Assembly: GCA_963719495.1 (NCBI GenBank)
Contig: CAVRCI010000005.1
Location: 64,001-128,000, forward strand
DNA length: 64,000 nucleotides
From: an uncultured Verrucomicrobiae bacterium
GTDB taxonomy: Bacteria > Verrucomicrobiota > Verrucomicrobiia > Chthoniobacterales > JAATET01
Reading direction: 5' to 3'
Below, in pieces: positions 1 to 64,000 of the stretch. Within the stretch, counting starts at the first letter, position 1. Each line of letters opens with the position of its first letter. A model generated the notes under the pieces. It ran no database searches and was not told the DNA's origin. It was given only the letters and a program-made list of their open reading frames with translations. A program made the position numbers and the translations under genes.

Positions 1-2256
1 GACTGGCCCCCGCGCCGCGTCGTATTTGTTCTGAGCCAGCCGCGCCTCGACCAGACTGATCAGCACCTCGGCGCTCACCGGAATCGAGGGGTCCCGCTCG
101 GCCAGTGGCGCGAGGAACGACTCGGCCTTCGCGTAGTCGCCTTCCTCGAAGTATTGGTTCCCCAGCCAGATCATCACGTCCGAGGGCACGACGCCGGGCG
201 TCGCCTTCTCCGCTTCGGCCGCGACGGCCGGGCGGTCTTCCCGGTAGAAGTGCGCGAGGATGATGCGCACGGTCGAGCGGTCGCCGAACTGCTCGGGATC
301 GAGCTCACGCGCCCGCTCGAGGTGCGTGATCGCCTCCGGGTATTCCGCCTTCTCGAAGAGCGCCCATCCGATCCAATACTCGGCCTGACCCGCCGCGTTC
401 GTCTCGGGATATTCTTCGAGCAAGCGCCGGAACGTGTCCCCCATTTCGTCGAATTTCTCCTGCTGGCCGAGCGTCAACGCCATTTGCTGGAGTGCGAGTT
501 CCCGCTCGGACGCCTTCGGGAATTCTTCGACGAGCCGCCGGAAGTCCGCCATCGCGTCGTCGTAGGCCTGCGATTGCTGCGCGGCCAGGGCGCGCTGCGC
601 GAGCGCCGATGCGAGCAGATCGCTCTTCGGATACGTGTCGACAAATTTACTGAACGTCTGCCGCGCCGCGATCCAATCCTGCGTCTGCGCGTAGCACCAA
701 CCCAGCTTGAAGAGCGCCTGCTCGAGCTGGCGCTTCGGCAGCTTGGAGTCGAGCGACTTGGTGTAGAACTCGATCGCCTTCTCGTATTCGCCCTGCTTGA
801 AGAGCGTCTCGGCTTTCAGCAGAAACGCCCGGCCCCGCTCGCGTGGATCGGTGCTGTTGGCGAGAAAATCGTCGACCTGCTCGAGCAGCTCGGCGCCATT
901 GGTCTGATCGAGGCTGACCAGCCGCTGGAAGCGCGCGCTGGCCGCCGCGTCGCTGTCGGGATACTCGGCGAGGACCTGCTCGTAGAGCGCGATCGCGCCC
1001 TCCTTCTCGCCGAGCTGCCGCTTGGCATTGGCCGAGATCAGCATCGCCTCGGGGATCGCTTCCTTCGGGAGATCCGCGATTTCCTGATTCGTGAGACCGG
1101 CCGGCTCCTCGAATTCACCCGCTTCGTAGGCGAGCCGGATCGCGCCCAGTTTCGCCACGCCCCGCCAGTCGCCGATCGCCGGCTTCGCGAGCGCCTTTTT
1201 GAAGAGCTTGCGCGCCTCGTCGTCGCGGCCGAGTTCCGCCGCGATGGCTGCCGCTTTCACGGTCGCTTCGGCTTGGAGATCGGCTTTGTCCGCCTCGTCC
1301 CCGAGCCGGGCGTAGACGTCGAGCGCTTCCGCCTTCGCGCCGGCTTTCGAGAGCGACTCGGCGACGTAGAAATCGGCGGCGTCGCGGTAGGGGTTGTCGG
1401 TCCGCTTTTTGGCGAGCTTTTTGAAAATCTTGAGCGCTTCGGCTTGCTTGTCGTTGGCGTCCAGCGCGTTCGCCTCGTAGAAGCTCGCCGACAGCTGGAC
1501 GGCTTCGGATTCCGAATTTTCCCGCGCCGTCCGGAAGAGCTCGATCGCCGCGCCGTAGTTGTTTTCGCCGTAGTAGATCTCGGCCAACCGGTAGGCGCCC
1601 GATCCCACGAACTCGCCGGTGCGAAACTCCTCCAACAACCGCTCGTAACCCGTGCGCGCGGCCTCCGAATTCCCCAGGAATCGGTGACTCTCCGCCAACC
1701 GGAACATCGCCCCGTCCCGGCCCTCGGCCTTCGGCGAGGCGATGAGAAACTTCTCATATTCGTAGACCGCCATGTCGTACATCTCGCGTTTGTAGAAGCC
1801 GTTCGCCGCCAGCAGCGATTGATCCTCGGTCGCCGACGACGGCCCAAGCCGGATCGACCCCGCCTCGTCCCTTGGCGTCGCGGTGGGACTCCGGCGCTGC
1901 GGCTCGGTCGGCTGTGGGTCCCGGGGCGGCGGGGTGTTGGGAGTGGGCACCCGCTCGCCCCGGTCCGGCGTCGGCTGCGGAGTCGGGATCGGCCCGGGCG
2001 TCTCGTCGACCGGCGCGGGCGTCTCGTCCACCGACGCGGCGGGCTCGACGGCTTCCGCCGCGCGAACGGGCAGGTTATCCATCCAGGCCGGATTCTCGAT
2101 GGTCGCCGGATTCACCGGCTCGGCCCGCCGGATCTCGGGTTCGTCTCCGATGATCGGACCCGGCGTCACGGGGACCGCCCGCCGGATCTCAGGCTGCTGC
2201 GCCCCGACGCTGCCCGCGATCAACCCGAGCGCCATGATCGCGAAAATTTTCCTCAT
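1..2256 (-). CDS. Exported tetratricopeptide-repeat protein (3' end runs off the window)
   Basis: Manual minus-strand translation from the ATG at 2256 (ATGA overlap with the exbD stop): signal peptide MRKIFAIMALGLIAGSVGAQQ, a Pro-rich linker, then TPR-like helices (ANGFYKREMYDMAVYEYEKFL...AMFRLAESHR). Absent from the ORF track because it has no stop in the window. Confidence 0.8.
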   Translation of the reverse strand, partial: MRKIFAIMALGLIAGSVGAQQPEIRRAVPVTPGPIIGDEPEIRRAEPVNPATIENPAWMDNLPVRAAEAVEPAASVDETPAPVDETPGPIPTPQPTPDRGERVPTPNTPPPRDPQPTEPQRRSPTATPRDEAGSIRLGPSSATEDQSLLAANGFYKREMYDMAVYEYEKFLIASPKAEGRDGAMFRLAESHRFLGNSEAARTGYERLLEEFRTGEFVGSGAYRLAEIYYGENNYGAAIELFRTARENSESEAVQLSASFYEANALDANDKQAEALKIFKKLAKKRTDNPYRDAADFYVAESLSKAGAKAEALDVYARLGDEADKADLQAEATVKAAAIAAELGRDDEARKLFKKALAKPAIGDWRGVAKLGAIRLAYEAGEFEEPAGLTNQEIADLPKEAIPEAMLISANAKRQLGEKEGAIALYEQVLAEYPDSDAAASARFQRLVSLDQTNGAELLEQVDDFLANSTDPRERGRAFLLKAETLFKQGEYEKAIEFYTKSLDSKLPKRQLEQALFKLGWCYAQTQDWIAARQTFSKFVDTYPKSDLLASALAQRALAAQQSQAYDDAMADFRRLVEEFPKASERELALQQMALTLGQQEKFDEMGDTFRRLLEEYPETNAAGQAEYWIGWALFEKAEYPEAITHLERARELDPEQFGDRSTVRIILAHFYREDRPAVAAEAEKATPGVVPSDVMIWLGNQYFEEGDYAKAESFLAPLAERDPSIPVSAEVLISLVEARLAQNKYDAARGPV

Positions 2257-2666
2257 TTCGGCTTGCTGGTCGCGAACGCGACGTTCCAGATTTCCACCGT
2301 GCGGCACACGTCGAGCACTTCGACGATGCGGCTGTATTCCGTGGCTTCGTCGCCGCGCAGCACGATGGCCTGGTCCGGATAGAGTTCCTGGATCCTCGCC
2401 AACGCGACGCGCAGCTCCTCCATGTTCATCTCCCGCCGGTTCATCATCACGGACCCATCGGCCTTCACGTTGAGAATGACCTCGCCCACCGCGCGGCGAC
2501 TTTCCTTGCCGGCCTTCGCCGTCGGCACCTGCACGTCGAGCTCCATTTCGTCCTTGGAAAAATTCCACGTCACCAGGAAGAAAATGAGCAGCAGAAACAC
2601 GATGTCGATCATCGGTGCGATCTGAAATCCCGACGACTCGGGCTGGGCGCGGGCGCGGAAATTCAT
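2253..2666 (-). CDS. exbD: Biopolymer transporter ExbD/TolR family
   Basis: IAPMIDIVFLLLIFFLV transmembrane motif and IVLRGD...YSRIVEVLD; follows a MotA/ExbB gene. Confidence 0.9.
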   Translation of the reverse strand: MNFRARAQPESSGFQIAPMIDIVFLLLIFFLVTWNFSKDEMELDVQVPTAKAGKESRRAVGEVILNVKADGSVMMNRREMNMEELRVALARIQELYPDQAIVLRGDEATEYSRIVEVLDVCRTVEIWNVAFATSKPK

Positions 2667-2669
2667 CGC

Positions 2670-3431
2670 CTATTTGTCGTCGCTCTCGTCGGACGTCCGG
2701 ATCGAGCCGGGTTTGAAATTCGCGCTCATCAGCGCCATCAGCTGCGTCGTCGCCGCCTCGAGGTCCGCGATCAACGACTGCACCCGCCCGCGGAAATACG
2801 CGTAGGCCGCCATCGCCGGGATGCCGATGAGCAGCCCCGCCGCCGTCGTCACCAGAGCCTCGGCCACCCCGCCCGCGAGCAGCATCGGCCGGGATGCGTC
2901 GAGGCCGTTCGCCACCACGCTGAAGGATTTGATCATGCCCAGCACCGTGCCGAACAACCCGACCATCGGCGCGATCGTCCCGATGTCCGCGAGGTAGACG
3001 ATCTGCTGATTGAGACCGCTCGCCTGCCGGGTCCCCTCGGTCTCGGCGATTTCGCGCGCCTCGGCGATGGTCGCGCCCGGGTTCTTGGTGAGAAATTCCA
3101 ACGTCCGCCGCATCACGCGCGCCACGAATTGGTTGTGCCGGTTCGACAGCGCGAGCAGGCCGTAATAGTCGCCCTTCCGCAGCAACGCGTCAGCCGACTT
3201 CATGTAGCGCCCACTCACCACGCCGCCCCGCCGCAGCGAGAAAAAGAAGATGAGGATCAGCATCACCGCGATCACCGACAGACCCGCGAGCGGATACATC
3301 ACGACCCCGCCCTTCATCAGCACCGCCACGAGGTCGGTCTGCTCGGCGGCGACCTCCGCCCCGTCCTGCGCTCGCGCGGCCAGCGCGCTCAACCCGGCGA
3401 TGGCCGCAACCCAAAGTGATGTTTTCCTCAT
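2670..3431 (-). CDS. exbB: MotA/TolQ/ExbB proton channel protein
   Basis: [21 protein letters not shown] and [19 protein letters not shown] motifs; start placed at MRKTSLW. Confidence 0.9.
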
Positions 3432-3524
3432 GATCAAGGTCGCGTATCTTATGCGGGGTTCGCCCGCGCGCAAGCCACGGATGGACGCGAAACAACTCGC
3501 AACGTCCGGCGAACAACACCTAAC

Positions 3525-6254
3525 GTGACGCCCGTGCTCAAGAGGTCGAAGTCAGTCCCTCCCCGCTCGACGAACGAAGAAGCCGACCGGTCGGACACTC
3601 CCGGCATCCTGCCCAGCCTCCTGAACTGCCTGGCGGTCACCCTCGTCCTTTCGCTCGCGGCGACCCTCGCCTTCTCCAGCGAGCGACGACACGCCACCGA
3701 CCGGCTCGCCGACCGGCTAGAGACCGAACTCGGCAGGGAGGTCAGCGTCTTCTACCGCGAGATCCGGATCGCCATCGCCGACCTGCTGCTCCTGCGCCAG
3801 TTGGCGACCTCCACGATTGCCGACCCGAGTCCGACGACCGCCCGGCTGACGTCCATCGCCAGCGACGCCGACCAGCTGGCGTCGAACCGCGGGACCTACG
3901 ACCAGATCCGACTGCTCGCGCTCTCCGGCAAGGAACGCCTCCGCGTCAACCTCGCCGCCCCGGCCAAGGGCGCCGGCCAGATCGCCGATGTCCGCCGGGT
4001 CGGCCCGGCGGAGCTTCAGAACAAGATCGACCGCGATTGGTTCCGCGCCGCGCTCCGGCTCGGACCCGGCCAAATCACCGCCTCCCGGCTTGACCTCAAC
4101 GTCGAGCGGGGCCAGCTCGAACGCCCCCTCAAACCGACCATCCGGCTCCTCACCCGCCTCCCCGGCACCCCGGATTTCGCCGAGAGCTTCCTCGTGATCA
4201 ACTACCTCGCCGGCCCCTCCCTCGAGCGCCTCCGCGAACGGGACCTCACGATCGGCGGCATTCGCGCGGCCATCGCGGACCGGACCGGCAATTGGATCGT
4301 CGGTCCGGACGCGACCTGGGACTGGAGCGCCGCCATCCCCGAACAAACGGACCGCACCGTGGCCGATTTTTCACCCGAACTCGCCGACGCCCTCGAGCAT
4401 TCCTCGAGCACGCGGATCGCGACCTCGAAAGGCCTGTTCGTCGTCGAGCGCACCGGACGAAACCTCGCCGCCTACCTGCCCCGCAGCCGCCTCCTGGACG
4501 ACGTGGGTTCGCGCAACCTCGGCTTCGATTTCATCGCCTTCGCCACCAATGACCAGATCATCGCGAACGCGCGCGACGCCACCGATCTGATCGTCACCGC
4601 CTACCTCTTCAGCCTCGCCATTCTCCTTCCCATCACCTGGTTCGGAACCCATTCCTACCAGAACCGCGCCCACGCCGTCCGGGACCTCCGGCGCAACGAG
4701 GAACGACTCCGCGAAGCCGAGCACATCGCCCGCACCGGATTCTGGGAATGGGACTTGGCCACCGACCACTTCGTCCTCACCCAGCGCGCCGCCGAGATCC
4801 TCGACCTCGCGTCCAAACCCCGCCCCGCCACCCTCGCGCAATTTCTCGCCCTCCTGCCCGCCGACGCCGCGGCCCTCGTCACCGACGCCCTCGAGCGCGC
4901 CCGCTCCGATCGATCCGCCGCCCAGTGCGATCTCCAGATCCCCACCACGGGCACCGAGCCGCGGGCGACCGCGTTCACCGCAAACGCCGAGCCGTCCCGC
5001 GTGCGCGGCGTCGTCCAAAACATCACCGAGCGCAAACGCGCCGAACGCGAGCTCGCCCACGCGCGCGCCACCGCCGACACGGCCAACCGGCAGAAGAGCG
5101 AATTCCTCGCCATCATGAGCCACGAAATCCGCACGCCGATGAATGGCATCATCGGTTACACCGGCCTCCTCGGGGAAAGCGACCTCACGCCCGACCAAAA
5201 CGAATTCGTCTCCATCATCTCGTCGAGCGGCGAAGCGCTCCTGCGCATCATCGACGACATCCTCGACTACTCCCGCATCGAATCCGGCCAGGTCACGATC
5301 CAACCCGTCGTCTTCGATCCCGCCACGACGCTGCGACTCGTCCACCGTCTGCTCGACGTCAAAGCCCGGAGCAAAAATATCGAAATCATCCTCGAGATCC
5401 CGCCCGACTTCCCCCCCCGGATCGAAGCCGACGAGGTCCGCCTGCGTCAGATCCTCATCAACCTCCTCGGCAACGCCATCAAGTTCACGCCCTCCGGCAC
5501 CATCCGCGTGCGTGCCCGGGCCACGGAAAACGGGACATCCCATCGCGTCGCCCACCTCCACTTCGAGATTCAAGACAACGGCCCCGGCCTCTCGGCCGAA
5601 GGAATCAGCCGCCTCTTCCAACCCTTCGTCCAGGCGGACGAAACGGTTCAAGTCCGCCACGGCGGCACCGGACTCGGCCTCTACATCAGCAAACGCCTCG
5701 TCGAGCTGATGGGCGGATCGATCCACGTCTCCTCGGTCCTCGGCGATGGCGCGACCTTCAACTTCTCCATCGCCGCGCGCACCGTCGCCCTCGCGTCACC
5801 CACCGTCGCTCCCGACCAGGGCCCGTCCTCCGACGACACCAACCTCGCCGTTCGCCATCCCCGGACCATCGCCATCGCCGACGACGACGCCGTCAGCCGC
5901 CAACTCCTCCAGCGACTCCTCGCCCGCTTTGGTTACGAAAGCACCGTCCACGCCGACGGGCACGATCTCTTCGCCAGTTGGCGGGACAACCCCACCGAAA
6001 TCATCTTCACCGATCTGCAAATGCCCCGCCTCGGAGGCATCGAAGTCACCCGCCGCATCCGGGCCACCGACGGCGACCGAACAACGTGGATCGTCGCCCT
6101 CACCGCCAACGCCATGACCGGCGAACGCGAACGCTGCCTCGCCGCCGGAATGAACGACTACCTCACCAAACCCATCTCCAAGACCGCCCTCCTTCGCTCC
6201 ATCCTCCGGGCCAACGACCACTTCAAAACCCGGCGGCTCCCAGCCGCCAAATAA
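3525..6254 (+). CDS. Hybrid sensor histidine kinase/response regulator (Cache-like sensor, PAS, HisKA, HATPase, REC)
   Basis: Two TM segments; [18 protein letters not shown] (H-box), [22 protein letters not shown]; receiver DLQMP...MNDYLTKP. Confidence 0.92.
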
Positions 6255-6475
6255 CCACCCCGGTCATGCCGAGGGCAGCGAACGCGCAAGTGAGTTATGA
6301 AGCCTGGGATGACAGCGCGGCGCCAGCCGACCCCATCTGGCATTCGGAGGGTGAGGCTCCTGCCGAGCCGTGGCATTCTCATTGGATTCTGGTCGCTCGT
6401 TCAAATTCAACAGCATTGAATCGCCACCACCCCCTTCGTTACCTTCTGTTCATAACTCACCACACCCGCACCGCC

Positions 6476-8182
6476 ATGAAGCCAGCCACCAAGTCCAGCA
6501 AGCCCAGCCTCCGCCCGCATTCCTCCCTCGTCCTCGACGGCCCCGCCCGCGCCGCCAGCCGCGCCATGCTCTATCCCGCCGGCTTCACCCGAAAGGATTT
6601 CGCCAAACCCCAGATCGGCGTCGCTTCCACCTGGAGCATGGTCACCCCGTGCAACATGCACATCGACGCCCTCGCCCGCGAAGCCGCCCTCGGCATCGAC
6701 GCCGCCAAGGGCAAAGCCACCATCTTTAATACCATCACCATCTCCGACGGCATTTCGATGGGCACCGAAGGGATGAAATACTCCCTCGTCTCGCGCGAAG
6801 TCATCGCCGACTCCATCGAAACCGTCATGGGCTGCCAGAGCTACGACGGCCTCGTCGCCATCGGCGGCTGCGACAAAAACATGCCCGCCTGCCTCATCGC
6901 GATCGCCCGCCTGAATCGCCCGTCCGTTTTCGTCTACGGCGGCACCATCCTCCCCGGCTGCCTCAACGGCAAAAACCTCGACATCGTCTCCGTCTTCGAA
7001 GCCGTCGGCCAGCTCGCCGCCGGCAAGATCTCCCAGACCGAAGCCGACTCCATCGAGTCCTGCGCCATCCCCGGCCCCGGCTCCTGCGGCGGCATGTACA
7101 CCGCCAACACCATGGCCTCCGCCATCGAAGCCATGGGCATGTCCCTCCCCAACAGCTCCGCCCAGGCCGCCGTCTCCGAACACAAACGCGAGGACTGCCG
7201 TAACGCCGGAGCCGCCGTCATCGATCAGCTCAAACGCGGCATCCGCCCCTCCGACATCCTCACCAAGGAAGCCTTCGAAAACGCCATCACGGTCGTCATC
7301 GCCCTCGGCGGCAGCACCAACGCCGTCCTCCACCTCCTCGCCATCGCCCACAGCGCCAACGTCAAACTCGGCCTCGACGACTTCACCCGCATCGGACGCC
7401 GCGTCCCCGTCCTCGCCGACCTCAAGCCCTCCGGCAAATACCTCATGTCCGAGCTCATCGGCATCGGCGGCATCGTCCCGCTCCTGAAGGATCTCCTCGG
7501 CGCGGGCCTCCTCCACGGCGACTGCCTCACCGTCACCGGCAAGACGCTCGCCAAAAACCTCGCCCCGTTCAAGAGCTACCCCGAAGGCCAGAAGATCATC
7601 CTCCCGCTCGACGCCCCGATCAAGAAGGAAAGCCACCTCGTCGTCCTCCGCGGCAACCTCGCCCCCGAAGGCGCTGTCGCGAAGATCACCGGCAAGGAAG
7701 GCGAGAAATTCGAAGGCAAAGCCAAGGTCTTCGACGCCGAGGAAAAAGCCCTCACCGCCGTCCTCGAAGGCAAAATCAAAGCCGGCGACGTCATCGTCAT
7801 CCGCTACGAAGGCCCCCGCGGCGGCCCCGGCATGCGCGAAATGCTCTCCCCGACCAGCGCCGTCATGGGAGCCGGCCTCGGCACCTCCGTCGCCCTCATC
7901 ACCGACGGCCGCTTCTCCGGCGGCACCCACGGCTTCGTCGTCGGCCACATCACCCCCGAAGCCCACGAAGGCGGACCCCTCGCAATCGTCAAAAACGGCG
8001 ACCCCATCACCATCGACGCCGTCACCCACGAACTCACCCTCGGCGTCCCCGCCGCCGAGATCAAATCGCGCCTCGCCAAGTGGAAGCAACCAAAACCCCG
8101 CTACCGCCGCGGCGTCCTCGCCAAATACGCCCACACCGTCACGACCGCCAGCAAGGGAGCCGTCACCGACGCCAATCTATAG
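6476..8182 (+). CDS. ilvD: Dihydroxy-acid dehydratase
   Basis: [46 protein letters not shown]; start at MKPATK inside the longer ORF 4748..8182. Confidence 0.97.
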
Positions 8183-8404
8183 CCCTCCGCCTCGAGGAGC
8201 GGCGATTTGCAATCGCCGACCCACTCCCATCCGGCGGAGCCGGACACTTCAAATGCGTCGAGGGTCGAGTGACGAGCCTCGGCGTCACCCTTCCCTTCTT
8301 CGCGACCTTTGCGACCTTCTGTTCAAAGACGGTATTGTATTTCCTTCGTTCCCTTCATTCTCTTTTGTTCCGACTCAGGTCGTCAACTCACCGAGCCACA
8401 TCCC

Positions 8405-11400
8405 ATGCGCGAATACCCACTATCCCCGCTGCACCACCAGCAACTCGCCGCCTCCGGCCAGCCCGCCGGATCCGCTTTCCACACCCGCCAGCTCTCCTTC
8501 AGTTTCGGCGAGCGCATCGACCGCGACCGCCTCGTCGCCGCCTGGGGTGACCTGACAACCGCCCACCCCATCCTCCGCACCCGCCTCGACCCCGCCGGCC
8601 CCCGCTGGGTCGAGTCCGACGACGACATCACCGACTGGCAAGCCCTCGATTGGCAAACCGACGCCCCCACCGACCTTGGAGCCGCCTGGCAGGAACTCGT
8701 CACCACCGACGCCGCCCACCCCGTCACCACCGGACACCGCCTCACCACCATCCAACTCCCCAGCGGCGACCTCCACCTCCTCTGGTCCTACGACGACCTC
8801 CTCATCGACGAATCCGCCCTCGAAGTCCTCCTCGTCGAGTGGCTCCTCCGCTACGAAGGCGACACCTCCGACACCGCCCCCGACGACCCGGCCCCCGCCT
8901 TCGCCGCGCTCACCGAGCACGATTCCGAAGAAAAAACCTGGCGCTCCCATTTCCAAAACGTCCCCGCGATCCGCCCCCTCATCCTCCTCCCGCTCCCGCC
9001 CGAGTCCGCCCCCACCGCCCGGCGGACCACCGTCACCCACACCTTCGAGCGCGAACACGGACAAACCCTCACCGCCGCCGCGAAGACGATGACCGTCGAA
9101 CCCGTCGACCTCGTCAAAGCCGCCTGGATCTCCCTCCTTGGCCCCGCGCTGTCGTCGCACGAGATCATCCTCCTCGAATCCATCCGCCTCCCCCTCACCG
9201 CCATCGCCCGCGCCGAGGCCCGCGTCCCCCGCCGCCACCGCCTCGCCCCCGACGCCAAAGTCTCCGCCCTCGCCCAGGCCGTCGCGCAAACCCGCGCCGA
9301 ATCCACCGGCATCGGCACCTGGACCGCCGAACAAATCGCCAACGTCGTCTCCGGTGGAGCCGCCTCGACCCGCCCCGCCGCCGCCTTCCGCTACCGCCGC
9401 GGCACCCTCAACGACACCCTCCACGCCCGCCTCCCCCGCTGGCTCGGAGCCGACGCGCAATTTCTCAGCCACGACCCCGCCCCCTTCACCCTCATCTACA
9501 CCGCCTCCGACCGCGCCGAAGTCGCCCTCGACTTCGATCCCGGCCTCTTCAGCGAAGCCGCCGCCCGCCGCTTCCTCGAGCGCTGGGTCTCGCTGATTGG
9601 CCAGCTCATCGCCGACCCCGACCGCCCCCTCGCCGACCTGTCGATCCTCCTCCCCGACGAACCCACCCTCGTCGCCGGACCCGAAGCCGCCCCCCCCTTC
9701 CGCAGCCTCGTCCCCCAATGCCTCCACGATCTCTTCGCGGAGACCGCGAGTGACCTCGGCGACGCCGTCGCCCTCGAGACCGACGGCGGCCTCGTCACGT
9801 TCCAGACCCTCGACCAACAATCGAACCAGGTCGCCCGCGCCCTGCGCAAACTCGACGTCTCGCCGAAGTCAACCGTCGCCATCGAACCCGGCCCCTCCCA
9901 CCTCTGGCCCGCCGTCATGCTCGGAATCTGGAAAGCCGGAGCGACCATCGAACTCTCCGGCGGCAGCGAAGCCGCGCCGAAAAAGCAGTCGAAGGGCAAG
10001 AAATCCACGATCTCGATCGGCGAAAGCCAACCCAATTCCCCCGACGGCCACGCCCTCGCGAAGTTCTGGGATCAAGTCTCCGCCGAAAAACCCCGCCCCA
10101 TCCCCAGCGAACTCTCCGCCACCGACCCCGCGATCCGCACCGCCGACGGCCGCAAACTCACCCACGAAGAAGCCGGCCGTCTCAGCCAGGCCTCCGCCGC
10201 CGCCCTGCTCGTCGCGCCCGGCGACCGCACCCTGCAATCCGGAGCCCCGAGCGACCTCGATCCCATCGTCGAGCTCTTCGGCGTCCTCCTTTCCGGAGCC
10301 ACCGCCGTCCTCGCCGCCCCCGGCGGCTGGTCCACCCGCACCGCCTTTCAGGAGTTCGCCGACCAGCACAACGTCACTCTTCTCAGCATCCCGACCCCAT
10401 TCTGGAGTCAATGGACCCACTACCTCGCCGAGCTCTCGCTCCCCGCACCCGCGAGCGTCCGGCGCACCGTCATCCACGGCGGCCGCGTCGCTCCCGCCGC
10501 CCTCGCCGCGTGGCACGCCGCCGCCCCGACCGCGACCCTCCTCCACTCAGGCATCGGCTTCCACGGCCCCTCCTCCGAGATCGACCCCGGCGACGCCTTC
10601 GAGCCCGCCTCCCACCCCCCCGCCGGCAGCGTCGCCCGCATCACCTGGCAGGGCAAACCCCTCCCCCCCGGTTTCGCGGGCCAACTCGAAGTCGGAGCCT
10701 CCGAGGACACCCTCCTCGACTCGGGTCGCGAAGCTTTCCTCGACGACACCGGCACCTTCTACCCCCGCAACGAACTCGAAGCCACCCTCCGCCCCGGCAC
10801 CCCCACCTCCCGCCTCGAGACCATCGAGCGCGCCATCCTCGCCCACGCCGAGATCTTCGACTGCGTCCTCGCCCCCGGCGAAGCCGACGTCTGGAACGTC
10901 TGGATCGTCCCCGCCGACTCCCAACGCGGCGAACCCATGGATTTCCGCGACCACCTCGGCAAGCACGTCCCCGACCTCGAATTCGCCGTCGCCTGCATCC
11001 CACGACTTCCCCTCGACTCGGGCGGCCAACTCGATTCCTCGGCCCTGCCGAAACCCACCCGCGAAGCCGCCCCCACCCGCGCCGCCGATCCCGAAGAACC
11101 CCAAAAGCCCCGCGGCGAGGACGAAAAACTCCGCAGCATCCTCTCGCGCGCCCTCGGCGGACGCGCCATCCAGAACGACACCTCGATCTCCGACGGCTCC
11201 ACCAAACCCCACGTCGCCAAACACCTCCACGAAACCTGCGAGCGCACCGGCTACCCCATCGCCCGCCTCGCCGACTTCCAGCGCACCTTCACCGTCAAAT
11301 CCCTCCTTCGCGAATGGCGCGCCCGCAAGACCGCCGGAAAATGGGAACCCCTCACCGCCCTCCGCGCCGCCGGTTCGCTGCCACCACTCGTCTGCTTCCA

Positions 11401-12034
11401 CGATTTCGGCGGCGGCTCCGACCTCTACCGCGAGCTCACCCTCCAACTCGACCCCGAGCAACCCGTCTACGCCGTCACCGCCCGAGCCACCATCGAACCC
11501 GACGCCGCCCACAAAGACGTCCTCGAAATGGCCATCGCCTACGCCGAAGCCATCCGCGGCTTCGACGCCGAAGGCCCCCACTCTCTCGTCGGCTTCGGCT
11601 TCGGCGGCATCCTCGCCATCGAAACCGCCCGCCTCCTCCTCGAATCCGGTCGCGAGGTCGCCCTCATCGTCACCCTCGCCACCGAGCCACCCAAACCCGT
11701 TGGAGGACTCGCCACCACCTTCGCCAAGCTCCTCGGCCGCAAAAAAGACCCCGCCCCCCGCCCCGGCGACTCCCGCATCGCCACCGCCAACCGCCTGGCC
11801 GCCGCCCACCACCGCGTCGAACCCCTCGACGTCAAAATCCACGCCTTCCTGCCCGAACTCGATTTTCCCACGCTCGCCGACGTCCAGAAAGGCTGGGACG
11901 CCATCTCCGACGAAGTCCAAATCTACCAAGTCCCCTGCGCCCCCGCCGACCTCCTCGAAGAACCAGCCGTCACCGCAATAGCCGACGCCCTCACCAAACT
12001 AGCCGCCAACGAAGACCTAACGGACGAAGAGTAA
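8405..12034 (+). CDS. NRPS-like multidomain protein (condensation-adenylation-carrier-thioesterase order) with degenerate catalytic motifs
   Basis: YPLSP, HPILRT, LWSYDDLLIDE (C-like); CLHDLF, TFQTLDQQSNQVA, GIWKAGA, LPLDSGGQLD (A-like); PLVCFHDFGG, GPHSLVGFGFGG (TE-like). Confidence 0.8.
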   Translation: MREYPLSPLHHQQLAASGQPAGSAFHTRQLSFSFGERIDRDRLVAAWGDLTTAHPILRTRLDPAGPRWVESDDDITDWQALDWQTDAPTDLGAAWQELVTTDAAHPVTTGHRLTTIQLPSGDLHLLWSYDDLLIDESALEVLLVEWLLRYEGDTSDTAPDDPAPAFAALTEHDSEEKTWRSHFQNVPAIRPLILLPLPPESAPTARRTTVTHTFEREHGQTLTAAAKTMTVEPVDLVKAAWISLLGPALSSHEIILLESIRLPLTAIARAEARVPRRHRLAPDAKVSALAQAVAQTRAESTGIGTWTAEQIANVVSGGAASTRPAAAFRYRRGTLNDTLHARLPRWLGADAQFLSHDPAPFTLIYTASDRAEVALDFDPGLFSEAAARRFLERWVSLIGQLIADPDRPLADLSILLPDEPTLVAGPEAAPPFRSLVPQCLHDLFAETASDLGDAVALETDGGLVTFQTLDQQSNQVARALRKLDVSPKSTVAIEPGPSHLWPAVMLGIWKAGATIELSGGSEAAPKKQSKGKKSTISIGESQPNSPDGHALAKFWDQVSAEKPRPIPSELSATDPAIRTADGRKLTHEEAGRLSQASAAALLVAPGDRTLQSGAPSDLDPIVELFGVLLSGATAVLAAPGGWSTRTAFQEFADQHNVTLLSIPTPFWSQWTHYLAELSLPAPASVRRTVIHGGRVAPAALAAWHAAAPTATLLHSGIGFHGPSSEIDPGDAFEPASHPPAGSVARITWQGKPLPPGFAGQLEVGASEDTLLDSGREAFLDDTGTFYPRNELEATLRPGTPTSRLETIERAILAHAEIFDCVLAPGEADVWNVWIVPADSQRGEPMDFRDHLGKHVPDLEFAVACIPRLPLDSGGQLDSSALPKPTREAAPTRAADPEEPQKPRGEDEKLRSILSRALGGRAIQNDTSISDGSTKPHVAKHLHETCERTGYPIARLADFQRTFTVKSLLREWRARKTAGKWEPLTALRAAGSLPPLVCFHDFGGGSDLYRELTLQLDPEQPVYAVTARATIEPDAAHKDVLEMAIAYAEAIRGFDAEGPHSLVGFGFGGILAIETARLLLESGREVALIVTLATEPPKPVGGLATTFAKLLGRKKDPAPRPGDSRIATANRLAAAHHRVEPLDVKIHAFLPELDFPTLADVQKGWDAISDEVQIYQVPCAPADLLEEPAVTAIADALTKLAANEDLTDEE

Positions 12035-12060
12035 CGCAAGCATCCTGCTTGCCCCCCACC

Positions 12061-12090
12061 TGTCATGCTGAGCGAAGCGAAGCATCTCTG
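12061..12090. repeat. REP-like hairpin family A (TGTCATGCTGAGCGAAGCGAAGCATCTCTG); other copies 18256-18285, 28822-28851, 50835-50864, 57135-57164
   Basis: Five near-identical intergenic 30-mers, each downstream of a + strand gene. Confidence 0.9.
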
Positions 12091-12106
12091 GCCTACACTC
12101 CTCACC

Positions 12107-12946
12107 TCACCTCATCCCACGAACCAACCACCCCAAACTCCCCAGCACCACCCCCCGCAACCGCCGCCGCGAGATCTTCACCACCCCCGCCGAGTCCACC
12201 CGCAACTCCGGTGCCATCGCCAACCCAATCCGAGCCGGCAGCACGCAAGCCAGTCGCATCCGCCGACGGTCCACGCGCCGGGCCCACTCCAGCCCGGCCT
12301 CCAGCCCCATCCGAGCCTCGTCCTTCACCCGATCGAAATCCGCGTCCACCACGTAAACCCGCCCGATCTCCCGATCCGCCGCCCGGTCCCGCAGAATATT
12401 CACCCGCTGCAACCCTTTCCCGTAATCCACCCCCAGCCGCACCATCTCCCCCCGATCCGCTTGGGAAAACCCCGGCACCCGATCAAAACTCAACTCCGTC
12501 CAAAACTCCCCCACGCACCCCGCGACGAGATAAGTGTATCCGTCCAACTCCTCCGCCCCAAGGTCACCGCCGCTACCCCCAAACCGCTCCAAATCAAAAA
12601 TCTGACCCCGCAAAATCCGAGCCCACACCCACTCCAGCCGCCCCCGGTCCGGCGAGTCCCGCAACCGCTCGATCAACCCCGGCAGCGCTGTCACCAACTC
12701 GGCCTCCGCCGCCACCTCCTGCCGACCCGCCATCGCCGCCACCACCCCGGCCCCAATCCCAAATCCCTCCAACTCCCGCAAAGCCCCAACCCGCCGACCC
12801 ACCTCCGCCCCGGAAGAGTCCGCGATACTGTCGGAAGCCCGCGCCAGCAAATACCCCAGCGCCACCGTCTCCCGAATCTCCCCAGGCAACCACCGAATCG
12901 TCATCGCAAACGACCGAGCCACCCGCCCCAAAAGCGCCCAATCCAT
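12107..12946 (-). CDS. Squalene/phytoene synthase family protein
   Basis: VARSFAMTIRWLP, YLLARASDSIAD, YTYLVAGCVGEFWT, GKGLQRVNILRD. Confidence 0.88.
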   Translation of the reverse strand: MDWALLGRVARSFAMTIRWLPGEIRETVALGYLLARASDSIADSSGAEVGRRVGALRELEGFGIGAGVVAAMAGRQEVAAEAELVTALPGLIERLRDSPDRGRLEWVWARILRGQIFDLERFGGSGGDLGAEELDGYTYLVAGCVGEFWTELSFDRVPGFSQADRGEMVRLGVDYGKGLQRVNILRDRAADREIGRVYVVDADFDRVKDEARMGLEAGLEWARRVDRRRMRLACVLPARIGLAMAPELRVDSAGVVKISRRRLRGVVLGSLGWLVRGMR

Positions 12947-12965
12947 CAAGCGAACCCCTCACCCC

Positions 12966-12998
12966 AATCCGCAATCCGCAATCCGCAATCCGCAATCC
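12966..12998. repeat. Heptamer tandem repeat (AATCCGC)x4+
   Basis: aatccgcaatccgcaatccgcaatccgcaatcc between two minus-strand genes. Confidence 0.95.
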
Positions 12999-14048
12999 TC
13001 ACAGTCCCACCCGCACTTGCTCGATCTCATCGGCATAAAACCGACCCAGCCCCATCGCCGCCGCGCTCTCAACGTGCCCCGCCCGCAGCCCGATCGACGG
13101 CAGTTTATTGCTCGTCTTGTATTCCTCCAGCAACCGAATCGCCACCGCGTCCAGCGCCACCGGATCCGCGCTCGCGAACAGCGTATAATAGGGCCGCACA
13201 AAATTCGGATTCGGCAAAGGCCCACCCGCAAACTGCAAAGTCAGCCCGTCCATCAAGGTAAACACCACCTTCCCGCGAATCATCGGATCCGAGTAAATCT
13301 CCGCCAGATACGGGTCTCCAAACGTCGGCGGTTTGATGAAACGCCGCCAATTGTCGACGTTCCAAAGCGTCATGTTCGCGATCGCCCCGTTGATCCCCGT
13401 CATGAAGCTGTCGCACAGCGAAGGCACGTTGATCACCTTCGTCACCTCCTGGCTAAGGACTTTCGCAAAGTAACTCGTGCTACTCAGCTGATCCCCGTTC
13501 GAGAGCACGTCCTCGAGCCGAGTCCCCTCCCGCACCCCGAACTTGCTGTCCCCCCAGATCAGCCGCCCCAGCACCGGAGCCGTCAGCAACGCCTTCGGAT
13601 CATACCCCGACGTCGGGTCCGTCCAGCGCAACTGGTAGTCCGGCGAATCCTTCGAAAACCCCGCCTTGATGAGATCCTCCTCGTTCCGATCCCAGACGAG
13701 AATCTTCGAAGCCGGCACCCCCGCCGACTGCAACCCCCGCGAAATCGCCCGCACCACCGCCACGTGCGTCCCGCTCACGTCCCCCGGAGCCGCCGCCACC
13801 TTGATCCCCACCACGTCCTCCGGCCCCGCCAGCGACCGCCAGGCCTCCGCCGCCGAACGTTTCCGAGTCACCGCCGCCACCAGCGAATCCACCATCCGCC
13901 CCACCACCGCCTCGTCCGCCCGAAACCCCGTCACCAACGACTTCGGGTCCATCGCGAAATAAACCGTCGATCGCTCGGCCACCGCTTGCGCAAATGTCCC
14001 GCCCGCGCCCGCGAGCAGACACACCATCGCCATTCCGATCCCCCTCAC
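12999..14048 (-). CDS. DUF362 domain-containing exported protein
   Basis: DVVGIKV, KVINVPSL, FASADPVALDAVA; GTG start overlaps the upstream stop (GTGA); signal-peptide-like N-terminus. Confidence 0.75.
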   Translation of the reverse strand: MRGIGMAMVCLLAGAGGTFAQAVAERSTVYFAMDPKSLVTGFRADEAVVGRMVDSLVAAVTRKRSAAEAWRSLAGPEDVVGIKVAAAPGDVSGTHVAVVRAISRGLQSAGVPASKILVWDRNEEDLIKAGFSKDSPDYQLRWTDPTSGYDPKALLTAPVLGRLIWGDSKFGVREGTRLEDVLSNGDQLSSTSYFAKVLSQEVTKVINVPSLCDSFMTGINGAIANMTLWNVDNWRRFIKPPTFGDPYLAEIYSDPMIRGKVVFTLMDGLTLQFAGGPLPNPNFVRPYYTLFASADPVALDAVAIRLLEEYKTSNKLPSIGLRAGHVESAAAMGLGRFYADEIEQVRVGL

Positions 14049-14854
14049 GGCCGCACCCCCCGCGGATCTTCGACGACCACCCGCACCGGTGCCGCCACCA
14101 CCACCGGACGCGGATCCCATCGCTCGATCGCCGCCCGCAACGGCACCGCAACGACCAAAGCCCAGCCAAAACTCAGGAACGTGCCGATGATGATGTATTC
14201 CGCCATCTTGCGCTGACTCGATTCTTTGATCTCGCCGAATCGCAGGATCGATTTCGCCGCCAGCAGAAACCCGATCCCGGTCGGCTGACCGATCAAATAA
14301 AACAGCACCGCGAGCAACCGCTCCAGCCACCCGATCATCCGCCCCCCGCCCGCCAGGCCGTCGACCGCGGACGCCCCCCGAGCCGCCTCCGCCTCCGCCA
14401 CCTCCCGGCGCAGCGGCTCGGTCAATTTCCCGATCAAAATCCCGCCGACCGGCCCGGTCAGAATCACGCCGCAACCGACCGCCACCCCCACCCGGCACCA
14501 CCCCAACACCTCCGGATCCAACCACGCCTCCCAGCAACCCCCATCCGCCGCTAGCGGGAACAACGCAGCCAGCAACCCGATCACCGCCACGTGCCCGATC
14601 TGATCGCCGACGAACGCCCTCGGCCCGTCTCCACCCAACCGCGTCTTCACAAAGTCCAGAGCGGCGTGGCTGCCAAAGATGGCTCCGAGAATGATCCAAG
14701 GAAACGACCCCAGGAAGACTGCCGAAAGCCCGGTCACGATCAAAACGTGCAGCCCGAACACGCCGTAGCGAGCCTTCCGAGCCACCATCCAATCCGGTTG
14801 CAGGACGAAATCCGCCAACAGGTGCGCCGCCAGCAATGGAAGGAATGTGTTCAT
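14045..14854 (-). CDS. DUF3307 (SatE-like) membrane protein
   Basis: AHLLADFVLQP..MV..K, SHAALD, DQIGH, GRMIGWLER, AAKSILRF, EYIIIGTFLSF. Confidence 0.88.
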   Translation of the reverse strand: MNTFLPLLAAHLLADFVLQPDWMVARKARYGVFGLHVLIVTGLSAVFLGSFPWIILGAIFGSHAALDFVKTRLGGDGPRAFVGDQIGHVAVIGLLAALFPLAADGGCWEAWLDPEVLGWCRVGVAVGCGVILTGPVGGILIGKLTEPLRREVAEAEAARGASAVDGLAGGGRMIGWLERLLAVLFYLIGQPTGIGFLLAAKSILRFGEIKESSQRKMAEYIIIGTFLSFGWALVVAVPLRAAIERWDPRPVVVAAPVRVVVEDPRGVRP

Positions 14855-14884
14855 GTCACCGTTTCGAGGACGTCGATTTGCCCA

Positions 14885-15586
14885 TCATCCCCTGACAGCC
14901 GTTTTCGGCTGTCTTACCCCAGACAGCCGTTTTCGGCTGTCTTGCCCCCACAGACTTTCGAACCGCTCCACGGCCACTTCGATCGCGTGCCAGCCCGCCG
15001 CGTTCAGCGCCTTGGTGACGGTTTGTTTGGTGACGGCAGGCCGCTGCGCTTTCGCGATTTCCTCGTGAGTCGGCGCGCTGGGATGCAAAGCCCGCGCCAC
15101 GAATTCCGCCTGCCGCCAGGACCACCGCGTGATCAGCTCGTCGCACAGCACACCCACCACCGGCAACCAATCGCCGCCCGGTCGCGCGGCCTCGATCGTC
15201 ATCCGCTCGCGCGAGTCCATCCCGTCGAGCGCCCGACCCGACACCTCGAAAGCCTCGCCGCTGGAAAGCGACGTCCGCGTCCGGGAAATCTTCCGAACCG
15301 TCCCCAACCCGATGGCCACGCGCGAATCCGCCCGCATCCTCGCCCGCAAAGTCGCTCGCAGAAAGATCGCCACGCGCAAGGCCATGCCCGGATCCTCCAG
15401 CACGAGCTGCCAGGCGTCGCCGCGAAAAAACTCCGGCTTCGATCTCACCAGCCCCCGCCGCCAGGCGCGCACCTCCCGCGTCGCTTCCAACCAACAGTCC
15501 CGCAGTGCCTCCAACCCATTTTCTCCGAGCGCGGTGGATTTCACGACGTCGCCGGAAAGAACGGCGTAGGTTGACGAGTTGCGCAT
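14885..15586 (-). CDS. SatD-family protein with C-terminal HTH
   Basis: YAVLSGDVVKST, FRGDAWQ, RVAIGLG, GEAFEVSGRALD; HTH-like THEEIAK...TKQTVTKAL; adjacent to DUF3307. Confidence 0.8.
   Translation of the reverse strand: MRNSSTYAVLSGDVVKSTALGENGLEALRDCWLEATREVRAWRRGLVRSKPEFFRGDAWQLVLEDPGMALRVAIFLRATLRARMRADSRVAIGLGTVRKISRTRTSLSSGEAFEVSGRALDGMDSRERMTIEAARPGGDWLPVVGVLCDELITRWSWRQAEFVARALHPSAPTHEEIAKAQRPAVTKQTVTKALNAAGWHAIEVAVERFESLWGQDSRKRLSGVRQPKTAVRG
14894..14943. repeat. Two tandem copies of palindrome GACAGCCG-TTTT-CGGCTGTC (28-bp period), candidate operator
   Basis: Copies at 14894-14913 and 14922-14941, in the satD 3' end and just upstream of the DUF3307 start. Confidence 0.85.
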
Positions 15587-15693
15587 CGAAAGACCCCGCT
15601 CCGGGGTGATCACTTCAAACCCAATCCCCCCACTTTTGCAACCGACAACGAATCAAACCGGCTCTACGTTCGACTGCACCGACCTTCCGACCC

Positions 15694-16794
15694 GTGACCA
15701 CCCCTATCTCCCACCTCTACGTTCACATCCCCTTCTGCCCGAAGGTCTGCCCGTATTGCAGCTTCTACAAGGAGGCCAGCGACCGCAACCGCACCCGCGC
15801 CTTTCTCGACGCCGTCCTCCTCGAAGCGGAAAAACACGCCGCCACCCTGCGCCCCACCACCATCTTCTTCGGCGGAGGCACCCCCAGCGCCCTCAGCACC
15901 AGCCAGCTCGACCTCCTCCTCACCGGCCTCCACGACCGCCTCGACCTCACCGCCGTCACCGAGTGGACGCTCGAAATGAACCCCGCCACCGTCAGCCTCG
16001 AAAAGGCCCGCGCCCTCCGCGACCTCGGCGTGAACCGCATCAGCATGGGCGTCCAGTCCTGGGACGACACCCTCCTCCACACCCTCGGTCGCGTCCATTC
16101 CGCCGCCCAGGCCGAGCGCTCCTACCACCTCCTCCGCGAAGCCGGCTTCACCAACGTCAACCTCGACCTCATCTTCGGCGTCCCCGGCCAGACCCGCGAC
16201 CAGTGGGCCACCTCCCTCGACCGCACCATCGCCCTCGCCCCCGACCACATCTCCGCCTACTGCCTCACCTACGAAGAAGACACCGACTACTTCCTCCGCC
16301 TCCAGCGCGGCGAACTCATCCCCGACAACGAACTCGACGCCGACCTCTTCGAACTCACCATGGACCGCCTCGGCCCCGCCGACTACGAGCAATACGAAAT
16401 CTCGAACTACGCCCGCCCCGGCCGAGCCTGCCGCCACAACCTCGCCTACTGGCAATCCGCCGACTACCTCGGCCTCGGCCCCAGCGCCTTCTCGACCGTC
16501 GGCGACCAGCGCTGGAAAAACGTCAGCTCCACCGAAGACTACGTCCAAAAAATCAACGCCCACCTAGACCCCGCCGACTTCCGCGAACCCGCCCCGCCGA
16601 CCCTTCGAGCTGCCGAACGCCTCGCCTTCGCCCTCCGAACCTCCACCGGAATCCCCGCCGAAGACCTCGCCGCCTTCCCGACTGAACTCAACCGCCTCCA
16701 AACCGCCGGCTACTTGGAACCCATCGAGCAAAACTACCGCCTCACCCGCCAAGGCCGAATGCTAGCCGACGAAATCGCCGAAGCCTTCATTTGA
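15694..16794 (+). CDS. hemW: Radical SAM heme chaperone HemW (HemN-like)
   Basis: LYVHIPFCPKVCPYCSF, FFGGGTPS, NRISMGVQS, YEISNYA, HNLAYW. Confidence 0.93.
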   Translation: MTTPISHLYVHIPFCPKVCPYCSFYKEASDRNRTRAFLDAVLLEAEKHAATLRPTTIFFGGGTPSALSTSQLDLLLTGLHDRLDLTAVTEWTLEMNPATVSLEKARALRDLGVNRISMGVQSWDDTLLHTLGRVHSAAQAERSYHLLREAGFTNVNLDLIFGVPGQTRDQWATSLDRTIALAPDHISAYCLTYEEDTDYFLRLQRGELIPDNELDADLFELTMDRLGPADYEQYEISNYARPGRACRHNLAYWQSADYLGLGPSAFSTVGDQRWKNVSSTEDYVQKINAHLDPADFREPAPPTLRAAERLAFALRTSTGIPAEDLAAFPTELNRLQTAGYLEPIEQNYRLTRQGRMLADEIAEAFI

Positions 16795-17052
16795 GCGGGG
16801 GAGCGCACGCGTCCCCGCGTGCGAGCCGCGGCGTCCCGCCGCGGCAACCCGGCAAATCGAGCAAAGCGAGAGAGCCGAAGAACTCAAGGAGCGGCGATTT
16901 TCAATCGCCGAACCAACCAAATTCCGCGAAGCGGAACAAAAATCCCCCCGGCAACCCGCGCCAGCGGGAGCCGACCGCATCCCCCTTCCGTATCCTTCGC
17001 GACCTTTGCGACCTTCTGTTCAAAACCCGTATTCGAATTCCGCAAGAGTGTT

Positions 17053-17140
17053 GACTCGCGCTCTCCCGAGCGTCTCGCCCTTCGGGCTGCATCGCAGAGC
17101 CGATGCAGTCTGCCCCGAGCCTTCCCAGCCTCCGGTGCTC
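17053..17140. repeat. About 88-bp structured repeat family C; other copies 28119-28206, 62517-62580 (partial), 62588-62675
   Basis: Shared tctcgcccttcggg...gcagagc...ctgcccc.agccttccc....tccggtgctc. Confidence 0.88.
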
Positions 17141-17162
17141 TGTTCAAACGTATAAAACCCAA

Positions 17163-18236
17163 GTGACCCACGACATCCTCATCATCGGAGCCGGCCCCGC
17201 CGGCTCCGTCGCCGCCGCGCACCTCGCCCGCGCCAACCGCCGCGTCCTCGTCATCGAGAAGTCCACCTTCCCCCGCCACAAAGTCTGCGGCGACTGCCTC
17301 AACCCCGTCGCCTGGCCCATTCTCGAGCGCCTCGATCTCGCCGACCGCATCCTCACCCTCCCCCACGCCCAGGCCGACACCGTCGAATTCCTCGGAGCCC
17401 ACGGCCAGCGAGTCACCATTCCCGCCCCCGCCCACTCGCCCGCCACCGGTGAACTCATGGTCACCCGCCGCGACCTCGACGCCCTCCTCATCGCTCGCGC
17501 AACCGAGCTCGGCGCCGAATTCCGCGACAACCTCCCCGTCACCCGCATCGAGCGCACCGGCGGCCACTGGACCCTCCACACCCCCACCGGCCCACTCACC
17601 GCCCCCATCGTCCTCGCCGCCGACGGCCGCAACTCCACCACCGCCCGCCAGACCAACCGCCTCGGCCGACCCCGCCACGACCGCGTCGCCATCCAAACCC
17701 ACGCTCCCCTCGCCGACGACCTCGGCAACACCGTCCGCATGATCTTCCACGCCGACGGCTACGGCGGCCTCGCCCGCGTCGACGCCACCACCATGAACGT
17801 CTGCCTCGTCGCCCGCACCAAGCGCCTCCCCGCCCTCCGCGCCTACGCCGAACGCACCTTCGATCTCCCCGTCGACACCGACTGGCGCTCCATCACCCCG
17901 CTCACCCGCGCCGATTCCTCACCCGTCGCCGCCGACGGCCTCTTCCTCCTCGGCGACGCCGCCCGCGTCGTCGAACCCTTCACCGGCGAAGGCATCACCT
18001 ACGCCCTGCGCTCCGGCGAACTCGCCGCCGACGCCATCGCCAATCACCCCCTCCCCGCCGCCGAGACCACCTACCGCCGCACCCACGCCGCCACGTATCG
18101 CGGCCGCCTCTGGGTCAACCGCCTCGCGCGCCAGGCCAGCCTCCACCCCCTCGCCACCTCACGTCTCCTCAGCCTCCTCAAACTCTACCCAGCCCCCCTG
18201 GCCCTCCTAACCAAAAAAGTCGTCCGCCCCACTTGA
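17163..18236 (+). CDS. FAD-dependent oxidoreductase, geranylgeranyl reductase-like
   Basis: DILIIGAGPAGS, FPRHKVCGD, AADGRNS, LGDAARVVEPFTGEGI; GTG start. Confidence 0.88.
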   Translation: MTHDILIIGAGPAGSVAAAHLARANRRVLVIEKSTFPRHKVCGDCLNPVAWPILERLDLADRILTLPHAQADTVEFLGAHGQRVTIPAPAHSPATGELMVTRRDLDALLIARATELGAEFRDNLPVTRIERTGGHWTLHTPTGPLTAPIVLAADGRNSTTARQTNRLGRPRHDRVAIQTHAPLADDLGNTVRMIFHADGYGGLARVDATTMNVCLVARTKRLPALRAYAERTFDLPVDTDWRSITPLTRADSSPVAADGLFLLGDAARVVEPFTGEGITYALRSGELAADAIANHPLPAAETTYRRTHAATYRGRLWVNRLARQASLHPLATSRLLSLLKLYPAPLALLTKKVVRPT

Positions 18237-18368
18237 GCCAACCGCCCCCCCCAACTGTCATGTTGAGCGAAGCGAAACATCTCTGACCTCTCACCCCCGC
18301 TTAGCAAGCTCATCTTCCCAGCACCCGAACCGTCCGCCAACCGCCCCAAATCCGTTCAATTAGATATC

Positions 18369-18524
18369 ATGAAACCACTCATCCTCACCCTCGCCCTCGT
18401 CGTCACTTCCCTCGTCCTCACCGGCTGCGGCTCGATGGGCAACCCCGACGGCGCACCGGCAACCACACCGAACAGCAACGACAGCAACATCGGCGACGTG
18501 AACAACAACATCCTCAACCGTTAG
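18369..18524 (+). CDS. Small 51-aa lipoprotein (not in ORF track)
   Basis: MKPLILTLALVVTSLVLTG-CGSMGNPDGAPATTPNSNDSNIGDVNNNILNR*; lipobox LTGC; host-like C-ending codons. Confidence 0.75.
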   Translation: MKPLILTLALVVTSLVLTGCGSMGNPDGAPATTPNSNDSNIGDVNNNILNR

Positions 18525-18532
18525 GTTGAAGG

Positions 18533-18620
18533 AATGGGAAATTTGAAATGCCAAATGAGAAATGGATTCGGCCTTCGGGCCGCTCGCCATTTCTCATTCA
18601 GCATTTCTAATTTCTAATTT
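18533..18620. repeat. Palindromic element with degenerate heptamer arms, between convergent genes; homologous copy inside ispG
   Basis: aatgggaaatttgaaatgccaaatgagaaatgg...ccatttctcattcagcatttctaatttctaattt. Confidence 0.85.
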
Positions 18621-19952
18621 TCAAACAGCCGCCATCCGGTCCAACCCCCGCCGGACCGCCGCAAACAACTCGTCGATCTCCGCCACCGAGATCACCAGCG
18701 GCGGCGACAGCGCGATCAGATCGCGGATTCCCCGCACGATCGCCCCTTCCTCCCGAACCAAACCCGAAGCGTGCGCGCCCAGCGAGGCCAACGGCTCGCC
18801 ACCCGCCCGCCGGATCTCCGCCGCGCCGATCAACCCGAACCCGCGCACCTCGCCAACCAACGGGTGATCCGCCAACTCGCCCAACCGAGCTTGAAAGTGC
18901 GGCCCTAGTTCGTCCCGCACCGCCGGGATCAACCCCTCGGAGTCGATGAACCCCAGATTCGCCAACGCCGCCGCGCAGCAGCTCGGATGACCGCTGTAAG
19001 TAAACCCGTGTGAAAAATACCCGCCCGAGTTGATCGCCTCCACGATCTCGTCACTCGGCATCGTCGCCCCCAGCGGCAGGTAACCACTCGTCAGCCCCTT
19101 CGCCAGCGTCATCAGATCCGGATCCAATTCCCAAAGCTCGCTCGCAAACCAAGCCCCGACCCGCCCGAACGCCGTGATCACCTCATCCGCCACGAACAAA
19201 ATGTCGTTCTCCCGGCAAAGCTCCCGCAACCCCCGCAAATACCCAGCCGGCGGCACGATCACGCCACCCGCCCCCTGAATCGGCTCCACGAACATCGCCG
19301 CGATCGTCCCCGCCCCCTCCCGCTCGATGATTGCCGCCGTCTCCGCCAGACACTTCTCCCCGAACGCCTCCTCCGAAAGTTCCGACTTCGCCGCGTAACG
19401 GTAAGGCGCCGGCACGTGCACGAAATCCGCCAGCGGCAACCCAAATGGATGATTGCAAACCGGCAGCCCCGTCAGGCTCGACGTCGCCAGCGTCACCCCG
19501 TGATACGCGTATTCCCGCGAGAGCACCTTCCGCTTTTCAGGTCGACCGAGGATCTCATTATACAAACGGATCATTTTGAGCGCCGTCTCGTTCGCTTCCG
19601 ACCCGGAATTCGAAAAGACCGCCTTGTTCAAGCGCCCCGGCGCCCGCGTCCCCAGCCACTCCGCCAGCAAAATCGCCGGCTCCGTCGTCGAATTGAAAAA
19701 CGACGGGTAATAGGGGAGCGACCGCATCTGCCGGTTCACCGCGTCGATGATCGGCGCGCAGTTGTAACCCACGTTCACGCACCAGAGCCCCGCCAACCCA
19801 TCGAGCAACCGCTTCCCGTCCGCGTCCGTCAACCAGCACCCCTCGCCCGACTCGATCACGTGCGTCCCCGCCGGATGCATCGCCGTATGATCCGTGAAGG
19901 GATGAATGTGAAAACTCCGATCCTTCTCCCGCAGCTCAGCCAAGGTGTTCAT
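18621..19952 (-). CDS. Class III PLP aminotransferase (omega-amino acid/polyamine transaminase-like)
   Basis: LDGLAGLWCVNVGY, SGSEANE, YHGVT, EPIQGAGG, DEVITAFGR, LAKGLTSGY, HGFTYSGHP. Confidence 0.92.
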   Translation of the reverse strand: MNTLAELREKDRSFHIHPFTDHTAMHPAGTHVIESGEGCWLTDADGKRLLDGLAGLWCVNVGYNCAPIIDAVNRQMRSLPYYPSFFNSTTEPAILLAEWLGTRAPGRLNKAVFSNSGSEANETALKMIRLYNEILGRPEKRKVLSREYAYHGVTLATSSLTGLPVCNHPFGLPLADFVHVPAPYRYAAKSELSEEAFGEKCLAETAAIIEREGAGTIAAMFVEPIQGAGGVIVPPAGYLRGLRELCRENDILFVADEVITAFGRVGAWFASELWELDPDLMTLAKGLTSGYLPLGATMPSDEIVEAINSGGYFSHGFTYSGHPSCCAAALANLGFIDSEGLIPAVRDELGPHFQARLGELADHPLVGEVRGFGLIGAAEIRRAGGEPLASLGAHASGLVREEGAIVRGIRDLIALSPPLVISVAEIDELFAAVRRGLDRMAAV

Positions 19953-20394
19953 AAGACCCATTTTACCACCGCCATCCCGCCGCCGCCAAGCCCCAGAAGA
20001 CGACCGTCTCCCAGGTCCCAACCTGATGACATGAAGTCCAGCAGCAACCGGCACCGGGCAAACCGCGAGGAGAGAATCCGACTGTTTCGCGGACCAAACA
20101 ACGCCTTCTTGATCAGATCGGAGCAACCTCTCCGTCCGGAGATATCAGAACGGCTGCAGCCGTGCTGAATTGGGTCTCAGCGACGCAACCAGCATCAACC
20201 GCTTCGATCAACTGGTTTCCAGAAATCATCGCTGCCCCTCCCAACCCGCTCCGGCGACGGATTCCTAGCTCTCAATTGCCGCCGCACTCGCTCGTGGGCA
20301 AACCGAAATTCGCCACCTCGTCCATTGCCCTGGACCCGCCTATCTGCTACCTCCCACCGCCCGCACGTCGCATCCGAATCTTCCCGCTCGCCCG

Positions 20395-21290
20395 GTGACC
20401 AAATCAGTCAGCATCATCGGAGTCGGGTCCGCTGGACTCCCTGCGGCAGCATGCTCTGGGAAGCCACATCCCGCAAGGTCCAGAAACAAGGCGGAACCGT
20501 CGAGATGGGCGCAAACGTCACCCGCTGCCGCCACGACGCCGACTCCGGCGAGTGGGAGACGACCTTCGAGCGAAAGGGCGAGACCGGCACGATCCGGTCC
20601 CAGCACGTCATCTCCTCCACCCCCATCAGCCTGCTAGCGTCGTTGCTCGCCCCCCCCCCTCTCGGCGAGAAGGCCGCCGCCGCCCAACAACTTCGCTACC
20701 GCGACTTCCTCACCGTCGCCCTGGTGGCGCGCGAGCGTCACCTCATCGAAGACAACTGGATCTACATCCACGAGCCCGGCGTCCAGGTTGGTCGCGTGCA
20801 GAATTTCAAATCCTGGTCGCCCGAGATGGTCCCCTCGCCCGACCTCGCTTGCTACGGACTCGAGTATTTTTGCTTCGAAGGCGACGGCCTCTGGAATTCG
20901 TCCGACGATGACCTCATTGCCCTCGGGCGCCGCGAACTCATCCAACTCGGCATCGCCGAAGCCGACGACATCATCGACGGCACCGTCGTCCGCCAGCCGG
21001 AGGCCTACCCGGTTTACGACGACACCTACGCCGCCCACGTCCGCGTCATCCGCGACGAACTTACCGCCCGCTACCCCGGCCTCAACTTCGTCGGCCGCAA
21101 CGGCATGCACAAATACAACAACCAGGATCACTCCATGATGACCGCCATGCTCTGCGCGAAAAACATCGCCGCCGACGAACCGCTCTTCGACCTCTGGGAA
21201 GTCAACGAAGACGCTGAATACCACGAAACCGAGTCTCCTTCGACCGGCTCCTCGGGACTCCGACAGGTCCCACGGAAAATCGACGCGTAG
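20395..21290 (+). pseudogene. Internally deleted NAD(P)/FAD-dependent oxidoreductase
   Basis: Rossmann start MTKSVSIIGVGSAGL lies in a different frame, directly next to a C-terminal half (MLWEA...DNWIYIH...GRNGMHKYNNQDHSM). Confidence 0.7.
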
Positions 21291-21471
21291 AGTCGGTTCG
21301 CGACTACCTTCTACCGAGCCTTGCCCCGTTGGGTCGCGACCCGCTGGAAGCAGGTGAAATGAAGATGATCGAGTCGAGTGCTCGATTCGCTTTTTCAGAA
21401 CGTAATCGTCCGAAAGTCGTAATTTCCAAACCGAGACGAATGGACGATCATCAAACTACGGCTGATTTTCG

Positions 21472-21894
21472 ATGGAAGAGTTTCTTAAACCCCGCATGCA
21501 CCGCTCTCACGTCCTTTACGCCCCAAGCAATCCTGGCGTGGCGATCTCCATCGACGAATACATCGAAGGGGCTCGGGTCGGGATCAGCTCCGAAGCGGTC
21601 CGTCACTTCCCGTCATTGAAACAACAGCTCGAGGCCAAGCTGCAGGGCGATCACGCGCTTCAGCACCGCGACTTGTGCGACGGAGTGAGGGCCATCCACC
21701 GATTCCTGTCGTCCGCCGAGGCTCAGAACGCGGACGATCCTCTACCTCGTAAGATCGCGGAAGCGGCCGTCGCGTTGAACTATTTCCTCAAGGGATTCGA
21801 TCTCATCCCCGACTCGATCCCCGAGATCGGATTGGTTGATGACGCCCGCGTCATCGCCTGCGTCCTGGCCCGAAATCCTACCATTTACCAATGA
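21472..21894 (+). CDS. DUF1232/YkvA family protein
   Basis: ALNYFLKGFDLIPDSIPEIGLVDDA motif. Confidence 0.8.
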   Translation: MEEFLKPRMHRSHVLYAPSNPGVAISIDEYIEGARVGISSEAVRHFPSLKQQLEAKLQGDHALQHRDLCDGVRAIHRFLSSAEAQNADDPLPRKIAEAAVALNYFLKGFDLIPDSIPEIGLVDDARVIACVLARNPTIYQ

Positions 21895-22835
21895 ACATCC
21901 CAAACATCACCGCCGGAACAAACAACGAAAGCCTGACTGCCATTTGCCTCTTCGCCGCCTTTGCGGATGGCGAGAAGTCGGAGTCGGAACGCGAGGAGGT
22001 TCGGCGACTGGCTGCGGACGTCGGCATGGAGGACCTTTCGTCGATCTCGCGAAAGATCCTGATGGGAAAACTCTCGTTGGAGTCCGCGGTAGCCGGACTC
22101 GGAGGATCCCAGGACCGACTGCTTGCCTACGAGTTGGCGCTCGGCGTCTGCGAGGCTGGCGGCGACGTCACCACCGAAGAGCAGCAGTTTCTGGCAGACC
22201 TTCGGCGACTCCTCGATCTTGGGGACAACGACGCCAGCGCGGCGGAAGCTTCGGTCGGCGCCCTGGCCCTCGCGGAAGTGACGGGTTCCGGGCAGAACCT
22301 CGCGATCCCCGCGGCTCCGGACAATGCGGGTATGATCCTCAAATACAGCATTCTAAACGGCGCGCTCGAGCTGCTTCCAGAATCCCTCGCGACGATTGCC
22401 ATCATCCCGATGCAAATGAAGATGGTCTATCGGATCGGCCAGAACCACGGCGTCGAGCTCGATCGCTCGAACATCAAAGACTTTCTTGCCACCGCGGGCG
22501 TTGGATTGGGTTCGCAAATCGTGGAAGGATTTGCGCGCAAACTCATGCGGGGGATTGGGAAGAAAGTCGGCGGGAAGCTCGCCGGTCGCGCGGCCAGTCA
22601 GATTACCGGGTCCGCGATCTCCTTTGCGTCCACCTACGCGATTGGGCACGTTGCCGAGAAATACTATTCCAGCGGGCGAAAGCTCGAATCCGGAAATCTT
22701 CGGGCGATGTTCGAGCCGCTCCAGAATCAAGCGCGGGAGCTGCATCAGAAATATCTCCCCGAGATCCAGGAGCGCGCCAGCTCGCTCGGCACCGCCGAGA
22801 TTCTCTCGCTGGTCCGTGGCAAAACGCCCATCTGA
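21891..22835 (+). CDS. TerB-like domain fused to a DUF697/YcjF-like helical domain
   Basis: AAFADGEKSESEREE and VCEAGGDVTTEEQQFLADLRRLL (TerB-like); IPMQMKMVYRIG and SFASTYAIG in the C-terminal half. Confidence 0.75.
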   Translation: MNIPNITAGTNNESLTAICLFAAFADGEKSESEREEVRRLAADVGMEDLSSISRKILMGKLSLESAVAGLGGSQDRLLAYELALGVCEAGGDVTTEEQQFLADLRRLLDLGDNDASAAEASVGALALAEVTGSGQNLAIPAAPDNAGMILKYSILNGALELLPESLATIAIIPMQMKMVYRIGQNHGVELDRSNIKDFLATAGVGLGSQIVEGFARKLMRGIGKKVGGKLAGRAASQITGSAISFASTYAIGHVAEKYYSSGRKLESGNLRAMFEPLQNQARELHQKYLPEIQERASSLGTAEILSLVRGKTPI

Positions 22836-22888
22836 CCGGGGCCCCCAAGCCTCTCGTAACTCTTCGTCTGTAGAATCATCCAAATTTC

Positions 22889-23506
22889 GTGCAGGAAAAA
22901 ATCTCCGACGGTCTGAGAAGAGTCCTCGTCGTCGCTGATGGTCAAGGTCTGGCGATAGGACAGATGGTGCAGATCCTGCAAGGGCGCGGGTTGCTCATGA
23001 TTGTGATCCTGCTCTGCCTGCCTTTTCTGAGTCCGGTGAGCGTCCCCGGGATCTCGATTCCCTTCGGGTTGGCCATCGCCTTCAGTGGTATGCGGATCGC
23101 TTTCGGGCGGGAGCCTTGGATTCCAGACTGGGTGCTTCGGCGTTCGCTGCCACCCCGCGTTCTCGAGAAGATCGTCTCGGTCGGCATCCGGCTTCACGAA
23201 CGCCTGGAGCGAATCACGCGACCCCGCTTGATCATCTTTCTGAGTCAGACTGGCCGGATTTTTGCGGGATTGGCGATCGCCCTCGCGGGCGTCTTCCTGT
23301 CGCTGCCGGTTCCCCCGCCCTTTCCGTTGACCAATACCATCCCGGGCCTCGCGATCATCCTCATCTGCCTCGGTCTCATGGAACGGGACGGCTGGTTTCT
23401 CGTCTGGGGATACGGCCTGATCTTGATCGGGACGGTCTATTTGGCGGGGATCGGGTTCCTCGGCGGGGCGGGGATCGCCCAGGTTCGCGCGTGGATGGGC
23501 TGGTAG
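22889..23506 (+). CDS. exoD: Exopolysaccharide synthesis ExoD family membrane protein
   Basis: LCLPFLSPVSVPGISIPFG, PWIPDW, PLTNTIPG, GLMERDG. Confidence 0.88.
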   Translation: MQEKISDGLRRVLVVADGQGLAIGQMVQILQGRGLLMIVILLCLPFLSPVSVPGISIPFGLAIAFSGMRIAFGREPWIPDWVLRRSLPPRVLEKIVSVGIRLHERLERITRPRLIIFLSQTGRIFAGLAIALAGVFLSLPVPPPFPLTNTIPGLAIILICLGLMERDGWFLVWGYGLILIGTVYLAGIGFLGGAGIAQVRAWMGW

Positions 23507-23516
23507 ACTCGCCGCG

Positions 23517-24464
23517 TCAGGATGGCCAGAGCGCGAAAAGGTAGACGGCAAATCCCGTCAGAAGAAACCCACCCTCCCAGCGCTGTAGATTGCGCCCCGT
23601 CCACATGAGGGGGAGCAAAGCCACGGCAAACGCGCCCATCACCACGAGATCGAGTGTCGAGACTCCCGTGGCCTCGATGGGACGCACGACGGCGGTGATG
23701 CCGAGAATTCCGAGCACGTTGAACAGATTCGAGCCGATGACGTTACCGACAGCGATGTCGGGCTGGCGGCGGATCGCGGCCATCACGGAGGTCGCGAGTT
23801 CCGGCATGCTGGTGCCCGCCGCGACGATGGTGAGGCCGATGACGGCTTCGCTGACCCCGAGAGTCGTCGCGATCGAGGTCGCCGACCCGACGAGCCAGTG
23901 CGACGCCAGCACGAGCAACGCGAGTCCTCCCGCCACGAATGCCAGGTCGCGGAGCAGCGAACGCGACACGGTCGGCACCCCCTCTTCGAACTCCGCTTCC
24001 GCTTCCGGCGGCGACGTCGTCTTCGCCAGCCAGACGGTAACTCCGGTGTAAAGGAGCAGAGCGGCGACAAGGGCAGCCCCAATCCCGGATCCGAGAGAAC
24101 CCCGCGAAAGAATGAGAGCGCCGACGATCGTCGCACCGACCATGATCGGGGCATCGATCTTGAGCACCGGAAGCGCGATCCGAATCGGGCAAATCAACGC
24201 GGTCAACCCGAGGATCACGCCGATATTGAGAATGTTCGATCCGACGATGTTTCCCACCGCCAAGCCACCCTGCCCGGCCAAGGTCGCGTTGACACTCACG
24301 ACCAACTCCGGAGCGCTGGTCCCGAATGCGACGACCGTCAGACCGACCACCAACGGAGTGAGACCGAGCCGGATCGCCAGCGACGCACTACCGCGAACGA
24401 GACCTTCGGCTCCCACGAGGAGAACGCCAATGGAGAGGAGGAGGATAAGGATTTGAGTGATCAT
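23517..24464 (-). CDS. Calcium/sodium antiporter (YrbG-like)
   Basis: Two alpha repeats: GTSAPEL...GNIVGSN and GTSMPEL...GNVIGSN; ATG overlaps the upstream stop. Confidence 0.92.
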   Translation of the reverse strand: MITQILILLLSIGVLLVGAEGLVRGSASLAIRLGLTPLVVGLTVVAFGTSAPELVVSVNATLAGQGGLAVGNIVGSNILNIGVILGLTALICPIRIALPVLKIDAPIMVGATIVGALILSRGSLGSGIGAALVAALLLYTGVTVWLAKTTSPPEAEAEFEEGVPTVSRSLLRDLAFVAGGLALLVLASHWLVGSATSIATTLGVSEAVIGLTIVAAGTSMPELATSVMAAIRRQPDIAVGNVIGSNLFNVLGILGITAVVRPIEATGVSTLDLVVMGAFAVALLPLMWTGRNLQRWEGGFLLTGFAVYLFALWPS

Positions 24465-26221
24465 GGGGCAGCTTTCAGGGGCCAAAGTAGGGGCAGTATT
24501 GCGAGGGTCACGACCGTCAACAGCACCGTCAGCCAACCGCCGACCCGAATGAAATCCATGAGCCGATATTTCCCTGGGCCGTAGACCAACAAGCAAGAGG
24601 GTTCGAATGGCGTGATAAAAGAAATCGACCCCGCGAGCATGATCCCGATAGCAAACGTCCGCTCGTCCCCTCCGATCAACCGCGCGGCTTCCAAAGCGAC
24701 GGGGAGCACGACCAGGGCCGCCGCCGCGTTCGACATCGGCTGGGTCAAGAGAATCGTCAGAACGAAAAATCCAGCCAACACCGGAGCGATTCCGAGAGGT
24801 CCCAGAACTCCCACGATCTCGTCGGCAAGAAACGCGGCGGCCCCCGAGTTCTGCATCGCCGTTCCAAACGCCGTCATGCCGCCGATCAAGATTAACAACC
24901 GCCAGTCGATGATCGTGTAGGCCTTCTCGACCGTGATGCACCGCAGCACGACCACGCCGACGGCCGCCGTCAGGAAGGCGGCAGACATTGGAATCCACCC
25001 CGTCACGGAGATGAGGATCGCCGCGACGAAGAGCCCCAGAGCGGTCAATCCCGCCTTGGGCGATTGGGATTCCGCGTGAATCTCTTCGAGGATCGAGAAG
25101 TCATCCTCCAGTCGCAGCGCTTCGATGCGTTCCGGCGTTCCCTGCAGGAGCAGGACGTCTCCGGTTCGCAATCTCAACGCCGAGAGTCCCTCGTGAAAGG
25201 ACCGACCGCGCCGGTAAACCGCCAACGCCGATGCGCCAAAACGTTCCCGAAAAGCGATCTCCAGCAGGGTCCGCCCGACCAGTTCCGAGCGCGGCGTGAT
25301 CACGGCCTCGACGACCCGCGAGTTGCCCCCCTCGATCTCGTCGAGAGATTGACCTGCTCCGATCTCCAACTTTTCCATCGTCCGAATCTTGAGAAGATTC
25401 TCGGCCCTCCCTTCGATCAGCAACACGTCGGCGGCCTCGATCGGGACAGTCGGCTCGATCCCTTCTCCATCCCGCCAAAGCCGCAGGACCCGAAAATCGA
25501 GCAGCCCGAGATCGTTCCGATCGGCGCCTTGGCCGATCAACGGAGACTCGGCCAACACGGTCACCTCGCTCAAAAAATTGCGCAGCTCGTAGTCATCGGT
25601 CAGATCGCCCCCCGAATCGACCGGCAGCAGACGTCGCCCGACGAAAAACATGAACAGTAATCCAGTGACCACGATCACCAGTCCGATCGGCGTCATCTCG
25701 AAGAAACCGAGCGGCTCCATGCCAGCCGCCTCGATGTAGCCACTCACCGCGACATTCGTAGACGTTCCGATCAACGAGCACGTCCCCCCCAGAATCGAGG
25801 CGAAGGCCAGCGGCATCAACAGTTGGGACGGACTTAATCCCACCCTATTGGCAAGACCCGTCACCGCCGGCAGGAACATCGCCGTGACCGTCGTATTGTT
25901 CATGAATCCGGATAATCCCGCCGGAACGATCGTGATCGCGGCATACAACCGACCCACGCTCCGCCCGGAGATCTTCGCCAACCCTCCGCCAACCGCGTCG
26001 AGAACGCCCGTCTCCCGCAGCGCTCCGCTGATGACAAAGATCGATGCGAGAATGACCAGGATGTCCGAGCTAAATCCCGCGAACGCCTCCGCGGTCGTCA
26101 GAATGCCGGTGAAGATCAACCCCAACAGCAAAAGCAGCGTGACGAGATCGACCGACAACGTCTCCCGCGCAAAGAGAACGACGCCAATAACCAGCAGTCC
26201 AAGGACGATCGCAATTTCCAT
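24461..26221 (-). CDS. SLC13/CitMHS permease with TrkA-C domains
   Basis: SGFMNNT, LIGTSTN, QPMSNAAAA, VYGPGKYR; two central TrkA-C-like segments. Confidence 0.9.
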   Translation of the reverse strand: MEIAIVLGLLVIGVVLFARETLSVDLVTLLLLLGLIFTGILTTAEAFAGFSSDILVILASIFVISGALRETGVLDAVGGGLAKISGRSVGRLYAAITIVPAGLSGFMNNTTVTAMFLPAVTGLANRVGLSPSQLLMPLAFASILGGTCSLIGTSTNVAVSGYIEAAGMEPLGFFEMTPIGLVIVVTGLLFMFFVGRRLLPVDSGGDLTDDYELRNFLSEVTVLAESPLIGQGADRNDLGLLDFRVLRLWRDGEGIEPTVPIEAADVLLIEGRAENLLKIRTMEKLEIGAGQSLDEIEGGNSRVVEAVITPRSELVGRTLLEIAFRERFGASALAVYRRGRSFHEGLSALRLRTGDVLLLQGTPERIEALRLEDDFSILEEIHAESQSPKAGLTALGLFVAAILISVTGWIPMSAAFLTAAVGVVVLRCITVEKAYTIIDWRLLILIGGMTAFGTAMQNSGAAAFLADEIVGVLGPLGIAPVLAGFFVLTILLTQPMSNAAAALVVLPVALEAARLIGGDERTFAIGIMLAGSISFITPFEPSCLLVYGPGKYRLMDFIRVGGWLTVLLTVVTLAILPLLWPLKAAP

Positions 26222-26557
26222 TTACGCGGTAATGACCAGCGGAAGTATTACGCCCAAGTCCGGTGTCAAGGGACCAGAAAAATCGCGATGCAGGGTCGGC
26301 GAGTGAGCCGTTTCCGCGATCGTCGTCGCGGATGACCCGCAGCCACGTTCGGGGACGCGGCGGCGGAAAGCAGAGGTGACGTGCGTCGAGGGGCGATGCC
26401 AGCGATCAGGGAGTGAGTCAATCGCGGCGAATCCAGGGGACTCTGGCACCTGCCGCCTTCCCCAAATCACCACCCATTTTCAAACTTGACGCCAACCGCC
26501 CCATCCGGTTGGTTGCGCGCCAGTTTTGAGCAGCAATATCACCAACTAGCCGCCTTG

Positions 26558-28060
<1,503 letters not shown>

Positions 28061-28200
28061 CCCCGAATCCCGCGAACGAAGTGAGCGCAAACCACTTCCC
28101 ATTCCGCATTCAACAGTTGCCTCGGTCGCTCCCGCTCCTCTCGCCCTTCGGGCTGCTCCGCAGAGCTAGAGCAGGCTGCCCCAAGCCTTCCCGGGCTCCG

Positions 28201-28710
28201 GTGCTCACATTCCTGAGCGTTCTCGCTCTGGCAGGCTGCGCCGGAGACACCCGCCACCAACTCCTCATCAGTGTTCAAGACCAACGCATGGTCGTGCTCG
28301 ACGAAGGAGAATTCGTAGCCGCTTACCCGGTTTCGACGTCGAAATTCGGCCTCGGCAGCGCCCCAAGCAGCAACCGAACCCCCGTCGGCCACTTCAAGAT
28401 CCGCGAAAAGATCGGCGACAACCTCGCGCCCGGCGCCGTCCTCAAGCACCGCCGCCCCACCGGCGAAATCCTCGGCGTCAACGCCCCCGGCCGCGACCCC
28501 ATCGTCACCCGCATCCTCTGGCTCGACGGCCAGGACCCCGGCAACCGCAACGCCCACGACCGCTACATCTACATCCACGGCACCCCCGAAGAGCGCACGA
28601 TTGGGACCCCCGCCAGCTACGGCTGCATCCGCATGCGCTCCCAGGACGTCATCGCCCTCTACGACCGAGTAGGGTCCGGCGCCCGGGTCGTGATTCAGGA
28701 GAGCTTCTAG
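28201..28710 (+). CDS. L,D-transpeptidase (YkuD) lipoprotein; start uncertain
   Basis: Lipobox LAGC, YPVSTSKFG, IYIHGTPEE...SYGCIRM. Confidence 0.85.
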   Translation: MLTFLSVLALAGCAGDTRHQLLISVQDQRMVVLDEGEFVAAYPVSTSKFGLGSAPSSNRTPVGHFKIREKIGDNLAPGAVLKHRRPTGEILGVNAPGRDPIVTRILWLDGQDPGNRNAHDRYIYIHGTPEERTIGTPASYGCIRMRSQDVIALYDRVGSGARVVIQESF

Positions 28711-28723
28711 CTTTCCACCCCCC

Positions 28724-28747
28724 GGAGGGCAAGGCTCCCGCCGAGCC
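28724..28747. repeat. REP-like family GGAGGGCGAGGCTCCCGCCGAGCC; other copies 6346-6369, 46821-46844, related inverted copy near 34280-34305
   Basis: Three near-identical intergenic 24-mers. Confidence 0.85.
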
Positions 28748-28980
28748 GTCATCAACGCGCCACCCGTGCGTCCACGCCACAATTCCGAACCCCACTCACG
28801 ACCCGCTAAAACCCAAACGCTTGTCATGCTGAGCGAGGACAAGCATCTCTGACTTACCCTCCTCACCGAATTCGCAAACTCGGTCATGTCCCGCGAGCAC
28901 TAAAACGAACAAGAGGAGATTCGGAAAGCGCGCCAGAAGTTGCCGATGGTGGAATCAACTGGCAGTCTCGTAAATTAGTC

Positions 28981-31900
28981 ATGGGGGATCCGGTCGTTCA
29001 CATTCCGAGGCATCGAAAGGCTCGCTGGTTCCTAAACGAACGGCTTCTAGAAGGCGTCTCAACGTTTTCTCAGTTAGAGGATCGGCTTTCTACACGACTT
29101 TCGGAGAAAACTCGGGGCGACGCATTCGAAGTCTTCGCCGAAGCCTGGCTCGCGACCCAACGCCTTCCGCAGGCCCAACAAATCTGGACCGAACAATCCC
29201 TCCCCACACGGCTCGCGACGCAGTTACGCCTCCCAACCGGCGACATGGGAGTGGACGGTGTTTTCGAGACAAGCGCCGGTGATTATTGCTGCTACCAAGT
29301 CAAGTTCCGCACCGGTCGCCCTCGCCTTCGCTGGAGCGATCTGTCCACCTTCTTCGGACTCGCCGACGCCTCGTTGCTACGACTCGTTTTCACGAACTGC
29401 GATGAGGTCGCCGGGACCGCCGAAGATCGCCCGGGTGCCATTTTTGTCCGAGGCACCGATCTGGACCGGCTAGGCCCAGCGGACTTTGCGGCTATGGCAG
29501 CGTGGCTCGACGGGGTCACGGTGCAACGAAAACTGAAAGAGCCGAGACCTCATCAGGTCGAAGCCGTCCGGAGCATCGTCGACGCATTCGCCGCCAACGA
29601 CCGAGCGACCGCCCTCATGGCCTGCGGCAGCGGGAAAACGCTGATCGCCCTCTGGGTCGCCGAAGACATTCGGGCGAAGACCGTCCTCGTCCTCCTCCCC
29701 TCCCTCGCTCTCGTCGGGCAAACGGTTCACGAGTGGCTCAAAGAGACCCGCTGGACGGACGTGGACTACTGCTGCGTCTGCTCCGACGATTCCGTGCAAT
29801 CGGAAGATGACGCGATCGTCGTCCGCCCGTCGGAACTCGACTTTCGCGTGACCACCGACAGCGCACAACTGGCCCGCTTCCTCGAACATTCCAAAGCGGC
29901 GGTTCGCGTCGTCTTTTCGACCTACCAATCATCACCCGCCATCGCCTCGGCAATGACGGGACAGCCTCCGTTCGACCTCGCGGTCTTCGACGAAGCCCAC
30001 AAGACGGCGGGTCGTGAGGGCGTCCGCTTCACGTTTGCGTTGGACGATCAGCGCCTCCCAATCTCCAAGCGCCTGTTCCTGACCGCCACACCGCGCCATT
30101 ACAAGCTCAAGGGGCGCGAAGGCGCGACCGAAAAGGTTTTCTCGATGGACGCCAAATCAGTCTACGGCTCCATCGTCCACCGACTCTCCTTCACCAAAGC
30201 CGAGCGCCTCGGGATTGTGACGCCTTACAAAGTCATCATCTCCGTCGTCACGTCGCGAATGGTGACCGACGAACTCCTCCGCCGCGGGGTGGTCGTGGTC
30301 TCCGGGGAAGAGATCAAGGCCCGGCAGGTCGCAAATCAGATCGCCCTGCGCGCGGCGATCGAAATGTATGACATCCGGAAAGTCTTCACCTTCCACTCGC
30401 GAGTCCAAGCCGCCCGATCATTCGTTCACGAGGGCTCCGAAGGCGTCGGGCAGCATTTGCCTGGATTCGAATGCGCCCACATCAGCGGAGCGATGCCGAT
30501 GACGCATCGCCGAAAGATCATGCGCGAATTCGAAGCTTCCTTCCGGGCGATCCTCTCCAATGCGCGGTGCCTCACCGAAGGCGTCGATGTTCCCAGCGTC
30601 GACCTCGTCGCCTTCCTCAGTCCCCGGAGAAGCTTGGTCGACATCGTTCAAGCCACCGGTCGCGCGATTCGCACGGCTCCAGACAAGACGTTCGGCTACG
30701 TTCTGGTGCCCCTGTATGTCGAGCAAGCTCGCGACGAAACGGTGGAAAGTGCGGTAGCCAGAAGCGCCTTCGACGAGGTCTGGAACGTTCTCAATTACCT
30801 GCAGGAACACGACGATTTTCTCGCCCAGGTCATCTCGGAAATGCGGGCAGAGCGAGGCCGAACGGGCGGATTCGACGATACGCGTTTTCGGGAGCGCGTT
30901 GCGATCCTCGGACCAACCGTCGCCTTGGCCGCATTGGAAAAATCGATCACCGCTGCCTGCGTCGATGCGGTCGGAGATCCGTGGTTCGAACGGTTCGGCC
31001 AGCTTAAGGCTTACCACCAAGAGCATGGCGACTGCGACGTGCCCGCGCGCTGGAAAGGCAGCAACCGGCTTGGAACGTGGGTTGTCACGCAACGGGTCCA
31101 CTGGAATGACGGCCTGCTCGACTCGGCAAAAATTGCCCTTCTCGATGAACTTCAATTCAACTGGGATCCGAAAGGACGAGCGTGGCGCGAACGATATCTG
31201 GAACTTTGTGCCTACCGTGAACGGTTCGGCGACTGTCGCATTCCCCAGGATTGGTCGGAGAATCGACGTCTCGCCCAGTGGGTTTCGACCCAGAGACATC
31301 GGCTTCAAACCGGCCAGATTAGAACTGAGCAGAAGGAGTTACTGAATCGGCTTGGTTTCGAATGGAGTATTGATTTTCGAACTTGGGACCATCGATTGGA
31401 AGAACTTCGCCAATTCAAAGCCGACCACGGACATACCCGCGTTCCCGCTAGATGGGCTAAGAATCGAACGCTGGGTGCCTGGGTTGCTACCCAACGTTAC
31501 GAGAATCGACAGAAACGGCTTACCGTTGACCAAATTGCGTTGTTGGATGCCGAGGGTTTCGAATGGGATATCGCGGGTCGGCAGTCGACGGTTGACGAAA
31601 AGCTCGCGCTTCTCATCGACTTCCAGAATCGGACCGGTCATTTCCGGATCCCAAAAACCGATGCTAATTTGTCACACGTGGTTGATTGGCTATCCACCGT
31701 GCGTCGACTCAAACGGCTCGGCACTTTGGACGCTGACATCGAACGGCGGTTCGATCAGATAGATTTCCCGTGGATCCCTGTTCCGGCACCCCCGAAAGAT
31801 CGATGGAATGAAAGATTCGATAGATACCGTTCAGCTATTCAAGAGCATGGGCGATTGCCGCTTCCAGCCACCCAAGAAACCAGATGGCACCGCACATGGG

Positions 31901-33522
31901 CGGGTCAGCAACGGCGGGATCGAAAATTGGGAACGCTTTCCGATGACCGGATAGCCGCGCTGACGAACTTGGGATTCGATTGGCGGACTCCAGAGACAAA
32001 TGCCGGTGCGTCAACGGGGGAGACGGACGCGCCGGTCAAACGCAACGAGGCTCAGATGAATGCGTCCCTCGGCGAATATTTTAGGCTTCATGGCCACGGG
32101 AACGTTCCAACGGGTTGGCCCGCCGATCCCGCGTTGGGCCGATGGGTGACCCAGCAACGGCAAGCTCGGAAGAGCGGGAAACTCTCTGGTGACCAGATTG
32201 CCAACTTGGAATCGAAAGGCGTCGACTGGTGTCGCGAAGACATCGTCTGGAACGCCAGACTACGAGAATACCGCGCAGCGAAAAACGCTCAACGCCGGAT
32301 GGCGAGGGGCGGCAAAGAACCTAAACTCTCACAGCGAATTGAAAGCTGGATCGCAACTCAGCGAAAAAAACGAAAACAAACGCGTTTATCGGAATTCCAA
32401 ATCGAGCGGCTCGACGCTATCGGGTTCGACTGGACGCCCGATTTTGGCGAATGGCACGTGAGATTTGAGGAACTTAAAAAGTTCAAACAGGCAGAAGGTC
32501 ATTGTCGAGTTCCGCAAATCTGGAGCGAGAACGGGAAACTTGGTCGATGGGTGAGCACTCAGCGCCAAAAACTCAAAAGGGGGAGATTGTCCGAACAACA
32601 CCGATCGAAACTTGAGTCCGTGGGATTCGAGTGGGACCTGAGCGGAGCCAGAACGGGTTCTGCGAGATCGGACTGGGATACAAAGTTCGACCTCCTCCGA
32701 ACTTTTTTCGAGGCAAGCGGTCATTCGAAGGTCCCGCAATCAGCAACCGCCTACCTGTCGCTCGGAAAATGGGTTTCGCGGCAGCGCGGCAAGCGGCGCC
32801 GCGGGACATTGTCACCAACGCGGATCGCCCAGCTCAACGGCTTGAACTTCGACTGGAATCTAATCGATCAGCCGATTGAAAATTCCACAGCCCGACTTTC
32901 GTCGAATGATTCATGGAACAAAATGCTCGCCGCGCTCCTCGCCTATCGAGACGAGCACGGCGATTGTCTTGTCCCTCTCCACTACGCCGCCAACCCAGCG
33001 CTTGGGCGCTGGGTTGGCAAAGTCAGACAGTCACACAAACGGGAAGCATTCTCACCCGAAAAAACCGCAGCCCTATCCGCAATTGGATTTAAATGGGTTC
33101 CCCTCGACCTTCGCTGGGAAGCAATGTTCGAAGAACTCATTCAGTTCGGATCAAAAAAAGGCCACCTGGACGTTCCTCAGCAGTATCCAGAGAATCAAAA
33201 ACTCTCGAGTTGGGTCTATCACCAACGCAACGAATTCCGGATCAAGCGACCGTTCTTCATGGCACAACGCGCCGGAAAACTCGAATCGATTGGTTTTAAG
33301 TGGAAGCTGGTCGAGACAATTGGCTGGGACGGAATGTTCGAGCGCCTCGTGCAGTTCAAAGAGCGCCACGGCCACTGCAGCGTGCCACAAAAATCCACTG
33401 AGGATCGAAGACTTGGAAAGTGGGTCAATTCGCAAAGGACATTTCACTACCGCGGCACGCTTAGCCCTGACCGAGTCGACCGACTTGACAGCATCGGCTT
33501 TGCGTGGTCGGCAAAAGCATAG
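28981..33522 (+). CDS. Mrr-like restriction endonuclease + DEAH SF2 helicase + 12 helicase-associated (HA) repeats
   Basis: GDAFE...DMGVDG...YQVKF nuclease; PRPHQ, MACGSGKT, DEAH, TAT, LTEGVDVP, QATGRAIR; 12 repeats of W..(R/M)F..L......G...VP......L..WV..QR......L...R...L...GF.W. Confidence 0.9.
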   Translation: MGDPVVHIPRHRKARWFLNERLLEGVSTFSQLEDRLSTRLSEKTRGDAFEVFAEAWLATQRLPQAQQIWTEQSLPTRLATQLRLPTGDMGVDGVFETSAGDYCCYQVKFRTGRPRLRWSDLSTFFGLADASLLRLVFTNCDEVAGTAEDRPGAIFVRGTDLDRLGPADFAAMAAWLDGVTVQRKLKEPRPHQVEAVRSIVDAFAANDRATALMACGSGKTLIALWVAEDIRAKTVLVLLPSLALVGQTVHEWLKETRWTDVDYCCVCSDDSVQSEDDAIVVRPSELDFRVTTDSAQLARFLEHSKAAVRVVFSTYQSSPAIASAMTGQPPFDLAVFDEAHKTAGREGVRFTFALDDQRLPISKRLFLTATPRHYKLKGREGATEKVFSMDAKSVYGSIVHRLSFTKAERLGIVTPYKVIISVVTSRMVTDELLRRGVVVVSGEEIKARQVANQIALRAAIEMYDIRKVFTFHSRVQAARSFVHEGSEGVGQHLPGFECAHISGAMPMTHRRKIMREFEASFRAILSNARCLTEGVDVPSVDLVAFLSPRRSLVDIVQATGRAIRTAPDKTFGYVLVPLYVEQARDETVESAVARSAFDEVWNVLNYLQEHDDFLAQVISEMRAERGRTGGFDDTRFRERVAILGPTVALAALEKSITAACVDAVGDPWFERFGQLKAYHQEHGDCDVPARWKGSNRLGTWVVTQRVHWNDGLLDSAKIALLDELQFNWDPKGRAWRERYLELCAYRERFGDCRIPQDWSENRRLAQWVSTQRHRLQTGQIRTEQKELLNRLGFEWSIDFRTWDHRLEELRQFKADHGHTRVPARWAKNRTLGAWVATQRYENRQKRLTVDQIALLDAEGFEWDIAGRQSTVDEKLALLIDFQNRTGHFRIPKTDANLSHVVDWLSTVRRLKRLGTLDADIERRFDQIDFPWIPVPAPPKDRWNERFDRYRSAIQEHGRLPLPATQETRWHRTWAGQQRRDRKLGTLSDDRIAALTNLGFDWRTPETNAGASTGETDAPVKRNEAQMNASLGEYFRLHGHGNVPTGWPADPALGRWVTQQRQARKSGKLSGDQIANLESKGVDWCREDIVWNARLREYRAAKNAQRRMARGGKEPKLSQRIESWIATQRKKRKQTRLSEFQIERLDAIGFDWTPDFGEWHVRFEELKKFKQAEGHCRVPQIWSENGKLGRWVSTQRQKLKRGRLSEQHRSKLESVGFEWDLSGARTGSARSDWDTKFDLLRTFFEASGHSKVPQSATAYLSLGKWVSRQRGKRRRGTLSPTRIAQLNGLNFDWNLIDQPIENSTARLSSNDSWNKMLAALLAYRDEHGDCLVPLHYAANPALGRWVGKVRQSHKREAFSPEKTAALSAIGFKWVPLDLRWEAMFEELIQFGSKKGHLDVPQQYPENQKLSSWVYHQRNEFRIKRPFFMAQRAGKLESIGFKWKLVETIGWDGMFERLVQFKERHGHCSVPQKSTEDRRLGKWVNSQRTFHYRGTLSPDRVDRLDSIGFAWSAKA

Positions 33523-33554
33523 TAGTCACAGCCCTCCGACCAAACGCTAATCCG

Positions 33555-33943
33555 TCAAAGAATTTTCGTCCCCGACAGGCGGGCTTCGGCTTTCTCGAAG
33601 GTCAGCGATCGACAATCACGACCGCAGGCTTCCGCGTGCATGATGCGATCCACAAAACCCGGTTTCGCGGACGCTAGATTGGGGGTCGCCTGGATCACCG
33701 GAAGAGCAAAGCCGAGCGGTTCCACGTCTCCGCTTTCCAGCAGCGATTACAGAGCCCCGAGCGCTTCCGCCTTCGGGACCGAGTAGTGGGTCTGGATGGC
33801 AAAGTAGGTCTCCACGATGACAATGTGGGCCGATCGCCCCGGCGGAGGCAGCTCTCCAACTCCTCCCGAGCTTTGATGGCTTGATCGGGAGGTTCTTCCG
33901 TCAAGAGTCGCACGATGAAGGTCGTGTCGAGACAGGATTTCAT
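33555..33943 (-). pseudogene. PIN-domain (VapC-like) toxin, frameshifted with an internal stop
   Basis: MKSCLDTTFIVRLL...RGDRP, frame change to VIVETYFAIQTHYSVPKAEALGAL*SLLESG...GFVDRIMH...LTFEK. Confidence 0.8.
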
Positions 33944-34209
33944 CCCACCGCTTCGTTGGCCATGGCCCGCCCCGCAGAATCTCCGTGTTTCTCGCGGCTC
34001 CACGGTTCCTTCGCGCTTCTGGAATACTTCCGGAGTGAACCGATCCACGGGGATCGGCGTTTGACCCGTGGCTTCAGCACCCAGACCGTTTCGCCCCCGT
34101 GACGCCGAGGATGCAATTCCATCGAATCCCCGGACCCGACTCCAAGCGCTTCGCACACCTCGACCGGGAATGTGGCCTGGCGCTTCGCAGTCAGTTTGAT
34201 TGTTGCCAT
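33940..34209 (-). CDS. AbrB/MazE/SpoVT family antitoxin
   Basis: IKLTAKRQATFPVEVCEALGVGSGD; ATGA overlap with the PIN gene. Confidence 0.85.
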   Translation of the reverse strand: MATIKLTAKRQATFPVEVCEALGVGSGDSMELHPRRHGGETVWVLKPRVKRRSPWIGSLRKYSRSAKEPWSREKHGDSAGRAMANEAVG

Positions 34210-34488
34210 CCATCACCAACACCACGGACGCCTTACCCACCAACCAATGGTAAGGCGGACCCATCAGAGCTCCCGCCGAGGCTCGCGGGGACGCGCGCCC
34301 TCCGAAAGCAACAGCCGCAGTCCCAATTCGCGTTCATTCGCGTCCATTCGCGGTTCCATTTCTCTGCCTCGGACAAAATGCAACACCCCTGAAACCTGCG
34401 AATGACGAGGAACAGAATTCACGCTACGTTCCTCCACCCGTATCCCATTCGCGCCAATTCGCGTGTTTCGCGGGCAACCTCACCCTTC

Positions 34489-35097
34489 ATGAATTTCCTA
34501 AAGCCAGTCCTCTGGGGCAACACCGTCGCCCTCTCGTGGATGTGGGGCCTCGGCCTCTTCTTCTCCGTCCAGTTCACCCAGCAATTCGGCATCCTCGGGC
34601 TCCTCATGTTCGCCATCCCGAATTTCCTCGGTCTCATGGCCTTCGGACTCGTCACGCAGATCATCGCGAACCGCCAGCCCGGCACCGATTCTCTCAACGC
34701 CTTCTTCACCACTTGGTCCCGACCCTTCCGCCTCGTCTTCTTCCTCTACCAGCTCCTCGCGATCACGCTCACGATCTTCGCGTTCATCCACTACGTCTGG
34801 CAGCCTCTCGGTCTCCAACCCGCCGTCCTCTTCCTCCCGCTCACGCTCCTCATCATCCTCGCCGCCGCCGTCCTGTTCGGGGAGGAATTCGACATCCGCC
34901 GCATCAAATACTCGCACGGCGTCCTGTTCGCCATCGCCCTCGTCGCCATTCTCGTCCTCATCTTCGGTCGCGACGAATTTTACAACCTCTCGTCGCTCCT
35001 CCCCGGTCGCCTCCCCGCCGACGACCTCAGCTTCTGGGGCTACGTCGTCCCGATCACCATCGGCTTCCTCGTCGGCCCCTGGCTCGATCTCCAGCAA
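34489..35097 (+). pseudogene. Truncated polytopic membrane protein (possibly solute:sodium symporter-like)
   Basis: Several TM helices with host-like codons that stop abruptly at GPWLDLQQ where the repeat block starts; the frame then runs through repeat sequence to 35214. Confidence 0.6.
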
Positions 35098-35696
35098 GAG
35101 AAGGGGTCAGAGAAGGGGTCAGTCCGTGCATTGGTTCAGAGAAGGGGTCAGTCCGTGCATTGGTTCAGATTTTCGGTTTTCGGTCGTAGCCACATCTGCA
35201 GATTACACTTCTGAACCAATGAACGGACTGACCTCTTCCCTGAACCCATGAACGGACTGACCTCTTCCCTTTGCGCATTCCTACCGAAAACCCGCTTAAA
35301 ACAGTGGCATTCGGGTCAGTCCGTTCATCGGAAGGGGGCAGGCAAACAATTGAGAAAGCAAATATGTCAATAGGAATGACCTCTTTTCGACCCCATTTTT
35401 CCAGCCAGAGCGGCGGAGAAGGGGTCAGTCCGGAGAAGGGGTCAGTCCGTGCATTGGTTCAGATTTTCGGTTTTCGGTCGTAGCCACATCTGCAGATTAC
35501 ACTTCTGAACCAATGAACGGACTGACCTCTTCCCCGGACTGACCTCTTCCCTTTGCGCATTCCTACCGAAAACCCGCTTAAAACAGTGGCATTCGGGTCA
35601 GTCCGTTCATCGGAAGGGGGCAGGCAAACAATTGAGAAAGCAAATACGTCAATAGGAATGACCTCTTTTCGACCCCATTTTTCCAGCCAGAGCGGC
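35098..35696. repeat. Tandem duplication of a roughly 270-bp unit with internal inverted repeats and stuttered ends
   Basis: Units 35139-35414 and 35433-35696; IR AAGGGGTCAGTCCGTGCATTGGTTCAGA / TCTGAACCAATGAACGGACTGACCTCTT. Confidence 0.92.
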
Positions 35697-35699
35697 GTC

Positions 35700-36064
35700 C
35701 CGCCGGACGGCGAGACGATCTTCCTCGGCGAGCAACGGCCCCCGCCCGACGTGGCATCGCGCGAGGCGTCGGCGCGACCGTAGCTCCGCGGCGCCAATCC
35801 CCACGTTCAGTCGCCGTGCCGAGGCGTGACTTCGAAACCGCGGTCATCGAAGCGCATCGACCAGCCTTGGCGTAAATTATGAGCGCTGAAGGCACCGTCA
35901 TCTCCCGCGCCCATCCAGTGACGTCCACGTTCGCGCGCTGCCAAAATCCCGTTCCAGTCATCGGCCGTGACCACCGTCGGACTGTCTCCGGACTTTGCAA
36001 AACTCGTTGAAGCAAGCAGCCCTCTAATCGTGAAGAAAAGGAGTAGGCGGACTGGATTATTCAT
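35700..36064 (-). pseudogene. N-terminal fragment of a secreted protein resembling FG-GAP-repeat protein leaders
   Basis: Signal peptide, then DWNGILAARERGRH...RFDDRGFEVTPRHGD*TWGLAPRSYG; TGA where Trp is expected; ends at the repeat block. Confidence 0.55.
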
Positions 36065-36259
36065 CACCGAGTAAAACCATCCGCGTCAAATCACGATCAC
36101 TTGCAACAAAGTGGAACGCACGTGGCAGCGCGCTTCCAGCCGATGATCAATCCAAACGCGAAAGCGCTGACTCCCTCGGCTTGGTCCGCCGGGCTGATCG
36201 GCCATTTCTTGAGGGTCCCGTCTCCTCGTTTTCGATCAAGTCGTTCCGGACCCCAAGTT

Positions 36260-36712
36260 TCAGGGTGCCTCCGAGAATCCGGCGGCGGCTGCGAGCTTCC
36301 TTTGGCGTTGGTCGAAGGAGAGAAAGACGGTCGCACCAGATTCGAGGGCGATGGCAACGTGGAGGAGGTCGATGGTCCGCTGACCCGAGACCGCGGCGTA
36401 TTTTTCGCTCAATTCGTCGGCTCGACGGAAGGCGTCGGTCCAAGTGACCGGGTGGTGAACCAAGAGGCCTTCGCGCAGGTCTTCGTCGATCCGGCTGAAC
36501 GCGACTTTCTGTTCGGATGGGTCGATTGCGCCTCGCGCCGCCAAATTGCGAAGCGCGTTCCGCACTTCAATCCGGTGGAGCGGGGTGAAAAGCAACGGCT
36601 CCTCCCTTTGTACCATGCAACCGACCGCATCAGCGGTGCGGCTGTCCCGGGAGATCAACGAAATCAGGAAACTCGAATCGGCGTAGGTGAGGCCAGCCAC
36701 GTCGGTCGTCAA
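36260..36712 (-). CDS. vapC: PIN-domain VapC toxin
   Basis: YADSSFLISL, EVRNAL, RTIDLLHVAIAL, FLSFDQRQ; start is TTG 36712 or GTG 36700. Confidence 0.88.
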   Translation of the reverse strand: MTTDVAGLTYADSSFLISLISRDSRTADAVGCMVQREEPLLFTPLHRIEVRNALRNLAARGAIDPSEQKVAFSRIDEDLREGLLVHHPVTWTDAFRRADELSEKYAAVSGQRTIDLLHVAIALESGATVFLSFDQRQRKLAAAAGFSEAP

Positions 36713-36948
36713 TCGCGCAAGTCCGACCAGAGTTGCTCCGTCGCCTCGGTCGACAGGCCCCTGCCGATCGGTGGAAAAGTTTTCAACCGTGCGGCCCAAT
36801 CGACTTTGCGCGCCTCGACGTGCTTCATCGGGGCGAGGGTGGCGAATTCCGCTCCGTTCCGCGTGATCGTGACCGGCTCCCCAAATTCGATCCACTTCGC
36901 GACATCAGCGAAATGGTTTCGAAGGTCACGAACGGTGGCGGTTTTCAT
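36709..36948 (-). CDS. Phd/YefM family antitoxin
   Basis: MKTATVRDLRNHF...GEPVTITRNG. Confidence 0.88.
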   Translation of the reverse strand: MKTATVRDLRNHFADVAKWIEFGEPVTITRNGAEFATLAPMKHVEARKVDWAARLKTFPPIGRGLSTEATEQLWSDLRD

Positions 36949-37249
36949 CGTTAGACACGATTTGTATCACCGCGGAAGGAAGTCACCCGCAATGGCAACG
37001 GGTCGAGCCAGCGGACTGCAATTCTGCAGCAAGTTCGCTGGGCGAATCTTCACGCTGGACGATTCAAACCCCTCCAGCGACGAGCCACCGATCCGGCGGC
37101 CATTGCAAGCCGCCGCGCCGGAGTGAATCGACCCAAATGCGAAAGCGCTGACTTCCATTCAGGAATCAGCGCTTCGCAATTTGTTGAAGATCGGCTGGAA
37201 GCCGGAGCGCAGCGGAGACCGCCGAAGGCAACCTGATTCGACGGGGCTT

Positions 37250-39439
37250 CTACCGGAGGAAGGCCTCGTGGAGGCCGCCGTCGACCGTGATGACCTGGCC
37301 GGTCGTCTTGCTCAGGCGCTTGCTCACCAGCAGGAAGTAGGCCTCGGCTTGGTCCGCCGGGGTGATCGGGCTCTTGGTCAGCGTGCGGTCGGCGTAGAAT
37401 TGCGCGAGCTTCGTTACGAGCGATTCGGTCTCCTCGTCTTCGGTGTAGTCGATTTTGTATTTCGCGAGCGATCCGATCACTCGGTCGCGTGGGAACATCG
37501 CGGAACCCTGGACGACGGTCGCCGGCGCAACGCCGTTGACGCGAACGAGCGGCGAGAGCTCCATCGCGAGTTCGCGGACGAGGTGATTCGCGGCGGCCTT
37601 CGAGGTGTCGTAGGCGACGCTGCCCTTCTTCGCGACGGCGGCGTTCGCACTGGTCGTGAGGACGAGGTTGCCGGTGAGACCCTGCTCTTTCCAGGTTTTG
37701 AACGCCTCGTTGGCGACGAAGTAGCTGCCGCTCACGTTGATCGAGAACGTCAACGCCCACTTCTCATCGGGGATGTTTCCGCTCGTGTCGCTCGGGACGA
37801 AAATCCCCGCCGTCACGCAGATGTGATCGAACCCGCCGTAGGCCAGCGCGACCTGATCCAGCATCGTGCGAATGCTCGCCCGGTCGGTGATGTTCGCGCC
37901 GAACCCGATGGCCGGACCGCAGCCGCTGACCCCCGTGCCGGCGACGCCGATGCCCTGCCCGTAGGCGTCGGTGATTTCCTTGGCCGTGGCCTGCGCGGCT
38001 TCCGCGTTGAGGTCGACGCAGACGATCTGCGCGCCTTCTTTCACGAGGCGGTGGGCGGTTTCCTTCCCGATGCCACTGCCCGCGCCGATGACGACAACGA
38101 TCTGGCGGGCGAGTTCTTTTTCAGCAGGCATGCGCTGGAGTTTCGCTTCCTCGAGGAGCCAATATTCGATGTCGAACGCTTCCTGCTGCGGGAGCGCGAT
38201 GTATTCGTCGATGGCTTCGGCACCGCGCATCACTTCAACGGCGCAGTTGTAAAATTCGGCCGTCACGCGGGACTCCGACTTGTCCTTGCCCCAAGCGATC
38301 AGGCCGAGGCCGGGGATGAGGACGACCGTTGGGTTCGGGTCGCGCATCGCCGGGGAATTGTCGTGTTTGCACTTCTCGTAGTAGGCGGCGTAGTCGTCGC
38401 GGTAGGCGGCTAGGCCGTCTTCGAGTAACTTTTTGAGGCCGTCGAGGTCGCCGGTCGTGGGGTCCCAATCGACGTAGAGCGGCTTGATCTTCGTCCGCAG
38501 GAAGTGGTCGGGGCAGCTCGTGCCGAGCTCGGCGAGACGCTCGGCGTCGTTCGAATTCACAAAGCGCAGGATCTTCTCGTCGTCCTGGATCGTGCCGACG
38601 AAACGCTTCTGCTGGGAGACGCGACCGCGCAGCCACGGCGCAATGGCCGCGAAAATCTCAGCCCGCTTCGCCTCGTCAAGGGATTGGTATTTCGACCCGC
38701 CGAAGGCCTTGGCGTCACCACCCTTGGCCTCGTATTTCTTCTCGATGAATACGGACGCCGTCTCGATGAATCGCAGCGTCTCGTCGTAGCATTTCTTGTC
38801 GTCGTCGTCCCACGAAATGAACCCGTGCTGGCCCATCATGATGGCTTTCACGCTGGGGTTCGCTCGTTCGATCTCCTGCATGGCGAGACCGAGTTCGAAG
38901 CCGGGGCGCATCCATTCGACGTAAGCCATTTCGCCGCCGAAGATTTCCTTCGTCAGCTCCTCGCAACGCCGACTCGCCGCGATGGCGATCACCGCGTTCG
39001 GGTGCATGTGGTCGACGTGTTTGCCGGACAGAAAACTGTGGAGCGGCGTGTCGATGGACGACGGGCGCGGATTGAGATTGAAGGTCGTGTGGGTATACAT
39101 GCCGACCATCTCGTCCTCGGCGGGCGTCTTGAGACCCTTGTCGGCGCGGGCGGCGTAGAGCGGCTGCAGCGCGAACAATTTATCCTGACAGAGCGACGAA
39201 AAATTCTCGCGCTTGGACGTGCGCAGATCGCCGCCGGATCCCTTGACCCAGAGGACCTCGGTCGTCTCGCCGGAGAGCGGGTCCGTTTCCATGATCTTCG
39301 ACGACGTGTTGCCGCCGCCGGTGTTGGTGATGCGCTGATCGGATCCGAGGAGGTTCGAGCGGTAAACGAGGCGACCGACGGGGTCGAGTTTGGCGGCTTC
39401 TTCGGCGTTCCAGCGGTAGTTAACGTAATTGGTGTTCAT
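37250..39439 (-). CDS. Bifunctional rhamnulose-1-phosphate aldolase/short-chain dehydrogenase
   Basis: GGGNTSSK, KGSGGDL, SIDTPLH, HMHP, CPDHFLRTK, EYWLLEEAKL; SDR GAGSGIG and YDTSK. Confidence 0.93.
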   Translation of the reverse strand: MNTNYVNYRWNAEEAAKLDPVGRLVYRSNLLGSDQRITNTGGGNTSSKIMETDPLSGETTEVLWVKGSGGDLRTSKRENFSSLCQDKLFALQPLYAARADKGLKTPAEDEMVGMYTHTTFNLNPRPSSIDTPLHSFLSGKHVDHMHPNAVIAIAASRRCEELTKEIFGGEMAYVEWMRPGFELGLAMQEIERANPSVKAIMMGQHGFISWDDDDKKCYDETLRFIETASVFIEKKYEAKGGDAKAFGGSKYQSLDEAKRAEIFAAIAPWLRGRVSQQKRFVGTIQDDEKILRFVNSNDAERLAELGTSCPDHFLRTKIKPLYVDWDPTTGDLDGLKKLLEDGLAAYRDDYAAYYEKCKHDNSPAMRDPNPTVVLIPGLGLIAWGKDKSESRVTAEFYNCAVEVMRGAEAIDEYIALPQQEAFDIEYWLLEEAKLQRMPAEKELARQIVVVIGAGSGIGKETAHRLVKEGAQIVCVDLNAEAAQATAKEITDAYGQGIGVAGTGVSGCGPAIGFGANITDRASIRTMLDQVALAYGGFDHICVTAGIFVPSDTSGNIPDEKWALTFSINVSGSYFVANEAFKTWKEQGLTGNLVLTTSANAAVAKKGSVAYDTSKAAANHLVRELAMELSPLVRVNGVAPATVVQGSAMFPRDRVIGSLAKYKIDYTEDEETESLVTKLAQFYADRTLTKSPITPADQAEAYFLLVSKRLSKTTGQVITVDGGLHEAFLR

Positions 39440-39534
39440 GTGGGAATTTCTGCGTTTGATTGGGGATTCGGGTCAGTAATGCGTTGACTCGGACTCGAAA
39501 GCAATCAAAAATCCACATTCTTCCTCGAAAAACC

Positions 39535-40302
39535 ATGCTCGCTCCCGAACGCCACCGCCGAATCCTCCAACTCGTTGGGACCCGCGGCAGCGTGCGCACG
39601 GCCGAGGTGGCCCGGTCGCTCAGCGTGACCGAAGAGACCGTTCGCCGGGACCTCGAGAAGCTGGAGACGGAGGGCAAACTCAACCGAACTCACGGAGGCG
39701 CGATGCGGGGTGAATCCGGGCGGCGGGACCTTCCGCTCACCAGCCGCGAGTCGATGAACATCGTCGAGAAGCGCGCCATCGCCCGGCACGCGCTCCGCCA
39801 CATCGAGACCGGCGACACCATTCTCCTCGACGCCAGTTCCACCGCGCTCGAACTCGCGCGCCTGCTTCCCGACTTACCCATCACGGTGCTGACCAACTCG
39901 CTCAAGATCGCGTTCGAACTCGCCGACCGCGATCAGTTGCGTCTCGTGATGATCGGCGGCGTCGTGGGTCCGACCTCACTCGCCTGCGTCGGGCCCCTCG
40001 CCGATCAGGCCATCGAGTGCTACAACGTCCAGAAGGCCTTCTTCTCCTGCCGCGGCGTCGACGCCACGCGCGGCCTCAGCGAATCGAACGACGAACAGGC
40101 CCGCTTCAAGCGCCGCCTCCTCGCCCTCTCCGAACGCAGCTACCTGTTGGCCGACCACACGAAGTTCTCGCTCAAGTCGTCCTTTTTCTTTGGCCAGGCT
40201 TCCGAGGCGGACATTCTCATCACCGACCAGGACCCGGCACCGGACTTCGCGACGGCGCTCCGAGCCGGAGGGGTCGAAATTCAAATCGCTTCTCCCGAAT
40301 GA
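39535..40302 (+). CDS. DeoR/GlpR family transcriptional regulator
   Basis: VTEETVRRDLEKLE...RTHGGA, LDASST, LADHTKF. Confidence 0.94.
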   Translation: MLAPERHRRILQLVGTRGSVRTAEVARSLSVTEETVRRDLEKLETEGKLNRTHGGAMRGESGRRDLPLTSRESMNIVEKRAIARHALRHIETGDTILLDASSTALELARLLPDLPITVLTNSLKIAFELADRDQLRLVMIGGVVGPTSLACVGPLADQAIECYNVQKAFFSCRGVDATRGLSESNDEQARFKRRLLALSERSYLLADHTKFSLKSSFFFGQASEADILITDQDPAPDFATALRAGGVEIQIASPE

Positions 40303-41777
40303 ACAAACGTCATATCTGTCTCGCCGTCGATCTCGGCGCCGGCAGCGGCCGCGTGGTCGCTGGCATCCTCGAAAACGACCGCCTCGACCTCCGCGTCGTC
40401 AATCGGTTCAGCAACAAACCCGTCAAACTCGACGACGGCTGGCACTGGCAATTCGACCGCCTCTTCGCCGAGATCCAGACCGGCATCCGGCAGGCCATCG
40501 AAACCTTTGGCACCGACGTCCGCTCGATCGGCGTCGACACTTGGGGCGTCGATTACGGCCTCCTCGACGCGGACGGCGCTCTTCTCGCCGCGCCAATGCA
40601 ATACCGCGACAGCCGCACCGACGGCATGATGGACGAGGCGTTCACCCGGATGCCGCGCACCGAGATCTACGATCGGACCGGCATCCAGTTCATGTATTTC
40701 AACACGCTCTACCAACTCCTCGCCGAAGCGCGCGGACCGGAGAAGCGCCTCGACCGGGCCAAAAGCCTCCTCCTCCTCCCCGATCTCATCAACTACCGCC
40801 TCACCGGTCGCCAAGCGACCGAGCGTTCGATCGCCAGCACCGGCCAGCTCCTCACCGCCGCCACGCAGGATTGGGACCGCGATATCCTCCGCGCCATGGA
40901 CCTGCCAGAGGCGATCTTCGGCGACCTCGTCGACGCCGGCACCGACCTCGGACCGCTCCTGCCCGAGGTGGCCGCTTCGCCCGGCGAGGACGCGATCCGC
41001 GTGATCGTCTCCGCCGGCCACGACACCGCCGCCGCCGTCGCCGGCGTGCCCGCCGCCGAGAGCGAGCCCGTTTTCCTCAGTTCCGGCACGTGGTCGCTCT
41101 TCGGGCGCGAGTTGCCCGCCCCGGTCATCACCGAAGCGGGCTACGAAGCCGGTTTCTCCAACGAAAGCGGCGTCTTCGGGACCACCCGCTATCTCAAGAA
41201 CATCGCCGGCCTCTGGCTCCTCCAGGAATGCAAGCGCCACTGGGACGCCGCGGGCAGCACGCTCGACTTCGGCGCGCTGGTCGACGCCGCCGAGGCCGCG
41301 CCCGCCTTCGCGGCGGTCCTCAACCCGGACGACCCGTGCTTCCAAGCCCCCGAGCACATGCCGACGGCGATCGCCGATTACCTCGAACGCACCGGCCAAC
41401 CCGGTCTCACGGAACCCGGCGACGTCACGAGGCTCATCCTCGAGGGTCTCGCTTTCCGCTACCGCGACGCGAAGGAAACTCTCGCAGTCCTCACCGACCG
41501 CCCCGTCGAGCGCATCTACGTCGTCGGCGGCGGATCGCAAAATCGCCTCCTCAATCAATTCGCCGCCGACGCCACCGGTTGCAACATCATTGCCGGTCCG
41601 GTCGAGGCCACCTCGGCGGGCAACGTCCTCATGCAACTCTACGCGCTGGGCGAGATTTCCTCGCTCGCCGAGGGCCGCGAGCTGATCCGGCGCTCGTTCG
41701 AAACCGTAACCTTCGAGCCACGCGACACCGCCGCCTGGGCCACCGCCAGCCTCCGCTTCAACCAACCACCCGCCTAA
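40299..41777 (+). CDS. rhaB: Rhamnulokinase (FGGY family)
   Basis: AVDLGAGSGR, IGVDTWGVDYGLLD, TGIQFMYFNTLYQL, GHDTA, SSGTWSL, KNIAGLWLLQEC. Confidence 0.92.
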   Translation: MNKRHICLAVDLGAGSGRVVAGILENDRLDLRVVNRFSNKPVKLDDGWHWQFDRLFAEIQTGIRQAIETFGTDVRSIGVDTWGVDYGLLDADGALLAAPMQYRDSRTDGMMDEAFTRMPRTEIYDRTGIQFMYFNTLYQLLAEARGPEKRLDRAKSLLLLPDLINYRLTGRQATERSIASTGQLLTAATQDWDRDILRAMDLPEAIFGDLVDAGTDLGPLLPEVAASPGEDAIRVIVSAGHDTAAAVAGVPAAESEPVFLSSGTWSLFGRELPAPVITEAGYEAGFSNESGVFGTTRYLKNIAGLWLLQECKRHWDAAGSTLDFGALVDAAEAAPAFAAVLNPDDPCFQAPEHMPTAIADYLERTGQPGLTEPGDVTRLILEGLAFRYRDAKETLAVLTDRPVERIYVVGGGSQNRLLNQFAADATGCNIIAGPVEATSAGNVLMQLYALGEISSLAEGRELIRRSFETVTFEPRDTAAWATASLRFNQPPA

Positions 41778-41785
41778 CCCCACCC

Positions 41786-41899
41786 CCTCTTTCTCTTAAT
41801 CCTAATCTTAGTCTTTCTCAGTCGTAACAATCCGCACTCTCCACTCCAAAACCAACCCGGGAGAAGAGTAGGGCAAAGATTATGATTAAGAGAAAGAGG
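41786..41899. repeat. Inverted-repeat pair built from hexamer-like units
   Basis: cctctttctcttaatc...gattaagagaaagagg. Confidence 0.85.
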
Positions 41900-41912
41900 T
41901 GAAACATTCCGC

Positions 41913-43412
41913 ATGAACTACTCGACCCACATCGAAGATCCCGACGTCGTCCTCATCGGCAGCGGCGTCATGTCCGCCAACCTCGGTGCTTTGCTGAAAC
42001 GCCTCTCGCCCGACCTGAAGATCCAGGTCTACGAAGTGACCGCCGACGCCGCGCAGGAGAGTTCGAACGGCTGGAACAACGCCGGCACCGGCCACGCCGG
42101 CATCTGCGAGTTGAGTTACACCCCCCACCGCGAAGCCGATGGCACCGTCGACGCCTCCCGCGTGATCGGCATCTTCGAGCAATTCGAGGCCTCGCGCCAA
42201 TTCTGGGCCACCGCCATCGCCGACGGCATGGTCACCAACCCCAAGGAATTCATCAATCCCGTCCCGCACCTCAGCTTCGTCCACGGCGAGGAACAGGTTG
42301 ATTTTCTCAAAGCCCGCCACGCCGCGATGTCGGCGCACCACTTCTTCGCGTCGATGGAATACTCGACCGACCGCGAGACCATCGGCGCCTGGTCGCCCCT
42401 CCTCACCGAAGAGCGCGGCGAAGTCCCCATCGCCGCGACCAAGATGGACGCCGGCACCGACGTGAACTTCGGCGCGATCTCGCAAAAACTCATCGCCTGG
42501 CTCGCCAAGCAACCCGGCTGCGGCGTTGCGTCCGGCCACCGCGTGACCGACCTCACGAAGACGAAGTCCGGCTGGGATCTGCGAATCAAGGAACTCACGA
42601 CCGGAAAAATCCGAAAGAACCGCGCGAAGTTCGTCTTCGTCGGAGCCGGCGGCGGCAGCCTCCCGCTGCTCCAAAAGGCGGGCATCCCCGAAGCCAAGGG
42701 CCTGGGCGGCTTCCCGATCGGCGGCCAGTGGCTCGTCTGCGACGTCCCCGAGATCGTCGACCGCCACCAGGCGAAAGTTTACGGTCAGGCGCTCGACGCG
42801 GCGCCCACCATGGCTGTTCCCCACCTCGACACCCGCATCCTCGACGGAAAGAAAACGCTCCTCTTCGGCCCCTTCGCCGCGTGGACGACGAAATTTCTCC
42901 ACAAACACGGCAGCTACCTCGATCTCCCGCTCTCCGTGAAAGCCGACAACCTCGCGACCCTCGTCAAAATCGGCATCCACAACCTCGACCTCGTCCGCTA
43001 CCTCATCCAGCAGGGCACCCAGAGCATGCGGGACCGCATGGACGTCCTCCACGTCTTTTACCCTGCCGCCGAGGCCAAGGATTGGAAGCTCATCGACGCC
43101 GGCATCCGCGTCCAGGCCATCAAGAAGACCGACGGCGAAGCCGGCATCGTCCACTACGGCACGGAAGTCATCACCGACGCCGACCGCACGATCTCCGCCC
43201 TCCTCGGCGCGTCCCCCGGCGCGTCCGTCTCGGTCGACATCGTTCTCGAAGTCGTGAAAAAATGTTTCCCACAACTCCTCGAAACCGCTGAAGGCCAAGA
43301 GCGCATGAAGCACCTCATCCCCACGTGGGACGTCGACATCAAGCTCCCGGAAAACGCCGACTACTACCGCGAAGTCGCCGCCACCGCCACCGAGCGACTC
43401 CAGCTTGGGTGA
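41913..43412 (+). CDS. mqo: Malate:quinone oxidoreductase
   Basis: DVVLIGSGVMSA, ESSNGWNNAGTGHAGICELSYTP, MAVPHLDTR, LLGASPGAS. Confidence 0.93.
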   Translation: MNYSTHIEDPDVVLIGSGVMSANLGALLKRLSPDLKIQVYEVTADAAQESSNGWNNAGTGHAGICELSYTPHREADGTVDASRVIGIFEQFEASRQFWATAIADGMVTNPKEFINPVPHLSFVHGEEQVDFLKARHAAMSAHHFFASMEYSTDRETIGAWSPLLTEERGEVPIAATKMDAGTDVNFGAISQKLIAWLAKQPGCGVASGHRVTDLTKTKSGWDLRIKELTTGKIRKNRAKFVFVGAGGGSLPLLQKAGIPEAKGLGGFPIGGQWLVCDVPEIVDRHQAKVYGQALDAAPTMAVPHLDTRILDGKKTLLFGPFAAWTTKFLHKHGSYLDLPLSVKADNLATLVKIGIHNLDLVRYLIQQGTQSMRDRMDVLHVFYPAAEAKDWKLIDAGIRVQAIKKTDGEAGIVHYGTEVITDADRTISALLGASPGASVSVDIVLEVVKKCFPQLLETAEGQERMKHLIPTWDVDIKLPENADYYREVAATATERLQLG

Positions 43413-43429
43413 CGAGGAATGCGGTTGTG

Positions 43430-43558
43430 GACAGGATTTACAGGATTGAGAGGATTATACTTTAGTGACTTCGAGCCGCGCCTCCGTCCAAGTTCTGCGC
43501 TTCCAATCATTCCTCACGCATCCTTCAGGACAATCCCGTAAATCCTGTTAATCCTGTC
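43430..43558. repeat. Inverted arms of 9-bp repeats (ACAGGATTT / AATCCTGT); single arm also near 61735-61763
   Basis: gacaggatttacaggatt...aatcccgtaaatcctgttaatcctgtc. Confidence 0.85.
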
Positions 43559-43574
43559 AATAAAACCCTCACCC

Positions 43575-44003
43575 ATGCTCCGCGGAATCTCCCCCCTCAT
43601 CAGCCCCGACCTCCTCGCCGTCCTCGCCCGCATGGGCCATGGCGACGAGATCATCCTCGCCGACGCCCACTTCCCCGGCGACACCTGCAACGCCCGCGTC
43701 CTGCGAGCCGACGGCCTCCGCATCCCCGATCTCCTCGCGGCGATCATGCCGCTCTTCACCCCCGACCAATACGTCGACCATCCATTCGCGATGATGGCCG
43801 CCGTCCCCGGCGACGAACTCGATCCGACCGTCGAACAATCCTACCTCGCCGCGATCCGCGAGACCTGGCCCGACATCACCGCCGTCGAACGAGTCGCGCG
43901 AATGGCGTTCTACGACCGAGCCCGCGCCGCTTTCGGCGTCGTCATGACCGGAGAGACCGCCAAATACGGCAACATCGCCCTCCGCAAAGGCGTCACCGGC
44001 TGA
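43575..44003 (+). CDS. fucU: L-fucose mutarotase (RbsD/FucU family)
   Basis: [14 protein letters not shown]...[31 protein letters not shown]. Confidence 0.93.
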
Positions 44004-44004
44004 C

Positions 44005-44508
44005 GTGCGCCGCGCCTTCGTAGTCGCCGGGCTTTTCGTCGCCGCGACACTCCACGCCAACACCGCCTCGGACCGCCTCGCCGAATACTCCGCTTCACTC
44101 AGCGAGAAATTTCCGGACGTCCCCACGATCACAACAGCGGAACTGGCCGCACTCGCGCCACCGCCCGTTCTTCTCGACGCCCGGTCCGCGAAGGAATTCG
44201 CCGTCAGCCACATCCCCAACTCTCTCCGTTTCACCGGCACTCCGGACCTGGCGCGCGACCAACCGATCGCCGTCTACTGCTCGGTCGGCTACCGCTCCGC
44301 GCTCGTCGTCCGAAAGCTCCAAGCCGCCGGCTTCACGAACGTCCGCAACCTCGAAGGCTCCATCTTCGCCTGGGCCAACGAAGGCCGCCCGCTCGTCCAC
44401 GCCATCGGTCCCGCCACCGGCGTCCACCCGTTCAACTTCCTCTGGGGTCGCTACCTCGACCGCCGGCTCTGGAAATGGAATCTCGATGAAGATCAAAACC
44501 GCGAATGA
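44005..44508 (+). CDS. Exported rhodanese-like protein
   Basis: LLDARSAKEFAVSHI, VYCSVGYRS, NLEGSIFAWANEG. Confidence 0.9.
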   Translation: MRRAFVVAGLFVAATLHANTASDRLAEYSASLSEKFPDVPTITTAELAALAPPPVLLDARSAKEFAVSHIPNSLRFTGTPDLARDQPIAVYCSVGYRSALVVRKLQAAGFTNVRNLEGSIFAWANEGRPLVHAIGPATGVHPFNFLWGRYLDRRLWKWNLDEDQNRE

Positions 44509-44638
44509 ACGCTAATGGACGCGAATAATGCCGATATCTCTCTCAAAGCGCATCAATTCCCAAGGTCGTGCCATCGGCCACCACGCGATGGCGCGGAATT
44601 CTCACTACATCCGCGTCCATTCGCGTCCATCCGCGGTT
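44497..44638. repeat. Inverted arms of 10-bp repeats (CGCGAATGGA / TCCATTCGCG); single arms near 34327-34356 and 34447-34472
   Basis: aaccgcgaatgaacgctaatggacgcgaat...atccgcgtccattcgcgtccatccgcggtt. Confidence 0.85.
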
Positions 44639-44661
44639 AAAAATTCACTGAAAATTCAATC

Positions 44662-46815
44662 TCATTTTTCGCCGAGATTTTCCCGAAACGCCGCCACGTC
44701 GTTCGTTGGCAACCGGCACACGAAATTCTCACAGACGTATCCCGTCGGTTTCCCGCCGATCGCCGCCACGCTCTCGTAAAACTCCGCCTCGCTCGCAAAA
44801 AACGTCCGGTCTACCTCCCCGTCGATCAGCGCCAGCACGGTCCCCGGGCGATATTCCGACCACACCGCCCGCAGCATTTCCTGCGTCGCCTCGGCCTCCC
44901 GGTCGCCGACAATTACGATCTGCCGCGCCGCCGAAAGCTCGACCTCGAGCGCAACCAACCCCATCGGCATCGCGAGCGGTGCCCGGCTCATCGGCTCCCC
45001 AAGCGCACCCAATGTTTCCCCGGCCCGCTCGGTCATCGCCGGGTCTCCGAGCAGATGCCCGAGCCGCGACAAATTGAGCGCCGACACCGTATTCGGCGAA
45101 GGCTCCGCCGCGTCCGACAGCTCCTTCATGCGCAGCAACACGTCGGCATCGTCCGCAACCGAGCTGAAATACCCGCCGCCCTCCGCGTCCCAGAAAAGCT
45201 CATCCTGTTTCGCCTGCAACGCCTTCGCCCACGCAAGCCGTTCCACGTCGAAGCCCGATTCGTAAAGATCGACCAACCCCCCGATCACGAACGCGTAATC
45301 CTCCGCAAACCCATCGATCCCAGCTCCCTCGCCCCGCCAGGAACGGCCGAGCTTCCCCGTCGCCTCGTCGAAAAGATTCGCCTTCAGAAACTCCGCCGCG
45401 CGGTTCGCCGCCGCCAAATATTCTTCGTCACCGAGGACCTGATACCCCTTAGCGAACGCCGAGATCATCAAACCGTTCCACGCCGCCAGCACCTTGTTGT
45501 CGAGGTGCGGACGCGGCCGCGCCTCGCGGACCTCGAACAGTTTCCGCCGACTCTCCGCCAATCCGTCGGTCGACCCGCGCTCGATCAGCACGTTCTTTCC
45601 GCGTAATTCCGGTTCCGCTCCCGCGTTCCCGCCCGGCTCGACGCCGTAAACCGCACCAAATTCCGCCGCGGCCTCCGCCCCCAACACCGCCTCGATCTCA
45701 TCCGCCGTCCACACGTAAAACGCCCCCTCCGCTTTGTCCTTAAACCCAGCCCGCACGTAGCTGTCCGCGTCCTCCGCCGAATAAAATCCGCCCTCCGGCG
45801 AAGTCAGATCCCGCAACACGTAGGTAAAAATGTCGCGCGCCGTCTCCGCGAATTCCTCCCGTTGCGTCATCTGAAACGCGATGAGATACGCTTCGGCGAG
45901 CTGCGCCTGATCGTAGAGCATTTTCTCGAAGTGCGGGACGTGCCACTCGGCGTCGACCGAATAGCGGTGAAATCCTCCGCCCAGATGATCGTGAATCCCA
46001 CCCTTCGCCATCTTCTCCAACGTGAACGTCGCCATCTCGATCGCCCGCTTCCCGACCTCCGAATCCCCCCCAACCCGCCGCGCTTCGCTGAACAAAAACA
46101 GCAACTCCGAAGGCCGCGGAAACTTCGGCGCACCGCTGAACCCACCGTCCTTCGCGTCGAATCGCTCGACCATCTGATCGAACCCGGCCTCGAGAATCTG
46201 TGCGTCGAGCTTGGTCTCCGAGGCCTCGCCGCTCACAGCAAACTTCCGCAATTGCTCGGTGACTTCCGAAGCCTGCTCGCGGATCCCCGCCGCATCCGTC
46301 TTCCAGGCGTTCGCAATCTGTTCGATCACCGTCGGAAAACCCGGGCGCCCGTAAGCGCTCTTCGGCGGAAAATAGGTCCCACCCACGATGGGTTCCAAAT
46401 CCGGCGTGAGCCAGACGTTCAGCGGCCAACCACCGCCGCCCGTCGTCGCCTGCAGGAACGCCATGTAAACCCGATCCACGTCGGGCCGCTCCTCGCGGTC
46501 GAGCTTCACGTTGATAAAACTCTCGTTCAACTGCGCCGCGATTGCGGGATCACTGAACGACTCCCGGTTCATCACGTGGCACCAGTGACAGGTCGAATAC
46601 CCAACCGACAAAAAGATCGGCTTGTTCTGCTCCCGAGCCGCCGCAAAAGCCTCCTCGCCCCACGGATACCAATCGACGGGATTATCGGCGTGCTGCTGCA
46701 AATAAGGCGAAGTCGCGTCGGCGAGCCGATTCTTCGCGAAAACGGAACTCGCCCCGAACCCCACCATCACCACAAAGAGACACCACGCGGAACCCAGCCT
46801 TTTGATTCGCCCCAC
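44662..46815 (-). CDS. Thioredoxin-domain protein YyaL/DUF255
   Basis: [53 protein letters not shown]; start uncertain. Confidence 0.93.
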
Positions 46816-46902
46816 ATTTCGGAGGGCGAGGCTCCCGCCGAGCCACCGCAAACCAGTTGGGCCGCTCAACAAACCAAGCTCCCGCGGTCCCGTCCTACCA
46901 AA

Positions 46903-48015
46903 TCACGCCGCCTCCGCCAGCGATTGCCCAAGAGCATTCAGCACGATGTCGACGTTGTCGCTCGTGGACGATTCGCCCATCAAGCCGATCCGCCAGACCT
47001 TCCCCTTGAGCGGCCCGAGTCCCGCGCCCACTTCAATCCCGAAGTGCTGCAGCAAATGCGTTCGCACCTTGGCCTCGTCGACGCCTTCCGGCACGCGCAC
47101 GCTGTTCAGCTGCCAAAGTTGGTGACCCGGCTGCGACGCGATCTCGAGGTCGAACTCGGCGAGTCCGGCTTTGAGTTTGTGGTGATTCCGCTCGTGCCGG
47201 GCGAACCGGTCCTCGAGACCTTCTTCGAGAACAAGGCGGAGTGCTTCGTGCAGCGCGTAGTTCATCGAGATCGGAGCCGTGTGGTGATACGCGCGCTCCG
47301 TGCCCCAGTAGGAGGCGAGGAGATTCACGTCCAAATACCAGCTCTGGACCTTCGTCTTGCGCGACGTCGCCTTTTCCATCGCCCGCTCGCTCAGCGAGAC
47401 CGGCGACAGCCCGGGAGGGCAGGAAAGACACTTCTGCGTGCCGCTGTAAACGGCGTCCACGCCCCACTCGTCCAGCTTGACCGGACAGCCCGCCAGCGAC
47501 GTGACGGTGTCGATGAGCAGCATCGCACCCGCGTCATTGGCGACCTTCGAAATCGGTTCGATCGGCGTCAACGCGCCCGTCGACGTCTCGGCGTGAACCA
47601 CGCCGATGATCTTCGGATTTCGCCCCTCGATGGCTTTCGCCACGGCCTCCGCAGTGATCACGTGTCCCCACTCGGCCTCGACTTTGATCACCTCCGCCCC
47701 GCAGCGCGAGGCCACGTCGGCCATGCGACCGCCGAAGACTCCGTTCACGCAGACGACGACTTCGTCGCCGGGCTCGACCAGATTCACGAGACAGAATTCC
47801 ATGCCCGCGCTGCCCGTGCCACTCACCGGAAACGTCATCCGGTTCTTCGTCTGAAACACCTCGCGCATCATCGTCTTGATCTGCTCCATCATTTCCATGA
47901 ACGCCGGATCCATGTGACCGATCAGCGGCTTCGCCATGGCTTCGAGGATCGACGGCGCGACCATGCTGGGGCCGGGGCCTAGAAGGAGACGGGAGGGTGG
48001 GTGGAAAGTTTCCAA
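46903..48015 (-). CDS. Alanine-glyoxylate/serine-pyruvate aminotransferase (class V)
   Basis: [40 protein letters not shown]. Confidence 0.93.
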
Positions 48016-48034
48016 AGTGATTGGTGAGTGGTGA

Positions 48035-48598
48035 TCAGTGATTGATAGGTAACTTCGCGGTGCCCGCGAGAGTCAGGAGGACGACCCCGTAAAAAATCGA
48101 ATTGATGCCGTAGAGCAACCCGATAATAGCGGGCGCGTCGCCCGGGAACCCGGAGAAAATCAGGATGCCCAAGACAAAAGCGACGATGCCGTTGACGAGC
48201 ATCAGCCACTTCGGACGACCCGTCGGACCGCGAAAGCTCCCGATGGCGAAGACGAGCCCCTCCGCGATGAAGAAAATCCCGAGAATAATTGCCAAAGACA
48301 ACGCCCCGGCCAGTGGATCAACCAGCAGCATCAACCCGACCACCAACCGAATCACCGCCAGAATCACCGACGTCGTGCGGTGATGTTTTTCGTCTCCGAA
48401 AACCACCGCGCCGATCGAGAACACGCCGCTGATCACGCAGAAAATGCCGATCACCTGCGCGATCGCGAGGGCCGCGATGTTTGGCAGCAGGATGGCGAAA
48501 ACGCCGACCAGCAGCGAAACGACGCCGAAGAAAATGAGCCAGCCGCGCTTTTTCGGCAGGAGAGCGGTCGCGGAAGCGGGGAGATCGGAGTCGGCCAT
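48035..48598 (-). CDS. HdeD/DUF308 membrane protein
   Basis: About six TM helices with WLIFFGVVSLLVG and a repeated half. Confidence 0.8.
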   Translation of the reverse strand: MADSDLPASATALLPKKRGWLIFFGVVSLLVGVFAILLPNIAALAIAQVIGIFCVISGVFSIGAVVFGDEKHHRTTSVILAVIRLVVGLMLLVDPLAGALSLAIILGIFFIAEGLVFAIGSFRGPTGRPKWLMLVNGIVAFVLGILIFSGFPGDAPAIIGLLYGINSIFYGVVLLTLAGTAKLPINH

Positions 48599-48642
48599 GA
48601 CTCCCAGAATTAGGCGACCACGCGGCCCCCGTCAAAAGCCAA

Positions 48643-49152
48643 TCATTGCAGCGTCTTCACGAGCTTCGTGACGTCGAAGTCCCGCGCGACCGCTTCGGCG
48701 ACGATCCGCTCGTAAACCGCCGGCGAGATTTTCGGATCGCGCGCGAGGATCCACAGATAATCCCGCGACGGCGATCCCACCAACGCCCAGTCGTAAGCCT
48801 CCTCGTCCAAAGCGAGGATCCAGTAGTCACCCGTGAACGGCCAAAAGAAGCTCACCTTCAGCTTGGAGTTGTCGCTGCCCGCCACGGGTTTTGCCGTGCC
48901 GACGCTCCGCTTGGTCTCGCCTTCCGCCGTCACGCACTGGTTGTCGACCTTGATCGTTCCGTCTTCCCGAGGCGTGTAGGTCGCCGTCACCGCGCGGGCG
49001 CAATCGCGTTGAAACCACGTCGGGAAGCGCGCGATCTCGTGCCACTCGCCGGAGTAACGTTTGAGGTCGACGCTCGCGACGGTGGCGGGCGGATTGGACG
49101 TGGCGCACGCCCCGAGGGCGAGGCTGAGGGCGGCAAGGGCGAGGAATTTCAT
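48643..49152 (-). CDS. blc: Lipocalin Blc lipoprotein
   Basis: Lipobox LGAC; VDLKRYSGEWHEIAR, LKVSFFWPF, YLWILAR. Confidence 0.92.
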   Translation of the reverse strand: MKFLALAALSLALGACATSNPPATVASVDLKRYSGEWHEIARFPTWFQRDCARAVTATYTPREDGTIKVDNQCVTAEGETKRSVGTAKPVAGSDNSKLKVSFFWPFTGDYWILALDEEAYDWALVGSPSRDYLWILARDPKISPAVYERIVAEAVARDFDVTKLVKTLQ

Positions 49153-49207
49153 TCGGAAACTGGGTTTGGATGTGACGCGGGCGGGTGCCCGTCCTAATTT
49201 CCACCCG

Positions 49208-50788
49208 ATGACGCGCCTCTTCGCAAGCCTCGCCTTGATCGCCCTCCTCGCGGGCTGCGGCGGACCGCGCGACCGGGCGGACCTCGTTTTCATCAACGGC
49301 GCGGAACCCGAGACCCTCGACCCCGCCATCATCACCGGCCAACCCGAGGGCCGCATCGTCAACGCCCTCTTCGAAGGCCTCACCAGCTACGACCGCACCG
49401 GCAAGGCCGTTCCCGGCGTCGCCGAATCCTGGACCATCTCCGACGACGGCCGCACCTACACGTTCCGTCTCCGCCCCGACGCCAAGTGGAGCGACGGCCG
49501 CACCGTCACCGCCACCGATTTCGTCCGCTCCTGGCAGCGCACCCTCACGCCCGCCACCGGCTCCGCCTACAACTACCAACTCTACTACGTCAAAAACGCC
49601 CAGGCCTTCGCCAACGGCACCCTCACCGACTTCGCGCAGGTCGGCGTCCGAGCCCTCGACGACCGCACACTCGAAGTCGAACTCACCAATCGCACCCCGT
49701 TCTTCCTGGAACTCGCCGCCTTCCCCACGCTCCACCCCGTCCCGGTCGACCTCATCGACCGCGTCGGCGACGATTGGGTCAAGCCCGAGCACCTCGTCAA
49801 CAACGGCGCCTACCTCCTCGAGGACTGGCGGCTCAACGACCACATCCGCCTCCGCAAAAATCCCGACTACTGGAACGCCGCCGCCGTCGCCGTCGAGACC
49901 GTCGACATTCTCCCGATCAATCAGGCCAACACCGCGTTCAATTTCTACGAAAGCGGCATCGCCGACCTCGCCATCGACAAAGGCCTCATGCCCCCCGCGC
50001 TCCTCGAGAATCTCAAGACGCGCCCCGACTTCCACGCCGCCCCCTTCCTCGGCACGTTTTTCCTGCGCTACAACTGCGTGGCCGGCCCCTTCGCCGACCC
50101 CCGCGTCCGCCGCGCCTTCTCCCTCGCCGTCGACAAACGCCGCATCGTCGAAAAAATCACCCGCGCCGGCGAGACCCCCGCCGCCGGTTTCGTCCCCCCC
50201 GGCATCGACGGCTACGTCTCCCCCGACGGCCTCCCCTACGACCCCGCCCAGGCAAAGGCCCTGCTCGCCGAAGCTGGCTACCCGAATGGCGAAGGCTTCC
50301 CCCTCGTCCGCTACCTCTACAACGAGAGCGAGCAGAACCAAGCCATCGCCGTCGAACTCCAGGCCATGTGGCGCGACGTCCTCGGCGTGACCGTCAACCT
50401 CACCCGCCAGGAGTGGAAGGTCTACCTCAACTCCATGAACGAACTCGACTACGACATCGCCCGTTCGAGCTGGGTCGGCGACTACCCCGACCCGAACACC
50501 TTCCTCGACATGTTCCTCACCGGCGGCGGCAACAACCGCACCGGCTGGACCGATCCCGCCTACGACGCCCTCATCGCCCGCGCAGCGGAAACCGTCGACC
50601 CCGCCGCGCGCTTCGACGTCCTCCGCGCAGCCGAGCGCCTCCTCGTGACGGAGGCCTCCCCCATCTGCCCTATCTACTTCTACGTCGGCATCCAGCTCTA
50701 CGACCCCAACCGCATCGGCGGCATCGAACCCAACGTCCTCGACGAGCACCCGATCAAAGCCATGTTCGTCCGCGACGGGGGCGACTGA
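49208..50788 (+). CDS. oppA: Oligopeptide ABC transporter substrate-binding lipoprotein
   Basis: LAGC lipobox; NGAEPETLDPA, LFEGL, PGVAESW, WSDG, WVGDYPDP. Confidence 0.9.
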   Translation: MTRLFASLALIALLAGCGGPRDRADLVFINGAEPETLDPAIITGQPEGRIVNALFEGLTSYDRTGKAVPGVAESWTISDDGRTYTFRLRPDAKWSDGRTVTATDFVRSWQRTLTPATGSAYNYQLYYVKNAQAFANGTLTDFAQVGVRALDDRTLEVELTNRTPFFLELAAFPTLHPVPVDLIDRVGDDWVKPEHLVNNGAYLLEDWRLNDHIRLRKNPDYWNAAAVAVETVDILPINQANTAFNFYESGIADLAIDKGLMPPALLENLKTRPDFHAAPFLGTFFLRYNCVAGPFADPRVRRAFSLAVDKRRIVEKITRAGETPAAGFVPPGIDGYVSPDGLPYDPAQAKALLAEAGYPNGEGFPLVRYLYNESEQNQAIAVELQAMWRDVLGVTVNLTRQEWKVYLNSMNELDYDIARSSWVGDYPDPNTFLDMFLTGGGNNRTGWTDPAYDALIARAAETVDPAARFDVLRAAERLLVTEASPICPIYFYVGIQLYDPNRIGGIEPNVLDEHPIKAMFVRDGGD

Positions 50789-50979
50789 CGACGCCCGAAC
50801 CCACATCCAACCTTCGCCGACCACAGCCCCCTCCTGTCATTCTGAACGAAGTGAAGAATCTCTGACTTCTCCGGCAAACGACCCGCCACGCAGGAAGTCC
50901 GCGATCCTTCACTCCGCTCAGGATACCAGGTCGGGTGTCGACCCACTGCGATCGGCATCCTTTCGGAGGAAAAATCCCC

Positions 50980-51007
50980 TTGACGCCCGCGCCCCCCGTC
51001 CTACCTT
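50980..51007 (+). promoter_or_regulatory. Candidate sigma70 promoter TTGACG-N16-TACCTT
   Basis: Placed so that transcription would start just before the riboswitch. Confidence 0.65.
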
Positions 51008-51015
51008 TACCCCAT

Positions 51016-51141
51016 CTTATCAAGAGTGGCAGAGGGACAGGCCCGCTGAAGCCACGGCAACCGACCCGGAATCGCACCCGCGACTCCGAGTGACCAGGTG
51101 CCAAATCCTGCTCGAAGGCTCCGGCCCTCGGGGAAGATGAG
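51016..51141 (+). ncRNA. SAM-I (S-box) riboswitch
   Basis: CTTATCAAGAG-TGGCAGAGGGACAGGCCC-GCTGAAGCCA-CGGCAACC...GGTGCCAAATCC...GATGAG fits the S-box consensus; P1 CTTATC/GATGAG. Confidence 0.93.
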
Positions 51142-51208
51142 ATGCGAACCGCCTCTTCGTAGGTCTGTCCGCCTCTGCCGCTCTTGATGGGACGAAAAGT
51201 CATACCCA

Positions 51209-52465
51209 ATGAGCGACCGACCCTTCTTCAGTAATCTCAAGTGCCGCGAGTGCGGGCGCCTCTACCCCAAGGAAGCCCTCCACATCTGCGAATTCGACTT
51301 CGGCCCCCTCGAAGCCGCCTACGACTACGACGCCATCCGCGCCTCCATCAGCCGCGAAGTCATCGAATCCCGCCCCCACGGCATGTGGCGCTACCGGGAA
51401 CTCCTCCCCATCGACGGCGCGCCCACCGTCGGTCTCCAGACCGGCTTCACCCCGCTCGTCCGCGCCGACCGCCTCGCCGAGCGCCTCGGCGTCGACGAAC
51501 TCTACGTCAAGAACGACACCGTCAACTACCCGACCCTCTCCTTCAAAGACCGCGTCGTCTCAGTCGCCCTCACCCGCGCCCAGGAACTCGGTTTCAAGAT
51601 CGTCGCCTGCGCCTCCACCGGCAACCTTGCGAATTCCGTCGCCGCGAACGCCGCCGCCGCCGGCCTCACCAGCTACGTCCTCATCCCCTCGAACCTCGAG
51701 CAGAGCAAAGTCCAGGGATCCCTCGTCTTCGGCTCCAACGTCATCGGCATCGAAGGCCCCTACGACCAGGTGAACCGCCTCTGCTCCGAGATCGCCGGCA
51801 AATACGGCTGGGGCTTCGTCAACGTCAACCTCCGCCCCTACTACGCCGAAGGCAGCAAATCCATGGGCTTCGAGATCGCCGAGCAGCTCGGCTGGAAGCT
51901 CCCCCGCCACACCGTCATCCCGATGGCCAGCGGCTCGCTCCTCACCAAGATCTACAAAGCCTACACCGAGTTCTTCAAAGTCGGCATCCTCGACGAACAA
52001 CCCTTCAGCGTCCACGGCGCGCAGGCCACCGGCTGCTCCCCGATCAGCGCCGCCCTCAAGAAAAAGACCGACATCGTCAAACCCGTCCCGAATCCGCAAA
52101 CCATCGTCAAATCCCTCGCCATCGGCACCCCCGCCGACGGTTACTACGCGATCCGCACGATGAACGAGACCGGCGGCAGCGCCGAGGATTGCACCGACGA
52201 AGAAGTCATCGAAGGCATCAGCCTCCTCGCCGAGACGACCGGCATCTTCGCCGAGACCGCCGGCGGCACCACGGTCGCCTGCGCCAAAAAACTCATCGAA
52301 AGCGGCAAGATCCCCCGCCACGAATCCATCGTCCTCTGCATCACCGGCCACGGCCTCAAAACCCAGGAAGCCATCACCGGCAAAGTCGGCGAAGCGAGAA
52401 TCATCAAACCCAGCCTCCGCGAATTCGAAGCCCTCATCGCCGACGAAGTCGCCGTCCCCGCCTAA
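51209..52465 (+). CDS. thrC: Threonine synthase-like PLP enzyme
   Basis: CxxC...C N-terminus, PTLSFKDR, CASTGNLANS, YYAEGSK, TGHGLKT. Confidence 0.88.
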   Translation: MSDRPFFSNLKCRECGRLYPKEALHICEFDFGPLEAAYDYDAIRASISREVIESRPHGMWRYRELLPIDGAPTVGLQTGFTPLVRADRLAERLGVDELYVKNDTVNYPTLSFKDRVVSVALTRAQELGFKIVACASTGNLANSVAANAAAAGLTSYVLIPSNLEQSKVQGSLVFGSNVIGIEGPYDQVNRLCSEIAGKYGWGFVNVNLRPYYAEGSKSMGFEIAEQLGWKLPRHTVIPMASGSLLTKIYKAYTEFFKVGILDEQPFSVHGAQATGCSPISAALKKKTDIVKPVPNPQTIVKSLAIGTPADGYYAIRTMNETGGSAEDCTDEEVIEGISLLAETTGIFAETAGGTTVACAKKLIESGKIPRHESIVLCITGHGLKTQEAITGKVGEARIIKPSLREFEALIADEVAVPA

Positions 52466-52506
52466 AAACTTAATTCTTAAAACTTAAAAACTTAAAACTC
52501 CCAAAA

Positions 52507-52776
52507 ATGACCGTCCGCATCCCCACCCCACTCCGCAAGCTCACCGGCGACCAGGAAGTCGTCACCGCCTCTGGCGACACCGTCGGCGACATCCTCCAGA
52601 ACCTCGACAAGACGTATCCCGGCATCGGCGAGCGAATCTACGACGAAACCGGAGCCGTCCGCCGCTTCGTCAACGTCTTCCTCAATGACGAAGACATCCG
52701 GTTCCTGGAAGGCCCCAAAACCAAAGTCGCCGAAACCGACGAAATCAGCATCGTCCCCGCCATCGCGGGTGGTTAG
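52507..52776 (+). CDS. MoaD/ThiS ubiquitin-like sulfur carrier
   Basis: VRIPTPLR...RRFVNVFLNDEDIRF...IVPAIAGG (C-terminal GG). Confidence 0.93.
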   Translation: MTVRIPTPLRKLTGDQEVVTASGDTVGDILQNLDKTYPGIGERIYDETGAVRRFVNVFLNDEDIRFLEGPKTKVAETDEISIVPAIAGG

Positions 52777-52784
52777 TTCTGATC

Positions 52785-52883
52785 TTTGAACAGAAGGCCG
52801 CAAAGAGCGCAAAGAATACCAAGAATTCAGAATTTGTATTTCTTCTGAATCTCCTTTGCGACCTTTGCGACCTTCTGTTCGAA
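52785..52883. repeat. Inverted arms of 9-bp repeats (GCGACCTTT); single arms near 8299-8328 and 16996-17024
   Basis: tttgaacagaaggccgcaaagagcgcaaag...ctttgcgacctttgcgaccttctgttcgaa. Confidence 0.88.
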
Positions 52884-52901
52884 CCGTATTGGTATTTCAT
52901 C

Positions 52902-53150
52902 ATGTCCGCCCAATCCACCCGCCTCTGGCTCATGTATCCCGCGCGGCTCATCACGCGACCCATCGTGTATGAGCTCGCCAAGGAATTCGAAGTCGTCACG
53001 AACGTCCGCCAAGCCAGCGTGACCGACGAGATCGGTCTCGTTTCCCTCGAACTCGACGGCGAGCGCGACGAAATCAAGAAAGCCATCGCCTGGCTCGAAG
53101 ACCTCGGCGTCAAAGTCGAACCCGTCGAGATCCAGACCATCGAAGGGTAA
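52902..53150 (+). CDS. Stand-alone NIL domain protein
   Basis: YPARLITRPIVYEL...TNVRQASV...LELDG...GVKVEP. Confidence 0.88.
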   Translation: MSAQSTRLWLMYPARLITRPIVYELAKEFEVVTNVRQASVTDEIGLVSLELDGERDEIKKAIAWLEDLGVKVEPVEIQTIEG

Positions 53151-53165
53151 ACCCCGCCCCCGCCC

Positions 53166-53606
53166 GTGGCGCTTCAACGACTCCTCCTCGTCGACGGCCA
53201 CAGCATGATCTTCCAGTGGCCGCAGCTCCGCGCCCTGCACGACCGCAAGACCGCCACCGCCCGCGAGCAGCTCGTCACCCTCCTCACCCGGCTCCACGAT
53301 TCGTCCGATTACCACGTCGCCGTCGTCTTCGATGGAAAAGGTCCCAAAGCCAACGAAACCGACAACCCCGGCGGCATCCAAATCTTCTACTCCGCCGTCG
53401 GCCAGACCGCCGACAGCGTCATCGAGCGCCTTACCGCGAAATACGCCAAGCTATTCGACCTCACCGTCGCCACCGACGACCACCTCGAGCGAACGACGGT
53501 CGAATCCTTCGGCGGCAACTGGATGTCCTCCGAAGAACTGGCCCGGGAAATCCTCCAAGCCGAATCCAACCTAACCGACCGCCTCGCCCGCCTCCGCAAA
53601 CGGTAG
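53166..53606 (+). CDS. YacP-like NYN domain ribonuclease
   Basis: LLVDGHSMI, VVFDG, QTADSVIE, VATDD. Confidence 0.85.
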   Translation: MALQRLLLVDGHSMIFQWPQLRALHDRKTATAREQLVTLLTRLHDSSDYHVAVVFDGKGPKANETDNPGGIQIFYSAVGQTADSVIERLTAKYAKLFDLTVATDDHLERTTVESFGGNWMSSEELAREILQAESNLTDRLARLRKR

Positions 53607-53722
53607 AAAGAGTGGCATTGGCTTCCAGCCAATCACCAACCCTACCGGCCAAAGGCCACACTCTCCTCGCAGTGACATCACGATTCGTGACAGCCTCCGC
53701 CTGGGGTGCTAAATCCTGTCGG

Positions 53723-54967
53723 ATGAGTCGCCGACCCGTCGTGATTGATCTGTTCGCAGGCGCCGGCGGCTTTTCTTTGGCTGCCGAACTGGTGGGTGCC
53801 GACGTCACTCACGCGTTCGAGATTGATCAGTGGGCCAGCCAAACGTTGCAGAAGAACCATTCGGACACTCGGGTCATCACCTCCGATATCCAGCGGGTCA
53901 CAAACTCCTGGATTCGCGGGAACATCGAGAGCAATCCCGACATCATCATTGGAGGGCCGCCCTGTCAGGGCTTCTCGCAGGCCGGACCCGCCCGCAAGGA
54001 TCCGAAAGATCCACGAAACTCGCTTTTCCGCGAATTTCTGCGGTTCGTGCGGGTTTTGAACCCCGAAACGGCGATCCTCGAGAACGTCCCTGGACTGTTG
54101 AAGGCCGTCACTTCAGCCGGAAAACCGGTTCCCGAGGTCATCACGGCAGAATTCGAAAAACTTGGGTTCGACGTCAGCATCTTGATCCTCGACGCCCATC
54201 GATACGGGGTCCCTCAGATCCGTCGACGGGTGTTTTTTGTCGCATCGCAGTCCAATTCTTCCACTCTTCCGCCAATACCGACCCACGGAGATCCGGACGG
54301 AGACCTGTTTCGCCAGCCTCGCCTCCCGCTTGTGACCGTCCGGGACGCCATTTCAGATCTCCCGATCGTCGACGTAGGCGATGCGGACGACGGCCTGCCC
54401 TACGCAACCCCGCCAATCCATCCTTTCCAAAAGGTGATGCGCAAGGCGGCGCCAGCTCTCATCGCGAACCATCACCCGATGCGTCACACCGCCCGGATGA
54501 TCGAGCGTTTTCGCTCCATCTCGCCGGGACAATCCCAGAGCGACGCCCCGCCAGAACACGCGCCCCGTCGACGAATGCGCTCGGAGACCGCCGTCGCGAG
54601 TTACGACCAAAACAACCGCCGGATGCACTGGGACCGCCCGTGTCACACGATTGCCGCCAGCTTCTACGCCAATTTTCTCCACCCGGAACTGCACCGCAAT
54701 TTCACGCCTCGCGAGGGTGCCCGGATTCAGAGCTTTCCGGACCGCTATGTCTTTTGTGGCAAACCCACGGTCGTCAGCTCCAAACTTCTCGAACGCGAGG
54801 GCCGGACGGCCGAGCGCTACCTCTCCCAATACAATCAGATCGGAAACGCGGTCCCTCCTCTGCTGGGTGCGGCGGTTCTACGACAGGTTCTTCGAAAAGA
54901 CTCGCCGACCAAGCGTGAAACGACCGCCACTCCGGAAGCGGCCCTCTCCGCGGCCTCACCACGATGA
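53723..54967 (+). CDS. DNA (cytosine-5) methyltransferase
   Basis: DLFAGAGG, GGPPCQGFS, LENVPG, PQIRRR, REGARIQSFPD, QIGNAVPP. Confidence 0.95.
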   Translation: MSRRPVVIDLFAGAGGFSLAAELVGADVTHAFEIDQWASQTLQKNHSDTRVITSDIQRVTNSWIRGNIESNPDIIIGGPPCQGFSQAGPARKDPKDPRNSLFREFLRFVRVLNPETAILENVPGLLKAVTSAGKPVPEVITAEFEKLGFDVSILILDAHRYGVPQIRRRVFFVASQSNSSTLPPIPTHGDPDGDLFRQPRLPLVTVRDAISDLPIVDVGDADDGLPYATPPIHPFQKVMRKAAPALIANHHPMRHTARMIERFRSISPGQSQSDAPPEHAPRRRMRSETAVASYDQNNRRMHWDRPCHTIAASFYANFLHPELHRNFTPREGARIQSFPDRYVFCGKPTVVSSKLLEREGRTAERYLSQYNQIGNAVPPLLGAAVLRQVLRKDSPTKRETTATPEAALSAASPR

Positions 54968-55866
54968 CCAATCGCCAAATTTTCGGTCGAGATCTCCCCT
55001 TCGGCGCCAGATACCCGCACGGCTCGAACATCTGTAAAAAGATCAAAGACCTCGACACCGCCTCCAGCAAACGGGCTGACAAACTGATCCACGCCGTCGC
55101 CATGCGCTATCGAGAGTGGCGGGAAACCAGCGAGTCCGAAGTCGGCGACGATGAGAAAAATGATGACTGGCGGGGCTTCGTCGAGCGAGTCGCGGAGGCC
55201 TACGAATCCTATCGAGCTTTTCTGGACGAGGAGCGAATCGACGCCTTCGACTCCCGAAGCGCGCTGCAATCCTCGGCACTGGAAGAATTCTGCACCTACC
55301 TGCTTTCACCCTTGGTCGCGGAATTGGGCGGAGACGTCGACTTGGGGCATCGGGATGTCTTTCACGGTCTGTATTTCTCCGCCGCCAACTTCGAGCAATT
55401 TTCGAAGCTGCCCGATGCCTTCTATCAGCGCGCGAACGTCGATTTTGTCATTTCAAAGCGCCTAGTCAGTTCGTTTTCGGACGGAGGCACCGCCAAAGAA
55501 GAGGTTATTTACATCCCCGTCGTGGCGATCGAGTGCAAAACCTATTTGGACAAGCCGCGCTGGTTTGAAAGCGAAATGCTCGCCGATAATTTGAAGCGCG
55601 GGTTTCCTTACTGCCGTCACTACCTGCTGGCGGAATTTCTGAAACTGGACACGCGTAAGGTGAATATTGTCGGCTCCCGACTTGATCACGTTTACGTTCT
55701 ACGCCGCTCGCCGAACGTCGACCGACGAAAGCGGCGGGCCGACGGGGCGAAACTACCCCCAATCCACGTCCCGGCGGTGCATCATTTGTTCCTGTCCGTG
55801 AAAACGCACCTCACAACCCCTTGGGAACCGGAGCTGGGCTGGCAGGACTCCGGCGTTTTAAAATGA
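54964..55866 (+). CDS. Type II restriction endonuclease, Bpu10I/DdeI-like family
   Basis: SSALEEF, VDFVI, IPVVAIECKTYLDK; ATGA-coupled to the methyltransferase. Confidence 0.8.
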   Translation: MTNRQIFGRDLPFGARYPHGSNICKKIKDLDTASSKRADKLIHAVAMRYREWRETSESEVGDDEKNDDWRGFVERVAEAYESYRAFLDEERIDAFDSRSALQSSALEEFCTYLLSPLVAELGGDVDLGHRDVFHGLYFSAANFEQFSKLPDAFYQRANVDFVISKRLVSSFSDGGTAKEEVIYIPVVAIECKTYLDKPRWFESEMLADNLKRGFPYCRHYLLAEFLKLDTRKVNIVGSRLDHVYVLRRSPNVDRRKRRADGAKLPPIHVPAVHHLFLSVKTHLTTPWEPELGWQDSGVLK

Positions 55867-57106
55867 TCCACAGCGAAGATTCTTTGTCATCCACCGTCCA
55901 GCACCGCTACGCCCAATCCGTCCTCCCCACCTACGGACGCTTTGACCTCGTGATCGAACGCGGCAGCGGCTCCCGCGTCTGGGACGACGCCGGTCGCGAA
56001 TACCTCGACTTCGGCGGCGGCATCGCCGTCTGCTCGCTCGGCCACGCCCACCCGCGCGTCACCGCCGCCGTCACCGCCCAGGCCGCCACCCTCGTCCACA
56101 CGTCCAATCTCTACTACACCCGCCCCCAGCTCGAACTCGCCGAGCGCCTCGTCGCCTGCGTCGGCACCCCGGGCAAAATTTTCTGCTGCAACAGCGGAGC
56201 CGAAGCCAACGAAGGCCTCATCAAAACCGCCCGCCGCTTCGGCAGCGCCACGCAGCGCCACCACGTCATCACCTTCACCGGCTCCTTCCACGGTCGCACC
56301 ATGGCCGGCATCTCCGCCACCGGTCAGGACAAGGTGAAAACCAATTTCGGCCCACTCCTCGACGGCTTCACCCACGTCCCGCTCGGCGATCTCGACGCCG
56401 TCCGCGCCGCGATCACCCCGCAAACCGCCGCCATCCTCATCGAACCCATCCAGGGCGAAGGCGGCATCCGCCCCGCCGAAGGCAAATTCCTCGCCGACCT
56501 CCGCGAACTCTGCGACGAGCACGATCTCCTCCTCCTCTTCGACGAAGTCCAATGCGGCCTCGGCCGCACCGGCCATTACAACGGCTGGGAAGCCATCCCC
56601 GGCGCGACCGGCATCGTCCCCGACGGCATCAGTTGGGCCAAAGGCATCGCCAACGGCTTCCCGCTCGGAGCCTTCTGGATCCGCGACCGCCCGGTCGGCG
56701 ACGACCGCGGAGCGCTCTGCGACCTCCTCGGCCCCGGCAGCCACGGCACCACCTACGGCGGCAACCCGGTCGCCTGCGGCGCCGGCATCGCCGTCCTCGA
56801 CGAAATCGAAGAAAAAAACCTCCTGGCCCACGTCCGCGAACAAGGCACCACCTTCGCCCAAGCCCTCGCCGACGTGGCATCACCAAAAATCGCCGAGATC
56901 CGCGCCCATGGCCTCATGATCGGAGTCGAGTTCATCGCCGAAGACCCCGACCTCACGGCCCTCGCGATGACCAAAAACCTAATGGCCGCCGGCCTCCTCG
57001 TAGTCCCAGCCGGAGAAAAAACCATCCGCTTCCTCCCCCCCTCAACGTTACGAGCGAAGACATCGCCAAGGCCGTCGAGATCCTAGCCACCCAACTCGCC
57101 GCCTAA
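55863..57106 (+). CDS. argD: Acetylornithine aminotransferase, apparent frameshift near the C-terminus
   Basis: YLDFGGGIAVCSLGH, NSGAEANE, SFHGRT, EPIQGEGG, DEVQCG, HGTTYGGNP; the expected RFLPPLNV end requires one extra C at 57035-57041. Confidence 0.88.
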
Positions 57107-57196
57107 CACCAAGCGCGAAGCGCCCCAAAAAACCTGTCATGCTGAGCGAAGCGAAGCATCTCTGGCAGACACTCCCACCCAGACCGCCACCCCGCG

Positions 57197-57967
57197 ATGG
57201 AATCCACAAACCCCACCGCGGCCCCGCCTGCCAAGCCCCCCGCCGAAGCGCCACCCACTCCCCCCAACACCCCACCACCCACCCCCCTCCGCTTCCGCCG
57301 GATCGCCACCGCCTGCGCCCTCGGCCTCCTCCTCCCCCTCATCGGCGTCGCCCTCGGCATCGCCGGAGCCTTCGACCACGTCACCAACCTCCGCGAAGCC
57401 GGCTGGTGGCTCATCCCCACCTACGTCCTCACCGGAGGAGCTCTGGTCGGCCTCGCCCTCATCCCCTCCCACCTCACCTCCCTGGTCGCCGGCCTCCTCT
57501 TCGGCTTCGCCCGCGGCCTCCCCACCGCCATTGGCATCGTCCTCATCGGCTGCGCCATCGGCTACCACCTCGGACGCCGCTACGCCGGCCACGACCTCCG
57601 CGCCCTCGTCGACCGATTCCCTTGGGGACGCCGCCTCGCCACCGCCATGATCGACGCCCCACCCGGCCGCGCCATCCTCGCCGTCGCCCTCGCCCGCCTC
57701 CCGCCCCAGATGCCCTTCGCCATGACCAACGTCCTCGCCGCCAGCAGCGGCGTCCGCCTCGTCCCACTCATGATCGGCACCGCCATCGGAATGGCCCCCC
57801 GCATCGGCCTCGTCGTCTGGCTCGGGGCCGAGCTGTCCGAATGGAAATTCGGTGCCCCGATCCCGTCCGGCCTCTGGTGGGCCCTCGGCGGCGCGCTCGT
57901 CGGCTTCGGCGGACTCGGCATCTGGAGCTGGCGCCTGCTTCGCAAGTCTTCGCCCGCAACTCCGTAG
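57197..57967 (+). CDS. TVP38/TMEM64 (VTT/DedA-like) membrane protein
   Basis: SLVAGLLFG, ARLPPQMPFAMTN, GTAIGMAP. Confidence 0.85.
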   Translation: MESTNPTAAPPAKPPAEAPPTPPNTPPPTPLRFRRIATACALGLLLPLIGVALGIAGAFDHVTNLREAGWWLIPTYVLTGGALVGLALIPSHLTSLVAGLLFGFARGLPTAIGIVLIGCAIGYHLGRRYAGHDLRALVDRFPWGRRLATAMIDAPPGRAILAVALARLPPQMPFAMTNVLAASSGVRLVPLMIGTAIGMAPRIGLVVWLGAELSEWKFGAPIPSGLWWALGGALVGFGGLGIWSWRLLRKSSPATP

Positions 57968-58057
57968 CGGTCGGCATCAGAAGACTCTCATCACCCCCGC
58001 GTCCCAACGGTTGATTTCCCCCCGGAATCGTCCACTCTGTACGGCCACCCGATTTCC

Positions 58058-59686
58058 ATGATCCTCGACACCCTCAAATTCCTCCTCATCTGCGTTGAAG
58101 TCATCCTCATCTTCAACCTCATGATCCTCGTCCACGAATGGGGTCACTACCTCGCCGCCCGTTGGCGCGGACTCGTCGTCGAAAAGTTCGCCATCTGGTT
58201 TGGCAAGCCCCTCTGGAAAAAAACCATCAACGGTGTCGAATACCGCCTCGGTTCCATCCCCGCCGGCGGCTACGTCGCCATCCCGCAACTCGCCCCGATG
58301 GAACTCCTCGAAGGCGAAGTCGAAAACGACCGCGCCAAATACCCGCCCATCGGCCCACTCGACAAAATCATCGTCGCCGCCGCCGGCCCCCTCTTCTCCA
58401 TCCTCCTCGCCTTCTTCTTCGCCGTCCTCGTCTGGGGCCTCGGCCGCCCCGTCGGCGACATGGAGACCAGCACCACCGTCGGCTTTGTCGTCGAAGACGG
58501 TCCCGCCGCCCAAGCCGGCATCCTTCCCGGCGACAAAATCGTCTCCATCGACGGCAAACCGATCACCCAGTTCGGTCCCGCCGGCAACGCCCGCGAAAGC
58601 GTCATCTGGAACATCGCCCGCAGCGAAAACCCCACCCTCGCCGTCGAGATCGAGCGCAATGGCGCGACCCAGACCTTCGACGTCGCCCCCGCCACCCCCG
58701 ACCGCTCCGGCTGGGGCCGAGCCGGCCTTCGCCAGATCGGCATCGCCCCCTCGGTCACGCCGAAGATCGCGTCGGTCGCACCGGGCAGCACCGAACAAGC
58801 GGCCGGCTTCCAAGGTGGCGATCTGATCACCCAAGCCAATGGCCAGCCGCTCCTCGGCTTCATGGAGCTCACCAAGCTCCTCGACGAGAACAACGGCCAG
58901 CCGCTCCCGGTCACCGTCCAGCGCGGCGACGAGACCCTCCAGCTCGCGCTTCCCGCCGTCGCGCCGACCGTCGACAAGCTCGTCGAAGACGGACCCGCCG
59001 CCAAAGCCGGAATGCAACCCGGCGACGTCATCACCGCCGTCGACGGCCAAGCCCTCACCAGCCGCGCCGCCTTCTCGAAGCAACTCGAAAACGGCGGCGG
59101 CACCCCCGTAGTCCTCACCGTTCGCCGCGGCGGCCAATCCACCACCGTCACCGTCACCCCCGAGGTTCCAAAGTCCGGCAAGATCCCAAGGGTCGGGATC
59201 GCTTGGAACACCGGCGCGATCGATTGGGATTTCGCGGGCGAACTCCACCGCGTCCACCCGAATCCCTTCCAGCAGATCGGCTCCAGCATGACCATGATGG
59301 TCGACACCCTCGGCGCCGTCATCTCGACGAAATCCGAAATCGGCCTCCAGCACCTCTCCGGCCCCGTCGGCATCATGAACGTCTACTACCGCCTCTTCGA
59401 GCGGCAGGATGGCTGGCTGCTCGCGATCTGGTTCAGCGTCGTCCTCAACGTCAACCTTGCCCTCCTCAATCTCCTCCCGATCCCGGTCCTCGACGGCGGC
59501 CACATCACCCTCGCGATCATCGAGAAAATCATGAAACGCCCGGTGAACGTCCGCATCCTCGAGTTCCTGCAGAACGGCTTCGCCCTCGCCCTCATCGGCT
59601 TCATGCTCTACGTCACCTTCTACGACGTCATCGACCTGGGCTGGGGCGGCAAAGGCGACGAACCCACGATGGAATTCAAAAAGTAA
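58058..59686 (+). CDS. rseP: RIP metalloprotease RseP with PDZ domains
   Basis: HEWGH, IPAGGYV, AGP, PDZ repeats, NLLPIPVLDGGH. Confidence 0.95.
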   Translation: MILDTLKFLLICVEVILIFNLMILVHEWGHYLAARWRGLVVEKFAIWFGKPLWKKTINGVEYRLGSIPAGGYVAIPQLAPMELLEGEVENDRAKYPPIGPLDKIIVAAAGPLFSILLAFFFAVLVWGLGRPVGDMETSTTVGFVVEDGPAAQAGILPGDKIVSIDGKPITQFGPAGNARESVIWNIARSENPTLAVEIERNGATQTFDVAPATPDRSGWGRAGLRQIGIAPSVTPKIASVAPGSTEQAAGFQGGDLITQANGQPLLGFMELTKLLDENNGQPLPVTVQRGDETLQLALPAVAPTVDKLVEDGPAAKAGMQPGDVITAVDGQALTSRAAFSKQLENGGGTPVVLTVRRGGQSTTVTVTPEVPKSGKIPRVGIAWNTGAIDWDFAGELHRVHPNPFQQIGSSMTMMVDTLGAVISTKSEIGLQHLSGPVGIMNVYYRLFERQDGWLLAIWFSVVLNVNLALLNLLPIPVLDGGHITLAIIEKIMKRPVNVRILEFLQNGFALALIGFMLYVTFYDVIDLGWGGKGDEPTMEFKK

Positions 59687-59773
59687 CGCAAGCTTCCAGC
59701 TTGCACCCCCGCAACCCCGCGAAGCGGCACTCCATTTCGAATTCCGCATTTCAAATTTCAAATTCTTGAAGCT

Positions 59774-61633
59774 TTGAGACAAACCACCCGCGAAGTCCAA
59801 GTCGGCAAAGTCACCATCGGCGGTGCCCACCCCATCCGCGTCCAGTCGATGATCACTTGCGACACGATGGACACCGAGGCCTGCATCCAGCAGACCCTCG
59901 ACCTCGTCGAAGTCGGCTGCGAGATCGTCCGAATCACCGCCCCCACGATCAAGGACGCCCGTAATCTCGAACTGATCAAATCAGGCCTCCTCGCCCGCGG
60001 CTGCGACGTCCCACTCGTCGCCGACATCCACTTCAAGCCCGACGCCGCCATGGAAGCCGCCCGCTGGGTCGAAAAGATCCGCATCAACCCCGGGAATTTC
60101 GTCGATTCCAAGAAGTTCAAAGTCCGCGAATACACGGACGCCGAATACAACGCCGAACTCGACCGCATCCGCGAGCGCTTCACCCCGCTGGTCGAGCTGT
60201 GCAAAGATCTCGGCCGCGCCATGCGCATCGGCACGAACCACGGGAGCCTCAGCGACCGCATCATGAACCGATACGGCGACACGCCGCTCGGCATGGTCGA
60301 AAGCGCCCTCGAGTTCGCCCGCATCGCCCGCGACCTCGACTACCACAACTTCGTCTTCTCCATGAAGGCCAGCAACCCCAAGGTCATGATCCAGGCCTAC
60401 CGTTTGCTGGTTGCGCGGCTCGCTTCGCTCGACGAGCAACCAATGGGAAATGCGGAATGTGAAATGAGAAACGAAGCCACCCCGCGAAGCGGGCAAACCA
60501 TTTCTCATTCCACATTTCAAATTTCAAATTCCTCCTGGAACTACCCGATCCACCTCGGCGTGACGGAGGCCGGCGACGGCGAAGACGGCCGAATCAAGAG
60601 CGCCATCGGCATCGGCAGCCTCCTCCACGACGGCATCGGCGACACCATCCGCGTCAGCCTCACCGAAGACAGCCCCCACGAAATCCCGGTAGCCAAGGAA
60701 CTCATCAGAGTGGCATCGGCTTCCAGCCGATCACCAACCAAACCCGGCGAAGCCGCACTTCCCTCCAATCCGAAATCCGAAATCCGAAATCCGAAATCCT
60801 ACGCCCGAAGGGCGTCAAGCCGCCTCCTCATCACCGACACCCCCGTCGGCGGCGACGAGACCGTCCGCATCGTCGTCCACCGCCCCACCTGGGACGCCCT
60901 CGCCCACAAGCTCGACCAGCTCGGCGACTACCAGCCCGAGATCATCCTCGACCAATCCGGCGTCACCGAGATCGACCCCACCGACGAGACCGCCATCGCC
61001 GAAGCCAACGCCAACCGCACCGCCCTCTTTGTCACCGTTCCCGACACCTGCCAGCTCCCGGTTATCGACGCCTACCGCCTCCTCGCCGCGAAGCTCGACC
61101 CCCGCCACCCGATCCTCCTCAAAGACGCTTTTGGATTTTCGAGTTTCGATTCTCGAGTTTCGAGTTTGCTCACCGCGGCCACCAACCTCGGCTCCCTCCT
61201 CTGCGACGGCATCGGCGACGCCGTCCTCATCCAAGGCGAGCCCGCCCCCGGCCAATCCCTCCGCCTCGCTTACCACATTCTCCAAGCCGCGGGCGTCCGC
61301 ATTTTCAAGACCGACTACGTCGCCTGCCCCAGCTGCGGTCGCACCCTCTTCAATCTCCAATCGACCACCGCAAAGATCCGCGCCAGCACCGACCACCTCA
61401 AAGGCGTCCGCATCGCCGTGATGGGCTGCATCGTCAATGGCCCCGGCGAGATGGCCGACGCCGACTTCGGCTACGTCGGCGGGGCCCCCGGCAAGATCAA
61501 CCTCTACGTCGGCAAGACGGCGGTGAAGTTCAACATCCCGGAGGAAGAAGCGGTCGACCGCCTCATCGACCTCATCCGGGAACACGGAAAATGGGTGGAG
61601 AATCCTCGGCCCCAGTTGAGAGTTGAGAGTTGA
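59774..61633 (+). CDS. ispG: (E)-4-hydroxy-3-methylbut-2-enyl-diphosphate synthase (long form) carrying repeat-derived inserts
   Basis: VQSM, PLVADIHF, RINPGN, NHGSLSDR, HLGVTEAG, GDTIRVSLTE, CPSCGRT, MGCIVNGPGE. Confidence 0.96.
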   Translation: MRQTTREVQVGKVTIGGAHPIRVQSMITCDTMDTEACIQQTLDLVEVGCEIVRITAPTIKDARNLELIKSGLLARGCDVPLVADIHFKPDAAMEAARWVEKIRINPGNFVDSKKFKVREYTDAEYNAELDRIRERFTPLVELCKDLGRAMRIGTNHGSLSDRIMNRYGDTPLGMVESALEFARIARDLDYHNFVFSMKASNPKVMIQAYRLLVARLASLDEQPMGNAECEMRNEATPRSGQTISHSTFQISNSSWNYPIHLGVTEAGDGEDGRIKSAIGIGSLLHDGIGDTIRVSLTEDSPHEIPVAKELIRVASASSRSPTKPGEAALPSNPKSEIRNPKSYARRASSRLLITDTPVGGDETVRIVVHRPTWDALAHKLDQLGDYQPEIILDQSGVTEIDPTDETAIAEANANRTALFVTVPDTCQLPVIDAYRLLAAKLDPRHPILLKDAFGFSSFDSRVSSLLTAATNLGSLLCDGIGDAVLIQGEPAPGQSLRLAYHILQAAGVRIFKTDYVACPSCGRTLFNLQSTTAKIRASTDHLKGVRIAVMGCIVNGPGEMADADFGYVGGAPGKINLYVGKTAVKFNIPEEEAVDRLIDLIREHGKWVENPRPQLRVES

Positions 61634-61771
61634 GTGAAATTTCAAGGAGCGGCGATTTGTAATTGGCTTCGCCTGTCTCCGCTTCGCTCCGGCTGCCGAC
61701 CCAACCCAAAGGCGAAGCCTCACCTCCCTCATCCTAATCCTGAAAATCCCGTCAATCCTGTCCAAACCCGT

Positions 61772-62506
61772 ATGCGCGCCATCACAATCCTCTGCGCCTT
61801 CTGCGCCTTTTTGCGGCCAGCCCTCACCGCCCCCCTCCCCTCCGACTGCCTCCAGCTCATCGTCGGCGTCACCGACACGTGGGACAGTTCCACCGGCACG
61901 CTCCAGCTCTACCAGCGCACGTCGCCCACTTCCGAGTGGACCGCCGTCTCCTCCCCCCGCCGCATCCTCCTCGGAAAAAACGGACTCGCCTGGGGCCGCG
62001 GGGTCGCCGGCCAGGACCAGCCCGGCCTCCGCAAGAAAGAAGGAGACAAACGCGCCCCCGCCGGCCTCTTCGCCGTCGGCACGATCTACACCTTCGACGA
62101 CGCCCTCCCCGCCGGGACCAATTACCCGTTTCACACCATCACCACCGCCGACGCCTGGATCGACGACGTCACCAACCCGCTCTACAACCAACACGTCACC
62201 GTCGACCCCGCCAACCCGCCCGCTTGGTTCGCCAAGCAAGCGATGAAGCACAACGATCCCCCTCACCGCTGGCTCGTCGAGATCCGCCACAACGCCGACC
62301 CACCCGTCCCCGGCGCCGGTTCCGCCATTTTCTTCCACCTCCAGCGAGGCCCCGACCGTAAGACCGCCGGCTGCACCACGATGGCCGAAGACACCCTCGT
62401 TCCCCTCATGCGCTGGCTCCAAGCCGACGCCAACCCCCACTACGTTCTCCTACCGCGCAAAGAATACTCGACCCTCGCGCCAACCTGGAATCTCCCGAAT
62501 CGGTAA
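61772..62506 (+). CDS. L,D-transpeptidase-family exported protein
   Basis: LGKNGLAWGRG, KKEGDKRAPAG, GSAIFFH...TAGC. Confidence 0.85.
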   Translation: MRAITILCAFCAFLRPALTAPLPSDCLQLIVGVTDTWDSSTGTLQLYQRTSPTSEWTAVSSPRRILLGKNGLAWGRGVAGQDQPGLRKKEGDKRAPAGLFAVGTIYTFDDALPAGTNYPFHTITTADAWIDDVTNPLYNQHVTVDPANPPAWFAKQAMKHNDPPHRWLVEIRHNADPPVPGAGSAIFFHLQRGPDRKTAGCTTMAEDTLVPLMRWLQADANPHYVLLPRKEYSTLAPTWNLPNR

Positions 62507-62787
62507 TTCCACCATCGACTCGCGCTCTCCCGAGCGTCTCGCCCTTCGGGCACCATCGCAGAGCGGATGGTGTCTGCCCCGCGCGTTGACTCGCTCGCTC
62601 CCGCTCGTCTCGCCCTTCGGGCTGCATCGCAAAGCCGATGCAGTCTGCCCCGAGCCTTCCCAGGCTCCGGTGCTCACCATTCACTATTCACTATTCACTT
62701 TTCACTTTTCACCATTCACGCCCCCACCCCTTCCCCCCACCCCGCAATTCCAGTTGCAACCCCATCCGCCACTGTTAGTTTTCTAGC

Positions 62788-63021
62788 ATGAATTCTCTCC
62801 TCGCTCTCGGTATGCCCGGATTCCCGGAATGGACAATGATCGCCGTCATTGTCCTCGTTCTCTTTGGAGCGAAGCGTCTCCCCGAACTCGCCCGCGGCAT
62901 CGGCCAGAGCCTCAACGAATTCCGCAAGGCCAAGGACGAGTTCGACAACGAGATCAAGAAGACCGCCGCCGAACTCGAGATCAAGGAGCAGCCGGGCAAA
63001 CAGCCGCACAAAACGGCCTAG
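62788..63021 (+). CDS. tatA: Twin-arginine translocase TatA/E
   Basis: VLVLFGAKRLPELARGIGQSLNEFRKA. Confidence 0.95.
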   Translation: MNSLLALGMPGFPEWTMIAVIVLVLFGAKRLPELARGIGQSLNEFRKAKDEFDNEIKKTAAELEIKEQPGKQPHKTA

Positions 63022-63064
63022 TCCGCTCGCTCCCACACCCCGCCCTCTCCCCGGTTCGCGCCTA

Positions 63065-63985
63065 ATGTTCTCACGCCGTCTCTCTGGCGCAGTCGTCGCC
63101 ATTGCGATGACGGTTGCCCTCGCCAACTGTCAGGAATCCCCCGCGACATCCTCGGTCGAGTCGACCGAGCCGATTGTCGTCGCCGCCTACAACGTCGAGA
63201 ACTGGCTCACGATGCAGCGAGGCTCCCAGCCTGCCACCAAGCCAGACGACGAGAAAGCCGCCACGGTCGAAGTCATCGCCGCCGTCGCGCCCGACATCCT
63301 CGGCGTGATCGAAATGGGATCGGAGGAAGAATTCGCCGACCTCCAAGCCCGCCTCAAAGCGAAGGGTCTCGAATACGCCGACTCCGAATACGTTCAGGCC
63401 GCCGACCCCGACCGCCACGTCACCCTCCTCAGCAAATTCCCGATCGTCGAGCGCCGCTCGAAAACGGACGTCACCTTCGACATGGGCGGAATCGCCCGTC
63501 CGATGTCCCGCGGCATCCTCGACGTCACGATCCAGATCAACCCCCAATATCAACTCCGCGTCCTCGGCGTTCACTTCAAATCCAAGCGCGACGTCCCGGA
63601 ATACGACCAAGCCGCCATGAGAGCCCGCGAAGCACTCTACCTGAAGAACTATTCGAACCGCATCATCGAGAAGAACCCCGACGTCAATCTCCTCCTCCTC
63701 GGCGACTTCAACGACACCCGCAACGAATACCCCATCCGCGAGCTCCTCGGAGGCTCCGGCGAGAAATCCCTCACCGCCCTCGCGCTCGCCGACGAGAACG
63801 GCGACGTCTGGACGCACTTCTGGGGCTACGCCGACATCTACTCCCGCATCGATTACCTCATGGTCAACAAAGGCCTCCTCCCCGAGATCGTCGCCGAAAA
63901 GAGCGGCATCGACCGCACCCCAGGCTTCGCCACCGGCAGCGACCACCGAGCGATCCACACCGCCATCATCCCGGAAAACAAATGA
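63065..63985 (+). CDS. Endonuclease/exonuclease/phosphatase family lipoprotein
   Basis: AYNVEN, PDILGVIE, HFKSK, GDFND, IDY, SDH; lipobox-like LANC. Confidence 0.9.
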   Translation: MFSRRLSGAVVAIAMTVALANCQESPATSSVESTEPIVVAAYNVENWLTMQRGSQPATKPDDEKAATVEVIAAVAPDILGVIEMGSEEEFADLQARLKAKGLEYADSEYVQAADPDRHVTLLSKFPIVERRSKTDVTFDMGGIARPMSRGILDVTIQINPQYQLRVLGVHFKSKRDVPEYDQAAMRAREALYLKNYSNRIIEKNPDVNLLLLGDFNDTRNEYPIRELLGGSGEKSLTALALADENGDVWTHFWGYADIYSRIDYLMVNKGLLPEIVAEKSGIDRTPGFATGSDHRAIHTAIIPENK

Positions 63986-64000
63986 CCCCAAAAGGGTCCC

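Follow-up and report, generated by a model that had tools for sequence, protein, structure and literature searches.

The window, a stretch of 64,000 nucleotides from an uncultured Verrucomicrobiae bacterium, contains a gene whose product has the fold of a non-ribosomal peptide synthetase (NRPS) module and lacks its catalytic residues (Table 1). The original prediction described an intact frame of 1210 amino acids; the frame is indeed open, and its length is 1209 residues plus the stop. The codon usage is host-like, as proposed (GC3 of 0.86, versus 0.88 for ilvD), and no NRPS or PKS cluster was found near the gene, again in agreement with the first description. The upstream gene, overlooked in that description, is ilvD, which encodes dihydroxy-acid dehydratase (TIGR00110, 749 bits, above cut-off). 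It lies on the same strand, and the 222-nt gap that separates both genes holds one weak terminator-like site (8300-8314), in a promoter/terminator scan that stayed near chance overall (8 terminator-like sites versus 5.4 ± 2.1 by chance). A gene of the squalene/phytoene-synthase family, also overlooked, is convergent with the 3' end of the pseudo-NRPS gene.

Table 1. Features of the pseudo-NRPS locus (positions refer to the window).
Feature	Position	Strand	Remarks
ilvD, dihydroxy-acid dehydratase	6476..8182	+	TIGR00110
Pseudo-NRPS gene	8405..12034	+	1209 aa; C-A-T-TE fold, catalytic residues replaced
Condensation-fold domain	8405..9649	+	Residues 1-415; holds most family invariants
SxSFG motif (Ser31, Ser33, Gly35)	8495..8509	+	Strand 27-33; fixed on the family stem
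His124	8774..8776	+	Invariant, on strand 123-130; active relatives have Arg or Lys
Degenerate HHxxxDG (DDLLIDE)	8792..8812	+	Residues 130-136; structural Asp135 alone kept
Asp350	9452..9454	+	Strand 350-354 (putative latch strand); invariant
Adenylation-fold domain	9707..11059	+	Lacks P-loop, A4 Asp, YGPTE, TGD, and A10 Lys
Missing P-loop region of adenylation fold	10124-10165	+	
Gln875 in A10 Lys column	11027-11029	+	
Carrier-like helical segment	11117..11338	+	Lys934 in Ser column; family f1 only
Thioesterase-fold domain	11339..12019	+	Gly for nucleophile (GFGFG, 11591-11605); no His

A Pfam scan of the frame matched Condensation, AMP-binding, and Thioesterase, while no PP-binding match was obtained in the window protein. 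The AlphaFold model of a homologue 75% identical to the window protein (pLDDT 83) matches the four-domain NRPS structures of AB3403, ObiF1, SrfA-C, and EntF end to end. The condensation (C), adenylation (A), carrier (T), and thioesterase (TE) layout originally read from the gene is therefore borne out, with all four folds in order and a T-like segment that is restricted to family f1. The C domain of the window family is modelled with a pLDDT of 92.8 (AF2) and superposes on the C domain of SrfA-C with a Z of 35.9 and an rmsd of 3.5 over 400 aligned residues, and its closest C domains by sequence are McyB C1, PvdL C3, and SrfA-C C. Across an alignment of 49 family members, 20 of its columns are conserved at ≥90%.

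All the degenerate motifs listed in the original prediction are present where it placed them, and alignment with canonical NRPSs restores none of the lost catalytic residues. In the C domain, the column of the catalytic second His holds His in one of the 49 members (L040), versus 366 of 384 canonical C domains. Four adenylation motif patterns were matched in 0/54 loci; the column of the amine-binding A4 Asp holds Asp in 0/49 members, and that of the A10 Lys holds Lys in 1/49 (L035), the window protein showing Gln875. A clear GGxS is lacking in the carrier region, as had been noted: Lys934 occupies the Ser column, which across the family contains a gap (34 members), Lys (13), or Arg (2). The carrier segment has been deleted in 34/49 members, and in the 15 that keep it a nearby residue, Ser932, appears in just three. 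The nucleophile column of the thioesterase, which is Cys in the sister group described below, holds Gly in 46/49 members and Ser in one (L114), and no His lies near VPCAPADLL in the aligned thioesterase region of the window protein, as had been noted. Each catalytic residue is kept in at most one of the 49 aligned members, and never two of them in one protein. Judged from these alignments, NRPS chemistry is replaced in all four domains, in the window protein and in the family alike. No published description of this family was found.

The gene is present as a single copy in 71 of 78 genomes from six related families of Chthoniobacterales, and two genomes of 0.9 Mb (G025 and G039) retain both it and ilvD, while no family match above 200 bits appeared in 223 genomes from ten other families of the same order. 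In 49 of 53 loci, which come from genomes related to one another, ilvD is located immediately upstream on the same strand, and the gap measures ≤50 nt in 34 of these 49. The flanking genes hold their position in 17/46, 20/44, and 10/25 cases (37-45%); the second of these values corresponds to the same-strand gene upstream of ilvD, so that the ilvD link is about twice as stable. Since the locus lies within an ancestral synteny block, part of this adjacency is due to inheritance. In eight families without the gene (23 genomes), ilvD had no such neighbour. The linkage has exceptions. All four genomes of f10 carry the gene away from ilvD; four genomes of one genus keep ilvD intact and lack the gene between it and the next one; and G017 (91% complete) is also devoid of it. 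Within g252, G642 and G645 have the gene, and G629, G639, G648, and G672 do not. As some lineages have lost the gene and kept ilvD, the protein is not an obligate IlvD subunit. Among the unlinked copies, it has been observed anecdotally that two (L033 and L034) lie beside branched-chain-type ABC genes and another (L032) near a LeuA/CimA-type gene.

In the IlvD tree, the enzymes from carriers and from f10 cluster together, with one node weakly supported. The carrier-typical IlvD residues P12, P32, T80, and Q119 (counted from position 6482) were considered as evidence of co-evolution and discarded: they largely persist in genomes without the gene and therefore track phylogeny. Replacement of IlvH, the ordinary feedback subunit, was likewise rejected, because IlvH is present in 5/5 genomes tested (four carriers and one non-carrier). 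A predicted complex between IlvD and the C domain scored 0.00 in a run whose controls did not fold, and it speaks neither for nor against an interaction.

The family is monophyletic (support 1.0), and its sister group (support 0.91) consists of uncharacterised single-module NRPSs (P0207, P0250, P0258, P0272, and P0273) with the C-A-T-TE layout and largely canonical motifs, here called active. One sister NRPS, L189, is surrounded by genes for glycosyltransferases and sugar transferases and has no ilvD beside it. An ESM Atlas search yielded clusters of ordinary NRPSs and others without a name, and the matches of a profile search of 50% representatives were dominated by multi-module NRPSs. After the split from the sister group, 12 changes became fixed on the family stem, nine of them in the C domain. 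Ser31, Ser33, and Gly35 of the SxSFG motif are conserved in 100%, 88%, and 100% of the 49 members, respectively, and each is found in at most one of the six closest active relatives. Ser31, His124, and Asp350 are invariant in 49/49 members, some of which are only 18-25% identical. The column of Ser31 holds Ala, Val, Ile, or Glu in the six closest active relatives and that of Asp350 holds Arg, Lys, Gln, or Glu in active relatives, while His occupies the column of position 124 in 5% of 384 canonical C domains; the three residues are combined in just 2/384. Trp95, Pro119, and Pro344-Trp346 are not new to the family, being shared with the active sister group. Strands 27-33, 123-130, and 350-354, which we take to be neighbours in one sheet of the C-domain topology, would bring Ser31, His124, and Asp350 together in space.

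In domain order, length, and predicted fold, the family resembles single-module C-A-T-TE NRPSs such as AB3403 (4zxh), SrfA-C (2vsq), EntF (5ja1), and ObiF1 (6n8e). Unlike them, it lacks the catalytic His, the P-loop, the A4 Asp, the A10 Lys, the carrier Ser, and the thioesterase nucleophile; the carrier has gone in 34/49 members, there is no NRPS cluster, and the gene is single-copy, apparently vertically inherited, and located behind ilvD. NRPS-like proteins in primary metabolism include fungal Lys2, Ebony, DltA, and carboxylic acid reductases. These proteins also employ NRPS domains outside secondary metabolism; however, they keep adenylation and a phosphopantetheinylated carrier, and the family has neither. 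The pseudo-NRPS further shows a sequence match of 92 bits to the X-domain of the glycopeptide NRPS Tcp12 (4tx2). In the account given in PMC10510592, the X-domain is a catalytically inactive condensation fold reused for recruiting another enzyme. The X-domain brings P450s to a carrier-bound peptide within an active assembly line. The pseudo-NRPS C domain is also an inactive condensation fold, but it stands at the N-terminus of a stand-alone protein instead of behind a carrier in an active NRPS, the whole module and not one domain is dead, and the C domains nearest to it belong to the McyB-C1/SrfA-C type.

The original prediction held that the gene is maintained rather than decaying, and proposed a scaffold, a ligand sensor, or a partner of an active NRPS encoded elsewhere. 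Maintenance agrees with the data: the orthologues are equally non-canonical and dN/dS ranges from 0.07 to 0.41 in 14/14 pairs, well below 1, which indicates purifying selection, so neither canonical orthologues nor a dN/dS near 1 is found. Progressive decay of an NRPS into a pseudogene, to which the dN/dS of the window lineage, the highest observed (0.37-0.41, and 0.47-0.55 in the carrier segment), and one member split across two frames (G004) could point, is refuted by the open frames, the new invariants common to six families, and these same low ratios, and retains practically no probability. The complete NRPS fold and the other NRPS-like matches in some carriers would suit a protein that acts in trans with an active NRPS, as its partner or decoy. 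Nevertheless, the six carriers tested yielded no further NRPS: in G000 as in all five others, the pseudo-NRPS gives the sole Condensation match. No adenylation domain of G000 reaches the NRPS cut-off, and the other adenylation-fold and carrier genes inspected there resemble an acyl-CoA synthetase, a type I PKS, and an Aas-like protein, which makes such a partner unlikely. In addition, G629 has 16 C-domain matches and lacks the family. Given its retention in NRPS-free genomes, this proposal is largely refuted and very improbable. As for the ligand sensor, keto-acid or amino-acid sensing in the adenylation pocket was set aside, since the pocket columns hold Asp in 0/49 and Lys in 1/49 members; family-specific conservation concentrates instead in the C domain.

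These observations suggest that a secondary-metabolism enzyme was converted to a housekeeping role undescribed so far, a scaffold or binding protein being the leading idea. We know of no regulatory subunit for the dihydroxy-acid dehydratase step. In the proposed scenario, the ancestor of the six families would have acquired an active single-module C-A-T-TE NRPS downstream of ilvD. Its assembly-line chemistry would then have disappeared entirely, as would the carrier domain in most lineages. The protein would have been retained owing to a new site in the N-terminal lobe of the C domain, formed by Ser31/Ser33/Gly35, His124, and Asp350 next to the inherited Trp83/Trp95/Trp346. Probably co-transcribed and thus co-produced with IlvD, the protein may act in branched-chain amino acid synthesis by binding IlvD or a pathway metabolite through this site, and so tune or protect the enzyme, by analogy to the recruitment of P450s by the inactive X-domain. 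That a stripped NRPS module has been rebuilt as a partner of core branched-chain synthesis, whether regulating or protecting the dehydratase or acting through a new Ser-His-Asp site, is a proposition that falls just short of evenly balanced. The likeliest single reading, though still a tentative one, is that the protein assists the IlvD step as a non-catalytic accessory factor and works via the remodelled C-domain site; it is backed by motif loss, purifying selection, distribution, gene linkage, ancestry, and the nine stem-fixed changes in the C domain.

Two other roles have to be weighed against this accessory factor. The domesticated protein could serve apart from IlvD, for example as a scaffold or binding protein in envelope or lipid metabolism, an option that is rather unlikely, as is its corollary that the gene lies in the ilvD transcript for expression alone. 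The ancestral block around the locus, the unlinked copies in f10, the loss with ilvD intact in at least four genomes, and the surroundings of L189 speak for it; the ilvD link, about twice as stable as that of the gene upstream of ilvD (49/53 against 20/44), and, anecdotally, the neighbours of the unlinked copies speak for a connection with the pathway. More unlikely still is a new enzyme, in which a Ser-His-Asp site (Ser31 or Ser33, His124, and Asp350), apart from the old HHxxxDG, would carry out hydrolysis or acyl transfer; that the metabolite acted upon is linked to the IlvD step is equally doubtful. The invariance of the three residues, their difference from the six closest active relatives, their rarity in canonical C domains, and their presumably neighbouring strands are consistent with it. 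However, their presumed adjacency is deduced from strand register, the same conservation would be expected of a polar network or a binding surface, and the retention of the A and TE folds would be left unexplained.

NRPS domains are usually viewed as bound to clusters, and dead ones as debris or as assembly-line helpers. In six families of Chthoniobacterales, by contrast, an entire inactive module shows the behaviour of a housekeeping gene, even in genomes of 0.9 Mb, and genome-mining counts may score it as an NRPS in such bacteria. The sister group, together with three point mutants, makes the accessory and enzymatic readings directly testable. Should the Ser-His-Asp set prove catalytic, an old fold would have gained a new active site; if the ilvD link is functional, the protein would add an extra layer to branched-chain amino acid synthesis in these bacteria.

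The reading frame claimed in the original prediction is open throughout, and each of the substituted motifs quoted there was found as described. Of the proposed C-A-T-TE layout, Pfam matched Condensation (3-247), AMP-binding, and Thioesterase, while the carrier domain remained unmatched; the NCBIfam NRPS models all scored far under their cut-offs. The model of a homologue 75% identical to the pseudo-NRPS (mean pLDDT 83) was structurally aligned over its full length with AB3403, ObiF1, SrfA-C, and EntF, and the model of the window protein's own C domain (pLDDT 92.8) matches that of SrfA-C with Z 35.9 and rmsd 3.5 over 400 residues.

Features of the pseudo-NRPS locus and of related loci (L, loci read; G, genomes; G000, source genome)
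Feature	Location	Strand	Remarks
ilvD	window 6476-8182	+	dihydroxy-acid dehydratase
ilvD gap	window 8183-8404		
Weak terminator-like hairpin	window 8300-8314		inside ilvD gap
Pseudo-NRPS gene	window 8405-12034	+	1209 residues, no internal stop
Dead carrier segment	window 11111-11216		LGGR...DGxTKP conserved in family f1 despite Ser to Lys/Arg
Squalene/phytoene-synthase-family and DUF362 genes, converging on pseudo-NRPS; then hemW, geranylgeranyl-reductase-like gene	window 12107-14045; 15694-18236	-; +	
Type I PKS-like gene (G000 C8)	L188:15-5687		signalling genes with receiver domains come next
Family gene in two overlapping frames (G004)	L050:7086-10695		
Neighbours of the pseudo-NRPS where unlinked from ilvD	L033:10691-13196; L034:4835-7331; L032:3403-6046		branched-chain-type ABC-transporter genes or LeuA/CimA-type synthase and SBF symporter
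panB	L035:13105-13878		just 5' of ilvD
Canonical single-module C-A-T-TE NRPS (G829)	L189:5665-9585	-	Cys thioesterase

The feature is real and conserved. A protein search returned 16 relatives with 35-75% identity, followed by a drop of ~550 bits to ordinary NRPSs. Close members with named records belong to Chthoniobacterales, Terrimicrobiaceae, Spartobacteria, or Verrucomicrobiae assemblies that are unplaced. Scores of a C-domain profile fell into two clearly separate groups among the 301 genomes searched in the order: 71 genomes hold a single match (264-490 bits), in families f1 (14/14, including the source genome and the unpublished G016), f2 (1/2), f4 (3/3), f9 (47/53), f10 (4/4), and f11 (2/2), and in the ten remaining families (223 genomes) nothing exceeded 200 bits. 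Across 401 phylum and 301 class genomes, the only family-level score outside the order was that of G829, the single match among 34 genomes of its own family, which belongs to another order. Its NRPS gene is surrounded by genes for GT4 glycosyltransferases and a sugar transferase, ilvD is absent from the 12 kb read, and the product possibly decorates polysaccharide. In a FastTree phylogeny with L137 (from the unpublished genome G558) as outgroup, the pseudo-NRPS family is monophyletic (support 1.0, stem 0.78), and its sister group (support 0.91) comprises the G829 protein and four similar proteins of ~1320 aa (P0250, P0258, P0272, and P0273).

Fifty-four loci from 74 carriers were examined, of which 49 were aligned after dropping L050 (split) and four partial loci. 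The P-loop, YGPTE, TGD, and A10 patterns match in none of the 54. By aligned column, the condensation catalytic His, the A10 Lys, and the TE Ser each occur in 1/49 members (L040, L035, and L114, respectively), the A4 Asp and the carrier Ser in 0/49, and two catalytic residues never coincide in one of these proteins; the carrier segment is deleted in 34/49. Judged from these sequences, every member examined is dead as an NRPS, and by membership the pseudo-NRPS is not an NRPS.

That such a gene is simply decaying is as good as excluded, and its maintenance, as originally proposed, is upheld: the orthologues are equally non-canonical, and dN/dS (Nei-Gojobori) is 0.07-0.41 in 14/14 pairs (0.01-0.19 for ilvD, n=12 pairs). 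The two outcomes named as refuting the original prediction, restored catalytic residues and canonical orthologues beside a copy with dN/dS near 1, were not encountered. The highest values (0.37-0.41) are those of the window's own lineage, within which the C domain gives 0.28-0.35 and the carrier segment 0.47-0.55. The split in L050 suggests assembly indels, since a histidine kinase gene close by appears split too. The pseudo-NRPS is also retained full length in two single-contig 0.9-Mb genomes (G025 and G039), and genomes as small as this generally retain mostly needed genes. The suggestion that it assists an active NRPS encoded elsewhere fared poorly and is nearly excluded: the family gene is the sole Condensation match in the source genome (98.6% complete) and in G010, G019, G025, G038, and G039, and no adenylation domain of the source genome passes the TIGR01733 cut-off. 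The remaining carrier and adenylation loci inspected there resemble an acyl-CoA synthetase, an Aas-like protein, and a type I PKS, labels given by resemblance.

The gene 5' of the pseudo-NRPS is ilvD, single-copy in the source genome. In 49/53 testable loci (L129, which ends too early, was left out) it is the immediate 5' neighbour in the same orientation, the gap being estimated at -7 to 281 nt and ≤50 nt in 34/49; in four genus-g1 loci the gap is 204-222 nt, compared with ≤50 nt in most of the family. As the locus lies in a block of synthase, DUF362, hemW, and geranylgeranyl-reductase-like genes that is ancestral in the clade, the retention of other neighbours serves for comparison: 17/46 loci keep the convergent squalene/phytoene-synthase gene, 20/44 the same-strand gene 5' of ilvD, and 10/25 hemW. 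These counts come from related, non-independent genomes, so no test statistic is given. The four unlinked loci all belong to f10, whose genomes retain ilvD elsewhere. Among 32 non-carrier genomes queried, 26 have an ilvD match, and the family is downstream of ilvD in 0/25 of the non-carrier ilvD loci read. G629, G639, G648, G672, G621, and G017 gave no match at family level; in the first four, ilvD is intact and directly followed by the squalene/phytoene-synthase gene, which counts against an essential role. At E 1e-50 with the query used, ilvD had no match in two f14 and four f15 genomes (G029, G043, G030, G044, G056, and G667; 97-100% complete), where branched-chain amino acid auxotrophy is possible.

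Twelve positions are family-specific (conserved in ≥85% of the family, common to ≤1/6 close active relatives): S31, S33, G35, I116, H124, R216, D337, R345, D350, G716, G1065, and P1096. Nine lie in the C domain, including the invariant S31, H124, and D350. These three occur together in 2/384 canonical C domains, and in the model they fall on strands 27-33, 123-130, and 350-354, which we take, from C-domain topology, to be neighbours with the three side chains on one face. According to a review, the N-lobe sheet is extended at its end by strands from the latch (PMC10510592).

Taking linkage and residues together, the pseudo-NRPS may tentatively be regarded as an accessory factor that assists the IlvD step without catalysis of its own and would act through the remodelled C-domain site. 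The lost catalysis, the selection, the distribution, the ilvD linkage, and the descent come from computation; co-expression with ilvD, the partner, and the effect are what we infer. A binding role independent of ilvD, for which the unlinked f10 loci speak and against which the 49 linked loci speak, is somewhat less likely, and a new Ser-His-Asp enzyme, conceivable from the three invariant residues, appears unlikely.

Database names of family members are domain labels only. No description of the family or of the ilvD-NRPS pair was found in the full-text literature covered, which leaves subscription journals outside, and two papers on verrucomicrobial genomes (PMC4607532 and PMC7857533), whose supplementary gene lists may annotate such a gene, do not mention NRPS, peptide synthetase, thioesterase, or ilvD in their main text; as far as searched, the pseudo-NRPS is undescribed. 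In principle the pseudo-NRPS resembles the X-domain, the inactive condensation-fold domain that recruits P450s in glycopeptide NRPSs, except that here an entire free-standing module is concerned and the link is to primary metabolism. Either the role in the IlvD step or a new active site would, if true, be categorically new.
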